This document shows positions 1-64,000 of a stretch of 64,000 nt of DNA, piece by piece. A model generated the notes under the pieces. That model saw only the letters and a list, made by a program, of their open reading frames with translations. It did no database searches and was not told the DNA's origin. The translations under genes and the position numbers were made by a program. The stretch is from Candidatus Eiseniibacteriota bacterium (GTDB lineage Bacteria > Eisenbacteria > RBG-16-71-46 > JABDJR01), in contig CAVXKA010000003.1 of assembly GCA_963762255.1 (NCBI GenBank), forward strand, positions 576,001 through 640,000. The letters are read 5' to 3'. Every line of letters begins with the position of its first letter. Within the stretch, counting starts at the first letter, position 1.

Positions 1-1937
1 GGAACACTCGCGCCGGGTGTCCCGGCCCCATCGCCGCTCTCCGCGCTCGCCAGCCGGTCGACCTCCACCCGGGCCAGGCTATCCCTCACCGCGTCGGCCC
101 TGAGTCGGTCCCGCTCCGCCCGGTCGCGCGCGGCCAGCGTGCTGTCCCGCGCCGCCACCGCGGCGAGGTTGAGAGGGTCGCGCAGCTCGTCGATGGTCGG
201 CCCTGCGAACTCCTCCGGCTTCAACTCGCGCTCAGGACCTCTCAGAATGCGCGAAGCCCGCCGACCGTACTCGGAGTCCGGATAGGTCTTCATGACCTCG
301 GCGTACTTGGCCCGACCGCGAGCGGTATCGGCCAGAGCGGTCACGCGCACCCACGCCTCGGCGAGCGCCGCCTTGGCCGCATGCTCCGTTCCCGGGAAGT
401 CCTTCTGAATTCCCTGGTACTCCTCGAGCGCGCGTTCCGGCTTCTCTTGCTGGAACAGATAGAGTTCGGCGCGCAGGAACCGACCCTCCGCTGCCGTCGC
501 CGTCGCCTTGCTCAGCGAGTCCGTGGCAGCGCCCATGAGCGTCTTCACCGCGCCCAGGTTTCGGGCGCGCCGCGCGGCGTCTTCGGTGAAGGACGATCGG
601 CCCTGCTCCGCCACCTTCCCGTACGCCTTCTGCGCCTCGTCGAAGTTGTCCATCTCCACTTCGTAGACGTACCCGATTCGGTATTGCGCCTCCGATGCGT
701 ACGCGGTGCGCGGATATTCCGCCATCACCTGCTCGAAGGTGAGGATCGCCTCCATCGCTTTCCCCACCTCCGCGAGCGCGGTCCCCTCGCGCAGCATCAC
801 CCGCGCAAGCTGGTCGTAGCGCACGTCGCTCTGCGGGAGCATGTGACGGTTCGGGTTGAGGGCGGCGGCCGTGGGCGTCGTGTGGGGAGCGGTGGTCACG
901 GGAGGCGTGATGAGCGCTCCCGTCGAGTCGCGTGGGGCGTACTTGGCCTGCTCCAAGGAATCCTCGCGAGCCTGGGTGAGCCGGGCCAGCTCCTCCGCGG
1001 CCAGCGCCTCGCGCTCTTCCTTCGTCATCCGTCCCTCGAGCACGTTCGGATCGATCTTGACCCCCAGGTCCTGATAGAGCTTGAGGGCCTCCTCATGACG
1101 GTCCTGCGCGCCGAGGGCCTCGCCAAGGAAGAGTTGGCCCTGCAGACGGTCGTCCTCATCGGGCGCTCTTCCGATCACTTCGGTGAAGACCTGCTCCGCT
1201 TCGGTGTACTGCCGCCGTTCCATCCGCAACTGGCCGAGATTGAGCCGCGCGTCGATGGATCGCTCCCCCTTCGGATGTCGGACCAGGAAATCGGCGTAGG
1301 CCTGGATCGCCTCGTCGGTCATCTTCCGCCGGTCCAATGTCTGGGCGAGATAGAACTCGACGGCTTCGCGCCCGTCGAACTTCGGGTAGACATCGAGTAG
1401 ATCGCTCCAGATGGTCTCCGCCGAGGAATAGTCCTGCTGCGCGAACGCCGTGAGCCCTCTCCAGTAGATCGCCTCCGGCAGAAGTCCGCTCTTGGGGAAT
1501 CGCTCGACGAAGCGATCCAGTTCGCGCCGCGCGCTCAGATAATCGCCCTTCCCGTAGTAGCCCTTAGCCATGAGGAGATACGCGTCGTCCTCCCAGCGGC
1601 TGCCCGGGAAGTCCTCGATAAGCTTCTGGCACTTCTCGATCGACTTCTTGTAGAGATCGATCGCCCGGCTCGTCCCCTGGCTCTGTCCGGCGACCGCCGC
1701 CGCCGCCGCGGGCGTCGCGCGAGCCTCCGTCTCCCGGACCTGTTCGGCATCGGAGTAGAAGCGACGCGCGTGATAGAACGTGTTGAAGTAGGCGCAGCCT
1801 GTGAGAAGGAGGAGCGTGGCGAGGGCCGCGCCGAGGCCCCATCGCGAGGTTGAAAGGCGGTTGGCCCCGACTCGGGAGCCCGGGATCCGGCCCCTGCGGC
1901 CGATTTCTCTCGTCAACACTCTGCCCTCGCGATTCAT
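1..1937 (-). CDS. TPR-repeat outer-membrane lipoprotein (BamD-like / SprE-PorW-like), runs off the window start
   Basis: Manual translation from ATG 1937: lipobox LLLTG-C followed by AYFNTFYHARRFY, then repeated TPR-like units (e.g. IEDFPGSRWEDDAYLLMAKGYY). Absent from the ORF track because there is no stop in the window. Confidence 0.75.
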   Translation of the reverse strand, partial: MNREGRVLTREIGRRGRIPGSRVGANRLSTSRWGLGAALATLLLLTGCAYFNTFYHARRFYSDAEQVRETEARATPAAAAAVAGQSQGTSRAIDLYKKSIEKCQKLIEDFPGSRWEDDAYLLMAKGYYGKGDYLSARRELDRFVERFPKSGLLPEAIYWRGLTAFAQQDYSSAETIWSDLLDVYPKFDGREAVEFYLAQTLDRRKMTDEAIQAYADFLVRHPKGERSIDARLNLGQLRMERRQYTEAEQVFTEVIGRAPDEDDRLQGQLFLGEALGAQDRHEEALKLYQDLGVKIDPNVLEGRMTKEEREALAAEELARLTQAREDSLEQAKYAPRDSTGALITPPVTTAPHTTPTAAALNPNRHMLPQSDVRYDQLARVMLREGTALAEVGKAMEAILTFEQVMAEYPRTAYASEAQYRIGYVYEVEMDNFDEAQKAYGKVAEQGRSSFTEDAARRARNLGAVKTLMGAATDSLSKATATAAEGRFLRAELYLFQQEKPERALEEYQGIQKDFPGTEHAAKAALAEAWVRVTALADTARGRAKYAEVMKTYPDSEYGRRASRILRGPERELKPEEFAGPTIDELRDPLNLAAVAARDSTLAARDRAERDRLRADAVRDSLARVEVDRLASAESGDGAGTPGASV

Positions 1938-1946
1938 AGCCACCAG

Positions 1947-1975
1947 ACTCTAGGCCACCCGATCCGCGCGCTCAA
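1947..1975 (-). promoter_or_regulatory. Putative sigma70 promoter TTGAGC-N17-TAGAGT
   Basis: Correct 17-nt spacing, 9 nt upstream of ATG 1937. Confidence 0.4.
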
Positions 1976-2051
1976 GGCTATTACCCATTGCCTCACAGAC
2001 GGTTCCCGGAATGGACCTCCAGGCGCGAGGGAACCGTCGCCGCCGGCCGAC

Positions 2052-3368
2052 CTACCGTCGCCGCCGCACCACCACCCCCACGCCCAGCACGGCGACGATC
2101 AGCAGCAAGGGGTACATGGGCATCGCGTAGCGGCCCCGCATCGCGAAGTTCATGTAGAAGAGCGACTGCCACAGGAACACGGCATAGGGGATGGCGAAGC
2201 GGTCGCGAAAGCGGAATGAGTAGACGAGACCGATGAGGAAGAAGAGTAGGACGACGGTCATCACCGCCATGTAGGCGCGGCCCACGCCCGGCACGTACCC
2301 GGCAAGCATGGGATTCCCCCACCAGAGACAGAGCAACCGCTCCATGGCGCGGCGCGCGGTGAACCCTGGGTTCTCCCGCATGAGCTGCAGTCCCTTGGCG
2401 AAGAGCATGCGGTCGAAGTCCGCCTCGTTCATGGTTTCGAGGGCCTGGCGATCGATCAGCCTCCACCGTACCTCGTCGTCGTAGCACAGGAGGTTCTGCA
2501 TGAGACCGCCCTGGGGGATCTGGCCGCCGAGGAAGTTGAACCCAATGTTGGTCGCCACGGGAATGAAACGGTGGTGGATGCGTGCATTCCGCACCGTCCA
2601 GGGCAGGAGCACGACCAAGGCGACAATGAGGACGGCACCGCTCATCCATACCGCCCGGCGCCAGGGCACGCGCATCATCCGCAGGGCCACCGGCACGAAG
2701 AGCAGGGTTCCCAGGAACGCCGGCAGCATGGTGCCGACGATCCCATACACCGCGCCGGCGCGGACGGCGTCGGAAAGACGCCGGCTGCGCCCCGCCCGGA
2801 GGAGGAGCCATACCGCCCAGGTCGCCGCGAAGACCTCGAACGTCGTCGAATAGGCGGCCGACGAGTAGACGGCAAGCGGCGGCCAGAAAGCGACCGCGTA
2901 GCCGGCGGCGAGGGCCAAAACCCGGGGTGACGGCGAAACGCCCGTCGCCGAAGACTCGCCGCGATCGAAGAGCACCGTCGCTATGCGTCGCGCCAGCACG
3001 GCGGTGGCGGCGGAGGGAATGGCCTGGATCACCTGCATGGCCGGCACCCAGGAGTCGTGCCCGAACGCGGCCTTGAGCAGAGCGAGGAACGCGGGGTAGA
3101 AGGGCGGGAAGAACGACGTGCGGGGGACGTCGGTTCCGTAGAAATCCCAGGTGAAGCCCCGCCCAGCGAGGATGTTGTCGGAGAGGCTCCCCAACTCCAG
3201 CCCGGCCAACTCGACATGGTCCGGAGCGTAGAGGACGCTGATCCCAAGTCGTATGACCAGCGCGATCAGGAAGAGCCCCAGATCGCTGGCCAACCAGGAG
3301 CGAAGCGTCTCCAGCCGGAACCGGGCGGGACGCGCCGCCTCCACACCCCGCACGGTAGAGCCACGCAT
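2052..3368 (-). CDS. GT-C fold membrane glycosyltransferase (ArnT/PMT_2, GT39-like)
   Basis: Multiple TM helices; motifs NILAGRGF, TSFFPPFYPAFL, LLPWTVRN...FIPVATNIGFNF, RYAMPMYP. Start taken at ATG 3368 inside the 820-aa ORF. Confidence 0.75.
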   Translation of the reverse strand: MRGSTVRGVEAARPARFRLETLRSWLASDLGLFLIALVIRLGISVLYAPDHVELAGLELGSLSDNILAGRGFTWDFYGTDVPRTSFFPPFYPAFLALLKAAFGHDSWVPAMQVIQAIPSAATAVLARRIATVLFDRGESSATGVSPSPRVLALAAGYAVAFWPPLAVYSSAAYSTTFEVFAATWAVWLLLRAGRSRRLSDAVRAGAVYGIVGTMLPAFLGTLLFVPVALRMMRVPWRRAVWMSGAVLIVALVVLLPWTVRNARIHHRFIPVATNIGFNFLGGQIPQGGLMQNLLCYDDEVRWRLIDRQALETMNEADFDRMLFAKGLQLMRENPGFTARRAMERLLCLWWGNPMLAGYVPGVGRAYMAVMTVVLLFFLIGLVYSFRFRDRFAIPYAVFLWQSLFYMNFAMRGRYAMPMYPLLLIVAVLGVGVVVRRRR

Positions 3369-3506
3369 GGGCGGAATTATAGGCCATCCGGTTCGGGCCT
3401 GTCCCCGCGCTGGCCGAGGCCCAGCGCCGCGCTGACTCCTGAGCGGGCCGCGGTTCCCAGACAGGCTACGCCGCGCGGGCGTCAGCGCGTATGATACCCA
3501 GCACCT

Positions 3507-5680
<2,174 letters not shown>

Positions 5681-5717
5681 CCCCCCCCGGGGCTCGATGA
5701 ACTGGGGGTTGCGGACG

Positions 5718-5726
5718 TGGTATACT
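5718..5726 (+). promoter_or_regulatory. Possible extended -10 promoter TGgTATACT
   Basis: Lies in an AT-rich intergenic region upstream of ATG 5791. Confidence 0.3.
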
Positions 5727-5790
5727 TATATCCGTGTAGTGCATCTCCTGTGTAGTTCCTGGCACCCTTGGGGCAGCTTATATGTATTCA

Positions 5791-6645
5791 ATGAAGTTTC
5801 GCGCGCGCTTTACTTTGTTCTCTCTCGCCTTGGCCTTTGCGGTCCCGGCGCTCCTCTGCGGAGTCCTCTCCCCGGCCCTGGCCTCGGGATTGAGGATTCC
5901 CGGCGATCCGGGCCGGACTGGCGTCAGCGCCGGGGGCGTCACGGACGCAGCCGCGGCGGCAAAATTCCCCGTGGCCTGGGGAGAGTCCTGGGACCACATC
6001 TCGCTCCAGGACGTGCTTGACGCCGAGTACGGACCCGGGGTTCTCGACGCCAAGACCGGCTATATCGGGTACCACAGCGTCGACCCGGATCCCATCTACT
6101 GGGAGGACGATCGCCTGGACGGGATCCTCGTTGTCGAGATTGCCGGGAACTCGGAACGAAACACCCTTGGTTGGTACCAGGAAGAGTTCGTGAAACCGGT
6201 CATCGACGGCGTGAACGACGGCGTGATTTTCGAGGGGTACATGTCCGCCCGGGAATCCGTGGTCATCCACTTCCCGCTGGGGCTGACCCGGTTCGGCCTT
6301 TGGCTGAATCCGAACGGTACGGGCCATGCCAACAACGCGCCCGAGCCCGAGTTGTTCTTCTGCAACAGGTTCTACAACGACATCGGACCCTCGGGGAGCG
6401 GCACCCTCCATGCGCCGACGAACGGGGATCCCCAGATCCTCGTCTACAACATCACCCACTTGAGATCCGGCGTGCCGACCTTTGTCATCGCCTGCGAGGA
6501 TCTCGATTCCGGCGGCGAAGTCACTCCGGAGTACTCGGAAGGCACGGACAACGACTTCCAGGACATGGTCATCGAGATCAGCGCCATCTCCCCGGTGCCG
6601 GTGAGAGCCACGACCTGGGGCCGGGTCAAGACCCTGTTCCAGTAG
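5791..6645 (+). CDS. Secreted DUF4114-like protein with C-terminal VPVxxTTWGRVKTLFQ tail
   Basis: N-terminal signal peptide; GNSERNTLGWY and CEDLDSGG...DNDFQDMVIEI match the DUF4114 pattern; tail TTWGRVKTLFQ*. Confidence 0.7.
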   Translation: MKFRARFTLFSLALAFAVPALLCGVLSPALASGLRIPGDPGRTGVSAGGVTDAAAAAKFPVAWGESWDHISLQDVLDAEYGPGVLDAKTGYIGYHSVDPDPIYWEDDRLDGILVVEIAGNSERNTLGWYQEEFVKPVIDGVNDGVIFEGYMSARESVVIHFPLGLTRFGLWLNPNGTGHANNAPEPELFFCNRFYNDIGPSGSGTLHAPTNGDPQILVYNITHLRSGVPTFVIACEDLDSGGEVTPEYSEGTDNDFQDMVIEISAISPVPVRATTWGRVKTLFQ

Positions 6646-9600
6646 AGGGTCGCGCCTCGGCCGCGGATCTTCGAGTTTCCAGCCAGTAATAGACCACCGG
6701 CAGCACGATCAGGGTCAGCAGCGTCGAGGTCACGAGCCCACCCATGACCACCACGGCCAGCGGCTTCTGAATATCCGCACCGGAACCGGTCGCGTAGAGC
6801 ATCGGGAGATGTCCGATGAAGCTCACGAGCGCGGTCATGAAGAGGGGCTTGAAGCGAAGGCGGCAACCCTCGATCACGGTCTCCCGAGCGCCGCACCCGC
6901 GTTCCTTGAGCTGCCTGAAGAAGGCAAGGAGCACGACTCCGTTCTGCACGGCGATCCCCAGGAGCACGATGAAGGCCACCGCTGCGGAAACCGAGAGGTG
7001 CATGCCGAACGCGACCGCGGCGATGAGCCCGCCGACCAGCGCGAACGGAAGATTCAGGATGACGAGCGTCGAGTTGCGGATCGAGCCCAGGGCCGAATAG
7101 AGAAGGAATGCGATGAGCAACAGCACGATCGGGACGACGATCGCGAGCTGCCGCATGGCCCGCTGCTGATTCTCGAACTGTCCCCCGTACCGGATGAAGT
7201 ACCCGGGTGGTAGCGACGATTCAAGATCACCGAGGCGATCCTGCACCTCGGACACGAACCCTCCAAGGTCCCGTCCGCGGACGTTCGCTTCCACGACCAC
7301 CCGGCGCATCCCGTTCTCGCGGCTCACCTGCGCCGGCCCGTCTGCCTGGACGATCCGGCCGATCTGAGCGAGTGGAACCCGCTCGCCGCCGGGAGCCGAG
7401 ATCAGGAGCTCCTCTAGATCCTGGACCCGGTGCCTGGCCCCCTCTTCGAAACGCACCACGATCGGAAATCGCTGCTCCCCCTCTATGAACGTGCTGACCG
7501 GCCGGCCGGCGATCCCGGTCTCGAGCAGTTCGTTAACGTCGGAGGCGTTCAAGGCGTAGCGCGCCATGGCCGCCCGGTCGAACTCCACGGTCTCCTGCAC
7601 CATTCCGGAGATCTGCTCCACCTTGACGTCGCGGGCCCCTGGGACGCCGTTGAGAGCCGTCGCGGCCGCATCCGCGTATTGCTTCAGCAAGCCGAGGTCC
7701 GGACCGAAGATCTTGACCGCGAGGTCGCTCTTGACCCCCGAGATCAGCTCGTTGACCCGCAGGGCGATGGGCTGCGAGAACGAGAGACGCACCCCGGGGA
7801 TGGCTGAAAGCTCGCTGCTGATCGCTTCGGTCAACTGCCGCTTGTCCCGGCCCGTCCTCCAATCCCTGCGCGGCTTCAGCATGATGAACACGTCGCTCTG
7901 CTCGGGCCCCATGGGATCCTCGGAAATCTCCGCCCGGCCGGTCTTGGTGACAACGGTCGCCACCTCGGGGAAACGCATGACCCGCTTCTCGATCTCCTGC
8001 GAGATCACGACCGAGCCGTCCAGGGAAGCGTTCGGCAACCGTACGACGTTGATCGCGATCGCCCCTTCGTCGAGAGTCGGAATGAACTCCATCCCGAGAG
8101 AGGGTAGGAAGGCTAGAGACGACAGCAGAACAAGAACAGCGATCCCCATCGTCAGCTTGGACCTCCTCATTGCGCCCTCCAGAACACGGAGGTATCCATG
8201 GTGGAAACGCCGGACGAATCCGAACTCCCGCTCCCGACCGGTCCGGAGGATCCACTCGGAGAGCGGGGGGATGATCGTCATCGCCACCACGAGCGACGTG
8301 AGAAGGGCGAGCAGGAGCGTGAGCGCCAGGGGGAGGAACATCTTCCCCTCGACCCCTTGAAGCGTAAAGAGCGGGACAAGAACGAGGGCGATGATGAGCA
8401 CCGAGAACGCGACCGGCCGCGCCACTTCCGTCAGCGCCGAGAGAACAATGGCCCTCCTCGTCTCCGTCGTGCCCCGATCGGCCAGATGTCGGCGGATGTT
8501 CTCGACGATGACGATCGACGCATCGACGACCATCCCCACGGAGAAGGCCAGCCCCCCGAGGCTCATGAGGTTGGCAGAGATGTTGAGCGGCCGCATGAGG
8601 ACGAAGGTGAAGAGGAAGGTGATCGGGAGCGAGAGAACGACGATCAGGGCCGTTCGTAGCTCGGCAAGAAAGAGGAAGAGAACGAGAATGACGAGCACGG
8701 CCCCCACGAGGAGGGCCTCCATGACGGTCCGAATGCAGGCTTCGATCAACTCGGTGCGGTCGTAGAAGACGTCGATGCGAGCGCCGCGGGGCAGACCGCC
8801 CTGGATCCGATGGGCCGCCTCTTTGACGCGCTCCACGACCGTCTTGGAGTTTTCCCCGCGGAGCATGATCGCCATGCCGGCGACTGTTTCGCCGCTCGCG
8901 TCGCGCGTCACGGCTCCCTGGCGGGTCACCGCGCCGATCCCCACCTCGGCCACGTCCCGCAGGAACACCGGCGTGCCGTCGCTCGCTTTCAGCACGACCG
9001 TTTCGATGTCGCCGATGGAGGTGAAGATCCCCCGGCCGACGACGTAGAACTGTTCCCAACCCTTCACGATGTAGCCGGCTCCCGCGTTGGCGTTGTTCGC
9101 CTCCACGGCCTCGACGACGTCGCGAAGGGAGAGTCCGTATTTCACGAGCCGGTCCGGATGGACGCGGACCTCGTACTGCTTGGCGAATCCGCCGAAGCTG
9201 TTGACCTCCGTCACGCCGGGAACGCTGCGAAGCTGGGGCGCGATGAGCCAGTCCTGGATGGTCCTCCGTTCCATCGCCGTGAGGCTGTCGCCTTCGATCG
9301 TGTACTGGAAGATCTCCCCGAGTCCCGTGCTCAACGGGGCCATCTCCGGCTCGATCCCTTCGGGGAGGGCTTCCCGGGCCTCCTGGAGCCGCTCGAAGAC
9401 CACCTGGCGTGCGAAGTAGGGATCGACCGAGTCCTCGAACACCACGATGACTTGCGACAGCCCGGCGCGCGAGAGGGAGCGGACGAGTCGGACGTGGGGC
9501 AGGCCTCCCATCTGCTGCTCGATGGGATACGTGATCCGTTGCTCGCATTCCTCGGTCGAGAGTCCCGGCGCCTTGCTCAGAACCATCACCTGGATGTTCG

Positions 9601-9724
9601 TCACATCGGGAAATGCGTCGATCGGAAGCCGGGTCCAGGCCAGCCCGCCGAGGACGCTGAGCAGGAACCCGGCGCCCAGAACCGACCACCTGCGTTCCAG
9701 AAGCGCGTTGAAGAACCTGGTCAT
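6626..9724 (-). CDS. czcA: CusA/CzcA family heavy-metal efflux RND permease
   Basis: LPIDAFPDVTNIQV, GMVVDASIVIVEN, GADIQKPLAVVVMGGL; 1032 aa. Confidence 0.95.
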   Translation of the reverse strand: MTRFFNALLERRWSVLGAGFLLSVLGGLAWTRLPIDAFPDVTNIQVMVLSKAPGLSTEECEQRITYPIEQQMGGLPHVRLVRSLSRAGLSQVIVVFEDSVDPYFARQVVFERLQEAREALPEGIEPEMAPLSTGLGEIFQYTIEGDSLTAMERRTIQDWLIAPQLRSVPGVTEVNSFGGFAKQYEVRVHPDRLVKYGLSLRDVVEAVEANNANAGAGYIVKGWEQFYVVGRGIFTSIGDIETVVLKASDGTPVFLRDVAEVGIGAVTRQGAVTRDASGETVAGMAIMLRGENSKTVVERVKEAAHRIQGGLPRGARIDVFYDRTELIEACIRTVMEALLVGAVLVILVLFLFLAELRTALIVVLSLPITFLFTFVLMRPLNISANLMSLGGLAFSVGMVVDASIVIVENIRRHLADRGTTETRRAIVLSALTEVARPVAFSVLIIALVLVPLFTLQGVEGKMFLPLALTLLLALLTSLVVAMTIIPPLSEWILRTGREREFGFVRRFHHGYLRVLEGAMRRSKLTMGIAVLVLLSSLAFLPSLGMEFIPTLDEGAIAINVVRLPNASLDGSVVISQEIEKRVMRFPEVATVVTKTGRAEISEDPMGPEQSDVFIMLKPRRDWRTGRDKRQLTEAISSELSAIPGVRLSFSQPIALRVNELISGVKSDLAVKIFGPDLGLLKQYADAAATALNGVPGARDVKVEQISGMVQETVEFDRAAMARYALNASDVNELLETGIAGRPVSTFIEGEQRFPIVVRFEEGARHRVQDLEELLISAPGGERVPLAQIGRIVQADGPAQVSRENGMRRVVVEANVRGRDLGGFVSEVQDRLGDLESSLPPGYFIRYGGQFENQQRAMRQLAIVVPIVLLLIAFLLYSALGSIRNSTLVILNLPFALVGGLIAAVAFGMHLSVSAAVAFIVLLGIAVQNGVVLLAFFRQLKERGCGARETVIEGCRLRFKPLFMTALVSFIGHLPMLYATGSGADIQKPLAVVVMGGLVTSTLLTLIVLPVVYYWLETRRSAAEARPSTGTGS

Positions 9725-9747
9725 TCGTTAGCCCCCGATCCTTCGGT

Positions 9748-11097
9748 TCAGTCCGCGCATCCCGCACCCATCTTCGAACGAAGCACGTCCGACTTCAGGG
9801 TGAACGCTCCCCTGCTGACGACGATGTCCCCGTCCGTCAGACCTTGGGTGATTTCCACCCAATCGTCCCAGGAACTGCCGATCATCACCGGGCGGCGGAC
9901 GAAGTACGGAGGCACGGTCGGCACGAAGACGAACGCGCGGCCCTCGTCCTCGAGGACGGCCTCCGCCGGTACCGTCAACGCCTGACCGGAATCGTCTCCG
10001 AGCAAGTGCACGCGTGCGAACATGCCGGCCCGCAGGAGCCCGCCGGGGTTGTCCACGACAACCCGCACTTGGGCCGTGCGAGTCGCTTCGTCCACGATCC
10101 CGCCCACACGCTCGACGCGCCCGGGGAAGATCCGGTCCGGATACGCCGGAACTTCGATGTGCGCCAGGACCGCTCCCTTGGCTTGCTCCCGCAGAAGGCC
10201 GGCTAGTTCCCGCTCGTAGAGGCTCGTCCACACCCACATGTCGGAGGTGTCGCCGAGGAGGAGAAGCGCTTGCCCCGGCTCGACCATGGCTCCGAGGCTC
10301 AGGTTGCGCTCGAGCACCGTCCCGTCGAATGGAGCCTTCACGGGGAGGGCGGTCGACTCGATGCCGTTCGCGCTTACATCCGCGATCTCCTGCGCGGTCA
10401 ATCCGCAGGCCAGCAGCCGCGCTCTCGCGGCCTGGCTCGTCGCAGCGGCCTCGTCCCTGGCCGCCTCGGCCTCCAGCAGATCCTTCCGCGGGCAGACCTT
10501 CTTCTCGTAGAGGTCGCGCTCGCGGTCCAAGGTTCCTTCTGCGAGTTTCAGAGAGGCTTGAGCGATCAGGTGGGCGGCCCGCGCTTCCGCGAACTCAGGA
10601 CTATCCACGGTGAATAGGACCTGGCCCCGGCGGACGTCGGCTCCCAGGTCGACCAGGATCGAGCGCACGGTGCCCGCCGTTCGGGGGCTCAAGTAGGCGG
10701 CGCGCTCCTCATCCAGACGGACCTCGCCGTTGTGCGCCATCGACCCTTCCCTGGACCTTCGCACGACGCGGGCCGTTTGCAGCGGGCCGTCCTCGTCCAG
10801 AAGATCGGGGGCCACCTTGACGACCCCGACTTCGTAGCGGCACTCGTCGCACGTGTACGTGCGAACCCCGTGCTCGCATTGATCGCTCATGAGATCCTCG
10901 ATAGGCCGGTCGAGGTCCGAGACTTCACCTTCCTCGCCCTCGTGCCCTGCCGGCTCGGCCGCCGGGTCGGTCACAGAGGCCGCTCTGGCACTCGCAACCT
11001 CGCCGCGATCCGTGCCGCAGCCGGCCGCGGCGAAGGCGCCAACGACGGCGAGGAACATCAACGAACTTCTGATAGGTCGATCAAGCGCGCAACTCAT
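9748..11097 (-). CDS. czcB: RND periplasmic adaptor subunit (CzcB/CusB-like) with Cys/His metal motif
   Basis: Lipoprotein-like N terminus, CEHGVRTYTCDEC, APFDGTVLER, NPGGLLRAGMF; start ATG 11097 overlaps the tolC stop and has an RBS (GAAGGAG). Confidence 0.9.
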   Translation of the reverse strand: MSCALDRPIRSSLMFLAVVGAFAAAGCGTDRGEVASARAASVTDPAAEPAGHEGEEGEVSDLDRPIEDLMSDQCEHGVRTYTCDECRYEVGVVKVAPDLLDEDGPLQTARVVRRSREGSMAHNGEVRLDEERAAYLSPRTAGTVRSILVDLGADVRRGQVLFTVDSPEFAEARAAHLIAQASLKLAEGTLDRERDLYEKKVCPRKDLLEAEAARDEAAATSQAARARLLACGLTAQEIADVSANGIESTALPVKAPFDGTVLERNLSLGAMVEPGQALLLLGDTSDMWVWTSLYERELAGLLREQAKGAVLAHIEVPAYPDRIFPGRVERVGGIVDEATRTAQVRVVVDNPGGLLRAGMFARVHLLGDDSGQALTVPAEAVLEDEGRAFVFVPTVPPYFVRRPVMIGSSWDDWVEITQGLTDGDIVVSRGAFTLKSDVLRSKMGAGCAD

Positions 11098-12365
11098 CGG
11101 GACTCTCCTTCGCCTGGCGTCGTGCCTTGGCTCACAAGTCGAACGAGATCGGCACGTGCGATCCATACAGACCGCAAGGCGTCGATGTACTCCAACCGGG
11201 TTTGCAGGAGGACTCGACCGGCGTCGATGAGGTCGAGAAGACCGAACTTCCCCCGCCGATATCCTTCCTGCACGGACGCATGGACTGCCTGCGCGCGGGG
11301 CAGGCCCACGTCTCGCAAGCTCCGAGATGTCTCGAGCGCGACCGCCAGCGCGTCGTATGCGGTCGCCCGGGCGAGGGCGATCCGGCTCTGAAGGGCCGCC
11401 CGCTCCGCGCGCGACTGGGCGAGTCGGGCGCGGGCCTCATCGAGGGCGCCGCCCTTGCGATCGAACAAGGGCAGATTCAGCACGAGACCGCCGACATAGC
11501 TCTGCTCGTTCGATGCGTTGAACCGCCTGAGCCCGCCGTGGATGGCCACTTCCGGCATGCGCTCCCGACCGGCAAGCGTGGCCGCCGCATCCGCCCGACT
11601 GACTTCCGCGTCAGCGCGCCGCAAGTCCGGCAGCTCGGGGACGGCGGCAAAGAGCGAGTCGCGATCTGGGAGGGATGGAGCGATCTCGATCGATCCCTGA
11701 ACCCCGGAGAAGTCCGGTTCGACGCTACCCCAGAGTTGAGCCAGGGACCGGAGTGCGCTGGCTTGCTGGAATCTGGCGGCCAGCAGGCGGGTTGTGACCT
11801 GGGCCCGCTCGGCCTCCGCGCGGTCCACTTCGATCGGGGACACTTCCCCGGCATCGACGAGGGCGGTCACGGCGCGGACGGTCTCGACCGCGATGCTGTC
11901 GGTTGCCTCCAGCGATTCGGTGCGCCACTGCGCGGCGAGGGCATCCGCGAACCTCCGATCGACTTCGGCCAGAAGATCGAGCTGCACGACATCGACGGAG
12001 AGGATCGCGGCATCGCGGCTGTGGATTGCGGCCCGCGTTCTCGCGCGCCGCGTACCGAAGAGATCGAGCCGCTGCGAGAGGCTCCAGGTCACCTCCGCCT
12101 CGTCCCATCCCGGCCTGTCTCCTCCGACTTCCTCCGCATCGACTCCGATCTCCGGGTTCGGCCAAGCCCGCGCTTGCCGGAGGGCGCCGCCTGCCGCGGC
12201 GGCCGCGTTTCGCGCCGCCTCCAGGTCTGGATTCGACGCGAGGGCGCGGGATCTGGCCTCCGAGAGCGAGATCGACGGACCGTCGATCGCCGCGCGGGCG
12301 GTCTGCGCGTGCAATGACGCCGAGATGAGAACAGCGAGCATGAGTCGCTTGGACGCTTGGAACAT
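11094..12365 (-). CDS. czcC: TolC/CzcC family outer membrane factor
   Basis: Signal peptide, ALASNPDL, WPNPEI, LNLPLFDR, GYRRGKFGLLDLIDA. Confidence 0.9.
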   Translation of the reverse strand: MFQASKRLMLAVLISASLHAQTARAAIDGPSISLSEARSRALASNPDLEAARNAAAAAGGALRQARAWPNPEIGVDAEEVGGDRPGWDEAEVTWSLSQRLDLFGTRRARTRAAIHSRDAAILSVDVVQLDLLAEVDRRFADALAAQWRTESLEATDSIAVETVRAVTALVDAGEVSPIEVDRAEAERAQVTTRLLAARFQQASALRSLAQLWGSVEPDFSGVQGSIEIAPSLPDRDSLFAAVPELPDLRRADAEVSRADAAATLAGRERMPEVAIHGGLRRFNASNEQSYVGGLVLNLPLFDRKGGALDEARARLAQSRAERAALQSRIALARATAYDALAVALETSRSLRDVGLPRAQAVHASVQEGYRRGKFGLLDLIDAGRVLLQTRLEYIDALRSVWIARADLVRLVSQGTTPGEGESR

Positions 12366-12437
12366 CGTTCCCCCGGAAAGAGAGTCCGCGCACGGGCGCG
12401 CGAAGACGCGCACACGTGCAACCGTAAAGCCGGAGAC

Positions 12438-12881
12438 TCAGTGAAGCCGGGAGTGGATCAGATCAGGAGGGTGGTCGTTCGCAGGCGGCGGAGACTCGAT
12501 CCCGCGCCAAGTAGTAGCTCGGCTCCGCGGTGAGCGGGGCTGGCGTTCATCGGAAAGAGAATTGTGGTCGATTGGCCGAGGTAGCCGGATAGGAACGTCA
12601 GGGGTTCTGGCGAGCGGGGCCCCCTGGATGAGCGGAGTATCTTCGCAGGCCGCGCCGTCGATAGCGGCATCCACGGCGGTCGGCTCGTTCAAGCCCGCCG
12701 TGGCGGCTGAGGGAACGTCGGGTGTTTCCGCACGGCAACACGAGTTGAATCGGGTCTCAAGGCTGAGGTGACCGTCGGATCCCCAACAGATGGCAGCATC
12801 CGCCGCGCCCAGGCCGAGGAGGCTGAGGACGAGGAGAAGGGTCACGCACGTGCGGGGCGTTCTGCGGGTGAGCTGCGTCAT
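12438..12881 (-). CDS. Small exported Cys/His-containing protein heading the czc cluster (CzcI-like position), possibly frameshifted
   Basis: Signal peptide then ICWGSDGHLSLE, SCC, CEDTPL; ATGA overlap with the carB stop; an alternative frame ends LRTTTLLI* at 12458. Confidence 0.65.
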   Translation of the reverse strand: MTQLTRRTPRTCVTLLLVLSLLGLGAADAAICWGSDGHLSLETRFNSCCRAETPDVPSAATAGLNEPTAVDAAIDGAACEDTPLIQGAPLARTPDVPIRLPRPIDHNSLSDERQPRSPRSRATTWRGIESPPPANDHPPDLIHSRLH

Positions 12882-15800
12882 GAGCGTCCAGTGTACACCA
12901 TCGGTCGCATGTCCTGCAGCGCCCGCACCTCGAAGGCCCCCGCCTTCATCGCCTCGATCCCGCACACGGCGGCCACCGCTCCAGCGAGCGTGGTGACGCA
13001 GGTCACCCCCTGCTCGGTCGCGGCCAGCCGGATCGCGCGGTCGTCCACCTTGGCTCTGCGTCCCTGCGGGGTGTTGAGCACGAGCTTCACCTCGCCGGAA
13101 GCGATGAGGTCCACGACGTCGGGGCGGCCCTCGCCCACTTTGTGCACCGCACGCACCGGCACGCCGTTCATCCTGAGGAAGCGCGCCGTGCCCTGCGTTG
13201 CGAGGAGGTCGAAGCCGAGGGTGACCAGCTGTTTCGACAGAAACACCACCGCGCGCTTGTCGTCGTCGTGCACGCTCAAGAACACGCCGCCGCTCTCCGG
13301 AAGCGGCTCCCCCGCCGCGAGCTGCGCCTTGGCGTAGGCCTCGCCGAAGGTCGCGCCGGTGCCCATCACTTCCCCGGTGGACTTCATCTCCGGCCCAAGA
13401 AGCGTGTCCTGGCCTGGAAAGCGGTCGAAGGGGAGCACCGGCTTCTTCACGCTGACGAGGAAACCTTCCTTGCCCGGTTCGCGCTCCGATCGGTGCGCGT
13501 CTTCGGGGAGCGGATGACCCAGCAAGACCTGAACCGCGAGGCGTACAAGCGGGATCCCCGTCGCCTTGCTCACGAACGGTACCGTGCGCGAGGCCCGCGG
13601 GTTGGCCTCGATGATGCTGATGACATCGTCCTTGACCGCGAACTGGACGTTGAGGAGGCCCTTCACCCCCAGTGTACGCGCAAGCTTGGCGGTGATCGCC
13701 TGAAGTTCGTGTTCCGTTTGCGCGCCTACGGAGTACGGCGGGGTGAGGCACGACGAGTCACCGGAGTGGACGCCCGCTTCCTCGATGTGCTCGAGCACGG
13801 CGCCCACGATCACGTTCGTGCCGTCGGAAACCGCGTCCACGTCGAGCTCGACGGCGTCTTCCAGGAACGCGTCCAGCAGCACCGGCTCTTCCGGCGAAAC
13901 CTGCATGCCTTCAGCGAGGAGCCCTTCGAGGTCGTGCCGCGAGTAGATGATGCGCATACCGCGCCCGCCCAGCACGAAGGAGGGGCGCACCAGGACGGGG
14001 TAGCCGATGGCCTCTGCCTCGCGGATCACGTCGCGGCGGTCGAAGGCGAGGCGGCTGCGCGGCTGGTTCAAACCGAGGCGCTTGACCAGCGCGCGCCACG
14101 ACTCGCGGTTCTCGGCGGCGTCGATGGCCTTGCGCGAGGTGCCAAGGATCGGGACTCGCGCTTCTTCGACCGTGCGCGCGAGCTTCAACGGCGTCTGCCC
14201 GCCGAACTGCAGGACCACGCCGGCCGGGCGTTCCTTCTCCAGGACGTTGAGCACATGCTCGCGGGTGAGCGGTTCGAAGTAGAGGCGGTCCGAGGTGTCG
14301 TAATCGGTGGAGACCGTCTCCGGGTTCGAGTTGATGAAGATGACCGGGCGTCCGGCCTCGCGCAGCGCCTTGGCCGCGCGCACGCAGCAGTAGTCGAACT
14401 CGACCCCCTGACCGATGCGGTTGGGGCCACTCCCCAGCACGACCACGGAGTCGGAGCCGAGGGGCGCGCCTTCATCCTCGTCTTCGTAGGTCGAGTAGAA
14501 GTAGGGCGTCTCCGCGGGGAACTCGGCGGCGCAGGTGTCGACCGCCTTGAATACGGGGCGCACCCCGAGGCGCGCGCGCAGGGAGCGAATCTCGTCTTCC
14601 GGCAGGTCGATGAGATGGCCGAGATGCGCGTCGCCGAGGCCGCAGCGCTTGGCTTCTTTGAGCGCGGCGCGGACTTCGGCTTCGCGGTTGTTGCGCAGGT
14701 GGCCGGGGAGGTCGCGGCGGATCGCGCTCTCGGTCGTGACGATCTCTGCCATGCGGTCGAGAAACCAGAGATCGATGCCGGTCTCTGCCGCGAGCTGCTC
14801 CGGTGTGCGTCCGCGGCGTAGCGCCTGCAAGAGTTGAAACGGCCGGCGCCATGTGGGGCGGGCGACATCGTCGTGCGCGGCGCGGCCGGTGGGGGCGGCG
14901 ATCGCTGCGGCAGCGGGGACGCCCTGCTGACCGGCGTGAAAGCCCCTCGCCTCGGATCAGCTCCTCCAGGTTCTCGATCTCGAGGCTCATGAGCGCTTTC
15001 ATGTACGCCTCGGGGAAGGTGCGCCCGATCGCCATCACCTCCCCCACCGACTTCATCCGCGTGCCCAACGTGTCCGAGGCTTGCGGGAACTTCTCGAACG
15101 GCCAGCGCGGGATCTTCACCACGACGTAGTCGAGCGCGGGCTCGAAGCAGGCCGGAGTGACGCGCGTGATGTCGTTGGCGATCTCATCCAGCGTGTAGCC
15201 CACGGCAAGCCGCGCCGCGATCTTGGCGATCGGAAACCCGGTGGCCTTGCTGGCGAGCGCGCTCGAGCGCGACACGCGCGGGTTCATCTCGATCACCACG
15301 ATCCGCCCGTCGCGCGGGTTCATCGCGAACTGCACGTTGCTCCCACCGGTGTCCACGCCCACCGCGCGCAGCACTTCCAGTGCCATGTCGCGCAGGCGCT
15401 GGTATTCGCGGTCGGTGAGCGTCTGGATGGGGGCGACGGTGATGGAGTCGCCGGTGTGAACCCCCATCGGGTCGAGGTTCTCGATGCCGCAGACGATGAC
15501 CGCGTTGTCCTTGCGGTCGCGCATGACCTCGAGCTCGAACTCCTTCCAGCCGGTCAGGTCTTCTTCGACCAACACGGTGCCGACCGGGCTCAGACGGAGG
15601 GCATCCTTGGCGATTGCGAGCAGCTCGTCTTCGTTCATGGCGCGGCCACCGCCCGCCCCGCCCAGGGTAAAGCTGGGCCTCAAGATAACCGGATAACCAA
15701 TTGTGTTAGCTTGTGATGCGGCCGCCTTAATGGACTGCGCGAAGTGCGATCGCGGAAGCGGGATGTTGGCCCGCTTCATGGTCTCGCGGAAGAGGTCGCG

Positions 15801-16199
15801 GTCCTCGGCCTTCTTGATCGCATCGAGGCTGGCGCCGATGAGCTTCACGCCCAGGCGGTCGAGCGTGCCGTCTTCCGCCAACTTGACCGCGACGTTCAAT
15901 GCGGTCTGCCCACCGAGGGTGGGAAGGATCGCGTCGACCTGCTCCTTCTCGAGGATCCTGGCGACGACTTCGGGCGTGATCGGCTCCAGGTAGGTGCGGT
16001 CGGCCACCTCCGGGTCGGTCATGATGGTGGCCGGGTTCGAGTTCACGAGGACGACTCGGTAGCCCTCTTCCTTGAGCACGCGACAGGCTTGCGTGCCGGA
16101 GTAGTCGAACTCGCACGCCTGCCCGATGACGATGGGGCCGGAGCCGAGGAGGAGGATGGAGCGAGCGCCGCCGCCTCCCCAAGTCACCGCGTTGCTCAT
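12878..16199 (-). CDS. carB: Carbamoyl-phosphate synthase large subunit, one apparent frameshift near 14945
   Basis: [17 protein letters not shown] in the N-half and [17 protein letters not shown] plus an MGS domain in the C-half; the halves join by a 1-nt shift at a C4 run (14943-14946). Confidence 0.95.
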
Positions 16200-16240
16200 T
16201 CCCTAATAGACCTCATATACAGGGGTTCTCGCCATCGCAC

Positions 16241-17764
16241 CTAGGCCGGCAGCTTACCCTTGATGTTCGCCATCACGACGTCGAATGCAGCGTCGAGATA
16301 CGGCAACCTCTCCTCCCCCGTCCACCAGGGTGTGAGGTGCTGGGCGAACATCCACTTCCTTGTATCCATGCCGTCATTTGCACGCTCGGCGTAGCTCAGA
16401 ATCTGGGGCAGTGAAGCGCGCCCGCCGCGCAGGGCTGCAATCAAGTGGTCGAACTCATCAACTCCTATCACGAACATCTTCCCTGGCGCGATGAGGTCAT
16501 TTCCACCCTCCAAGCCTGGCTCCATCCGCATCACCGCCTCTTCGAGAAACTCTTCCCAGGCCACGTTTATCGGGCCCAAGTAGAGGTCGAAGTAGGTCAC
16601 GACAATCAAGTAGATGTTGCTGCGATTCGGAACATGCACGCGCGAATCCGTTGCGCGGATGCTGCGAGCCATGCTCCTCCCTTGCACTATTGCCTTGACG
16701 ACACTGCCCTTCAAAGCACTTGCGAGAAGAGGGTAATCTGGGTACGCCTTCACGATCGCGCCAATATCCGAGACCTTCGCTTCTACCAGTACGGTTGCCC
16801 CCTCTGACCTGATCAAGAAGTCAGTAACCTTTTCGGATTCCGACAACTGTTTCCTTAACGCACTCTCTCGGTCAAAATCCAATCCTGCCGCACTAAGCCC
16901 CCCCGCAACGTAATCCTCAAATATGTCTCCAAACGCCTCCGCGGCTGCGCTGCCCCCAATGGCCTTGATACTTGAGTAGGCAAGGTGCCGCTGGGCCTCT
17001 TCAAAGACCTTTCGAGATGGGACATAGTATTGGCCGTGAACCTCGATCACCGGATGAAGGAAGAGGGGAGATTTCTCCATCATCTGGAAGACCGGCATAC
17101 GGACTGTCCCCTCGCGAGCGGCCAGTTCCGTCTTCAGTTCCTCGATACTGATCGCCACCGCGCTCCTGAACCCCCGAACCAAATCACTACTGTAGGCTGA
17201 CGTGCGCAAGAGTGATGGAGGCAAGACGTGCAAGTGGGGGTTCTTTGTCAGCCAAGCCCAATGGACCAGCGACAACTCCACAAACTCTGACAGGCCAATA
17301 CCTCGCGCCTCAACGAACAACTTCTGGAGAATGTGGTCCTCGGGCAAACCGCCCAACAACAGCGCCTGCCGCGAGACCTCCCATTGAGAAAGGGGCATCT
17401 GGGCCCAGAACTGCTGGAAGGAGAGGGCTCGCATGAACTTGGCCGGCGGCACGGAATCGTTCTCGGGCAAGATCGGCTGGAATCGTGTCAACTCATTGAC
17501 CAAGTTCATGAGCTTGGTGAGCAGGGGGCGCTCAAGACGCTTCGACGGGTACTGCTCCCCCGCGTACTCGATCCCCCAACGCAGTAGGAGCAGCAGTCCC
17601 CACGGATTCCAGCCTTGCCATTCCGGGGGCCGCAGGATCTCGACCCGCCTCAGCTCCTTGGCGATGCCGACAATCAACGACTCCGAATCCAATTCCCTCA
17701 GTCGATTCCGGAGATACTTGAACTCCTTGTCGAATTGTTCTTCTGAGAGAGGCGTGGGCGTCAT
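16241..17764 (-). CDS. Hypothetical protein with C-terminal PD-(D/E)xK nuclease-like motif, possible antiphage factor
   Basis: 507 aa; FGDIFEDYV...KVTDFLI...VLVEAK; visibly AT-richer than its neighbours; sits between carA and carB. Confidence 0.65.
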   Translation of the reverse strand: MTPTPLSEEQFDKEFKYLRNRLRELDSESLIVGIAKELRRVEILRPPEWQGWNPWGLLLLLRWGIEYAGEQYPSKRLERPLLTKLMNLVNELTRFQPILPENDSVPPAKFMRALSFQQFWAQMPLSQWEVSRQALLLGGLPEDHILQKLFVEARGIGLSEFVELSLVHWAWLTKNPHLHVLPPSLLRTSAYSSDLVRGFRSAVAISIEELKTELAAREGTVRMPVFQMMEKSPLFLHPVIEVHGQYYVPSRKVFEEAQRHLAYSSIKAIGGSAAAEAFGDIFEDYVAGGLSAAGLDFDRESALRKQLSESEKVTDFLIRSEGATVLVEAKVSDIGAIVKAYPDYPLLASALKGSVVKAIVQGRSMARSIRATDSRVHVPNRSNIYLIVVTYFDLYLGPINVAWEEFLEEAVMRMEPGLEGGNDLIAPGKMFVIGVDEFDHLIAALRGGRASLPQILSYAERANDGMDTRKWMFAQHLTPWWTGEERLPYLDAAFDVVMANIKGKLPA

Positions 17765-19011
17765 GAGAGTCCCATCAAGGGGTTAGGGGCCCGCCGCCAC
17801 ACAGAGCGCCCGTCATGCGGCCCACCGTTCGCCTCCGGATGAAACTGCACAGCGTCCACGCGCAGACCCGACACGCGGAAACCCTCCAGCACGCCGTCGT
17901 TGAGGCTCACGTACGACGCCTCCGCACCCCGCGCAACATCGCCGCCGGCCGCAGCGCGCACTGAATCCAGATCCACCGCGAACCCGTGATTCTGACTCGT
18001 CACCAGCACCCGCCCCGTGGCGACCTCGCGCACCGGGTGGTTGATGCCGTGATGTCCGTACTTCATCTTGAAGGTGCGGCCGCCGAGCGCGAGCCCCAGG
18101 ATCTGGTGCCCGAGGCAGATGCCCAGGATCGGCACCCGCCCAATCACCGCGCGCACGGACTTGATGAGGTTCTCCAGCGCCGCCGGGTCGCCGGGACCGT
18201 TGGAGAGAACGATCCCGTCCGGGTTGCCGCGCAGGAGTTCCTCAGCATCGGCGTTGGGAGCCACGATCCGCACGCGCGCACCTCGGCGACGCAACGACGC
18301 ATCGATCCCTTCCTTCAATCCGCAGTGAACCAGCGTGATCCGCCGGCCCTCGCCCGCCAACCGTCCGTCGGCGTCTCGCGTGTGAAGCGGAAACTCGTCG
18401 GCGAGTTCCGCCGCCGCTTCCCGCGACTCGACGGAGCGCCCGTGCAGCCAGGCCGGCGGCTCGTCCCAACCACGCCAATCCGTGTCGTGCACCGAGGGCG
18501 CCACCTCCTGCACGAGATCCCGCCCCACCAGCCCGGGGAATGTCCGCACGCGGGCCAGCGCCGCGTCCTCGGCGACTGAAGCCGCAGCCAACAGGCCGCG
18601 CATGGCTCCCGACTCGCGCAGGTGCCGCGTCAACGCGCGCGTGTCCACTTCCGTGAGGCAAGGCACCGAATGTCGCGTGAGGTAGTCGATCAGGGACTCC
18701 TCCGACCGCCACGATGACGGCCGCCCCGGCACCGAGCGCGTCACGATCCCGGCCAGCGCCGGCCGGGCCGCCTCGTTGTCGAACGCGTTCATCCCCGTGT
18801 TGCCGATATGGCTCGCGGTGAAGGTCACGATCTGACCGCGGTAGGAAGGATCGGTGATGACCTCCTGGTAGCCGGTCATCCCGGTCTGGAAGACGACCTC
18901 GCCGATGCCGGGCGAATCGTTCTGCGCGGGTAAGCCGGCGAGTGCGCCGCCGATCAACAATCCGTTGAATCGGCGGCCGTCTTCGAGAAGGAGGTAGCCG
19001 GGAGCGGTCAT
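17761..19011 (-). CDS. carA: Carbamoyl-phosphate synthase small subunit
   Basis: GEVVFQTGMTGYQEVITDPSY, SNGPGDP, GICLGHQ, SQNHGF, VQFHPE. Confidence 0.97.
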   Translation of the reverse strand: MTAPGYLLLEDGRRFNGLLIGGALAGLPAQNDSPGIGEVVFQTGMTGYQEVITDPSYRGQIVTFTASHIGNTGMNAFDNEAARPALAGIVTRSVPGRPSSWRSEESLIDYLTRHSVPCLTEVDTRALTRHLRESGAMRGLLAAASVAEDAALARVRTFPGLVGRDLVQEVAPSVHDTDWRGWDEPPAWLHGRSVESREAAAELADEFPLHTRDADGRLAGEGRRITLVHCGLKEGIDASLRRRGARVRIVAPNADAEELLRGNPDGIVLSNGPGDPAALENLIKSVRAVIGRVPILGICLGHQILGLALGGRTFKMKYGHHGINHPVREVATGRVLVTSQNHGFAVDLDSVRAAAGGDVARGAEASYVSLNDGVLEGFRVSGLRVDAVQFHPEANGGPHDGRSVWRRAPNPLMGLS

Positions 19012-19496
19012 CGAGAGGCGGACGCCGCCAGGAGCTGGGCCAACTGGAACTCGTGCCGGATGGGATGCATGACCGCGTGCTCGAGCATCGCATCGATGCA
19101 GTACTTCGTCTTCCAGCGGGAATCGAACTCCGGGTGCTCAAAACGGTCCTCGGTCACGGACGCGAGCGGCGTGCGCCACCGCTCTAGGAGGTGCTCCACG
19201 AACTCATCCACATCTGCCTCGACCGTGTCCGCGGTCGGGGCCGGCCGTATCCCCGGATCGGGAAGATCGAGCACGTCACACATCCAGGTCATGTACCCGC
19301 GGGCCGCGCGGCACACGTGAGCCAGAACCGCCTCCAACGAGACGTAGCTCGGGTCGGTGGTGACCGGCAATACGACTCCCGCCGCCTTCGCGCGCTTCCA
19401 CGTCGCGAGGAAGCTGCGAAGGTGGCGCTCGTGCAGGATTACCATGGCTCGCGCGCCGGCGTAGCTGTATTCCGGGAGGCCCGACTGAGTGTCCAT
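19008..19496 (-). CDS. DinB/YfiT-like four-helix protein
   Basis: VLAHVC and MLEHAVMHPIRH His pattern; start ATG 19496; its stop overlaps the carA start. Confidence 0.65.
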   Translation of the reverse strand: MDTQSGLPEYSYAGARAMVILHERHLRSFLATWKRAKAAGVVLPVTTDPSYVSLEAVLAHVCRAARGYMTWMCDVLDLPDPGIRPAPTADTVEADVDEFVEHLLERWRTPLASVTEDRFEHPEFDSRWKTKYCIDAMLEHAVMHPIRHEFQLAQLLAASASR

Positions 19497-19513
19497 GATT
19501 GTTCCCGCCCTGA

Positions 19514-19531
19514 TGATCACCCGGGTGAGCA
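19514..19531. repeat. Palindrome copy 1, TGATCACCCGGGTGAGCA (1 mismatch)
   Basis: Direct reading of the sequence. Confidence 0.9.
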
Positions 19532-19536
19532 ACCCG

Positions 19537-19550
19537 TTTCCCCGGGGAAA
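19537..19550. repeat. Perfect 14-bp palindrome TTTCCCCGGGGAAA
   Basis: Direct reading; lies between palindrome copies 1 and 2. Confidence 0.8.
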
Positions 19551-19591
19551 ATGGTTCGCGTTAACCGACCCGCGGACGCTCCGAATCCATG

Positions 19592-19609
19592 TGCTCACCC
19601 GGGTGAGCA
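19592..19609. repeat. Palindrome copy 2, TGCTCACCCGGGTGAGCA (perfect 18 bp)
   Basis: Direct reading. Confidence 0.95.
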
Positions 19610-19658
19610 TTCTGAAGTGTACCCGTACTCATCGTCCGCATGAATCGGACAGCTCCGT

Positions 19659-19988
19659 TCATGGCGCAAACATCTCGCCGAGTACCTTCAGAACTTCCTC
19701 AGCGGTGCGCTTGTCGATCCGCCCAAGCTTCTTGACCAGGCGGATTGAATCGACGGTGCGCAACTGATCGAGGACGATCTGCCCGTCCTTTCCCTTGAAG
19801 CGACACGCCACCCGCGTCGGGTACGAACGCCCCTGGGTCGTCATCGGTGCGACGATCATCGTGCGGATCGCGTGGTTTATCTCGTCGGGAGAGACGACCA
19901 GACAGGGCCGTGTCTTCTTGATCTCTCTCCCGATCGTCGGGTCCAGGTTAACGAGATGGACCTCGAAGCGGTTGATCACCACTCCCAC
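19659..19988 (-). CDS. mazF: Type II toxin, PemK/MazF family endoribonuclease
   Basis: VNLDPTIGREIKKTRPCLVVSPDE, IVAPMTT, IVLDQLRTVD; GTG start overlapping the mazE end. Confidence 0.95.
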   Translation of the reverse strand: MGVVINRFEVHLVNLDPTIGREIKKTRPCLVVSPDEINHAIRTMIVAPMTTQGRSYPTRVACRFKGKDGQIVLDQLRTVDSIRLVKKLGRIDKRTAEEVLKVLGEMFAP

Positions 19989-20230
19989 TCCCCGTCGTCC
20001 CACGCCGTAGGCAGGGACCGGGCCCCTTCAATGAGGCGATCGTCCGCCCGAGAGGCCATGACAGCGAACGCCTCGGCCCACCCCGCGCGCGGCGGGTTGG
20101 CCGGGCTGATAACCAAGGTGTTTCCCTTGACTGAGATGACAACCTCTTCGGAAATGCCGGTCTGCTCGATCAGAGGTTTCGGGATTCGTATGCCCTGCGA
20201 GTTGCCAATCTTCACGATTCTCGCCTTCAT
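19976..20230 (-). CDS. mazE: AbrB/MazE/SpoVT family antitoxin
   Basis: IVKIGNSQGIRIPK, RAGWAEAF, WDDGEWEW C terminus. Confidence 0.95.
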   Translation of the reverse strand: MKARIVKIGNSQGIRIPKPLIEQTGISEEVVISVKGNTLVISPANPPRAGWAEAFAVMASRADDRLIEGARSLPTAWDDGEWEW

Positions 20231-20245
20231 GGTCGGGTCTCCTGT

Positions 20246-20283
20246 GTGACCACATTGTAATCACGTACCCTGGGCCCCGTCAA
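20246..20283 (-). promoter_or_regulatory. mazEF promoter TTGACG-N18-TACAAT with overlapping operator GTGACCACA-T-TGTAATCAC
   Basis: -35 at 20278-20283, -10 at 20254-20259, imperfect inverted repeat at 20246-20264 typical of TA autoregulation. Confidence 0.7.
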
Positions 20284-20285
20284 GT

Positions 20286-20303
20286 CGCTCACCCGGGTGA
20301 GCA
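20286..20303. repeat. Palindrome copy 3, cGCTCACCCGGGTGAGCA
   Basis: Direct reading; immediately upstream of the mazEF -35 box. Confidence 0.95.
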
Positions 20304-20308
20304 CGCCG

Positions 20309-20569
20309 CTAGCTCGCGCCTCGCTCACGTGGTTTGGCCAGCGGCTTGTCGCGCGCCGCCCTCCCCTGTAACCACCCCGTGACCAGCTCGACCACTGTCA
20401 TGCTGAGAATGAAGCACGCCCCAAGAAGGAAATACCTCATGAGAAGCCCGCGCGCGTCGACAAACCGTTCCGCCACGTCCTGGAACAGGACGCAGAGCGT
20501 CGCGAACATGCCGATCTCGAGCCAGTACGCCCTACCGGTTGACCTCCGGGACTCCTCCGTGAACAGCAT
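20309..20569 (-). CDS. Small two-TM hypothetical membrane protein
   Basis: 86 aa, two hydrophobic segments, GAGGG RBS, fills the gap after pyrC. Confidence 0.55.
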   Translation of the reverse strand: MLFTEESRRSTGRAYWLEIGMFATLCVLFQDVAERFVDARGLLMRYFLLGACFILSMTVVELVTGWLQGRAARDKPLAKPRERGAS

Positions 20570-20597
20570 TTCGATCCCTCCTCAACGAGGCCTCTCG

Positions 20598-21968
20598 TTA
20601 CTTCGCCACGACCTCCGCGGCCCCCTTCGGCGTCACCGACTTATCGTGGTAGAGCACGCGCCCTCCGGCCACCGTGACCACCGGCAACCCCGTCAGGGTC
20701 TGCCCGATCCACGGACAGTTGAAGCTGCGGCTCACGAAGTCGCCTGCCCGCACGTCCCAGGAAGCGCCCAGATCCAGGATCGTGAAGTCCGCGGGCGCGC
20801 CGTCCCGCACCGGCCCGTGCTCCAGATCCAGCACCGACGCCGGCCCCAACGACATCGCGCGCACCAGCGTGGTCAGATCCAGCAACCCCGTCTTCACCAG
20901 CGCGGTGTGAAGCGCCGGGAACGCCGTCTCGACCCCGATCACGCCGTTCGGCGCGGCGTCGAACTCGACGTCCTTGTCGATCTCGGTGTGCGGCGCGTGG
21001 TCGGTGGCGATCGCCGCGATCACGCCGTCCTTGATCCCCTGGATCAGCGCCTGCCGATCCGACTCCTCGCGCAGGGGTGGAGCCATCTTGAAGTTGGGGT
21101 CGTAGGTCTCGAGCATCTCGTCGGTGAAGCAGAGGTGGTGCGGCGAGGCCTCGCCGGTCACATGCAGCCCACGCGCCTGCGCCTCGCGGATCATCTCCAC
21201 CGTGGCCGCGCAGGAGACATGCGCGACGTGAATCCGACCGCCGGTGTGCTCCACCAGCCGGATGTCCCGCGCCACGATCACCTCTTCCGAGGCGCGCGGC
21301 ACCGCCTTCAGCCCGAGCTTGGTGGCCATGTACCCCTCGTGGGCGACGCCGTTCCCCTTGAGATCGCGGTCTTCCGCATGGGTCACAATCACCTTCCGCA
21401 GCATCCCCGCGTACTCGAGCGCCCGCCGCATGAGGTTGGCGTTCATGATGGTCTTCCCGTCGTCGGAGAAAGCCACCGCGCCGGCCTCCGCGAGGTCGAA
21501 CATCTCGGTGAGCTCGTTCCCCTCCAGGCCGCGACTCACCGCCGCCATCGGATAGACCATGCTCATCCCGGCCGAGCGCGCGCGCTCCAGCACGAAGCGC
21601 ACCGACTGCGGGTCGTCCACCGGCGGATGCGTGTTGGCCATCGAGGCCACCGCGATGAACCCGCCCCGCGCCGCCGCCGCGGTTCCGCTCGCGATGGTCT
21701 CGGCGTCCTCGTTCCCCGGCTCGCGCAGATGGACGTGGATGTCGATGAGCCCCGGCACCGCGAGCCGCCCGGCCATACCGAACACCAGCGCATCGTCGGG
21801 GTGATCCGACCCGCGCGTGAACCGCACGAGCCCGTCCTTCACCAGGACATCGTGCTTTGCGCGCTTGCCGGTCTCCGGATCGAGTACCTCGAGCCCCGTG
21901 AACACGAGAGGCCGGCGGTGCGAGTCCCACTCCGACACCTTCATGGCTTGCCAGCGTTCCATCGTCAT
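20598..21968 (-). CDS. pyrC: Dihydroorotase (type I)
   Basis: [37 protein letters not shown]; ATGA overlap with pyrB. Confidence 0.97.
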
Positions 21969-22918
21969 GCCTCCACCATGTCCATGGCCGCCTCGCGCGA
22001 GGCCGGCTCGTTGCCGTTCAGGAGATAGAGCACCGCCATCCGCACCGCCACGCCGTTGGTGACCTGGTCGAGAATCACGTTTCGCGGATCCTCGGCGACG
22101 TCCTGCGCGATCTCCACCCCGCGGTTCATCGGCCCGGGGTGCATGATCATCACGTCGGGCTTGGCCGCTCGCAGCCGCTCGCGCGTCACCCCGAAGTAGA
22201 GCGCGTACTCGCGCATGCTGGGCAGCAAGTTCGCGCTCTGCCGTTCCTTCTGCACGCGCAGGATGTTCACGACGTCCACATCCTCGAGCGCTTCCTCCAC
22301 TCGCCACGTCCACGTCACTCCCATGCGCTCGATCTCGCGCGGGGTCAGCGTCGCGGGCCCGCACACGCGCACCTCGGCCCCCATCTTGGTCAGGCCCCAG
22401 ATGTTCGAACGCGCCACCCGGCTGTGGGTCAGGTCGCCCACGATCGCGACCTTGATCCCCGTGAGGGTGCCGAGCTTGCGCCGCATGGTGAACATGTCGA
22501 GCAGTCCCTGCGTCGGGTGTTCGTGCTGTCCGTCGCCGGCGTTGATCACCGACGCACGCACGTTGCGCGCAAGAAAGTGCGGCGCGCCGGACGCACCGTG
22601 GCGAATGACCACGAAGTCCACCCGCATGGCCTCGATGTTGCGCACCGTGTCCTTGAGCGACTCCCCCTTCACCACGCTGGAGGTGGAGGTCGAGAAGCTG
22701 ATGCTGTCGGCGGAGAGCCGCTTCTCGGCCAGCTCGAAGCTGATGCGGGTGCGCGTCGAGGGCTCGTAGAAGAGGTTCGCCACCGTCTTCCCGCGCAGGG
22801 TCGGCACCTTCTTGATCGGACGGTCGAGGATGTTGCGGAACGCCTCCGCGGTGTCGAGAACGGCGGCGATCTCCTCGGCGGTCAACTCCTCCAAACCCAA
22901 GAGGTCTTTGCGGTCCAT
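21965..22918 (-). CDS. pyrB: Aspartate carbamoyltransferase catalytic subunit
   Basis: [32 protein letters not shown]. Confidence 0.98.
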
Positions 22919-22921
22919 CCG

Positions 22922-23629
<708 letters not shown>

Positions 23630-23642
23630 TCACCTGGACTCC

Positions 23643-23673
23643 CCTTTCCGGGCTCTCCGTCCCGGATTAAAGG
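23643..23673 (-). promoter_or_regulatory. PyrR-binding RNA stem-loop (variant)
   Basis: CCTTTAATCCGGGACGGAGAGCCCGGAAAGG: conserved CUUUAA segment and GAGAG-like loop, upstream of the terminator and pyrR. Confidence 0.7.
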
Positions 23674-23692
23674 TCTACGAACTCGGCCGGGA

Positions 23693-23721
23693 ACACTATC
23701 AGGCGCGCGCGGCCGGATCAA
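23693..23721 (-). promoter_or_regulatory. Putative sigma70 promoter TTGATC-N17-TAGTGT for the pyr leader
   Basis: 17-nt spacing with a TG extension, just upstream of the PyrR loop. Confidence 0.55.
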
Positions 23722-23755
23722 CCCGGATTTTCTACGCGGTCTTGCGCGTCCCTCC

Positions 23756-25207
23756 CTACCCCGAGGTGCCCATCTCCTTCGACCGCACCACGACCAGCTT
23801 CTCCACCTGCATGTCCCGCAGCGTGTACGGAATCCCGCCGGTACCGAGGCCCGATTCGCGGAACCCGCCGAACGGCATCCAGTCCACGCGGAACGCGGTG
23901 TGGTCGTTGACCATGACCGCGGAGGCGTCCAGCCTGCGCGCCGCCCGCAGCGCCGTGTCGAGATCGCGCGTGAACACCGCGGCTTGAAAGCAGAAGGGCA
24001 GCCCGTTGGCCCGCGCGATCGCGTCGTCGAGGTCCGTGTAGGGATAGATGCACACCACCGGACCGAAGATCTCGAACACGCTGACCTCGGCGTCGGCGGG
24101 CGGGTCGTAGAGGACGGTGGGCGCGTAGGCGCGTTCGCCCAGCGCCTGCCCTCCGCAGAGCACCTCGGCGCCGCCCTGCCGCGCGTTCTCCACCCAGGAG
24201 GCGACGCGTGTCACGTCACGGGTGCGGATCAAAGGTCCGACCTCGGTCTCGCGCGCGGTCGGATCCCCAACCTTCAGGCGCGCGGCGGCCTCGGCGAGGC
24301 GCTCCGCAAACACCCGCGCGATCGACGCGTGCACGAACACCCGCTGCACCGACACGCACACCTGACCCGCGTGATAGAAGCCCCCCTTCGCGATCAGGGG
24401 GAGCGCGGTGTCCATGTCGGCGTCGGCGGCGACAATGACAGGCGCCGACCCGCCATTCTCGAGCGCGCAGCGCGCACCGGGGGCGAGCCGCGAGCGAAGC
24501 ATCCACCCCACCCGCGCGTTGCCGATGAAGTTGAAGAACCCGACGCGCCGGTCGGCGGCCAGCACCCCCGCCAATTCCAGGTCACGCGTCACCAGCGCCT
24601 GGCACCATTCGGGCGGGAGACCCGCCTCGTGCAGGAGCCGCACGAACCGCATGCAGGTGAGCGGCGTCGTCTCCGCCGGCTTCACGATGATCGGGCATCC
24701 GGCGGCGACCGCGGGCCCCACCAGGTGCGCGATCAGGTTGAGGGGATGGTTGAAGGCTGCAAACGCGACCACGACACCGATCGGCTCGTGCGTCGTGAAG
24801 GCCAGCCGTCCGGCGGAGGCCGCGTCGAGGTTCATCGGCACCTCGCGCCCGTGCTGCGTGCGCAGCGCCTCCACGCAGAGTCGCACGCTGTTGATGGCGC
24901 GGTCCGCCTCGACCAGCGAGTCGACCAGCGGCTTCCCGCCTTCGCGAGCAGACTCCAGGGCCAGCGTGTCCCGATGCTCGCGCAACAACGCCGCCAGACG
25001 GTCGAGCACGGCGGCGCGGCGCGCCGGACTCAACCATGCGTCGCGGTTTCGGAATAGACGGTGCGCGGTGGCGAGCGCGGTCTCGACACCTTCAGGACCG
25101 ACGCGGTCGGTCGAGCCGATCGGCGAGCCGTCGAAGGGCGAGACGACCTGATGAGGAACGGGATCGGGCATGGCGCCCGGGACGAGAAGCGCGAAGTGCT
25201 CGCTCAC
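23756..25207 (-). CDS. Aldehyde dehydrogenase family protein
   Basis: FNHPLNL, KPAETTP, LENGG, HAGQVCVSVQR, EIFGPV, MPFGGFRESG; GTG start overlaps the glyS stop. Confidence 0.92.
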   Translation of the reverse strand: MSEHFALLVPGAMPDPVPHQVVSPFDGSPIGSTDRVGPEGVETALATAHRLFRNRDAWLSPARRAAVLDRLAALLREHRDTLALESAREGGKPLVDSLVEADRAINSVRLCVEALRTQHGREVPMNLDAASAGRLAFTTHEPIGVVVAFAAFNHPLNLIAHLVGPAVAAGCPIIVKPAETTPLTCMRFVRLLHEAGLPPEWCQALVTRDLELAGVLAADRRVGFFNFIGNARVGWMLRSRLAPGARCALENGGSAPVIVAADADMDTALPLIAKGGFYHAGQVCVSVQRVFVHASIARVFAERLAEAAARLKVGDPTARETEVGPLIRTRDVTRVASWVENARQGGAEVLCGGQALGERAYAPTVLYDPPADAEVSVFEIFGPVVCIYPYTDLDDAIARANGLPFCFQAAVFTRDLDTALRAARRLDASAVMVNDHTAFRVDWMPFGGFRESGLGTGGIPYTLRDMQVEKLVVVRSKEMGTSG

Positions 25208-27354
25208 GAGACCGCCGCTCCCTCGCCTTCGATCACGATCCGCGCCGGATCGAAGAGGTGATGGAAGAACCCGCGCGCCTCGGCGAGCACCGCCAGACGC
25301 CGGTCGCGCTCGACCGGATCCTCCGACATGACCATGACGTCGTCGAAGAAGCGATCGATCGGCTCGCGCAGCTCCAAGAGGTCGCGAAGCTTGGCCGCAT
25401 AGGTCTCGGTCAGGTGCGCGAGTCCGCGCCCCGCGGACGCGCTCTTGCGCTCGTCGCGCGCGAACTTCTCCCCGACCGCGAGCGCGGCCTCGTGCAGGAG
25501 GCGTTCCGTGGGGTGCGCCGGGGCCCAGTCCACCTTCGCCGGATCGGGCAGCGACCGCTCGTCGATTCCCTTGAGGATGTTGGCCGCGCGCTTGAAGCCG
25601 ATCACGAGCCGCTCCAGCGCCTCCTCGCCGCGGATGGCGTTGAGCGCGTTCGCGCGGGCCAGCGCGTCCAGCGGATCGTCGGCGTCGGCGGCCAGGACCG
25701 CGTCCACCACGTCGTAGGTGATTCCCCGTTCGCGCAGGAAGTACGCGGTGCGGTCGCGGAAGAAGTCCGTCAGGTCGGTCGTGAGCCCCTCGCGGCGCGC
25801 CGCCTCGGGGAGCCGCCCCACCGTCTCCTCCAACACCGAAGAGAGCGACAGGTGGAGTTCCTTCTCCAGTACCATGCGCACGACGCCGTTGCCCGCGCGT
25901 CGTAGCGCGTACGGATCCTGCGATCCCGAGGGGACGAAGCCCGCGGCCCAGCATCCCGCGATCGTGTCCAGCCGATCGGCCAGCGCGAGCAGCATGCCTT
26001 CGACCGAGAGCGGCAGCGGGTCCGCCGCGCCGCGCGGCAGGTACTGTTCGGCGAGCGCGCTCACCACTCCCGCCGGCTCGCCCGACGCCTCGGCGTAGCG
26101 CGCGCCCATGATCCCCTGAAGGCCGGTGAATTCCTTCCCGTCCTTGATCATCTCGCTTGAAAGGTCCGCCTTGGCCAGCCGCGCCGCCCGCATCGCGACC
26201 TCGCGACGCGCGGGCCAGTCCGCCGCATACCACTCCCGCCCCAGCCGATCCACGAGGGCGGCCACTCGCTCGCTCTTCTCGCGCAAGGTGCCGATCGACT
26301 CCAACCAGACCACCGACCCCAGCGATTCGGCGAGCCGATCGAGGCCGGTCTTCAGGTCCACCTTCCAGTAGAACCGCGCGTCCTCGAGGCGGGCGCGCAG
26401 CACGCGCTCGTTCCCGGCGATCACGAAGCGCACGTCCTCCCACTCGCCGTCGCACACGACGAGGAAATTCGGCTTGAGCCGGCCCGTCGTGTCCTCTACC
26501 GCGAAATAACGCTGGTGGGAACGCATGGCGGTGACCACGACTTCGCGCGGCAGCTCCAGGTACTTGGCGTCGAAACTCCCCGAGAGCACGCGCGGCCACT
26601 CGGCCAGGAAGACGACCTCGCGCAGCAGACCCTCATCGGGCACGAGCCGCCCGCCGAGGCACTTCGCCTCCGCTTCCAACTCGTGGACGATACGCGCTCT
26701 TCGCGCTTCGGGATCGAGAAGCACGCCTGCCAATTCGAGAGTGCTGTCGAGGCGCCCCGCATCCACGACCCCGTGCGGGCCGGGAGCGATCAACCGGTGC
26801 CCCTGGGTTTCGCGCTTCGCGTCGATGCCGGCCACCGCGAGCGGCAGGATCGCGTCGTCCAAGAGGCACACAACCCAGCGAATCGGGCGCGGGAAGCGGA
26901 ATCGGGAGGCGTTCCAGGTCATCGTCTTGGGCCACGGAAGTCCCTGCACGAGCTTGGACAAGAGATCCGGCAGCACCTCGCGGGCGTCGCGGCCGGTCTC
27001 GTGCACGCGCACCATCACGAACTCGCCCTTGTCGGTGGTCACGCGCTCCAGCGCCTCCACCGGGACACCGTTCTTGCGGGCGAATCCCTCGGCGGCAGGA
27101 GTGGCCTTCCCGTCGCGGAATGCGGCGTCGGCGCGCGGCCCGGTCACCTCGCGGGTCAGATCCGTCTGGCGCGCGGCGAGCCCTCTCACCTCCAGCACGA
27201 GACGCTTCGCGGTGCCGGCGGCGCGCACCGACTGCGCGCCCAGACGCAGATCGGCCAACCCGGCTCGCGCGCTGTCCTCCAGCGCGGCCAGGGCCGGCGG
27301 CACGTATCCGGCGGGGATGGCCTCGGTCCCGATCTCGAGTAGGAGCCTGCTCAT
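25204..27354 (-). CDS. glyS: Glycine--tRNA ligase beta subunit
   Basis: [42 protein letters not shown]. Confidence 0.97.
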
Positions 27355-28322
27355 GCCGCCCCTCCCTTCGCCGCCTTCGCGTTGCGTTTCTCGGCCCGCG
27401 CCCGCGCCGCCTCCACCCACTTCGCGCGCTCGCCCTCGTCGGCGATCATCGGATAGCCGAGGCGCTCGCGCTGACGCATGGTGGCCTGCGCGGCCATCCG
27501 CGCGAGCTTGCGCACCCGGGCGATATAGCCGGTGCGCTCGGTGACGCTGATCGCGCCCCGCGCCTCCAGCATGTTGAACGCGTGGGAGCACTTGATCACG
27601 TAGTCGTAGCCCGGACCCAGCAGATCCTTGCTCAAGAGCCGCTCCGCCTCGCGCTCGAAGTCGGCGAAGAGATGAAAGTGCAGGTCGACGTCCGCCTCCT
27701 CGAAGTTGAACGTGCAAAACTCGCGTTCGTTCTCGAGGAAGAGCTGCTTCCAGTTGAAATCGCGCGAGATCTGCAGATCCATGATGCGGTTGGCGCCTTG
27801 CAGGTAGGTGGCCAGCCGCTCGATGCCGTAGGTGATCTCCGCCGGGACCAGGTCGACGTCGATGCTCCCGACTTGTTGGAAGTAGGTGAATTGGGTCACT
27901 TCCATGCCGTCGAGCCACACTTCCCATCCGAGGCCCCACGCGCCGAGCGTCGGCGACTCCCAGTCGTCCTCCACGTAGCGCAGGTCATGTTGCGTGAGGT
28001 CGATCCCCATCGCCTGAAGCGACTGCTCGTAGAGCGCCAGCACGTCGTCCGGCGCGGGCTTCAGAAGCACCTGATACTGATAGAAGTTCTGCAGCCGGTT
28101 CGGATTCTCGCCGTATCGGCCGTCCTTGGGGCGACGGCTCGGCTCCACGTACGCGACCTTCCACGGCTCGGGACCGAGGGCGCGCAGGAACGTGGCCGGG
28201 TTGAAGGTCCCCGCCCCGACCTCGCTCGGGTACGGCTGAACGAGGACGCAGCCCTGATCGCTCCAGAACTTCTGGAGCGCGAGGAGCATTTCCTGAAACG
28301 TGGCGGTGTTCTTCGCGGGCAT
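27351..28322 (-). CDS. glyQ: Glycine--tRNA ligase alpha subunit
   Basis: [45 protein letters not shown]. Confidence 0.98.
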
Positions 28323-28368
28323 GGCGGGGCCTTTCGCGGGCTGATGGAAGCCGCGGATTATATCGGAA

Positions 28369-29004
28369 TCACCCGATCGCCGCGAGCCGAGCCGTGATCT
28401 CGGCCGCGCGCCACTCGATCGCCTCGAACCGTCCCGCCGTGAGGTCCGCCGGGGAAAACAGCGAGGTTACGAACCCGACGCCGAACGCGCCCGCGGCGAG
28501 CACCGCCTCGAAGTTCTCCGGCGTGACCCCCGCGGTGGGGAAGATCCGCAGCTCGGGGAGCGGTCCGCGCACCTGGCTCACATAGGCAGCCACGTCGGCC
28601 GGCGCCGGGAAGAGCTTCACGATGTCCGCCCCCGCAGCGGTCGCCGCCATCATCTCGGTGGGGGTGAAGGCGCCCGGCACGCACGGAACGTCCAGCTCCA
28701 CCGCGGTCCGAATCACCGCGGGATCGACGACCGGCGACACCAGGAATCGGGCTCCCGCCCGCACCGCCGCGCGGGCCTGGTCCGGCGTGAGCACCGTCCC
28801 CACGCCCACCAGAAGCTGATCGTCCCGGGCGAATTCCCCCACCAACTCCAGCGCGCCCGGCACCGTGAGCGTGAACTCCACCATGCGAAACCCGCCTGCC
28901 ACCGCGGCTTGCATCGCCCGCCGCGCGGTCTCGCGCTCCGGAGTGCGCAAGATCGCGCTGACGCGGCGCCGGCCGATCTCCCGCACCGTATCCATCCTTT
29001 GCAT
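28369..29004 (-). CDS. eda: KHG/KDPG aldolase
   Basis: [41 protein letters not shown]. Confidence 0.9.
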
Positions 29005-29154
29005 GGAATTTCGTCCCCTTCCTCTTGGAAGCCTCGTCATCCAGGCGCATAATGCGAGCCGCACGGCATCCCGATCAGTGTGCCCCCGGCCGCGGTGTCC
29101 CGTCCAGCGCGCGCAGCGACAAGCGCGCTCGCGAGCACGGAAAGGAGCCGGGCG

Positions 29155-30210
29155 ATGGATTGGAAGAACTTCTACCGCGACGAGCTTGCGTGCCCCGAAG
29201 GGCGCACGCAGGTGCGGGAAATCTTCGACTCGCTGGCCGCCAGCGACGAGGAGGTCGATTCCGCGTTGCGCCGCCGCGCGGTGCTCTCGTTCCCCCATAC
29301 TTCGGTCCGCTACTCGGGCCCGGTGACGGGGCGCGTGGTCGCGGCCCTCTACCGGGCAGGGGCGCGCCGCGTGATCGCCCTGGGCGTTCTTCACGGCCAG
29401 TGCACGCCGCTCCCCTATCGCGATCTCTTCCGCGAATACCACCGGCTCACCGCCGTGCCCGCCCGCGGGGACAAGCTCGCGCGGGAGATCTTCGAGACGT
29501 TTCGCGGCGCGTTCGCACCGCCCCCCCCGCTCTCCACCGTGTTCGGCGACGTGCCCCGCTTCGAGCCGCAAGGGGCCGGCGAGAGCCCGCTGCGCGAGGA
29601 CGCGGGGATGCTCGCGAACGAGTTCTCGCTCGACACGTTCCTCAGTTTCATGGCCTTCCAGGCCTGCCGGCTGGAGTGTGACCCCATCCCCGTCTTCCCG
29701 GTGTACGTGAGCATGACCCGCGACCCTGATGGATCCTTCGAAGCGGCCGGAGAACTCGCGCGATGGCTTCGGGCGGCGGCGCCCCGAGGCACCGCCGTGG
29801 TCACCACCGCCGACCTCGTGCACTACGGCCACGCCTATAGCGCCGCCGACGAGATGCACGGGATGCCCACCGACCCACTCGACCTGACCCGTCATTTCCG
29901 CGACCACGTGGAGCAGACGCTGGCGATGGCGCTCAAGGAGCGCGACTACGAGCGCTCCCATCAAGCCTGCTCGACTACGCTCAAGAGCGATCATCGTCAC
30001 GTCCTGCCGATCCTCGCGGAGTATCTGGGCAGAGGGGCACGGCACCGGCTGCTCTCGTTCGCGCTCTCCGACTACCAGGGTATCCTGGGGGTGCCGCCTC
30101 CCTGCGTCGTCGCCTCGGCGCTCGCCGCCTACTTCCCGCCCGAATCCGACGGCGAGGAGTTCGAGGGGGACCGCGAGGCGGAGCGCGACGCCTTCGCCTC
30201 GCCGGCCTGA
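29155..30210 (+). CDS. MEMO1/AmmeMemoRadiSam-B-like (class III dioxygenase fold) protein
   Basis: AGGAG RBS; SFPH, GVLHG, NEFSLD and TADLVHYG resemble the MEMO motifs PHAG, EHS and SDLSHY. Confidence 0.5.
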   Translation: MDWKNFYRDELACPEGRTQVREIFDSLAASDEEVDSALRRRAVLSFPHTSVRYSGPVTGRVVAALYRAGARRVIALGVLHGQCTPLPYRDLFREYHRLTAVPARGDKLAREIFETFRGAFAPPPPLSTVFGDVPRFEPQGAGESPLREDAGMLANEFSLDTFLSFMAFQACRLECDPIPVFPVYVSMTRDPDGSFEAAGELARWLRAAAPRGTAVVTTADLVHYGHAYSAADEMHGMPTDPLDLTRHFRDHVEQTLAMALKERDYERSHQACSTTLKSDHRHVLPILAEYLGRGARHRLLSFALSDYQGILGVPPPCVVASALAAYFPPESDGEEFEGDREAERDAFASPA

Positions 30211-30992
30211 CCCCGACTGTTCGCGCCTGCCGCGAAGGACTGCGCCATGCGCAGCGACCGCAGCGATTCGTAGCGCTCGAGGTGCGACTGCAGGAAGCTC
30301 TCCAGCACCCGGGCCGCCGCGCTGACTTCCGCAGGCTCGGGAGGGTCGGCGGCCAACTCGTCGAGCTTCGCGGTCAGCAGCCGCCGCAAGGTGCGCAGGG
30401 CGGGCTCGGACAGATCCATGGCCCCCGCCATCGCGGCGGCGCAATCGCCGCAGACGATCCCGCCGGTGAGCGCCGAGAACCGCCACACCGCCGGCTCGTC
30501 GGCGCGCCGACCGCACTCCGCGCACGCGTAGAGTTCGGGGCGATGACCGAGAAACGTAACCGCCTTGAGCTCGAACGCGCGGAACACGGCGGCCAGCGCG
30601 CTTCGCGGCGCCGTCTCCAGCACTTCGAGCGCCCGCTGTGACAGCGCGTAGAGACGCCCCGGCGGCTCCTGCCCGGAGAGCACCTTGAGAAGGAACTCGA
30701 GCACTCCGGTGCCGTAGACATAGCGTTCGGGGTGCGCGGAGAGCCCGAGATGCGCATCGAGGAGCGAGGCCTGGGAGAGGAGCTGCAGCTCGCGCGCGTC
30801 GCGATGGTAGTAGACGAGATCCACGCAGGCGAAGAGTTCGAGCGAGGCCCCGAAGCGGGGCTTGGTCCCGCGCACACCCTTGGCCAGGAGCGACACCAGG
30901 CCGTGCTCTGCCGTGTAGACGGTGAGGATCTTGCTCGTGTCGCGGAAGAGGATCACGCGCAGAACGAGCGCCTCGCTCTTTTCGATCGACAT
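30129..30992 (-). CDS. recO: DNA repair protein RecO
   Basis: EALVLR..F.DTSKILTVYT..HG, LAKGVR, Zn finger CAECG...GIVCGDC. Confidence 0.95.
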   Translation of the reverse strand: MSIEKSEALVLRVILFRDTSKILTVYTAEHGLVSLLAKGVRGTKPRFGASLELFACVDLVYYHRDARELQLLSQASLLDAHLGLSAHPERYVYGTGVLEFLLKVLSGQEPPGRLYALSQRALEVLETAPRSALAAVFRAFELKAVTFLGHRPELYACAECGRRADEPAVWRFSALTGGIVCGDCAAAMAGAMDLSEPALRTLRRLLTAKLDELAADPPEPAEVSAAARVLESFLQSHLERYESLRSLRMAQSFAAGANSRGQAGEAKASRSASRSPSNSSPSDSGGK

Positions 30993-30998
30993 ACGATC

Positions 30999-31655
30999 CT
31001 ACGCGGGCTCGGGGGGCGCCGGCTCCCGCTCCGGGGGCATGAACGCTCCCCCCGAGATCACCATCTTGAGCCCGTTCTCCACCGACATCGTCAGGTGGAC
31101 GATGTCCTTCTCGGGCACGATGAGGAAGAACCCGGTCGTGGGGTTGGGTGTGGTGGGCAGGAACACCGCACGCATTCCGCCGCCCAGCCGGCTCTGGATC
31201 TCCGCCCCGGGGGTCTCTGTCAGGAAGACCACCGACCAGATGCCCTTGCGCGGGTACTCGACGAGCCCCACCGAGCGGAACACGGTGCGATTGCTGGAGA
31301 GAAGCGCCTCGCCGATCTGCTTCACCGCCACGTAGATCTTGTTGAAGAGAGGGATGCGGGTCAGGAGCGAATCCCACATCGCAAAGAGCCGCCGCCCCAG
31401 GTAGTTGTTGACGATGAGGCCGGCCAAAAGCACGAGCGCGATCACGATCACGAGCCCCACTCCGGGGATCCCGCCCGGGCGCACCCACCCGAAGCGGATC
31501 TGGGCCCAGAGGAGCGTATCCACCCAGGACAGGAGTTGATAGAGCACCCACGCAGCCACCGCCATCGGCGTCACCACCAGAATGCCGGTCAGGAAATGCC
31601 GCCGCAGCCGCGCCGCGAAGGGCTCACGCCCCCAGAGCTCGCGCATCCGGTTCAT
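30999..31655 (-). CDS. DUF502 domain membrane protein
   Basis: FLTGILVVTP, RIPLFNKIY, VEYPRKG, VFLPTTPNPTTGF, VISGG. Confidence 0.92.
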   Translation of the reverse strand: MNRMRELWGREPFAARLRRHFLTGILVVTPMAVAAWVLYQLLSWVDTLLWAQIRFGWVRPGGIPGVGLVIVIALVLLAGLIVNNYLGRRLFAMWDSLLTRIPLFNKIYVAVKQIGEALLSSNRTVFRSVGLVEYPRKGIWSVVFLTETPGAEIQSRLGGGMRAVFLPTTPNPTTGFFLIVPEKDIVHLTMSVENGLKMVISGGAFMPPEREPAPPEPA

Positions 31656-32885
31656 CGCATCACCCCCGGCGCCGCATTCCGCGCGCCTTTCTCGCTCTCC
31701 TCATCCCCTTCGATCAGCGTCAGCCGAAGCGCGAGGACGCGCTGCGGCTCCGCTGCCGCGATCTCGAACATCGCGCCATCCTCGCGGACGCGCTCCCCCG
31801 GAAGGGGGATGCGCTCGAGGCGATCCAGCACCAATCCCGCCACCGTGTCGTACTCCCCTTCCTCGAGGTCGAGGCCCAGAGCCTCGTTCAGATCCTCCAC
31901 GCGCATGGTCCCCTCCACCCAGTACACGCCCGCCTCGATGCGACGCAGCGGAGACTCTTCCTCGATGTCGAGTTCGTCGCGGATCTCTCCCACCAGCTCC
32001 TCGAGAAGATCTTCGACGGTCGCGATCCCCGCCATGCCTCCGTACTCATCGACCAGCCACCGCCAGTTGATTGTAGGTGGCCTGGAGTTCGCGGAGAAGC
32101 GTGCCGACAGACTTGGTGGCGCTGGTGAGCACCGGCTCGCGGGCAAGCGAGGCCGCGGTGACTTCCGGGGGAGCGGCAAGCAGATCGAACACGTGCAGCA
32201 CCCCGACCACGGTATCCAGCGTGTCGCGATAGACGGGATAGCGCGTGTACCCCTCCCGGCCCACAACCTCCAGGATCTCGGGCACGGTCGCCTCGGCGGG
32301 GATCCCCACCACTTCTTCGCGGGGAACCATCACGTCCTCGACGCACGACTCGCCGAACTCCTGCAGCGTGGCCAGCATCTTCCCCTCTTCATCCTCGCCG
32401 GAGCGCCCCTGGAGCCAGCGCAACTCGTAGTCGAGTTCAAGGAGGCGTTCCGCCGAGGAGGCGGGACGTCCGACACCGGGCATGCGATGGAGCACGACGA
32501 GGACCCAGCGCAGGACGTTGCCGAGTTCCGCCAGGGGGCGAAGCACCGCGCGCCCGGCCAGGCTCAGCGGGCTCTGCCAGCGGACCGCGACCAGGGTGGA
32601 GCCGAGCGCCGCCCACAGAAGCGCCAGGACCGCCACGATAGCGGACGCGTATGCCGATCCGAGGCGGGCGGTCGCCGCGAGCGGGATCACGAAGGCGGCG
32701 GCCGCCAGAAGCCGGGCCAGAAGCCGCGCCTGCCGTGCCGAACGCGCGAAGGTGGCCGCCTCCTGCGCCTCGTCGTCACCGGCCATGCGATCGAGCGCGT
32801 TTCGGCTGAACCAGGCGCCGGCCTCTTCGAGCAGGATGGCGAGCACAAGCGAGACGAGCCCCGCGACGATGGCGAGCGACATCAT
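31652..32885 (-). CDS. Hemolysin/CorC-like CBS + transporter-associated domain protein, apparent frameshift near 32057
   Basis: VMVPR, YTRYPVY, then VDEYGG..GIATVEDLLEELVGEIRDE and YDTVAGLV in the adjacent frame. Confidence 0.88.
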
Positions 32886-33865
32886 GACGCGCGCGCCCCG
32901 CGTTCGCGCTCGCGCTCGTCGTGCAACTCACCCACGATCTCTTCGAGCACGTCCTCCACGGTGACGATGCCCACCGTGCGCCCCAACCGATCGACCACGA
33001 CCGCCAGGTGGACCCTCGCCTCGCGAAGCTCGTCCAGAAGATCCTGGATGGTCTCTTCCTGGCGCACGAAATAGGCAGGCCGCAGGCGCTCGCGCAGGGA
33101 AAGCACGGGCTCCGGCCCGGTGCGGGGATAGGGAAGCAGGTCCTTGACCGTGATCAGCCCGACCACGCGCCCATCCGCGACCACGGGCAGGCGACTGTGC
33201 GCCGAGGCTCGGGCCCGCGTTCGCGCTTCATCGAGCGAGAGCCCATCGTCCATCGTGCGCGTCGCGTCCCAGCGGGTCATGACGTCGGCGACGAGGATGC
33301 TCGTGCTGGCGAGAAGCCGGCGCAGCAGACGACGCTCCTCACGCCCCAGACGACCGCCCGCCCCCGCCATCGCCGCCCGCGTCTCCGCGTTCACGATGCC
33401 CTCGCTGAGCGGCGCCGCCACGCTTCCCGCTCGCCACGTCACCAGCGGGCGCGAGACGCGGGCCGCCGGCAGGACCAGTCGCGCCCACGCGCCGTAGAGA
33501 ACTCCTCCGCGCCCTCGCCCCAGCCGGCGCATGATGCGGGTTCCCCCCGCGGCCTCGGTTAGCGCGGCGGCCAGCCAGCCCAGGAAGCAAGCCGCGGCCA
33601 CCCATCCCCAGGAGAGCCGCAGCACGCCGCCCGCCAGGCCCAGCGGCACGAAGACCGCGGCGAAGAAGCGCGAGAAGCGCAGACGCAGACCCAGCGTGAC
33701 CGGTTCATCGCGCAGCCGCTTGAGCCGGGAGAGGAGGGCATAGTCGGAGTGGCGGATGTGACCGCGCTCGATCGTCACCAGGTCGTGCCGCACGCCCGCG
33801 CCCAGCGCACCGAGCCCCCATGCGAACACCCCGATGAGCAGCCACAAGCCGGAGACGGCGTCCAC
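32882..33865 (-). CDS. CBS-domain membrane protein (CNNM/hemolysin-like, lacking the CorC domain)
   Basis: TM N terminus, HSRLPV, VKDLL, HLAVVVD..G...GIVTVEDVLEEIVGE. Confidence 0.85.
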   Translation of the reverse strand: MDAVSGLWLLIGVFAWGLGALGAGVRHDLVTIERGHIRHSDYALLSRLKRLRDEPVTLGLRLRFSRFFAAVFVPLGLAGGVLRLSWGWVAAACFLGWLAAALTEAAGGTRIMRRLGRGRGGVLYGAWARLVLPAARVSRPLVTWRAGSVAAPLSEGIVNAETRAAMAGAGGRLGREERRLLRRLLASTSILVADVMTRWDATRTMDDGLSLDEARTRARASAHSRLPVVADGRVVGLITVKDLLPYPRTGPEPVLSLRERLRPAYFVRQEETIQDLLDELREARVHLAVVVDRLGRTVGIVTVEDVLEEIVGELHDERERERGARAS

Positions 33866-33867
33866 GG

Positions 33868-34338
33868 TCAGCCCCGGCCCTCGGCGCGCGCGCGCAGAAG
33901 CGTGCCCGGCGCGAACGCGGCCAGCGCGCGACGCTCCGCCGCCTTCATCGCCCGACCCTGGTGCGGCGTGTGGTGGTCGTGGCCCATGAGATGCAGGATG
34001 CCGTGGGCGATGAGCCGCGCCATCTCGGATTCGAAATCGTTGCCGAAGCGCGGCGCCTGCTCGCGCGCGCGCTCGACCGAGATCACGACATCGCCCAGGT
34101 ACGTCGAGCCGGTCTCGTCCTCTTCGTGGAGCGGGAAGGCGAGGACGTCGGTAGCCCGGTCGATGTCGCGGTACCGGGCGTTGAGATCGCGGACGCCGGC
34201 GTTGTCGGTCAGCACCAGGCTCATCGCGCCGTCGGCCACCCCGACGCTCGCCAACACTGCGCGCGCGAAGCGCTTCGTCCCGACGGGGTCAGCGACGGCG
34301 TGTCTTGGCGACTGCTGCAGGTGTATTCGCAAAGCCAC
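33868..34338 (-). CDS. ybeY: rRNA maturation endoribonuclease YbeY
   Basis: LNARYR..D.ATDVLAF, LGDVVIS, HGILHLMGHDH. Confidence 0.96.
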   Translation of the reverse strand: MALRIHLQQSPRHAVADPVGTKRFARAVLASVGVADGAMSLVLTDNAGVRDLNARYRDIDRATDVLAFPLHEEDETGSTYLGDVVISVERAREQAPRFGNDFESEMARLIAHGILHLMGHDHHTPHQGRAMKAAERRALAAFAPGTLLRARAEGRG

Positions 34339-36607
34339 GCGGGGCCTCCCGGGTGCCGAGAGCGGTCTCGAGTTCGGGGCGGAACACGCTCTCGGCCAGA
34401 TCGTCGGACAGCGATTCTTCGCCCCCGTCCTTCTGCCATTGATACTTCACGCGCCCGTGGTAGACACCGATCAGCACGTGGATGAACGCATCGCGGATCC
34501 CGGCGAGGTCGGCCAGCGTCAACCCGCACTCGTCGAGCTGGCCGTCGACGATGCGGGATTGGAAGGTGCGGTCGAGCACGGCGCGGATACGGTCCGGGGT
34601 GTGTTCGTCCAGCGACCGCACGGTGGCCTCGGCCGCGTCGGCCAGCATCACGATGGCGGTTTCCTTGCTCTGAGGCTTCGGCCCGGGATAGCGGTAGTCG
34701 CGCTCGTCGACCTCGGCGTCCATCTCCAGGGCCTTGGTGAAGAAGTACTGCATGAGGGTCGTGCCCTGATGCTCCGGAATGAACGCCGCCACGCGAGTGG
34801 GGAGCCCGACCTCCCGGGCCACCTCCATTCCCTCGCGCACGTGCGACTCGAGGATGAGACTCGACATGGTCGGCGTCAGCCTCTCGTGGGGATTGTGCAT
34901 CCCCTTGCGCAGGTTCTCGCCGAAGTAGTCCGACTTCGCGATCTTGCCGACGTCATGGTAGTAGCCGCCCACACGGGCCAGGAGGCGGTTTGCCCCGATG
35001 GCCTCCGCCCCCGCCTCGGCGAGCGATCCCACCACCATGCTGTGGTGGTAGGTGCCGTTGGCCTCGAGCATCATGCGCTGGAAGATGGGGCGGTTGAGAT
35101 CGGAGAGTTCGAGCAGGGTGATGTCGGAGGCGAGATGAAAGATCCGCTCGAAGAGGGGCAGCATGAACATGGCCAGCGCGAACGAGAGGACCGCGTTGCC
35201 CGCCGTCCACAACGCCTCGACCGGCAGGTTGGAGCCGGGCACCCCCACCCCCACCAGCTCCACGCCGACCAGGGTGGCCAGCATCCCCGCCGCCGTCGGC
35301 ACGATGGCGCGCAGGAACTCCCACCGCTGGAAGACGCGGCGCATGGAGAACACCGCGACCGCGCCGCCCACCGCGGTGACCAGCGTCACCGGAAGCCCCC
35401 ATCCCGTCACCGCGCCGAGGAAGGCGGCCAGGACCATGACCATCCCAAGCGCCACAACCTCGCCCAGCAAGAGCGCGGTAACCACACCCGCCATCGGCAC
35501 CGGGACCACGAGAGGGTGCAGGCCGGGGACGCGCGCCACCACCGCAGCGAAGCCCAGCGTGAGGATGGCGAGCGACGTGACGGCGGTGTTGAGGTGAAGA
35601 TCGCGCCAGACCTCTCGGCTCGCCGATCGCAGGAACATGCCGAACAGGAAGACCGCCACCAGCACGAGCAGCGCGCGCCCCACCAGCGGCTTGAGATAGC
35701 CGGCCACGCCCTGCGCGCCCGCCCGCTCCTGCATCGCGCGGCGCAACGCCTCGAGGACGACGACCTGCTGGTGGGTGATGCGCTCGTGCGCGTCGACGAT
35801 GCGCTCGCCCTTCTGAATCGTGGTCAGCGTCGGGCTCACCGAGGCCCGGGCCGCGTCGCGGTCGCTGTCGGTAGCCGTGGGATCGTAAGCCAGATCGGGT
35901 ACGGCGAACGCAACCGCAAGCTCGGCCAGGGCCGCTCCCGCGCGCGGCCCCAGGCGTTCCTCCCCACGGAGCGCCGCGCGCGTGGCCAGGCGACCGGGGG
36001 TGAAGATATCGCTGGTGGAGATGATCTCCTCGCCGCGGGAGGTGCTCACACGAACGCGGCTTCTCCCCTCGAGAAGTCCCGCGTCGCCGCGGTCCACCAT
36101 CCCCTGCACGCGAGTCTCGTCGAGGAGACGATCCAGCTCCCGGATAAGAACGCGCCCGGAATCGGGGGAGGCGAGGATCTGTTGAGTGGATGCGCTCAGC
36201 GACACTCCCAACGAGTCGAGGAATCGCGCGACACGACGGCGATCCCGGCGCACCGTGTCGAGGCGCGCGACGAGCGGTCTCCGATCCTCGGAGGGCCGCT
36301 GCGCGACCGCCGGCACCACGGCCTCGGCGGCCAGAGAGCGCTCGCGTTCCAGATCCTGGGAAAGCTTGGGCACCCCGAAGTCGAACGGAGCGAGGATTTC
36401 CTCCGCGGAGACCGTCCCCTCGAGGTAAGCGGGCGGGGTCATCCCGGTTCGCAGCGGGAAGAGCACCGTCGTGGCGGCCAGGATGATCGCGCCCAGGAGC
36501 GCTCGCACCAGAATGCGGGTGCGTCTCGGCACCGGGGTCATCTCATGGGCGAGCTGCGCCCGCCGCCGCCGCCGGCCGCGGAAGAGCTTGTTCAGCCAGG
36601 GGAGCAT
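34289..36607 (-). CDS. pgpH: 7TM-HD (HDIG) phosphohydrolase, PgpH-like c-di-AMP phosphodiesterase
   Basis: Extracytoplasmic domain, 7 TM helices, GTYHHS, YYHDVGK, HQGT, YRYPGPKP, MLADAAEA. Confidence 0.88.
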   Translation of the reverse strand: MLPWLNKLFRGRRRRRAQLAHEMTPVPRRTRILVRALLGAIILAATTVLFPLRTGMTPPAYLEGTVSAEEILAPFDFGVPKLSQDLERERSLAAEAVVPAVAQRPSEDRRPLVARLDTVRRDRRRVARFLDSLGVSLSASTQQILASPDSGRVLIRELDRLLDETRVQGMVDRGDAGLLEGRSRVRVSTSRGEEIISTSDIFTPGRLATRAALRGEERLGPRAGAALAELAVAFAVPDLAYDPTATDSDRDAARASVSPTLTTIQKGERIVDAHERITHQQVVVLEALRRAMQERAGAQGVAGYLKPLVGRALLVLVAVFLFGMFLRSASREVWRDLHLNTAVTSLAILTLGFAAVVARVPGLHPLVVPVPMAGVVTALLLGEVVALGMVMVLAAFLGAVTGWGLPVTLVTAVGGAVAVFSMRRVFQRWEFLRAIVPTAAGMLATLVGVELVGVGVPGSNLPVEALWTAGNAVLSFALAMFMLPLFERIFHLASDITLLELSDLNRPIFQRMMLEANGTYHHSMVVGSLAEAGAEAIGANRLLARVGGYYHDVGKIAKSDYFGENLRKGMHNPHERLTPTMSSLILESHVREGMEVAREVGLPTRVAAFIPEHQGTTLMQYFFTKALEMDAEVDERDYRYPGPKPQSKETAIVMLADAAEATVRSLDEHTPDRIRAVLDRTFQSRIVDGQLDECGLTLADLAGIRDAFIHVLIGVYHGRVKYQWQKDGGEESLSDDLAESVFRPELETALGTREAPRGFANTPAAVAKTRRR

Positions 36608-36608
36608 G

Positions 36609-37610
36609 TCAGGCCGGTTCCCTCTCCGCCGCGCCCTGCTCCCCCGATCCAGAGATTCCAGACTCGTACCGGTCGAACGCTTCGAGGATGGCCATCACAA
36701 GCCGGTGACGCACGACGTCGCGCGCCTTGAAGTGAACGAACGAGATCCCTTCGGTGCCGCGGAGAATCCCCTGCACCTGAATGAGACCGCTCTCCTGCGG
36801 GTCCACGAGATCCACCTGGGTCACGTCCCCGGTGATGACCGCCTTGGAGTGCATGCCCAACCGGGTGAGAAACATCTTCATCTGCTTGACCGTCGTGTTC
36901 TGAGCTTCGTCGAGCACGACGAAGGCCTTCGACAACGTCCGGCCGCGCATGTAGGCCAGGGGCGCGATCTCCAGCACACCCAGCTCCTGAAAACGCTTGA
37001 GCTTGTCGTAGGCGATGAAATCGCGGAGCGCGTCGTAGAGGGGGCGCAGATAGGGATCGATCTTCTCCTCGAACGTGCCGGGAAGGAAACCGAGCTTCTC
37101 TCCCGCCTCCACCGCGGGGCGCGTGAGGACGATGCGTTCCACCTCGCGGTTGCGCAGAGCCTGCACGGCCATGGCCACCGCGAGGTACGTCTTGCCCGTC
37201 CCCGCCGGACCGATCCCGAACACCACGTCGTGGGAGCGGATCGCCTCCACGTATTCGATCTGTCCGAGCGACTTGAGCTGCACGCGGCACCGATCGAAGA
37301 CCAGGTCGGACGAGGGGCGGGAATCTGCCACCGCCTGGGGCCCCTCTTCGGCCAGAAGCGTGCTCAGGTAGTCGACGTCGCGGACCTCCACGACCAGGCC
37401 GCGGGCCACACGATCCGTCAATTCGCGCACGACCTCGGCGGCCTTGGCCACGTTTGCGCGGGGCCCGGAGAGCGTGAGGGTGCTCCCGCGGAGCACGGAG
37501 GAGACGCGGAATTGCTCCTCGAGGCGCCGCAGGTTCGCGTCCCGCTCCCCGAAGAGCATGACCGGATCGATGTGTCCGATTTCGATTTGAGTCGAGCTAG
37601 GTCCACTCAT
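36609..37610 (-). CDS. phoH: PhoH family ATPase
   Basis: GPAGTGKT, RPAVEAGEKLGFLPG, PLAYMRGRTL, DEAQN. Confidence 0.97.
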   Translation of the reverse strand: MSGPSSTQIEIGHIDPVMLFGERDANLRRLEEQFRVSSVLRGSTLTLSGPRANVAKAAEVVRELTDRVARGLVVEVRDVDYLSTLLAEEGPQAVADSRPSSDLVFDRCRVQLKSLGQIEYVEAIRSHDVVFGIGPAGTGKTYLAVAMAVQALRNREVERIVLTRPAVEAGEKLGFLPGTFEEKIDPYLRPLYDALRDFIAYDKLKRFQELGVLEIAPLAYMRGRTLSKAFVVLDEAQNTTVKQMKMFLTRLGMHSKAVITGDVTQVDLVDPQESGLIQVQGILRGTEGISFVHFKARDVVRHRLVMAILEAFDRYESGISGSGEQGAAEREPA

Positions 37611-37664
37611 GGTGCGGGGTCCGCCGGTCCTCTGGACCGGTCACCCCTGATCTGTCCCTCCGCA

Positions 37665-37738
37665 TGGCTGGGGAGCAAGGAATCGAACCTTGATTCTCGG
37701 CTCCAAAGACCGATGTCCTACCGTTGGACGACTCCCCA
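37665..37738 (-). tRNA. tRNA-Gln (anticodon UUG)
   Basis: TGGGGAGTCGTCCAACGGTAGGACATCGGTCTTTGGAGCCGAGAATCAAGGTTCGATTCCTTGCTCCCCAGCCA folds as a cloverleaf with encoded CCA. Confidence 0.97.
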
Positions 37739-37814
37739 TCGAACTCCGGGGCCAGAGCCGTTTTCGGCAGGCGCCCCAAAACAGCAAAGGGTTCCGTGCG
37801 GAACCCGGTGGCAG

Positions 37815-37843
37815 ACGCTAGCACCCGGGGGGCGGCATGTCAA
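37815..37843 (-). promoter_or_regulatory. sigma70 promoter TTGACA-N17-TAGCGT for tRNA-Gln/phoH
   Basis: Perfect -35, 17-nt spacer, TG extension. Confidence 0.65.
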
Positions 37844-37907
37844 CGCGCCTCGCGCCGGCACGATGACATAACACATTGTCGCGTATCCAATTACACGCCA
37901 CGAGCCG

Positions 37908-39749
37908 TCACTCGACCACCCGGACATGGAGATCCTTCAGGTCGTGCGGATCGACCTCGGCGGGGGCCCCGTCCATGAGACTCGCGGCGCGGGTGGTCTT
38001 GGGGAAGGCGATCACGTCGCGAAGCGATTTCCACCCCCCCATCAGCATGACCAGCCGGTCCAGTCCGGGGGCAATCCCCCCGTGGGGCGGGGCGCCGTAC
38101 TGGAATGCCTCCAGCAGGAACCCGAACTTCTGCTCGGCCTCCTCCATGCTCAGCCCGGCGACCTTCATCACCCGTTCCTGGATGTCCCGGCGGTGAATGC
38201 GGATGCTCCCCGAGGCGAGCTCGAGCCCGTTGGCGACCAGGTCGTAGAGAATCCCGTGTACCTTGCCGGGGTCGGTCTCGAGGTACGGCAGGTGCTCCTC
38301 GATCGGCATGGAGAAGAGGTGATGCGCGGCCTCCCAGCGACCCAGCTCGCGATTCCAGTCGAAGAGGGGGAATTCGCGAACCCAAAGGAAGTTGAATTCC
38401 TTCTCGCGGCCGGCCACGAGGGGCTCACCGAGTGCCGTCCGCACAGCGCCGAGCGCCTTGCAGGCCACCGTCCAGTCGTCGGCCACGAAGAGGAGCAGGT
38501 CGCCGGGCTCTGCGCCGAGCGCGGCGCGCACCGCCGCCCCCTCTCCGAGGAACTTCCCGATCCCCCCCTCGAAGCCCGCGGCCGCCACCTTGGTCCACGC
38601 CAGCCCCTTGGCGCCGTAGGTCTTCGCCGTCGCTTCGAGGTCGTCGATCTCTTTGCGGCTCTTCCCCGCCCCCCCGGGCACGCGCAACCCCTTGACCGTC
38701 CCACCCCGCGCGGCCGTCTCCGCGAACACCCGGAACTCGGTCGCGGCCACCACGTCCGTGACCGTGACCAGGTGCAGCTCGAAGCGGCGATCCGGTTTGT
38801 CGGTGCCGTAGGTGTCCATCGCCTCGCGGTAGGTCAGCCGCGGGAACGGCGTCGCGAGTTCGACCCCGATGCACTCGCGGAAGAGGTGGCTCATGAGCCC
38901 CTCCACCACCGCGTACACATCGTCCTCCCGCACGAACGCCATCTCGATGTCGATCTGGGTGTGCTCGGGTTGGCGGTCGGCGCGCAGGTCCTCGTCGCGC
39001 AGGCAACGCGCGAGCTGGAAGTAGCGATTGAACCCGGCCACCATCAGGATCTGCTTGTAGAGCTGCGGGCTCTGGGGCAGGGCGTAGAACTTGCCGGGGT
39101 GAAGGCGCGCGGGAACGATGTAGTCGCGGGCGCCTTCGGGGGTGGGGCGCACCAGGAGCGGCGTCTCCACCTCGATGAAGTCCTGCGCGAAGAGATACTT
39201 GCGCACCTCGAGGGTGAGCTTGCCGCGCAGTCGCATCGCGGCCTGCAAGCTGGGCCGGCGCAGGTCGAGGTAGCGGTAGCGCAGGCGCAGATCCTCCGAG
39301 GCGCCGGTCTCATCCTCCACTTCGAAGGGAGGAGTGCGCGAGACGTTGAGCACGCGCAGCTCGTCCGCATCCACCTCGATCTCGCCGGTGGCCATGTCGC
39401 GGTTGACCATGGTGTCGGGGCGGCGCACCACCGCGCCGCGCACCGCGAGCACGAACTCGGCGCGTGCGGCGCGCGCCTTGCGCAGCGCCTCCTCGGCCAC
39501 CTTGCCGGGGTGAAAGACGACCTGGGTCAGGCCGCTGTGATCGCGCAGGTCGATGAAGACCACGCCGCCGTGATCGCGCGTGCGCTGCACCCACCCCATG
39601 AGCACCGCGGGGGCGCCGGCGTCCGCGCCTCGGAGCGCGCCGCAGAGGTGCGTGCGCCGCCAGTCGCCCATCGACTCCGCGCTCACCCGAATCTCGTCGC
39701 TCGCCGTCGTCCCGTCTTCCGGCGTCGGCCGGCCTTCACGCGTGTTCAT
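37908..39749 (-). CDS. aspS: Aspartate--tRNA ligase (probably non-discriminating Asp/Asn)
   Basis: RTHLCG, RDHGGVVFIDLRD, TPEGARDY, ALPQSPQLYKQ, GAPPHGG, VIAFPK; exact start uncertain. Confidence 0.97.
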   Translation of the reverse strand: MNTREGRPTPEDGTTASDEIRVSAESMGDWRRTHLCGALRGADAGAPAVLMGWVQRTRDHGGVVFIDLRDHSGLTQVVFHPGKVAEEALRKARAARAEFVLAVRGAVVRRPDTMVNRDMATGEIEVDADELRVLNVSRTPPFEVEDETGASEDLRLRYRYLDLRRPSLQAAMRLRGKLTLEVRKYLFAQDFIEVETPLLVRPTPEGARDYIVPARLHPGKFYALPQSPQLYKQILMVAGFNRYFQLARCLRDEDLRADRQPEHTQIDIEMAFVREDDVYAVVEGLMSHLFRECIGVELATPFPRLTYREAMDTYGTDKPDRRFELHLVTVTDVVAATEFRVFAETAARGGTVKGLRVPGGAGKSRKEIDDLEATAKTYGAKGLAWTKVAAAGFEGGIGKFLGEGAAVRAALGAEPGDLLLFVADDWTVACKALGAVRTALGEPLVAGREKEFNFLWVREFPLFDWNRELGRWEAAHHLFSMPIEEHLPYLETDPGKVHGILYDLVANGLELASGSIRIHRRDIQERVMKVAGLSMEEAEQKFGFLLEAFQYGAPPHGGIAPGLDRLVMLMGGWKSLRDVIAFPKTTRAASLMDGAPAEVDPHDLKDLHVRVVE

Positions 39750-39837
39750 ACCGTCTCCTCGAGTGTCGCCGTCACGATTGCGCGGCCTCGTCCAAGTGAT
39801 GTTGCGCCGTCCGAGTCACGCCGCGCCCTTACGATCC

Positions 39838-41112
39838 CTAGCCGCGGGGCCGGCTCAAGACGCGCGCGATTTCGGTTTCGAGATCCCGGTCGGCGATCTC
39901 GGTCTGCTGACCCATGCCCATGTCCTTGACCGTCCAGGTTCCGCGCGCGAGTTCTCCCTCGCCGACAACCACCACGACGCGGGCGCCCGCCTTTCCCGCG
40001 CTCTTCATCTGGTTGCCGAGGCTGCGCGCCAGGAGGTCCACGTCGACGCGAAAGCTCGCGCGCAGTCGGCGCGCGAGGAGCATCCCCGCGGCGCGCTCGG
40101 CGTCGCCCCCCGTCACCACGACCGCGACATCGGGTACGATCGCGCCGGGGAGCGCCACTCCCTCCGCCTCCAGCGCGAGCAGGATGCGCTCGACACCCGT
40201 CGAGAATCCGACTCCGGGCGTGGCGGGACCGCCCACCTCCTCGATGAGGCGATCGTAGCGTCCGCCCCCTCCCACCGCGTTCTGCGAACCCAACCCGCCG
40301 TGCTGCATCTCGAACACGGTGCGGGTGTAGTAGTCGAGACCGCGCACCAGACGGTCATCCACCGCCACCTCGATCTTCGCCCCGCGCAGGAGCGCGAGCA
40401 GCGTGTCCTGATGCGTGCGGCAGTCGTCGCAGAGATGATCCTGAATGCTCGGGATCCCGGCCGCGACGTCGCGGCACTGCGGCACCTTGCAGTCCAGCAC
40501 TCGCAGCGGGTTCAGCTCCACGCGACGCACGCAGTCGGGGCAGAGCCGGTCCATGTGCTCCGAGAGATAGCGCCGCAAGGTCTCTGTGAACCGCGGGCGG
40601 CACACCGAGTCGCCCACGCTGTTCACCAAGGCCCGCACGCCGGTGAGCCCCACCGCGGCGAGCAGATCGCAGAGCAGCGCGATCATCTCGAAGTCTGCGC
40701 CGGGCGAGTCGGCGCCGAGGAGTTCCGCGCCGATCTGTTGATGCTGGCGGTAGCGCCCGGCCTGCGGTCGCTCGTAACGGAACATGGGGCCGATGTAGTA
40801 GACCTTCCAGGGCTTCGGCCCGGCGTAGAGCTTGTGCTCCACATACGCGCGCGCCACCGAGGCGGTCCCCTCCGGCCGCAGCGTGAGGCTTCGTCCCTTG
40901 CGATCGGCGAAGGTATACATCTCCTTCTGCACGATGTCGGTGGCCTCCCCCACGCCGCGCAGGAAAAGGTCGGTGTGTTCGAAGATGGGGGTACGGATCT
41001 CGCCGAACCCATAGCGGGAGAGAACGTCGCGGAACCGCTCCTCGACATGCTGCCATGCCGGGCTGCGGTCGGGGAGGATGTCCTGGGTTCCGCGGGGAGC
41101 CATCATGCTCAC
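39838..41112 (-). CDS. hisS: Histidine--tRNA ligase
   Basis: PRGTQDILP, LRPEGTA, FRYERPQAGRYRQ, LVRGLDYY, GGGRYD. Confidence 0.98.
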   Translation of the reverse strand: MSMMAPRGTQDILPDRSPAWQHVEERFRDVLSRYGFGEIRTPIFEHTDLFLRGVGEATDIVQKEMYTFADRKGRSLTLRPEGTASVARAYVEHKLYAGPKPWKVYYIGPMFRYERPQAGRYRQHQQIGAELLGADSPGADFEMIALLCDLLAAVGLTGVRALVNSVGDSVCRPRFTETLRRYLSEHMDRLCPDCVRRVELNPLRVLDCKVPQCRDVAAGIPSIQDHLCDDCRTHQDTLLALLRGAKIEVAVDDRLVRGLDYYTRTVFEMQHGGLGSQNAVGGGGRYDRLIEEVGGPATPGVGFSTGVERILLALEAEGVALPGAIVPDVAVVVTGGDAERAAGMLLARRLRASFRVDVDLLARSLGNQMKSAGKAGARVVVVVGEGELARGTWTVKDMGMGQQTEIADRDLETEIARVLSRPRG

Positions 41113-41519
41113 GCGTCTTCGTTCCTTTCGTTGGCCGCATCGCGCCGCCACAGCCAGTGCGGATGACGCGTCTTGCGCCGGCTCCATGCGTCGAGCAGCA
41201 CTCCGAACGTTACGCCGGCGGTATCGGCGCTCCAGTCGAAGAGGCTGCGGTTACGCCCCACAGTTCCCTGAAACAGCTCGTCCAGCGCACCCACCGTCGC
41301 CCCCAACACGAGCGCGAGCGCGATGCGGCGGGCCTTGCCTCCCGCCACCAGCGTGCGGCCCCAGGCCCGGGCCAGGAGCCCGCCAAGGAGCGCGTACTCC
41401 ACGAAGTGCGCGACCTTGTCGCCGTAGGCGAACTCACCGGGAGGCGACAGCGTGGATATCGACGACAGCGTGAAGATGAGGGCGGCGTAGGTCGCCACCG
41501 GCAGCCATGCGCTCCACAC
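41109..41519 (-). CDS. VanZ family protein
   Basis: IFTLSS, DKVAHFVEYALLG, DELFQ..V.R..S..DW.AD. Confidence 0.9.
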   Translation of the reverse strand: MWSAWLPVATYAALIFTLSSISTLSPPGEFAYGDKVAHFVEYALLGGLLARAWGRTLVAGGKARRIALALVLGATVGALDELFQGTVGRNRSLFDWSADTAGVTFGVLLDAWSRRKTRHPHWLWRRDAANERNEDA

Positions 41520-41525
41520 GGTGCG

Positions 41526-42062
41526 TCAGCCGGTGATCCGGGTTTCCTCGCGGCGGATGAGATCCATCGCGTCCGCGGAGGTTCGCGCGTGCAGGAGGCT
41601 GCGTTGCAGGTCTCCCGAATAGAGCAGGCGGCTGATGCGGGCAAGCACTCGGATGAACCCGCCGCGCTCTTCGGGCCCCACGACCAGGAAGACCAGTTGC
41701 ACCGGGCGTTCATCCAGCGCGTCGAAATCTATCGGACGCGCCACGCGGCCCAGCGCCAACGACAACCGGGTGGCGCCCGCGCTCTGCGCGTGCGGCACCG
41801 CGATGCCGCCCCCGATGCCGGTACTCATCACGCGCTCGCGCTGCTGGATGTCGGCGACCATGCGACGCGTATCGGTGACCGCCTTGCTGTCGTAGAGGGC
41901 CTGCACCAACGCCTCGATGACCGCGTCCTTCGTGGAAGCGGCAAGATCCAGTCGAATGCACGACGCGTCGAGGATTTCGGTGAGCAGGACCGCCCCCTTC
42001 GGGTCTGCACCCTCCGCCTGGACGGAAGGCGTGGAAGGCTCGTTCAAACTAAACGCGCGCAA
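41526..42062 (-). CDS. PTS IIA-like (PtsN/EIIA-Ntr family) protein
   Basis: RERVMSTGIGGGIAVPHA, IDFDALD..PV; GAAGGAG RBS before a TTG start. Confidence 0.9.
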   Translation of the reverse strand: MRAFSLNEPSTPSVQAEGADPKGAVLLTEILDASCIRLDLAASTKDAVIEALVQALYDSKAVTDTRRMVADIQQRERVMSTGIGGGIAVPHAQSAGATRLSLALGRVARPIDFDALDERPVQLVFLVVGPEERGGFIRVLARISRLLYSGDLQRSLLHARTSADAMDLIRREETRITG

Positions 42063-42080
42063 TCGATTCTCCTTCGTCGA

Positions 42081-42108
42081 ACTATACCAGCCGGCAACAG
42101 GGTGTCAA
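42081..42108 (-). promoter_or_regulatory. sigma70 promoter TTGACA-N16-TATAGT
   Basis: Near-consensus hexamers upstream of the PTS IIA gene. Confidence 0.65.
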
Positions 42109-42143
42109 GGAAGCGGGGTGAGATGAAGTGAGCCGCGGGCGGA

Positions 42144-42835
42144 TCAACGTCGATAGATGAAAGTCATCGCGAACCAGGCCTCGACGGGTTCCGCCCCGAG
42201 ACGGGCGGGCACGAACCGCATGCTCTCGGCGGATCGCTCCACTGCCTCGCGCAACGCGGTCGAGAGCGCGGGGGACGCCGGCTCGACCGCCGTCACGCGG
42301 CCATCGCGCCCGATGCGAAGGCGAACCGGGATCTCCAGGGGAGACGGGCAGGGATTCGGACTCCTGCGGGGTGAGGGGAAGCGCGCCGGCAAGGAGTCGG
42401 GGTGGTTGGTAGCGCGCCGAGGCCCCGCCGCCGATCCCATCGTCCCCACCGCCCGTCCCCTGCGAACCCGGCGATCCCTCGACCTCGCCACCCTCGCCGG
42501 CACTCCCACCCGCCGCCGGCTCCGCGACCGGAAGCTCACCGGTCACCGCCGGCGAAGGAGCCTCGATCGGCCGCGGAGGAATCACCTCCGGCACGGGCGC
42601 GGTCACCGGCGCGGCGGCATGGGCGGGCCGCGGCGACGGCTCGGGGGTATCCGCCAAGGAAACCACCATGAAGTCTCCGGCGCGCTCGGGTGACACGATC
42701 GACGGTCGATCCCGGGGTCACCGCGCGCCAGAGCGCGGCCGGAGCCGCAAGCAGGGCGAGGTGGCAAGCCACCGAGGCCGCCACCGCAGTGCGCAGCCGC
42801 GGCGCCGGACGCTCCGCCGGAGAGGGCGCCTTCAT
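42144..42835 (-). CDS. TonB-family energy transducer-like protein, two apparent frameshifts (about 42700 and 42337)
   Basis: TM anchor SVACHLAL (SHLS-like), Pro/Gly-rich linker, C-terminal VRLRIGRDGRV...MRFVPARLGAEPVEAW, spread over three frames. Confidence 0.7.
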
Positions 42836-44740
42836 CGGGACTTTCCAGGCGAGAGAACGGTGAACGGCGCGATGCGTCGCGCGGACCGGCCGCTCAAGAG
42901 ATCCTCGATCTCGACTTGAAGCTGGTAGCGGCCGGGGTCGAGGGGCGGCATGTCGAGGCTCAAGATTTGCTCGAGCTTCGATCCGGGATCGGCGACTTCG
43001 AACGCGAGTTCGGCCTGCGCCGGGTTCCGCCCCACGCGAAGGAGCACCTTGACCCAGCCGACAGCCGAGGGGCGCCCCACGCTCACCCGCACCCGCGCCC
43101 GGTGTGCGCCGTCCTCCCCCACGGCAAGACCGTAGGCCTCGAAGCCGATCCCCAGCGGCGCCCCCACCGGATAGCGATGGCCCGGGTTGGGAAGGCCGGC
43201 GCCGTACGCGCGCCGGTAGCGCCCCGACACGTCGTCGAAGGCGACCCGGGTCAAGAACGCGATGTCGCTCAGCGCCGGACCTTCCCCGGTCGCCTCCGCC
43301 GGGGAGAGGGTCGCGAAGCTCGCCGCACGCGCGCGTTCCCCGCGGTCCAGCGTCTCCAGCCCCACGATCGCGCTGTCGGAGATCCCGTCCACGATGAAGA
43401 TCCCCACCAGGCGGCCGAGCGGGTCGCGCTCGAACTGCGCCCAGCTCGCCACCGCGGAGTCCTTGAGCGTCCAGCGATCGTCGTAGAGCGCCACCTTTCC
43501 CGCAAGCCGGTGGGGCGCGTCGAGAAGATCCTGCGGCCACTCGTCGGGGGCCAGCGCCGCGACGACCTCGATGCGGCCCGCCCCGTGCGGATCCTGGAAG
43601 CGCCACAGTTCGACCTCCTGGCCGAATTCGGGCGCGGTCTGGGGAGACGCGTACGTGGTCGGCGTCCCCACCATGAAGAGATCCTGGCTCTGCGGCGTCC
43701 CTTCGATTGGATTGAAGAACCGCCCGCTGAGGTTGTAGTCGACGAACGTGAAGTAGAGCGGCGCGTCTCCGTCGCCGAGCCGGACTTCCAGCGTGGGCGC
43801 GGCAAGAGTCGCCGAGATGCGGTACTCCCTGGCCCGCACCACATCCTTGCGATAGACGAAATCGTCGGGAAGGCCGTAGCGCACCAGCGCCTGACCCGGG
43901 GCATGGTCCCAACCGCGCACCGAACCCGACTCGATCCCGAAGAGAAGTTCCGCCTGCACGACACGGCGATAGTGCTCGAGCAGCCGTGGGTTCTCGAGAT
44001 CGGCGGGCGTCGGGTCGTTCCAGCGCCAGTAGTCGTCCCAGAACCGCGCGCTGTCGGGCGCCGCGAGGCGGAGCTCCTCCGCGGCGGGATCGAGCACGGC
44101 AAGGGTCGTGAAGGGACGGAGCTCCTCGGGGGAGAGCCGTGCGAGACCGGCGCGGTACGCTTCCGCCGCGCGGCGCCAGGCCCGGGTCTCGGTGAGGCGT
44201 GCCGCGCGGACGAGATCGGGCCATCCACTCTCCGGTTCCACCATCCCGCCACCGCGCGCAGAGGGAGTCCAGCTCCGAGGCGCGCCCCTCGTACAGGGCA
44301 AGCCGCACGGCCCGTCGCACCGCGTTGGGGTTCGCGGGATCGAGTTGGAGCGAGACCCGGTTCTCTTGCGCCGCATCATCGAGGAGTTCGCCGCGCAGTG
44401 TGCTCTGGTAGCGGCGGAGCTGGTGGGCGGCCAACTCGCTCCAGAGATCGGAGCGATCCGGGGCCAGCGCCAGCGCTTGCGCATAGGCATCGCGCGCCTC
44501 CTGCAGGAACCCCCGTCGATCCTGGAGGCGGGCGAGTCGGACCCAGAGATCGACGTCGCCGGGACGGCTCAGCAGCACTTCGGTGAGGGAAGATGCTTCC
44601 TGCCGGCGCTCTTCGATCTCGCGGCTCGCATCGACCGCGGAGGCGGGCTGCGGCGAGAGGCCGGCACAAGCCGCAAAGAGAACGAAGAAGAACGCACGCT
44701 TCGCCCCAAGACCGAGCCGACCGGAGACGGCCCGCCGCAC
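42832..44740 (-). CDS. TPR + GWxTD-like domain exported protein, apparent frameshift near 44246
   Basis: Signal peptide, TPRs, then YWRWNDPTPADLENPRLLEHYRRV..A...FG...GWDHAPGQALVRYGLPD; C-terminal Ig-like region. Confidence 0.75.
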
Positions 44741-44753
44741 GCCGGGGCCGGCG

Positions 44754-47700
44754 CTACACGCGGGTGGCCGGCTTGATGCCGTACCGCGTGATCTTGTTCT
44801 TCAGCCCCTTGCGGGAGAGCCCCACTTCCTTGGCCGCCCGGGTCTTGTTCCAGGCGTGCTTCTCGAGGGCCTCCACCACCAGCCGGCGCTCCATGTCCAC
44901 GACCGTCGAGCGCAGGTCCGCGTCGGAATCCAGACCTGAGGATGTCGATACGATCTCGGTCGCGGTCAGGACCTCGCGCGGGAGAAGGTCGACGCCGATC
45001 GTCTCCGCATCCTCGGCGAGGATGGCGGCCCGACGCACCACCTTCTCCAGCTCGCGGACGTTGCCCGGCCACGCGTAGCGGACCATGCGCTGGATGGCGG
45101 CGCGGGTGAACCCGGGGACGCCGCGGCCGGTCTGCGAGTTGAACGTCTCGAGGAAGTACTCGGTCAGGAGCGGGATGTCCTCGGGGCGTTCGCGCAGCGC
45201 GGGCACACGGATGATGATGTCGTTGAGGCGGAAGTAGAGGTCCTTGATGAACGGCTCGTCGCCCTGTTCGAGGAGATCCTTCTTGCTGGTGGCGACGATC
45301 ACTCGCACGTTCAGCTTGCGGTACTGAGTGGATCCGACCGGGCGGACCTCGCCCCGATCGAGGAGATGGAGCAGACGGCGCTGCACGCCCAGGCCGGCCT
45401 TGCCGATCTCGTCCAGGAAGATGGTGCCGCCGTCGGCCTCCTCGAAGAGTCCCTTCTTGTCGTGGCTCGCGCCGGTGAAGGCGCCCTTCACGTAGCCGAA
45501 CAGCTCGCTCTCGAGAAGGTTCTCGGGAAGCGCGGCGCAATCGACGGTCACGAACGCCCCCGCCGCGCGGTTGCTGGAGAGATGGAGCGCGCGAGCGATG
45601 AGGGTCTTGCCGGTGCCGGTTTCGCCCTGAAGCAGCACGGTCAGATCGGTGCGGTTCACCTTTTCCACCAGCTTCAGAATCTCGATCATCTCGGGGTTCT
45701 GGGTCACCACGTCGGCCAGGAACACGCGCCGGCTCAGGCTGTCCTCTTCCGTCCGGTTGATGACGCTCTCGAGCGCGGCGCGGTCGACCAGGGCCTCGAG
45801 CTGCGGAACCAGCGCCAGACAGAGGTTCAGATGGCTGGGTCCGAACGAGGACCGCCGGTGATCGGCGAGGCGATCCAGATACAGGTACGCGGCCGTGCCG
45901 TTACCGTAGATCGGAATCGCGAGAAGCGAGGACGCCTTGCGGGTCGCCGCCACCTCGGTCCACGGCTGGCGCACCGCCGTTCCGGCATCGAGCAGGATCT
46001 CCGGACGCTCGGGCCGCAACGACCGGAGCACCGCGGTCAGCCGCTGAGCCGCCTCGGACCCGATGCGATAGGTGGCGCCCGGCTGGTCCTCGGCCACGAA
46101 CACCAGCGAGGCGCCGTCCGCCTCCACCGCCTGGGCCATGATCTCGAGCACCTGATTCAGCTTGTCCGCGTAGGGCCGGCGGGACTCCACGATCTCCTCG
46201 AGGCGGCCGGCGGTGCGGAACGCCCCCAGGTTGGTGACCGACGTCTCGACGAGACGATTCTCAAGGTCCTTCTGCGCCTCGGCGAGCAGGGCGCGACTGG
46301 TCGAGCTGTCGAGGCCGTTGACGCGGTTGCGTGCCTGCTCGAGAAATTCGCCCGCCCGATCCAGCTCGCCGCGGCGGCTGGACACGTTGGACAGCGCGAT
46401 AAGGGTCTCGACCTCCATCTCGTGGAGGGACAGTTCGGCGAGAATCTGCCGCGCCTCGACCAGGAGCGCTTCGGAGCGCGGAAGTTCGTGGTTGAGGCGA
46501 AGCCGCTGGCGACCCTGCTCCAGCAGCACTTGCGCGAGCGGGAGCGGGCTGCCGAGCCGCCGCAGCTCCTCTTCGGCCTCCGAGAGTTCCTGGTAGCCGT
46601 TCGCGTCGCCCTGGTGGAGCAGTACGCGCCCCAGGGTCACCTTCGCGAGCGCGGTCTCCATGCGGTCGTTGAACCGAGACGAGAGCTCCACGGCCCGGCG
46701 CGCCAGGTTGGCGGCGTCCGCGTCCTGGCCCTCGGTGAGAGCGAGTTCCGCGCGCAAACGCAGGAGTTCGCGAGCGAGGTCTCCCTCTGGGGAGCTCTCG
46801 ACCGCCTTCCGCCAGGCCACTTCCAAGCAGCGGCGCGCGCGGGAGAGTTCTCCCCGAGCCTGATGCAGTTGGCCCAGAGAGCGATACGTGAGCGCGGTCT
46901 CGCGCGGATACTGCTCGTCGGAGCAGAGTTCCAGCGCTTGCTCGAGCCCTTCCAGCGCTTCGTCCCAGCGGCGGTGTACGAGATCGACCCCGGCCACGCC
47001 GAGCAGAGCGCGAATGACCTCGATCGGGTCGTTGACCGAGCGCGAGACTTCGAGCGACTCCGCGAAGCACTCGCGGGCGCGGTCCCAGTTCCCCATCTTG
47101 TAGTAGACAAGACCGAGGTTCTTGAGATCGCCGCGCCGCTCGGGATAGTCGCCCTCGATGGCCTTCAGGCTCGCCGCCACCTGGAGGTACTCCAGGGCCA
47201 TCCGCCAATCGCACTTCTCTTTGTAGATCAAACCGAGGTTGTTGTAGGCGAGGGACAGGCTGCGGATGTCGCCTGCGCCCTTGAACGAGGAGAGCGCCTG
47301 CCGGAAACACTGCGCGCTCCGGTCGAGATCTCCCTGGCGGTTGAACGCGGAGCCGAGGAGGTTGAGCGCGAACCCTCTGGACGAGGGGTCGGTCTTGGGG
47401 TCGATGAGGGCGAGAGCTTCGTCGCCGCAACGCAGAGCGACGTCGATGTGGCCCTGTCCGAAGTGGATCTTGCCCAGCTTGATGAGGATCTTTCCGAGTT
47501 CATCGTCGGACTCGGCCTGACGCGCGGCTACGGCCGCGTCTTCGAGAACGTTGAGCGCTTCCTTCCAGCGCCCGATGCGCTCCAGGCAGCTCCCGACGCC
47601 GCGCAGCGCGCGGGCCTTCTCGAGGAGCGTTACCGTGCCGTCCAGCACCTGACGGTAGGTTCGGACGGCGCCTTCGAAGTTCGCTGCGGCTTGCTCGAGG

Positions 47701-47792
47701 TCGGCGAGGCTCAGCAACTCGTCCGCGCCGCCGCGGATCGGGGCTTCCTTGCTTTCCTTCTGCGAAGCGGCTTTCTTGGCCGGCTCACTCAT
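44754..47792 (-). CDS. sigma54-dependent enhancer-binding protein with long N-terminal TPR array, GAF-like domain, AAA+ and Fis HTH
   Basis: TPR units (AYNNLGLIY, LKNLGLVYY), GETGTGKT, ESELFG..KGAFTGA, FLDEIG, WPGNVREL, NKTRAAKEVGLSR; no receiver domain. Confidence 0.92.
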   Translation of the reverse strand: MSEPAKKAASQKESKEAPIRGGADELLSLADLEQAAANFEGAVRTYRQVLDGTVTLLEKARALRGVGSCLERIGRWKEALNVLEDAAVAARQAESDDELGKILIKLGKIHFGQGHIDVALRCGDEALALIDPKTDPSSRGFALNLLGSAFNRQGDLDRSAQCFRQALSSFKGAGDIRSLSLAYNNLGLIYKEKCDWRMALEYLQVAASLKAIEGDYPERRGDLKNLGLVYYKMGNWDRARECFAESLEVSRSVNDPIEVIRALLGVAGVDLVHRRWDEALEGLEQALELCSDEQYPRETALTYRSLGQLHQARGELSRARRCLEVAWRKAVESSPEGDLARELLRLRAELALTEGQDADAANLARRAVELSSRFNDRMETALAKVTLGRVLLHQGDANGYQELSEAEEELRRLGSPLPLAQVLLEQGRQRLRLNHELPRSEALLVEARQILAELSLHEMEVETLIALSNVSSRRGELDRAGEFLEQARNRVNGLDSSTSRALLAEAQKDLENRLVETSVTNLGAFRTAGRLEEIVESRRPYADKLNQVLEIMAQAVEADGASLVFVAEDQPGATYRIGSEAAQRLTAVLRSLRPERPEILLDAGTAVRQPWTEVAATRKASSLLAIPIYGNGTAAYLYLDRLADHRRSSFGPSHLNLCLALVPQLEALVDRAALESVINRTEEDSLSRRVFLADVVTQNPEMIEILKLVEKVNRTDLTVLLQGETGTGKTLIARALHLSSNRAAGAFVTVDCAALPENLLESELFGYVKGAFTGASHDKKGLFEEADGGTIFLDEIGKAGLGVQRRLLHLLDRGEVRPVGSTQYRKLNVRVIVATSKKDLLEQGDEPFIKDLYFRLNDIIIRVPALRERPEDIPLLTEYFLETFNSQTGRGVPGFTRAAIQRMVRYAWPGNVRELEKVVRRAAILAEDAETIGVDLLPREVLTATEIVSTSSGLDSDADLRSTVVDMERRLVVEALEKHAWNKTRAAKEVGLSRKGLKNKITRYGIKPATRV

Positions 47793-47831
47793 GAATCCAA
47801 CCCTCCGTGTTCAGGCCTGCGCTACCCTGTC

Positions 47832-48188
47832 CTAGACCAACCGTCCACGCAGGAAACCGCCGCCGAACACGACCATGAGCCACGTGCGCACCCAGGACGT
47901 GAACCGATCGGCGCGCGGAACCCGAAGCACGGGCTCCTGAACTTCACCGATCGAACCGCCCACATACGAGTCGATCTGAAAGGTATCCGGGTCAGCCTCG
48001 AGACCACCGCCGAAGCCCCCGCCTACATCCTGGGGCCCGCGATTTCCGAGCTGGCTGCTGCCGCCGACGTAAAACTCCCCCGCCCCGAGGTCGTCATTGG
48101 CCACCGCGGAGGAGGCCGGGAACAACACCCAGAGGCACAGGGCCGCCACCAACCAGACCGGCCTGAATCGGGTGTCTTGCCATCTCAT
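47832..48188 (-). CDS. Small exported peptide/precursor-like protein (118 aa)
   Basis: GAGGTG RBS 6 nt before ATG 48188; Sec signal ending SAVA; Gly/Asp-rich body with two YVGGS and EADPD; Trp-rich hydrophobic/basic C terminus. Confidence 0.65.
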   Translation of the reverse strand: MRWQDTRFRPVWLVAALCLWVLFPASSAVANDDLGAGEFYVGGSSQLGNRGPQDVGGGFGGGLEADPDTFQIDSYVGGSIGEVQEPVLRVPRADRFTSWVRTWLMVVFGGGFLRGRLV

Positions 48189-48245
48189 TGTCATCACCTC
48201 ACTGAAAGCAAAGTGCGTCCATGGAGTACTCGCAGCATTCTACCC

Positions 48246-48260
48246 GCACAGACCATGCCA
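48246..48260 (-). promoter_or_regulatory. sigma54 -24/-12 promoter TGGCAT-N5-GTGC
   Basis: GG and GC at the exact spacing of consensus TGGCAC-N5-TTGC, 57 nt upstream of the small ORF start. Confidence 0.65.
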
Positions 48261-48531
48261 GAGCGGTCGGCGGCGGCATCCCAGTTCCAGTTCGCTAACC
48301 TATTGGATAGCATGCACTTCAGTTTGCACTCGCCGAATCCCGCTGATACTCCTGCGACCAGTATAGCCCAGTTTCCGACTCTTATCTACCCACTCCGATC
48401 GCCCTTCGCGGCAAACCCGGGTTCTCTAAGGAGTTAGTGATGGAAAGCAAGTATCCACCCGGGCCCGCCGACGTGAAACCCCTTTGCCATCAAAGAGATC
48501 CCTGAACACGCGCTGTATTCCGCTTCCGTTA

Positions 48532-48560
48532 TTGACCTAAATCCTTGCATCAGCTATAAT
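48532..48560 (+). promoter_or_regulatory. sigma70 promoter TTGACC-N17-TATAAT
   Basis: Near-perfect consensus upstream of the diguanylate cyclase. Confidence 0.8.
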
Positions 48561-48667
48561 TGCCTCGTTTTACTCCCACCATCGCACCCTATCGTCGCCA
48601 TCGCGGGGCCAGAGCCATGGGACTGGTCCGCCCGGTTCAGCACGTCCTCCAACGTGGACCGTGGGGA

Positions 48668-50029
48668 ATGAAGCGCCAAACCATACCGTTTCGAGAGTTG
48701 CTCCAGCGGGTGCTGCCCGTCGACAGGCTTCCCCCTGTCGATCAGGCGCGAGTAGCCCGCGCGATCGAGAGCAACGATCCACGAGATCTCGAAGAGGTGG
48801 GGTTTGAAGCGCTCGATCGACTGGTCGATCTGGGCTACCTCCGATTGGTCGAAGAGGTGCTGCGAGGGGACGAGAAAGTTCGCCGCTATCGCGATCTCAC
48901 CAGCGGCAACACCATCGCGATCCGCCTCCCCACCGGTGATGAAGACGAGGGGATCTTCAAGATCCCTCTCCCCATCCGCGACTGGAAGGGAGGCACGTCT
49001 CTCGACCAGATCCGCACGCTGTTCAACCTCTACAACAAGATCCTCACGCAGGACTCCCACCTGCTTCGCGGTCCGGGGGACATTCTTCGTCAGGTGATGC
49101 TGACCGCGCGGCAGATCCTGGGCTGCGAGCGGGTTTCCTTCTGGGCGACCCCCCGTCAGGGCGAAACCGGGACCCTGCTCGACACCCTTAGCCATCCTCC
49201 CTACGACGAGGAACTGGCCCGGGAGTGGGTGATCGGACAGCGCTATCTGGTCGTGTTCCCGGAGCTCCCCGCGCAACTCGACCCTGCGACGGGGCGGCTC
49301 GACACCGAGTTTCATTCGCTCGCCCTCATCCCGATCGGCGACCCGGATCAAGCGGTGTACGGGGTGCTGCACGCGTGGAGCCTTCGACCGCACTTCTTCA
49401 ACGAGGATCGCCAGGGGCTTCTGAGCCTTCTCTCCGAGTTCGCCACCGATCTCCTGCGCCGGTCGGAGATTCTCGGCAACCTGGTCTTCGTCGACGCCGC
49501 GACTCAGGTCTACAACCGCGCGTACTTCAACCTGCAACTCGACAACGAGATCGCGCGCGCCAAGCGCGAGAGCAAGTCGCTGGCCCTGGCCATCGCCGAC
49601 ATCGACGACTTCAAGAACTTCAACAGCCGCTACGGCTACGAGGGCGGGAACCAGGTTCTTGCCAATGCGGCTCAGATCCTCAAGAGCGGGCTCCGGCCGT
49701 TCGACTCGGTGGCACGCTGGGGAGGGGAGGAGTTCGCTCTCATCCTCACGTCGCCGGTCACGCTGGACGATGCCACAACCGTGTGCGGGCGGCTGCGGCG
49801 GGCGACGGAGCTCTCCAGCTTCACCGTCACCGGTCTCGAAGGGGAGTCGATGCCCGCCCGCATCACGATCAGCATCGGGGGGGCGATCTACCCTCAGGAC
49901 GGCGTGTCCGCGGGCACGCTCTGGCGATCCGCCAACGCCGCCCTCGTCTACGCCAAGCGCACCGGCAAGAATCGCGTGGTCTTCGCCTCCGAGATCCCCG
50001 CCGATCACCGCGGCGGGGGCAACGGATAA
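48668..50029 (+). CDS. GAF-GGDEF diguanylate cyclase
   Basis: DIDDFKNFN..YG...GN, I-site RPFD, RWGGEEF, TISIG, AKRTGKNRV; start may be 48618. Confidence 0.92.
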   Translation: MKRQTIPFRELLQRVLPVDRLPPVDQARVARAIESNDPRDLEEVGFEALDRLVDLGYLRLVEEVLRGDEKVRRYRDLTSGNTIAIRLPTGDEDEGIFKIPLPIRDWKGGTSLDQIRTLFNLYNKILTQDSHLLRGPGDILRQVMLTARQILGCERVSFWATPRQGETGTLLDTLSHPPYDEELAREWVIGQRYLVVFPELPAQLDPATGRLDTEFHSLALIPIGDPDQAVYGVLHAWSLRPHFFNEDRQGLLSLLSEFATDLLRRSEILGNLVFVDAATQVYNRAYFNLQLDNEIARAKRESKSLALAIADIDDFKNFNSRYGYEGGNQVLANAAQILKSGLRPFDSVARWGGEEFALILTSPVTLDDATTVCGRLRRATELSSFTVTGLEGESMPARITISIGGAIYPQDGVSAGTLWRSANAALVYAKRTGKNRVVFASEIPADHRGGGNG

Positions 50030-50034
50030 ACGAA

Positions 50035-50058
50035 GAGGCCCGGGAGAACCCGGGCCTC
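50035..50058. terminator. Hairpin GAGGCCCGGG-AGAA-CCCGGGCCTC between convergent genes
   Basis: Perfect 10-bp stem with a T-rich tail on the minus strand. Confidence 0.75.
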
Positions 50059-50084
50059 GCAGATCGTCCGACCGGTCAAAGAGC

Positions 50085-50351
50085 CTAGAGGATTTCCTTG
50101 TAGGCCTTGCCGGGGCGGAAGCGAACGGACTTGCTGGCCTTGATCTTGATCTCTTCGCCGGTCTTGGGGTTCCGGCCCAGCCGCGCCTTGCGGTTGCTGA
50201 CGTTGAACGATCCGAAGCCGGCGAGGGCCACCCCGCCCTTCTTGGTGCCGCGCTTGATCGTCTCGAGGCAGGCGTCCACCGCAGCGGTGGCGTCCTTCTT
50301 GGTCAGGTTCGTCTTCTTGGCAACCGCTTCAATCAACTCTTGCTTGTTCAT
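50085..50351 (-). CDS. hup: HU family DNA-binding protein
   Basis: MNKQELI, GFGSF, RKARLGRNPKTGEEIKI, FRPGK. Confidence 0.96.
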   Translation of the reverse strand: MNKQELIEAVAKKTNLTKKDATAAVDACLETIKRGTKKGGVALAGFGSFNVSNRKARLGRNPKTGEEIKIKASKSVRFRPGKAYKEIL

Positions 50352-50404
50352 TTGAGCGCCCTCCACAGGCACGAAGTGGCGTGCGCCATTGCACGCCACC
50401 GGCA

Positions 50405-50433
50405 TGTTTATCCCCGTGGTATGGAATCGTCAA
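50405..50433 (-). promoter_or_regulatory. Putative sigma70 promoter TTGACG-N17-TAAACA
   Basis: Spacing and position upstream of hup. Confidence 0.45.
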
Positions 50434-50656
50434 TCCCCAATCGTCGAAAAACCCGCTATTTCTCGGGGGTTTTCATGACCGAATCGCTGGGTTTCTCGGC
50501 GCAGCCGAAGATCCCCGACCGCAGAACCGCCGAACCCGCCCCGCATCGCGGATCCCCGCATCGTCTCCCGGGGATGCCAAGCCACACCGGGGCTCCTGCC
50601 ATTCAACGCGAAGATGGGCTCGTTAACTTCATAAATACTAGTGACTTACTAGAAGC

Positions 50657-53600
50657 CTACCGTGCCACAGCCACCCGCTCCATTCGGCGGATCTTGCTCC
50701 CGTCATGCCCGTCGAGATCGAGCAAGAAGAGATACACCCCGTTGGCCACACGGTCGCCGGCCTCGTCGCGGAGGTCCCACACGAAGGCGTTCTGGCCGAC
50801 CGAGGTGGGCAGGTCATCCTGGCGCACGCGACGCCCGCTCACCGCGTATACGTTGAGCCGCGCCCGCCTCACGCTCTGGTTGAGCGTGTAGTAGAGGGCG
50901 CCCTCCTTCCCCTCGCAGGGGTTGGGGTAGAAATACGTGCTGACGAGTCGCATCTCGCCGCCGGAGACGGCGAAGCAGCGTTCGAAGGAGGTCTCCCCTC
51001 CCGCTTCGTCCAGGATCCGAAGCTCGATGTCGTGCTGGCCGGTTCCCCACACCCGGTTTACCTCTACCGTCCACTGGCGCCGCGTCTCGTCCACCGGAGC
51101 CAGAACCGCGGTCATGACGGTGTCGTTCACCGACACCGCGAAGTTCCCCTCGCTCAGCGGAACCGGCGAGTCCACTTCGAAGCGGATCGTGGCCGCCAAG
51201 TCCACCACGCTGGAGCAGTCCCGCTCCAGCCGCTTGCCGTCGGCCAGAGCCACGACGCCCAGGCTGACCGGAAGCACGAATCGGGTTTCGCGCCCGGTCC
51301 AATCCCGCGCCACCACGGAAATGTCATAGCTGCCAAGCCGGAGCGTGGTCGCAAACGCCACCTGGTAGGACTGGGCCCCGTCGTCCCGGCTCCCCGGCCT
51401 GACGATGCTCACCCGATCGGAGGGCAACTCCGTCTCCCCGTCCAGCACCCGGATGGTGGAAACATCCACATCATCCGAGACGACTGCGGTGATGCGCAGG
51501 GTGTCCGAGAAGGAGGCGGCCAGGAGCGGGGTGCCGTCGGCCACCGTCTCGCCGTTCACGCTCACCTGGAACCCAGGCCCGGCGATATCCACTTGGAGCG
51601 CGGGATCGCCCAGGGTCACGTAGGTGCGGAACATCTCGCGCCAGTCGGGCGAGTTCTCGAGCGCGCAGGCCGCCCACGCCCGTGTCATGGCCTCGCCGAG
51701 GATGCGCCGGGGCCGGCCGGTGGCGGGATCGCGCGGCAGGTTCCAGAACAGGGCCCGCGAGGTGTACTTCTGAGCGTTCGGGGTGATGTGAAGCCACTCG
51801 TACCCCGTGGAGGCGATGGACGCGATGGCCCCCCGACGATTGCCGGCCAGGAGCAGAGCCTCGCCCATCCCATCCCCGAAGGTCTTCTCCTTGGCATGCT
51901 CGAATTCGTTCAGGTGGCACGCGTAGCCGAAAAAGATGAAGGGTTTTCCAATGTTGTTGATCTTGTCGAAGTCGCGCGTGGTCAGCTTCGGGTAGTGCTC
52001 GAACAGCGCCTCGGTTGTCATCTGGTTCTTGTTGGCGTGGCCGTGGTACTCCCAGACCAACGCGCCCCGGCTCAACTCCTGGAGCATCACGGGCGTCACC
52101 TTGGCGCGGGTGTACTCCCTCGTGTTGCCGGCGCCCGAGAGCAGCGGGCAGTCCGAGGGGTTGCCGGGGTGGCGATTGAGCGCGGCCACCGTGTCGAGAT
52201 AGGCGGCCAACGGCAGGAGCACACCGTCGAAGTCCGGGAGCCTCCCCAGCACGCGGATGGAATCGATCACGGCCTCGCTCATGCGCCGGAAATTGACTTC
52301 ATCGACCTTGAAGCAATAGTCGGCGTTCGGGTAGATGCTCGTCGAGTACTGGTCGTCGGCCAGGAAGAAGGCTCGGTTCCGCCACGTGTCCTCGGGCTTC
52401 CAGTCCTCGTAGGCGACGATCTTGTCGATGACGGTGCTCGCCTCCTCGACGCTTCCCACCGGCAGGCGGCCGATGTGCATCTCGGGGAACACGTCCAGGG
52501 CGTTGTCGGTGGGGCGCAGCGCGCCCACGAACCAGTTGTCGGTTCCGGCCAGTTCCTTCCCCTCCGGCCCCGGCACGTAGGCGAAGTGCATCATGGTCGG
52601 GACGAAGTCCGGATCGGATGTGGGATGGTTGAAGTCGTCGACCGCGGTGGAGCGATAATCCTCGCTGGCATCACCACCCATGAGCACGTAGGTCGGGGCG
52701 GGGCTCCAGGTGCGGAACGCCTGGGCCAGAAAGCGCTGGATGGCCCACGGGGTCTTGTCTCCACCCGCGAACTGGTCGTAGATCTCCACGACGTCGCAAA
52801 CGAAGACCCGGTGCCCCTGGGCTTCGCGATGGGCCACGAGCGGGCCCCACGCGTCCTTGAACGAAGGATGCGTGATGAGGATGTAGTCGCTCCCGTTTCC
52901 TTCGGCCAGGAGATCGCGGGGGAGGCCCGAGCGCGATGGTCTGTGCACCGAGATCCGCGCCCGGCACCCGTGTCGTCGCCGGAAGTCCGCTCAACGACGC
53001 GGGCACGAAGGCCACGAAGCTCTTGCGCGTTCCACCCACCGAGGCGCGGATCCTTGCCGTGTACGCGCCACCCTCCGCCGTCACCTGCGCCCGCATGCGG
53101 ACCGGAGTGGCCGGATCGGTGATCTCCACTACCACGACGTCCTGCGAGGTAAACCCGGTGACCGCGAACTCCAGAAGCCCGGTCCGGTCACCGGAGTTGA
53201 ACACCAACTGGTTCCCCCGCGCCTTGGTCAGGCGGTCGTAGGTGAGATCGAACCAGTCGAACGCGGCCCCGGTGCTGTTGGTGATGGAACTGGTGCGTCC
53301 GGTGATGAATACGGTGTTGGTGCCCAGGCTGAGACAGCCCGCACTCGCGCGCGATCCGCTCCGGAAATCGAGGCCGTTCTGGCCTTCGAAAGCGCCGTCG
53401 GTGAGGAGCTGGCAACTGTTGACCTTCAGCGACACCAGGTGGTTGTTGTAGGCGAGGGTCGAGAAGAGCCCTTGCCAGAGCGCGCGGACGTTGAAGCTGC
53501 CTTGCGGGTCGAAGTCGTAGGTGTAGACCCGGGTGTACTCGTTGACCTTGCTGGGACCCAACCAGTAGAAGGAGGACGTGATGGGGAGTAGCCCGGAGCC

Positions 53601-54806
53601 CGTGTCGGGGGGGTTGTTGATGTAGTAGAGGTCCTCTTCGTAGTGGTCGCTCTGGGGGAACGAGGTGACCGGGCTGTAGCCGTCGCCGGCGGGGTACCCG
53701 TCGACCTCGGAGAACTCGCGCCCCCCCTCGGCGGACGCGGTCAACCAATAGGTGTGGAAGTACGAGTAGCGCTCGTCGTAGAAGAGGTCGTTGCTGTACC
53801 GGTCGCGGTAATTGAACCCGTAGAAGACGACGAAGTCGCCCTCGTCAAACTCCCCGTTGCTGTTGGTGTCCTCGACGATCCGCGGCAGGTTCGCCACCGT
53901 GAAGGGATCGGCCTTGGTCTTGTCGAAGCCGCGTTCCTCCACGCGAACCTGCGCTACCGGGACCGAGGCCGGGAATCCTCCGGCGGCAAGCTGCGCGTAC
54001 GAGAGACGGGCGAGGCCCGTGGTCCCGAATCGCACGCGCACGTAGGGTTGGCCGGGGGTGATCGTCGAGGCCGCCGCAACGGGGGCGGCGCGCATGCGGA
54101 AGGACCGCGCCGAGGCCCCGTTCACGATCACGCCGTCGATGAGCTCATCCCATCCGGGTGCGTCCGGGCCGGCGGGCATGAGGGCGATCCCCTTGGGCGC
54201 GCGCGCATCCCGCACGAACTCGACGTCCACCTCGATCACGCGGGCCACTCGATACTCGCCGGTCGCCGGCGCAGCCTGCACCGGGCTGATCAGGATCGAC
54301 TGCACCCGCTGATACCGCCAGCCGGCGGTCGGGCCGAGCGTGGCGATCTCGGCGGGCGCCCACGCAGAGGACGCATAGGCACCGGGAGCGGGATCGTAAC
54401 GGTCGTCCTGTTGGGGAAAGGGGTCCCCAGGGACGAATCGGCGGGTCGGGACGGGGATGGGAGCGATGCCGGAAAACGTCTGCGACTCAACCACGCGGAC
54501 CTGCAGGACAGCGGTGGCGTCTTCGGGGAGACCGAAGGGGAACCCCCGGCGCGGGAGGTCGGGCAGCCCGGCGTCCTCGCTCCCTCCCTGATCGAAGCCG
54601 GGCAGGGTGACTCGGAGATACGACCCGCCTTCGGGGAGGTCTACGACATCCTGCTGAACCTCAGGAATCTCGATGCGCAGCGAGAACCCGTCGGGCCCTT
54701 GCCGGAGCACCTTGGCCACGGGGCCGGTCGCCGAGGCGGCCGGAGACACGAGGAGTAGAGACACGAGCGCCGCGACTGCGAGGGACGGGGTAATAGCCAG
54801 ACGCAT
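50657..54806 (-). CDS. C25 (gingipain/PorU-like) cysteine peptidase with propeptide and C-terminal FlgD-Ig/CTD-like domain, apparent frameshift near 52920
   Basis: Signal peptide, GLPDLP propeptide, DYILIT, EIYDQF, YVLMGGDAS.D, IGRLPV, YHGH (His), YACH (Cys), LGDP, FYPNP...WDLRDEAGDRVANGVYL. Confidence 0.88.
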
Positions 54807-55004
54807 CCGTGGGACTCCCCTTCTGGGTTGGGCCGCGACCCGGGGCGCGAGGGACGCCGGGTACGAGGCTGTACGGGAGCGCGGGCTGGCCCTCCCGGAC
54901 GACCCCTGGCCGAAAGTCTGAAAGTGTACACCCCCGTCCATGCAGAGGGTTCCCGCCCCGGACCGGGTCCGACGGCTGCGATCCGCCGCTCGCGCCGCGA
55001 TTCC

Positions 55005-55033
55005 TTGACCCTCTCCGGCCCGCTTGCTAGCGT
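55005..55033 (+). promoter_or_regulatory. Putative sigma70 promoter TTGACC-N17-TAGCGT
   Basis: 17-nt spacer with a TG extension. Confidence 0.55.
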
Positions 55034-55063
55034 CTACCGGCTTTCGAAAGAGACGATCAACGC

Positions 55064-55990
55064 ATGGACGACACCGCACCCCCGCTCTCCCCCCGGCACC
55101 GCTTGGGCCTGTATTGGGAACTCGCCCGCCCGTTCACCTTGCTCGCGCCTGCCCTCGGCATGCTTTCCGGCGGCGTGGCTGCGTTGGGTGCCGAGCCTCC
55201 ATGGCCGCACACGCGCACCGTGTTCCTGGACCTGGCGCTGGGCACGCTCATGGCGGCGGTCCTGAACGCGGCCTCGAACACGCTCAACCAGATCACCGAC
55301 CTCGACGTGGATCGCGTAAACAAGCCGAAGCGGCCGATCCCCAGCGGTCGGGTGTCCATCGCGGAAGCGTGGTGGATCACCGCGGTGCTCGCCCTGTTCG
55401 CTCTGGTGCTGGCCTGGCTGGTGGGATTTCAGTGCCTGGTGCTGGCATCGGCGGCCGCGGTGCTCACCACGCTCTATTCGGTGCCGCCCATCCGTACCAA
55501 GGCGCGGGGGATCTGGGCGAACGTCACCATCGCGATCCCGCGAGGCACGCTGCTCAAGGTGGCGGGCTGGTCCTGCGTACGCACGGTGATCGCGGTGGAG
55601 CCGTGGTTCATCGGGCTCATCTTCGGCCTCTTCCTCCTGGGCGCGAGTTCGACCAAGGACTTCGCCGATATCGAAGGGGACCGCGCGGGAAACTGTCGCA
55701 CGCTCCCGATCATCTACGGAGTGCGCAAGGCGGCATGGATGATCGCCCCGTTCTTCGTGTTCCCCTTTCTTCTCATTCCCGTGGGCTCGATGGCCGGTAT
55801 CCTCACCGGCAATGCGGTCGCCCTTCGGGTGCTGGGGGTCGGGCTCGCCGCTTGGGGCGGGTACGTCGTCTACCTCATCCTGCGCGACCCGGATGCGCTG
55901 GCCGCCACCGAGAACCATCCGTCGTGGACGCAGATGTACCTCATGATGATGGCCGCACAGGTCGGGTTCGCTCTGTCCTACCTGCTCTAG
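55064..55990 (+). CDS. UbiA-superfamily prenyltransferase (DGGGP synthase/ChlG-like motifs)
   Basis: LARPFT, NQITDLDVDRVNKPKRPIPSG, YSVPP, KDFADIEGDRAGNCRTLP. Confidence 0.88.
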   Translation: MDDTAPPLSPRHRLGLYWELARPFTLLAPALGMLSGGVAALGAEPPWPHTRTVFLDLALGTLMAAVLNAASNTLNQITDLDVDRVNKPKRPIPSGRVSIAEAWWITAVLALFALVLAWLVGFQCLVLASAAAVLTTLYSVPPIRTKARGIWANVTIAIPRGTLLKVAGWSCVRTVIAVEPWFIGLIFGLFLLGASSTKDFADIEGDRAGNCRTLPIIYGVRKAAWMIAPFFVFPFLLIPVGSMAGILTGNAVALRVLGVGLAAWGGYVVYLILRDPDALAATENHPSWTQMYLMMMAAQVGFALSYLL

Positions 55991-56006
55991 CCACCGGAGA
56001 GATGCT

Positions 56007-56774
56007 TTGAACTATCGCAACAGGTCACCGAGGGCGCGATCGCGGCGCGGCGGCGCGTGGCGCACCGCGCTCCTGCTCGCAGCGGGTGCCGCGGCCACCA
56101 CCGCGATCGGGTTCGCGCTGGGGTGGGCGTGGCTCTTGCCCTTCCTGGGAGCGGCCGTTCCCTACCCCCTCTTCCTGCGGCGGGTGGCACGCAAGCGCTA
56201 CGCGGCGGCGGTGGGCTGGGTGCTCCTGTGGGCGCTCTTCCAGAGCGTCGCGGTAAGCCTCGCGGTGGCGTGGGTGCCCGAGCGCGCCGCGGAAGTCGTA
56301 CACAGCGGCCCGAAGTACTCCGCAGAAATGCTCAACTGGGTGCGCACCGGCGAAGGAGCGGAAGGACCCCCTCGGCTCTTTCTTCCCATCCATCTGCGAC
56401 ACTACGTGGGGCTGTGTGCGCTCTCGGTCGTGACCGCAGGCTCGGCCGCGCTCGTGCTCGGCACATGGCTCCTCAACTACATGAGCTACTACGTGACCGA
56501 TCTCGTGCGGGCCAGCGCCCACCCGATCACCGCGACCCTGCTCGGCTGGCCGGTGTGGTCGATCATCCGGGTGGCGGGCTTCGTGGTGACGGGGGCGGCA
56601 CTGACCGGGTTCAGCCTCTCCCTCTACAACCGTCTGCGCAAAAGAACGCGGGCGGTGAGATTTCCCGCCCGCGTCTTCCTGATCGGTCTGGCTCTGGTCG
56701 TGCTCGACGCCGCCCTCAAGGCCGCACTCGCGCCCCTCTGGCAGCGCACCCTGCTCCGGGCGCTCGGGGAGTAG
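56007..56774 (+). CDS. Multi-TM hypothetical membrane protein
   Basis: GGAGA RBS, several hydrophobic helices, co-oriented 16 nt after ubiA. Confidence 0.75.
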   Translation: MNYRNRSPRARSRRGGAWRTALLLAAGAAATTAIGFALGWAWLLPFLGAAVPYPLFLRRVARKRYAAAVGWVLLWALFQSVAVSLAVAWVPERAAEVVHSGPKYSAEMLNWVRTGEGAEGPPRLFLPIHLRHYVGLCALSVVTAGSAALVLGTWLLNYMSYYVTDLVRASAHPITATLLGWPVWSIIRVAGFVVTGAALTGFSLSLYNRLRKRTRAVRFPARVFLIGLALVVLDAALKAALAPLWQRTLLRALGE

Positions 56775-56807
56775 CCTGCCCCCGGGCGGCCGGCCGCTCG
56801 GGCGCCC

Positions 56808-58550
56808 CTACTTCGGGGTCCCGGGCGCGGCGTCCGCTTCCGTGGCGGGCGCGTTCTCGACCACGAGCTTGGCCAACGCTTTCTCGTTCACCTTGACCCG
56901 GAACTTCTTCTCCTGCTCCTTCAGAAAGTCGTTGAGCGCCTTGTCGCCGATCGAGGTCTTCGCGTCCTTGTCGACGCTCTCCTTGACTTCCTGATAGGCC
57001 GGAATCCGCTCGCCCTGGCGGGTCACGAGTTGCAGCACCATCGTCTGGTCGGCGCGCGTCATGGGCGCGCTCACCTCGCCATCCTTGAGCGGGGCGACCA
57101 ACTCGTCGATCACCGGATCGCGGCCCTGGTACACCCAAGGCGTCTCGCCCATCGCCTCCATCGTGGCGTCCTTGGGGCCGTACTTCTTCTGGAGTTCACC
57201 GAAGGACTTGCCGCCCTTCCAATCGGCGGCGAGTCGCTCGATCAGCCCCTTGTCCTTGGACATGAAGTAGCTGACCTTGTAGGAAGGCGGGAACTTGTAG
57301 TTCTCGCGGTGGTCGGCGAACCAGGCTTCGATGTCCTCCTGAGTCGGGGTGACGTTCTTCATGATGTCGTTATAGTAGAAGTACGTGACCTTCATTTCCT
57401 TCTCGCGATTAGCGAGCCTCTTGACGAAGTTGGGATCCTTGGTGATACCGAGGTCCTGCGCCGCCTTGATGATCAGGTAGTCGCGCACCATCATGTCGAG
57501 CAGCTCATCGACTTCGCTTTCGGCCTGGCCGGTGGGCCATAGACCCGTGGCGTACCACTCGAGGCGCGACGCGAACTCTCTCATGTTCCAGTTGGGCGCG
57601 CCCTTGAACGCCACGACCTGGGTGGACTCCTCCTCCGCGGTCATCTCCGGTGTGGTCCGACTCGCATCGAGCCTGGCATAGGGGTTGCTGGCTTGCTCCG
57701 GCGGCGGCTCCCAGTAGTACTTGGTCATGATGAGGTTCTTGCCGGAGTCGATGTAGGTAGCGTCGACGGCGGCACGCAGCGAGTCGATGACCGCCATCTG
57801 ACGGTTCATGTACAGGTGCTGCATGACGTTATCACTGATCACACCGTACAGCTCTTCACGGGTCTGGAGAACCTCGGCCGGCCGCTCGTCCAGCACCCTT
57901 ACAATGTAGGTGCCGAGAGGAGTGACGCGGGGCCCCAGCGTGGTGCCGATCGGCGCTGCCCATACCTCCAGGTCGATGTCGTAGGGGAACGTGACGCCCG
58001 CCTTGATGAAGCCCAGATCTCCCGGTGCCCCGTCGCCCACCCACTGCATGGAGAAGTCCTTGGCCAGCGACCCGAAGTCTTCGCCATTGCGCAGACGCTC
58101 CATCACATGAGCGCCCTGCGTCGAATCCGGGAGAAGCATCGCCAGGACATGGCGCTCCCGCGAGAGATTGGCGAAGATCTTGTCCTTCATCTCCGTGGTG
58201 AGGTTGATCTGATCCCGCACCAGGCGCCGCCGGAACTCGGAGGTCGTTTCGGTGTCCTGGTAGCGCTTGAAGCGCCATCCCTGCTGCTCGGTAAGCTGGG
58301 GGTACTTCTCGAAAGCGGCCAGCTCCATGAGGTCCTTGTTGATCAGATCCTGCAGGAAGGCCCGCTTTCCCTCGGGGGTGGAGATGTCGGGCCGCTCCTC
58401 CGCCTTAATCGTGGTGTAGGCCTTCTGGAAATTCGAGGTCCGGATACTCCGGGAGCCCACCTTGGCGAGAACGGGGTCCTTCCCCCCGCCGCATCCTACC
58501 GTGACGGCGATCAACAAGGCCGCCACTCCCAAGACCAGCAAGCGCTTCAT
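56808..58550 (-). CDS. Lipoprotein peptidyl-prolyl isomerase (PpiC/PrsA/SurA-like, tandem domains)
   Basis: Lipobox VTVG-C, GEDFGSLAKDFS, GDLGFI, GEVSAP. Confidence 0.85.
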   Translation of the reverse strand: MKRLLVLGVAALLIAVTVGCGGGKDPVLAKVGSRSIRTSNFQKAYTTIKAEERPDISTPEGKRAFLQDLINKDLMELAAFEKYPQLTEQQGWRFKRYQDTETTSEFRRRLVRDQINLTTEMKDKIFANLSRERHVLAMLLPDSTQGAHVMERLRNGEDFGSLAKDFSMQWVGDGAPGDLGFIKAGVTFPYDIDLEVWAAPIGTTLGPRVTPLGTYIVRVLDERPAEVLQTREELYGVISDNVMQHLYMNRQMAVIDSLRAAVDATYIDSGKNLIMTKYYWEPPPEQASNPYARLDASRTTPEMTAEEESTQVVAFKGAPNWNMREFASRLEWYATGLWPTGQAESEVDELLDMMVRDYLIIKAAQDLGITKDPNFVKRLANREKEMKVTYFYYNDIMKNVTPTQEDIEAWFADHRENYKFPPSYKVSYFMSKDKGLIERLAADWKGGKSFGELQKKYGPKDATMEAMGETPWVYQGRDPVIDELVAPLKDGEVSAPMTRADQTMVLQLVTRQGERIPAYQEVKESVDKDAKTSIGDKALNDFLKEQEKKFRVKVNEKALAKLVVENAPATEADAAPGTPK

Positions 58551-58684
58551 CAGATGAACCTCCCTGAGGCGATGAAGGGGCGGCGCGACGGCCACCCCTC
58601 TTGTGAAAACAGCGAGGGAAGTGTACCCCACCGGGAACGGTGGCTCAAGGCGGAGGCAGGCGCGGGCCGCCCGGCCGGGATCGG

Positions 58685-58713
58685 TTGAACGCACCTGCCG
58701 GCGCTGCTATCCT
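58685..58713 (+). promoter_or_regulatory. Putative sigma70 promoter TTGAAC-N17-TATCCT
   Basis: 17-nt spacer with a TG extension. Confidence 0.5.
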
Positions 58714-58782
58714 TTTGTGTTCCTTGCCGCTTCGGCTCTGTGACCGCCTTCCGGGAACGCCCGAAACGAGAGATACCGACCC

Positions 58783-61700
58783 GTGAATGCAGCCCATACC
58801 GCCTCGGCCCGACCCGCCACCCGATGGGGTCTCCGCCCGATCGAGGCCTTCATCCTCCTCCTGTTCTTCGTTTCCGGGGCAAGCGCTCTGATCTACGAAG
58901 TGGTCTGGACGCGCGACCTGACCACCGTGTTCGGAGGCTCGGCCTTCGCCATCGCCACCGTGCTCGCCGCGTACATGGCCGGCCTGGCGCTGGGGAGCAC
59001 GGTCTTCGGTAGGAGCATCGACCGCCGCGGGCATCCTCTGGTCGTCTACGGCGTCCTCGAAGCGGGGATCGCGGTGTGGGCGATCCTCCTGCCGACGCTG
59101 CTCGCCCTGCTCGACCACGTCTACGCAGGACTCTATCGATCCGTCTCCCCCGGCTTCTACGGCCTGAGCCTCATCCGCTTCGCGCTCTCGTTCGTGCTTC
59201 TCCTCGTCCCCACCACGCTCATGGGAGGCACGCTCCCCGTCCTCGGGAAGCTCCTCTTCACCAACTGGAAGGGACTCGGAACCCGCGCCGGACTGCTCTA
59301 CGCCGCCAACACGCTGGGAGCGGTGCTCGGCACCGCCGTGGGCGGGTTTCTGTTGATGCCGGCGATGGGGCTGCGCGGCGCCACCTGGCTCGCGGTGGTC
59401 CTCAACTTGGCGGTCGCCCTCGCCGCGATCCTGGCTTCGCGACGCTTCCGCTATGACCTGCCGTCCGCAGCGGCAGCACCGGCCGCGACGGACGCCGGGT
59501 CGGGCCCCGCCGAGGCGCCGGCGCGGCGCGAGGAAGCGTCGTCCGCCAAACTCCGCCGCGCGGTGCTGATCGTGTACGCCGCGAGCGGATTCGCCGCGCT
59601 CGCCTACGAGGTCGCATGGACCAAGACGCTGTCCATGATCCTCGGCACGACGAACTACGCCTTCACTTCCATGCTGACCACGTTCCTCCTCGGGCTGGCG
59701 GTGGGCAGCCTCATCTTCGCCCGTCTCGCCGACCGTTACGGGCGCCCGGAGGCGCTGCTCGCCCTCGTCCAGATGGGCATCACGTTCTTCGCGCTCCTCA
59801 CCATCCCGCTCCTGGAAGCCCTTCCCCAACTTTTCGTCAACGCGTTCCCGCATCTCGACGGATCGTGGACGCGGATCGAACTCTATCGAATCTTCCTGGC
59901 GGCGATGACCATGTTCCTTCCCACCGTGCTCATGGGCGGAACCTTCCCGCTGGTCATCCGCGCCTACGTGGACCGCCGCGAGACGGGCAAGAGCTTGGGT
60001 TCGCTCTACGCGGCCAACACGATCGGAGCGATCTTCGGCTCCTTCCTCACCGGTTTCGTGCTGGTGCCGTGGATCGGAAGACAGAACGCCATCCTGGCCG
60101 CTTCTTTCGTGAACGTCGCCGCGGCGGTCGTGCTGCTCGTTGCGCTGCGGGGGCGCTCCGCCCCGGGCCGGATGCGACTGGCCATCGCTGTCATGGCGCT
60201 CCTCTTGGTGCCGGCCTGGCTCTGGGGCTTCAAGCGCTGGGATCCGCGCATCATGGCCTCCGGGGCCTACGTCTACGCCCGCGAGTACGCGGCGGAAGGT
60301 TCCATCAAGGACGTGATGGACGAGCAGGCGCTCCTCTACTACAAGGAGAGCACCGAGGGAACGGTCTCGGTGTGGCAGGCGCAGCAGGTGATGTCGCTGC
60401 GCACAAGCGGCAAGGTGGAAGCCTCCTCGCATGGGGACATGATCACCCAGAAGCTCATCTCCCACCTCCCCGTGTTCTATCAGCAAGACGATCCCGAGAA
60501 TGCGCTCATGATCGGGTTGGCCAGCGGGATCTCGACGGGTTCCCTGCTCGTCCATCCTTTCGAGCGGGTGGAGACGGTGGAGTTGATCCCGAGCATGGCC
60601 GAGGCCGCTCGGTACTTCGACGAATTCAACCATCGCTGCATGTTGGACCCGCGGCACGAACTCGTCATCAACGACGGGCGCAATCACCTGCTCCTGACCT
60701 CGGAACGCTACGACGTGATCGTGAGCGAGCCATCCAACCCCTGGATCGCGGGGGTGGGAGCGCTCTTCACCCGCGAGTTCTTCGAGCTGACCAAGGCACG
60801 GCTCAAGCCCGGAGGGGTGGTCTGCCAATGGGTCCAGACTTACCAGTACCGCGCGGAGGATCTGAAGACGGTATTGGCCACCTTCGCCGACGCCTACCCC
60901 TACCTGCACCTGTGGCAAGGGGCGCCGGGCGATCTCATCCTTGTGGGAAGCAACGATCCGTTGCGCTTCAATCTGCGGCGGCTCCGCGAGGCGCTGAACA
61001 CCCCCGCCGGTGAGGATCTGGCGCAGTTGGAGATACTCCCCGAGGCACAGCTCCTCGCCTATTTTGTCACCGACCGCGACGGAATTCTATCCTATACCGG
61101 CGATTGGAAGCGCCGCGTCACCGACGACAACCTCTACCTCGAGTACACGGTCCCCCGCCACATGCTGGAGACCACCGGGCGCGTGAGCGTTCTCGATCTG
61201 GAGGCCTTCACGCTCCGGCCGGCCGCGCTTCTGGGGAGCGACGCCGACTCCACGTTGATCGCCGACATCAACGTGTTCCGCCGCGCCCACGCCCTGGCCC
61301 TGCGCGTGCACTTGGGGGCGACGCTCCCCCGAGGACCCCGAAACGCCGACGAGGCACTCGACCTCGCGCTTCAGATCGCCCCGCAGGAGAACCTGGCGCG
61401 CCGCATTCGCTCGCGCTCGCTCAATGAGGCGGCGATCCAATCGCTTCTGGTCGAAGACTACGCGACCGCCCGCCCCCTCTTGGAGCGGGCGGCGGCGATC
61501 GGGGACCGCGCCGAACGCGGGCTCGCGCTGAACAACCTGGGCACGATTGCCTTCCGGGCCGGAGAGACGGACACCGCGCGCGCCTACTGGGAAACTGCCG
61601 CGCGGCTGGAGCCCAACTTTCCGGACGTGAACTACAACCTCGCCAACCTCGCCGCCCAGGAGAGGCGCTACGCGGACGCAATCGATCTCTTCCGGCGAGT

Positions 61701-62069
61701 GACGCCGCTCCAACCGCGGAACGCCCCGGCCTTCAACAACCTCGCTTACTTCGCCGCGATCGGGGGGGGGATCTTGTCGAAGCCGAGCGCGCCGCGCGCC
61801 GCGCGGTGGAACTCGCGCCCGACCCCAATTACCTCGACACGCTGGGCTATGTGCTCATTCGGCGTGAAATGTGGGGTGAAGCGGAGCGGACCCTATCCAA
61901 GGCTCGCGACGGATCCCCCGCTTCCATGGAGATCCTCCTTCACCTCGGCATGGCCCAGGCGGGTGGCGGACATATCGCTGCGGCGCGCGGCTCGTTCGAG
62001 CAAGTGGCTCGCGACACGCAGGATCCCGACCTCGCGCGGCAGGCTCGCGAGGAACTGGCCAAACTCTGA
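58783..62069 (+). CDS. Fused MFS-like/spermidine synthase protein with C-terminal TPRs, frameshift at G9 run 61762-61770
   Basis: SGASALIYEVVW, LMGGTLP, LYAANTLG (repeated), IGLASG, DGRNHL, YDVIVSEPSNPW; TPRs continue in ORF 61806-62069. Confidence 0.9.
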
Positions 62070-62084
62070 ACGGAGCGCACGCTC

Positions 62085-64000
62085 ATGAAACGCTGGTTGC
62101 CGGTCCTGGTCTTCCTTGCCGGGCTCGCCGCTCTCACCGCGGCGGCGGCGCTCACCGTGAGCCGGGGGCCGTTCGAGCGCTCGCCGGCGGGAAACGAGGC
62201 GCTCTATTGGGACGCCGCGCAGAAGGCGGCCAAGGGCGAGCTGGACGCCGTGGCTCTCTCCGTGTACCCGAGCCCGCTCTACCCGCGCTTCCTCGGTGTC
62301 TTCGCCGGAGATGACGTGCTTGCCGCCCGCACCGCGCGACGGGTCCTGACCTTCCTCTTCCTGCCCGTCCTCGGCGTGCTCGTGTACGCGTTGGCTCGGC
62401 GGCGTGCCGGCCCGTGGGCCTCGGCGGCCGCTGCGTGGCTGGCCGTTTTCGCCGCGCCGATGGTCCTATCCGCCGGGTCCTTCTCCCCCTCGATGCCGGC
62501 GGCTTTGCTCTGCGGCATCGCGCTGGTGACCCTGGATGGAAAGCGCGGCATCGTCTCGTGGGCGCTGGCCGGGGTTCTCGTCGGGCTGAGCGGACAGTTC
62601 CACGGGCTCCTGGCGTGGGCTGTCGGCGCGCTCCTCGTCGCCATGGCCGTGGCCCGTCCCAAAGAGCAACCGGGTCGCCGCGGCTGGGCGCTGAGCGTTG
62701 CCGCGTTCGCGCTTTTGTGGGTGGCCGCCTCGTGGGGCGGCGCCGCCATCGCGGGATCGCGGTCCCCGCTCCCCCCGCTGCCGGGCGTGGACGTGTACCG
62801 CGGGCATCGGGCGGAGGCATCCGGCGTGGAGCCCCGGCGAGGAGACTCCGACGCCGCGCGGTGGTGGCTGCGCCGCGATTTCGCGCGGGAATCATCCCGG
62901 CTCACCGGAGAGCGGCTGACCTCCGCGCAGACGAGCGCGTTCTGGGCGCGAAAAGCGGCCGGCGAAGCGGTTCGCCATCCCTTCGCCGAATTGAAGCGTA
63001 CCGGTGTCAAAATCCTGGCGACCTATCAAGGCGATCCCGTTCCCCGGGACGTGAGCCCCGATTTCCTGGTGGAGCGCGGAGAGACGGGGGCGCTCCCCGT
63101 TTCGATGTGGCTGGGGAGAATCGCGCTCCCCCTCGGGCTTGCCGGGCTCGTGCTGGCCCGCCGCCGCGCGGGGTGGATCCTCTGGATCGCGGCCCTGTCG
63201 GGGCTTCTGGTCGCGTTCGCCACGTTCGCGGACGCGGACTCCCGGGACCTGAGCGCGCTCGGGCTCGCTGTCGGGCTGGCGCTCTTCCTGGAGCGACTGT
63301 GGGCGTCACGGGGATCCGCACGCTTGCGGACGGCTCTTGGCGGGGTCGCCGCCGTCGCTCTCTTCGGTTTCTGGCCGGCGTTCGCAAGCATGCCCGGACA
63401 GCGCATTCAGGCGGACGACTACTTCCAGCTCGGCGCGATCTACGACCGCGAGAAGCGCGGCTCGGCGGCGATGCGCGAATACGAGCGCGCGCTGCGCATG
63501 GAGCCCGCGAACCCGCTTCCCCGGTTCGCCATCGCGGGCACGTTGATCCGCGACAACGTGACCGAGGAGGCGATCCGCGAGTTGGAGTCGCTGCGCGAGA
63601 AGAACCCGGATTACTTCTCCGGTCTCGCCATCCTCGCCCGCCTCTATGAGCGGCAGCAGCGATGGGCGGAGGCGTCATCGGTGTACGGCGATCTCATCCG
63701 CCTCGACCCGTTCAACATCGAGTACCTGAACAACCTCGGTACCATCTACGTCCAGCTTGGGTTCTACGATCAGGCGGTGCAGGCGTTTCAGTCCGCCCTC
63801 GCCATCGATCCCACCTACGAATCCGCGCAGGTGAACCTGGCCGCGCTCCAGCAGCGGGGTCTCGCGCCAGGCGGCGATGCATCCGACCCGCTGCGCACGG
63901 CCCAGGAGCAGATTCTCGGCTTCGTGCGCGTGGGAGACGCGGCGGCCGCAGACAGCGCGCTTCAGGTCGCGTATGCGCGCTTCGGAAGGACCACGCCGGA
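62085..64000 (+). CDS. Membrane glycosyltransferase-like (GT-C) protein with C-terminal TPRs, runs off the window end
   Basis: Manual translation MKRWLPVLVFLAG...EALYWDAAQ...YPSPLYPRFLG, many TM helices, then YFQLGAIY and YLNNLGTIY TPRs. Confidence 0.7.
   Translation, partial: MKRWLPVLVFLAGLAALTAAAALTVSRGPFERSPAGNEALYWDAAQKAAKGELDAVALSVYPSPLYPRFLGVFAGDDVLAARTARRVLTFLFLPVLGVLVYALARRRAGPWASAAAAWLAVFAAPMVLSAGSFSPSMPAALLCGIALVTLDGKRGIVSWALAGVLVGLSGQFHGLLAWAVGALLVAMAVARPKEQPGRRGWALSVAAFALLWVAASWGGAAIAGSRSPLPPLPGVDVYRGHRAEASGVEPRRGDSDAARWWLRRDFARESSRLTGERLTSAQTSAFWARKAAGEAVRHPFAELKRTGVKILATYQGDPVPRDVSPDFLVERGETGALPVSMWLGRIALPLGLAGLVLARRRAGWILWIAALSGLLVAFATFADADSRDLSALGLAVGLALFLERLWASRGSARLRTALGGVAAVALFGFWPAFASMPGQRIQADDYFQLGAIYDREKRGSAAMREYERALRMEPANPLPRFAIAGTLIRDNVTEEAIRELESLREKNPDYFSGLAILARLYERQQRWAEASSVYGDLIRLDPFNIEYLNNLGTIYVQLGFYDQAVQAFQSALAIDPTYESAQVNLAALQQRGLAPGGDASDPLRTAQEQILGFVRVGDAAAADSALQVAYARFGRTTP

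Follow-up and report, generated by a model that had tools for sequence, protein, structure and literature searches.

To our knowledge, cytoplasmic TPR receptors that serve peptide signalling have been described in Bacillota and their mobile elements alone. Among the RRNPP systems, NprR–NprX bears the closest likeness to the locus described here, in that a cytoplasmic TPR receptor is encoded beside a small gene with a signal peptide (PMC3763537; PMC10075063). In the account of NprR cited, the minimal NprX peptide is Ser-Lys-Pro-Asp-Ile-Val-Gly, an internal part of the secreted pro-peptide, and RRNPP receptors hold the peptide backbone through asparagines (PMC3763537). Our locus shares the short internal ligand motif with a Pro-Asp core, for which the model predicts an extended pose in a groove lined with asparagines, and the adjacent small gene for a predicted secreted protein, here at or above the usual size range; as described for RRNPP systems in these sources, the pair can also be auto-regulated. 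It differs in its effector, an AAA+ sigma-54 activator with a C-terminal HTH_8 domain rather than an N-terminal HTH or a phosphatase; in its host, a diderm outside Bacillota; and in the small protein, which is larger than RRNPP pro-peptides and bears a conserved C-terminal Trp-rich helix. Membership of the RRNPP family was rejected, as no homology to Rap, NprR, PlcR, PrgX or AimR appeared among the matches listed and the effector is also different. The pair may thus work like an RRNPP system yet lie outside that family.

Known switches of sigma-54 activators are phosphorylation, small molecules and anti-activator proteins. Small envelope partners that feed back on such activators are familiar from ZraP/ZraSR and PspA/PspF; of these partners, ZraP works by way of a membrane kinase, while PspA binds the AAA+ domain in the cytoplasm. 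Identity of our small protein with ZraP/CpxP/Spy or PspA was rejected, with no match to such a family in Pfam or NCBIfam. FlgM is a small disordered partner whose export, by the flagellar type III system, controls sigma-28; its target is a sigma factor and not an activator, and the signal peptide here is of Sec type. In STAND NTPases (MalT, AfsR, Avs), a TPR arm likewise gates ATPase oligomerisation that switches on transcription or defence, with a STAND module in place of the sigma-54 AAA+ ring and no dedicated adjacent gene for an exported ligand. Like NorR and NifA (GAF), XylR and DmpR (V4R), and TyrR, the present activator combines an AAA+ domain bearing GAFTGA with a Fis-type HTH and has no receiver; unlike theirs, its sensor is a 12-repeat TPR domain, and its predicted ligand is a motif in an encoded exported protein, not a small molecule. 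As in such enhancer-binding proteins (PMC2941729), an N-terminal sensor is presumed to gate ring assembly.

The PEP-CTERM PrsK/PrsR/PrsT system also unites sigma-54 control, small exported proteins and a TPR protein; in the cited account, the part of activator is played by a response regulator that has a kinase, and the TPR component is a lipoprotein of its own (PMC1569441). Our small proteins matched no PEP-CTERM model, and the activator scored 267.3 bits against a PrsR cut-off of 502.6, over its AAA+ and HTH parts only; membership was rejected. A search of the literature found no description of such a pair of small protein and TPR-bearing sigma-54 activator.

Architecture of the locus

Two genes on the reverse strand of the window (the whole 64,000-nucleotide stretch of DNA analysed) make up the pair; computation shows the pairing itself, the layout of the domains, a conserved promoter and an interface supported by a model (Table 1). 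The original prediction of a 118-aa ORF followed after 39 nt by a 1012-aa activator was borne out by the coordinates. The flanking genes encode a GAF-GGDEF protein and a GWxTD-like exported TPR protein, the latter following the activator and keeping this position in the 5 family loci with enough sequence. Neither is a kinase, and Response_reg was absent among the 25 of 33 Pfam families listed, in line with the receiver domain and adjacent kinase having been called absent. The genome holds a single copy of rpoN and at least four full oligopeptide-type binding-protein genes (SBP_bac_5), and the presence of the Omp85 family marks the host as a diderm.

Table 1. Features of the gene pair and its upstream DNA (positions in the window)
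Feature	Position	Strand	Remarks
Inverted repeat, imperfect	48441..48460	-	GGnTAC-N3-GTnnCC type; about 185 nt upstream of the -24 element
Sigma-54 type -24/-12 element	48246..48260	-	TGGCAYG-N5-TGC; about 55 nt before the small ORF
Shine-Dalgarno site of the small ORF	48194-48200	-	
Small exported-protein gene	47832..48188	-	118 aa; ATG at 48188; stop codon included
Predicted signal peptide	48099..48188	-	Residues 1-30; basic n-region, hydrophobic helix (residues 9-22), Ala-x-Ala site
Acidic Pro-Asp motif	47964..48005	-	Residues 62-75; predicted TPR-groove ligand
C-terminal Trp/Leu/Arg-rich helix	47838..47912	-	Residues 93-117; modelled helix, pLDDT about 80-84
Sigma-54 activator gene	44754..47792	-	TPR-GAF-like-AAA+-HTH; 1012 aa
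TPR superhelix	46320..47732	-	Residues 21-491; 12 repeats in the model; mean pLDDT 89.3
GAF-like domain	45795..46160	-	About residues 545-666
AAA+ sigma-54 interaction domain	45210..45707	-	Residues 696-861; Sigma54_activat E 1.3e-58; Walker A and GAFTGA
Fis-type HTH_8 DNA-binding domain	44781..44897	-	Residues 966-1004; E 2.5e-11

The small ORF, which has other in-frame starts at 48194 and 48197, encodes the anticipated signal peptide and low-complexity body: a basic N-terminus, a hydrophobic helix and an Ala-x-Ala site precede a Gly/Pro/Ser/Asp-rich body that is mostly disordered in the structure model. Among 59 small proteins of the lineage, about 82–140 aa in size across loci, the h-region is present in 59/59 and the n-region is net positive in 57/59. 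Alignments single out a Gly-(Asp/Glu)-Pro-Asp motif as the sole block of the small protein conserved across the lineage. Trp occurs within the last 30 residues in 55 of the 59 proteins; the best hydropathy over 18 residues is 0.8 at the median, and it is membrane-span-like in only 3/59. The amphipathic character of the C-terminal helix suggests contacts with the membrane or with proteins outside the cytoplasm. No Pfam or NCBIfam family matched the small protein, and an NCBIfam scan of 5 small proteins was likewise empty.

In the activator, the roughly 500 aa of TPRs that had been read from the sequence correspond to about residues 21–491, with a Pfam match to TPR_MalT at residues 106–330. The expected intact GAFTGA lies at residues 770–775, of which G770, F772, T773, G774 and A775 are invariant across 27 sequences; AAA_lid was also matched. 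The assigned GAF-like domain stood less firmly, its GAF_2 score of 20.6 bits lying below the 28.6-bit cut-off, although the C1-contig paralogue reaches 35.1 bits. No equivalog cut-off of NCBIfam was reached. With Sigma54_activat bearing GAFTGA, rpoN in the genome and a conserved -24/-12 element, the protein belongs to the sigma-54 activator class. It has full-length relatives in 193 of 206 genomes. A TPR profile run against all PDB sequences returned 195 matches, the best 60 of which comprise designed TPRs, LGN/Pins, OGT, SPINDLY, AfsR, kinesin light chain and APC subunits; no RRNPP receptor was found in these 60 or at Foldseek ranks 1–49. Among the matches listed, the closest solved folds are OGT and LGN/Pins.

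Conservation of the gene pair

The original prediction that a small ORF would consistently precede TPR activators held at all 61 assessable loci: full-length TPR activators of 17 further families (18 families overall) are immediately preceded by a small ORF built in the same way. Of 62 loci examined outside the window's family, 50 passed a strict automatic rule and 10 more were recognised by eye; one was cut by a contig end and one had no upstream DNA. Random positions passed the small-ORF rule 0 (strict) or 1 (loose) times in 3000. Within the window's genome, an upstream small ORF accompanies 3/3 TPR activators and 0/20 other sigma-54 activators. The small ORF is conserved as a protein, with conserved synteny, in 7/7 genomes of the window's family, and the small ORFs of both paralogous pairs are likewise conserved in relatives. 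These observations support the view that the TPR activator has a conserved cognate partner in the exported small protein encoded before it. Groove and motif variation, compared together, follows the tree and is therefore not proof of co-evolution.

Promoter and upstream DNA

A -24/-12 element had been proposed upstream of the small ORF. The motif match is present, but by itself does not go beyond chance: TGGCAYG-N5-TGC occurs once in the window against 0.24 expected, and at least one match arose in 23 of 100 shuffles. Support for the element comes instead from its conservation, being invariant in 8/8 orthologous loci of the window's family while the spacer around it has otherwise diverged. Two further families retain it (2/3 loci in f2 and 4/4 in f12, for 14/15 in total). 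The expectation that the motif would precede homologues consistently failed, as it was found at 0/55 loci of the other twelve families and at neither paralogue of the window's genome. Confinement of the sigma-54 promoter to three families makes auto-induction clade-specific rather than general. The activator may itself act on the element at 48246-48260.

The two IHF-like sites claimed further upstream were not recovered: WATCAANNNNTTR, allowing at most one mismatch, has no occurrence between 48260 and 48460, and it matches 6 times elsewhere in the window against 4.8 expected. The imperfect inverted repeat (Table 1), which stands out as conserved when the 8 family loci are aligned, is a candidate activator binding site. 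A perfect 7-3-7 version precedes one paralogous pair; the pattern as searched was matched in only 12/60 loci. RNA-library contigs from two studies bridge the junction between the small ORF and the activator gene. Contigs also span the -24/-12 element and extend 64–74 nt further upstream; if they derive from RNA, part of transcription starts elsewhere than at the sigma-54 promoter, although contigs cannot show a start and may stem from DNA.

Model of the complex

Co-folding of the small protein with the activator TPR domain, akin to the co-folding of peptide fragments that the original prediction had proposed as a check, docked the conserved motif into the TPR groove. Three runs gave ipSAE values of 0.69, 0.00 and 0.66 (median 0.66), and the best of three controls gave 0.00. 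When the tool was calibrated, 58 of 80 solved complexes attained the mark, as did 2 of 110 mismatched pairs; these figures apply only roughly here, where our own alignments were used. The runs agreed in at least 2% of contacts with a partner pLDDT of at least 26, and the small protein's own fold in the complex is uncertain (pLDDT 27–42). Confident contacts on the small protein are restricted to residues 62–75, the block that had been picked independently as conserved in the lineage. On the activator, the groove residues predicted to contact the motif lie between 104 and 417 and include Asn185, which is invariant among activators; Asn225 is nearly invariant. Contact positions are more conserved than the rest of the TPR domain, with a mean column entropy of 1.75 vs 2.16 (Mann-Whitney p 0.002). 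Solved TPR–peptide complexes exist, and the model may owe its pass partly to likeness with these. We judge that the motif probably binds the TPR domain directly.

Discussion

The reading that we prefer, to which we assign a probability of roughly 0.4, is that the two genes encode a cognate ligand–receptor pair whose ligand is re-imported. The small protein would be exported by a cleavable signal peptide and cleaved in the periplasm; an oligopeptide permease would then carry a motif-bearing peptide back in for sensing in the cytoplasm, the route followed by RRNPP systems. There, residues 62–75 would lie extended along the concave, asparagine-lined groove of the 12-repeat TPR superhelix, and a long helix and the GAF-like domain would relay groove occupancy to the AAA+ ring, thereby deciding activator assembly and the opening of sigma-54 promoters. 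In the window's clade, where the pair stands behind its own sigma-54 promoter, a feedback loop would be possible. What we infer comprises the export of the small protein, its cleavage and return, the direction of its effect, and the genes controlled.

A role as ligand is favoured by the nearest TPR folds, OGT and LGN/Pins, which bind extended peptides in the same groove. The oligopeptide-type binding-protein genes, the diderm envelope and rpoN would supply the means for the proposed route. Re-import sits less easily with an exported ligand and a cytoplasmic sensor, and with a predicted contact of 14 residues, which exceeds typical imported signal peptides; a simple pro-peptide model leaves the conserved C-terminal helix without a role. 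The original prediction of an RRNPP-like autoinducing loop is thereby upheld in part: the cognate pairing, the docked motif and the clade promoter agree with it, whereas the promoter is not general and no RRNPP receptor appeared among the matches listed.

The groove might instead capture the pre-protein before it is exported, so that export removes the ligand and the activator reads export flux or membrane energisation to adjust sigma-54 genes of the envelope, by analogy with FlgM, whose export frees sigma-28. The pairing and docking evidence fit this arrangement equally, and it requires neither a protease nor an importer. The 59/59 retention of export signals, which argues that export itself is part of the function, the disordered body with a 14-residue extended contact, suited to a protein ligand of the LGN–NuMA type, and the bridged gene junction, pointing to one transcript for ligand and receptor, are all in keeping with it. 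Set against these, Sec export is usually fast, no case of a Sec pre-protein acting as a regulatory ligand is known to us, and the C-terminal helix goes unexplained unless it acts outside the cytoplasm. We regard capture before export as rather unlikely.

A third possibility is that the two proteins make no direct contact, the small one being an envelope protein co-transcribed with the regulator and, in the window's clade, its sigma-54 target, while the TPR domain senses another input; ZraP with ZraSR and pspA with PspF would be parallels. Activators often adjoin their own target genes, the export of the small protein parts it from a cytoplasmic sensor, and in the complex modelling one run scored 0.00 and the partner pLDDT is low. 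The cited work also ties sigma-54 regulons to the cell exterior (PMC3162934). The pairing nevertheless persists at the 55 loci that have no upstream sigma-54 promoter and is limited to TPR-bearing activators, and the modelled interface coincides exactly with the sole conserved motif while controls stay at 0.00; we consider absence of contact unlikely. Least probable, and in our view improbable, is an indirect relay in which the exported protein acts in the periplasm on the downstream exported GWxTD-like TPR protein or on some membrane protein, which passes the signal inward: the kept position of that neighbour and the amphipathic C-terminal helix are compatible with it, but the conserved core of the locus contains no membrane-spanning transducer and the docking result would be left unexplained.

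More broadly, the pair could exemplify a type of sigma-54 activator, widespread yet undescribed, that senses a genetically encoded peptide and arose independently of RRNPP in diderm, mostly uncultured phyla, amounting to true inter- or intracellular peptide signalling with several channels running in parallel in one genome, as in the three pairs here, which differ in motif flavour; we hold this broader proposal to be possible though doubtful. If true, a TPR-gated activator with its own exported ligand would constitute a new input class for enhancer-dependent transcription and would widen the range of encoded peptide sensing to include diderms that predominate in soils and sediments. The choice between re-import and capture before export would pose a sharp, answerable question of how an exported ligand reaches a cytoplasmic sensor. 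The compactness of the pair, two genes and one 14-residue motif, makes it testable in a heterologous host, and it could serve as an orthogonal peptide-responsive switch.

A small ORF and a TPR activator form a conserved pair

Full-length relatives of the TPR-bearing sigma-54 activator (33–48% identity, about 1000–1070 aa) are encoded in 193 of the 206 species genomes of the phylum, which the genome service delimits as one class with 18 families; the tally includes one unpublished genome, G081, which contributes to no other result. Beyond the window's family, we inspected the DNA preceding the activator at 62 loci, namely the 22 best matches and 40 loci hand-picked for genus spread, so that the sample is not random; one locus had no upstream DNA, one was cut by a contig end, and 61 were assessable. 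A co-directional ORF of about 82–140 aa, ending 18–260 nt before the activator, was present at 61/61 assessable loci, bearing out the expectation that a small signal-peptide ORF precedes homologous activators. An automatic rule with strict settings picked out 50 of these loci, and 10 more were recognised by eye. A search meant to reach beyond the lineage, with a single protein as query, returned only 3 loci.

The lineage small ORFs encode a basic N-terminus and a hydrophobic helix, followed in most by an Ala-x-Ala site, a body rich in Gly, Pro, Ser and Asp that carries a motif of the Gly-(Asp/Glu)-Pro-Asp type, the flavour of which varies by clade, and a Trp/Leu/Arg-rich terminal helix. Among 59 small proteins of the lineage, the N-terminal region is hydrophobic in all 59 and the n-region net positive in 57, the last 30 residues contain Trp in 55, and the C-terminal helix reaches membrane-span-level hydrophobicity in only 3. 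Judged from these comparisons, the small ORF and the activator are a real, conserved two-gene module, with a pairing that is general in the lineage. In one relative (G007:C28, about 1663800–1664700; L025, L028), two tandem small ORFs of the Lys-Pro-Asp-x-Trp type stand before the activator.

The window's genome, which possesses one rpoN, Omp85-family genes and 23 full sigma-54 activator genes, encodes two further TPR-bearing activators on contig C1. The first matches the window's activator along its entire length, at 32% identity; in the second, which is without a GAF domain, the match covers the AAA+ and HTH parts, at 41%. Both are immediately preceded by a small ORF of like build, with a signal-like helix, a body rich in Gly, a motif that combines Pro-Asp with an aromatic residue, and a hydrophobic helix at the C-terminus; relatives keep both small ORFs, again with the activator after them. 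Under one fixed rule set, a small ORF was found before 3/3 TPR activators versus 0/20 other activators of the genome; among 3000 random positions, the loose rule passed 1 and the strict rule 0. A profile of the small proteins run against this genome recovered the window copy and neither paralogous small ORF; the proposed kinship of the three is argued from their architecture and a short motif, not from homology. Directly upstream of one paralogous pair on C1 lies a gene for a prolyl-oligopeptidase-family (S9) peptidase (L017:9068–11830, minus strand), which might process or degrade a signal that contains Pro.

Features of the module and its surroundings (window positions)
Feature	Position	Strand	Remarks
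PtsN-like EIIA gene	41526–42062	-	PTS_EIIA_2, E 4.6e-32; two genes downstream of activator
Exported TPR gene	42832–44740	-	gene after activator; resembles GWxTD-domain proteins
TPR-GAF-like-AAA+-HTH activator	44754–47792	-	1012 codons; 39-nt gap after small ORF
Small ORF	47832–48188	-	118 codons; Shine-Dalgarno site before start
Sigma-54 promoter match TGGCAYG-N5-TGC	48246–48260	-	consensus match
TATACT	48360–48365		conserved; about 100 nt upstream of -24 element
Promoter of GAF-GGDEF gene	48532–48560		textbook TTGACC-17-TATAAT
GAF-GGDEF diguanylate cyclase gene	48532–50029	+	divergent; syntenic in all 8 family loci
Gingipain-family peptidase gene	50657–52948	-	Peptidase_C25, E 1.3e-61; beyond GGDEF gene

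Architecture of the activator and of the small protein

Gene calls and Pfam agree with the original prediction of a large activator closely following the small ORF, with N-terminal TPRs and an intact GAFTGA. The first half matches many Pfam TPR families, followed by Sigma54_activat (residues 696–861, E 1.3e-58), an AAA+ lid and a Fis-type HTH (966–1004); against NCBIfam, no equivalog cut-off was reached. The predicted GAF-like domain stands less firmly: the stretch that separates the TPRs from the AAA+ domain matches GAF_2 weakly, at 20.6 bits, below the 28.6 cut-off. A confident AlphaFold model of residues 1–545 (mean pLDDT 89.3, pTM 0.80) comprises 12 TPR repeats and a 40-residue helix at 497–536. 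Of the solved structures listed, it comes closest to the OGT superhelix, LGN/Pins and TONSOKU, in agreement with profile matches; no RRNPP receptor appeared among the listed structure and profile matches of the TPR domain. OGT and LGN/Pins grip extended peptides in the TPR groove, and TONSOKU has been solved with histone H3.1 bound.

A protein search with the window's small protein as single query found it at 34–47% identity in 7/7 other genomes of the window's family and in 0/33 genomes outside it. Within the family, its ORF constantly lies between the divergent GAF-GGDEF gene and the activator, and the alignment retains the ribosome-binding site, the signal peptide, one motif block and the hydrophobic C-terminal helix. 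The AlphaFold model places a helix at 9–22, disorder at 23–92 (pLDDT about 50) and a helix at 93–117. The small ORF is a real gene, and its description as an ORF with a signal and a low-complexity body is upheld by the Shine-Dalgarno site, the export-type N-terminus, the disordered middle and family conservation. No Pfam or NCBIfam family matched. TraO and outer-membrane families, returned as Atlas look-alikes (scores 0.92–0.93, 125–138 of 256 features common), were rejected as chance since recognition, at 2146, was below the 2300 mark. Small proteins of one family, f10 (loci L050–L097), have an unusually conserved Arg-Asn-Arg-Leu-Leu n-region and often an Arg just past the predicted cleavage site, features that recall Sec-avoidance and atypical Tat signals; the window's genome encodes TatC.

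The conserved motif is predicted to occupy the TPR groove

We predicted the complex of activator residues 1–690 (alignment of 27) with small-protein residues 31–118 (alignment of 25). Three runs scored 0.69, 0.00 and 0.66 (median 0.66). The pass mark was reached by 58/80 solved complexes versus 2/110 mismatched pairs, a calibration that holds only roughly here because the alignments were self-made. The pass may partly reflect likeness to TPR-peptide complexes already solved; the best of three controls with unrelated proteins scored 0.00. At least 2% of contacts are common to the runs, and the small protein's pLDDT of 27–42 (at least 26) leaves its own fold uncertain. Confident contacts on the small protein are confined to residues 62–75, exactly the conserved motif block; those on the activator line the concave face of repeats 3–10 (residues 104–417) and include Asn185, which is invariant, as well as Asn184, Asn144, Asn225 and several basic residues. 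Groove and motif change together between clades, but the change follows the tree and is not counted as co-evolution. Direct motif-TPR binding has model-level support.

A sigma-54 promoter in part of the family

The -24/-12 element of the original prediction is present and does not vary among the family's 8 orthologous loci, amid a diverged spacer; taken alone, however, it is no more than chance, with 1 match in the 64-kb window versus 0.24 expected. The two IHF-like sites were not confirmed, as the 200 nt upstream of the promoter hold no match to the IHF consensus at up to one mismatch. At 0–1 mismatch, the pattern lies upstream of the small ORF in 8/8 loci of the window's family (f1), 2/3 of f2 and 4/4 of f12 (one with one mismatch), versus 0/55 loci of twelve other families and 0/2 paralogues in the window's genome, so that the element does not consistently precede homologues; control stretches inside the activator gene gave 0/32 at no mismatch and 5/32 at one. 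In a quick maximum-likelihood tree, f1 and f2 copies form one clade and f12 copies another, and the C1 paralogue groups with f10 copies. Since the promoter is limited to these three families, auto-regulation by sigma-54 would be a feature of part of the activator family. A genome-wide scan with the -24/-12 pattern, aimed at the regulon, was uninformative in this GC-rich genome (200 matches versus 504 in the reversed-strand control). An upstream inverted repeat, considered as a general activator site, was rejected; its pattern occurs in 12/60 loci.

Evidence from transcripts is weak. Metatranscriptome contigs from two studies (X2 record 15, X3 record 23), at 92–99% identity to the window, run from the small ORF across into the activator gene. 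Two contigs, both from one study, extend over the -24/-12 element as far as 48324–48334 (X1 record 8, X5 record 32), 25–40 nt downstream of TATACT. Such contigs show neither starts nor strands, and their libraries may contain DNA; if the crossing contigs are RNA, there is a second promoter upstream, and a sigma-70-type promoter at TATACT may yield a transcript that includes the sigma-54 promoter. No RNA-library contig covers 48501–48681, a gap that is not interpretable.

Neighbouring genes

The exported TPR gene is a single ORF of about 630–675 aa in relatives (e.g. L010:6932–8959) and is split in the window by a frameshift near 44250, seen as a frame change in GC3 and tblastn; the gene is either misassembled here or a pseudogene. 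PtsN-like EIIA genes usually lie in rpoN operons; here, rpoN is on a different contig, and the relative's locus L010 has the same arrangement of EIIA and activator. The gingipain-family peptidase has a C-terminal domain of the FlgD_ig type. For a neighbouring gene, the nearest Atlas cluster consists mostly of Candidatus Eiseniibacteriota. In view of the divergent GAF-GGDEF gene, we speculate that cyclic di-GMP could act on the GAF-like domain of the activator as a further input.

A ligand-receptor reading and its relation to known systems

Taken together, the best-supported reading is that ligand and receptor are a cognate pair: by lying in the TPR groove, the motif would gate the AAA+ ring. 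In the full chain proposed by analogy, the small protein would be exported and cleaved in the periplasm, and the motif peptide re-imported to fill the groove; we hold this chain tentatively, at a probability of about 0.4. An export signal is present on the ligand throughout, the sensor binds DNA and is cytoplasmic, and oligopeptide-type binding proteins are encoded in the genome. The main rival, somewhat unlikely, is that the activator captures the unexported pre-protein, which would require neither protease nor importer and agrees with a contact of 14 residues in a protein that is disordered. Less probable again is that the small protein is a co-transcribed target without contact to the activator. 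A periplasmic relay is improbable.

RRNPP systems are the exact precedent for the export, cleavage and re-import architecture proposed here by analogy; the active form of NprX is an internal heptapeptide whose core is Lys-Pro-Asp, and RRNPP receptors hold the peptide backbone via asparagines (PMC3763537). The module is not an RRNPP member, however, as no homology appeared among the matches listed and effector domain and taxon differ; the activator belongs to the enhancer-binding protein family. Full-text literature searches returned no paper that describes a sigma-54 activator gated by TPRs and accompanied by a neighbouring gene for an exported ligand, and the accessible part of the RRNPP_Detector paper makes no mention of sigma-54 or AAA+ (PMC10075063). 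The module is a variation on two kinds already known, the ligand-gated enhancer-binding proteins and the TPR peptide receptors; should the activator capture the pre-protein, it would be a reporter of export flux.
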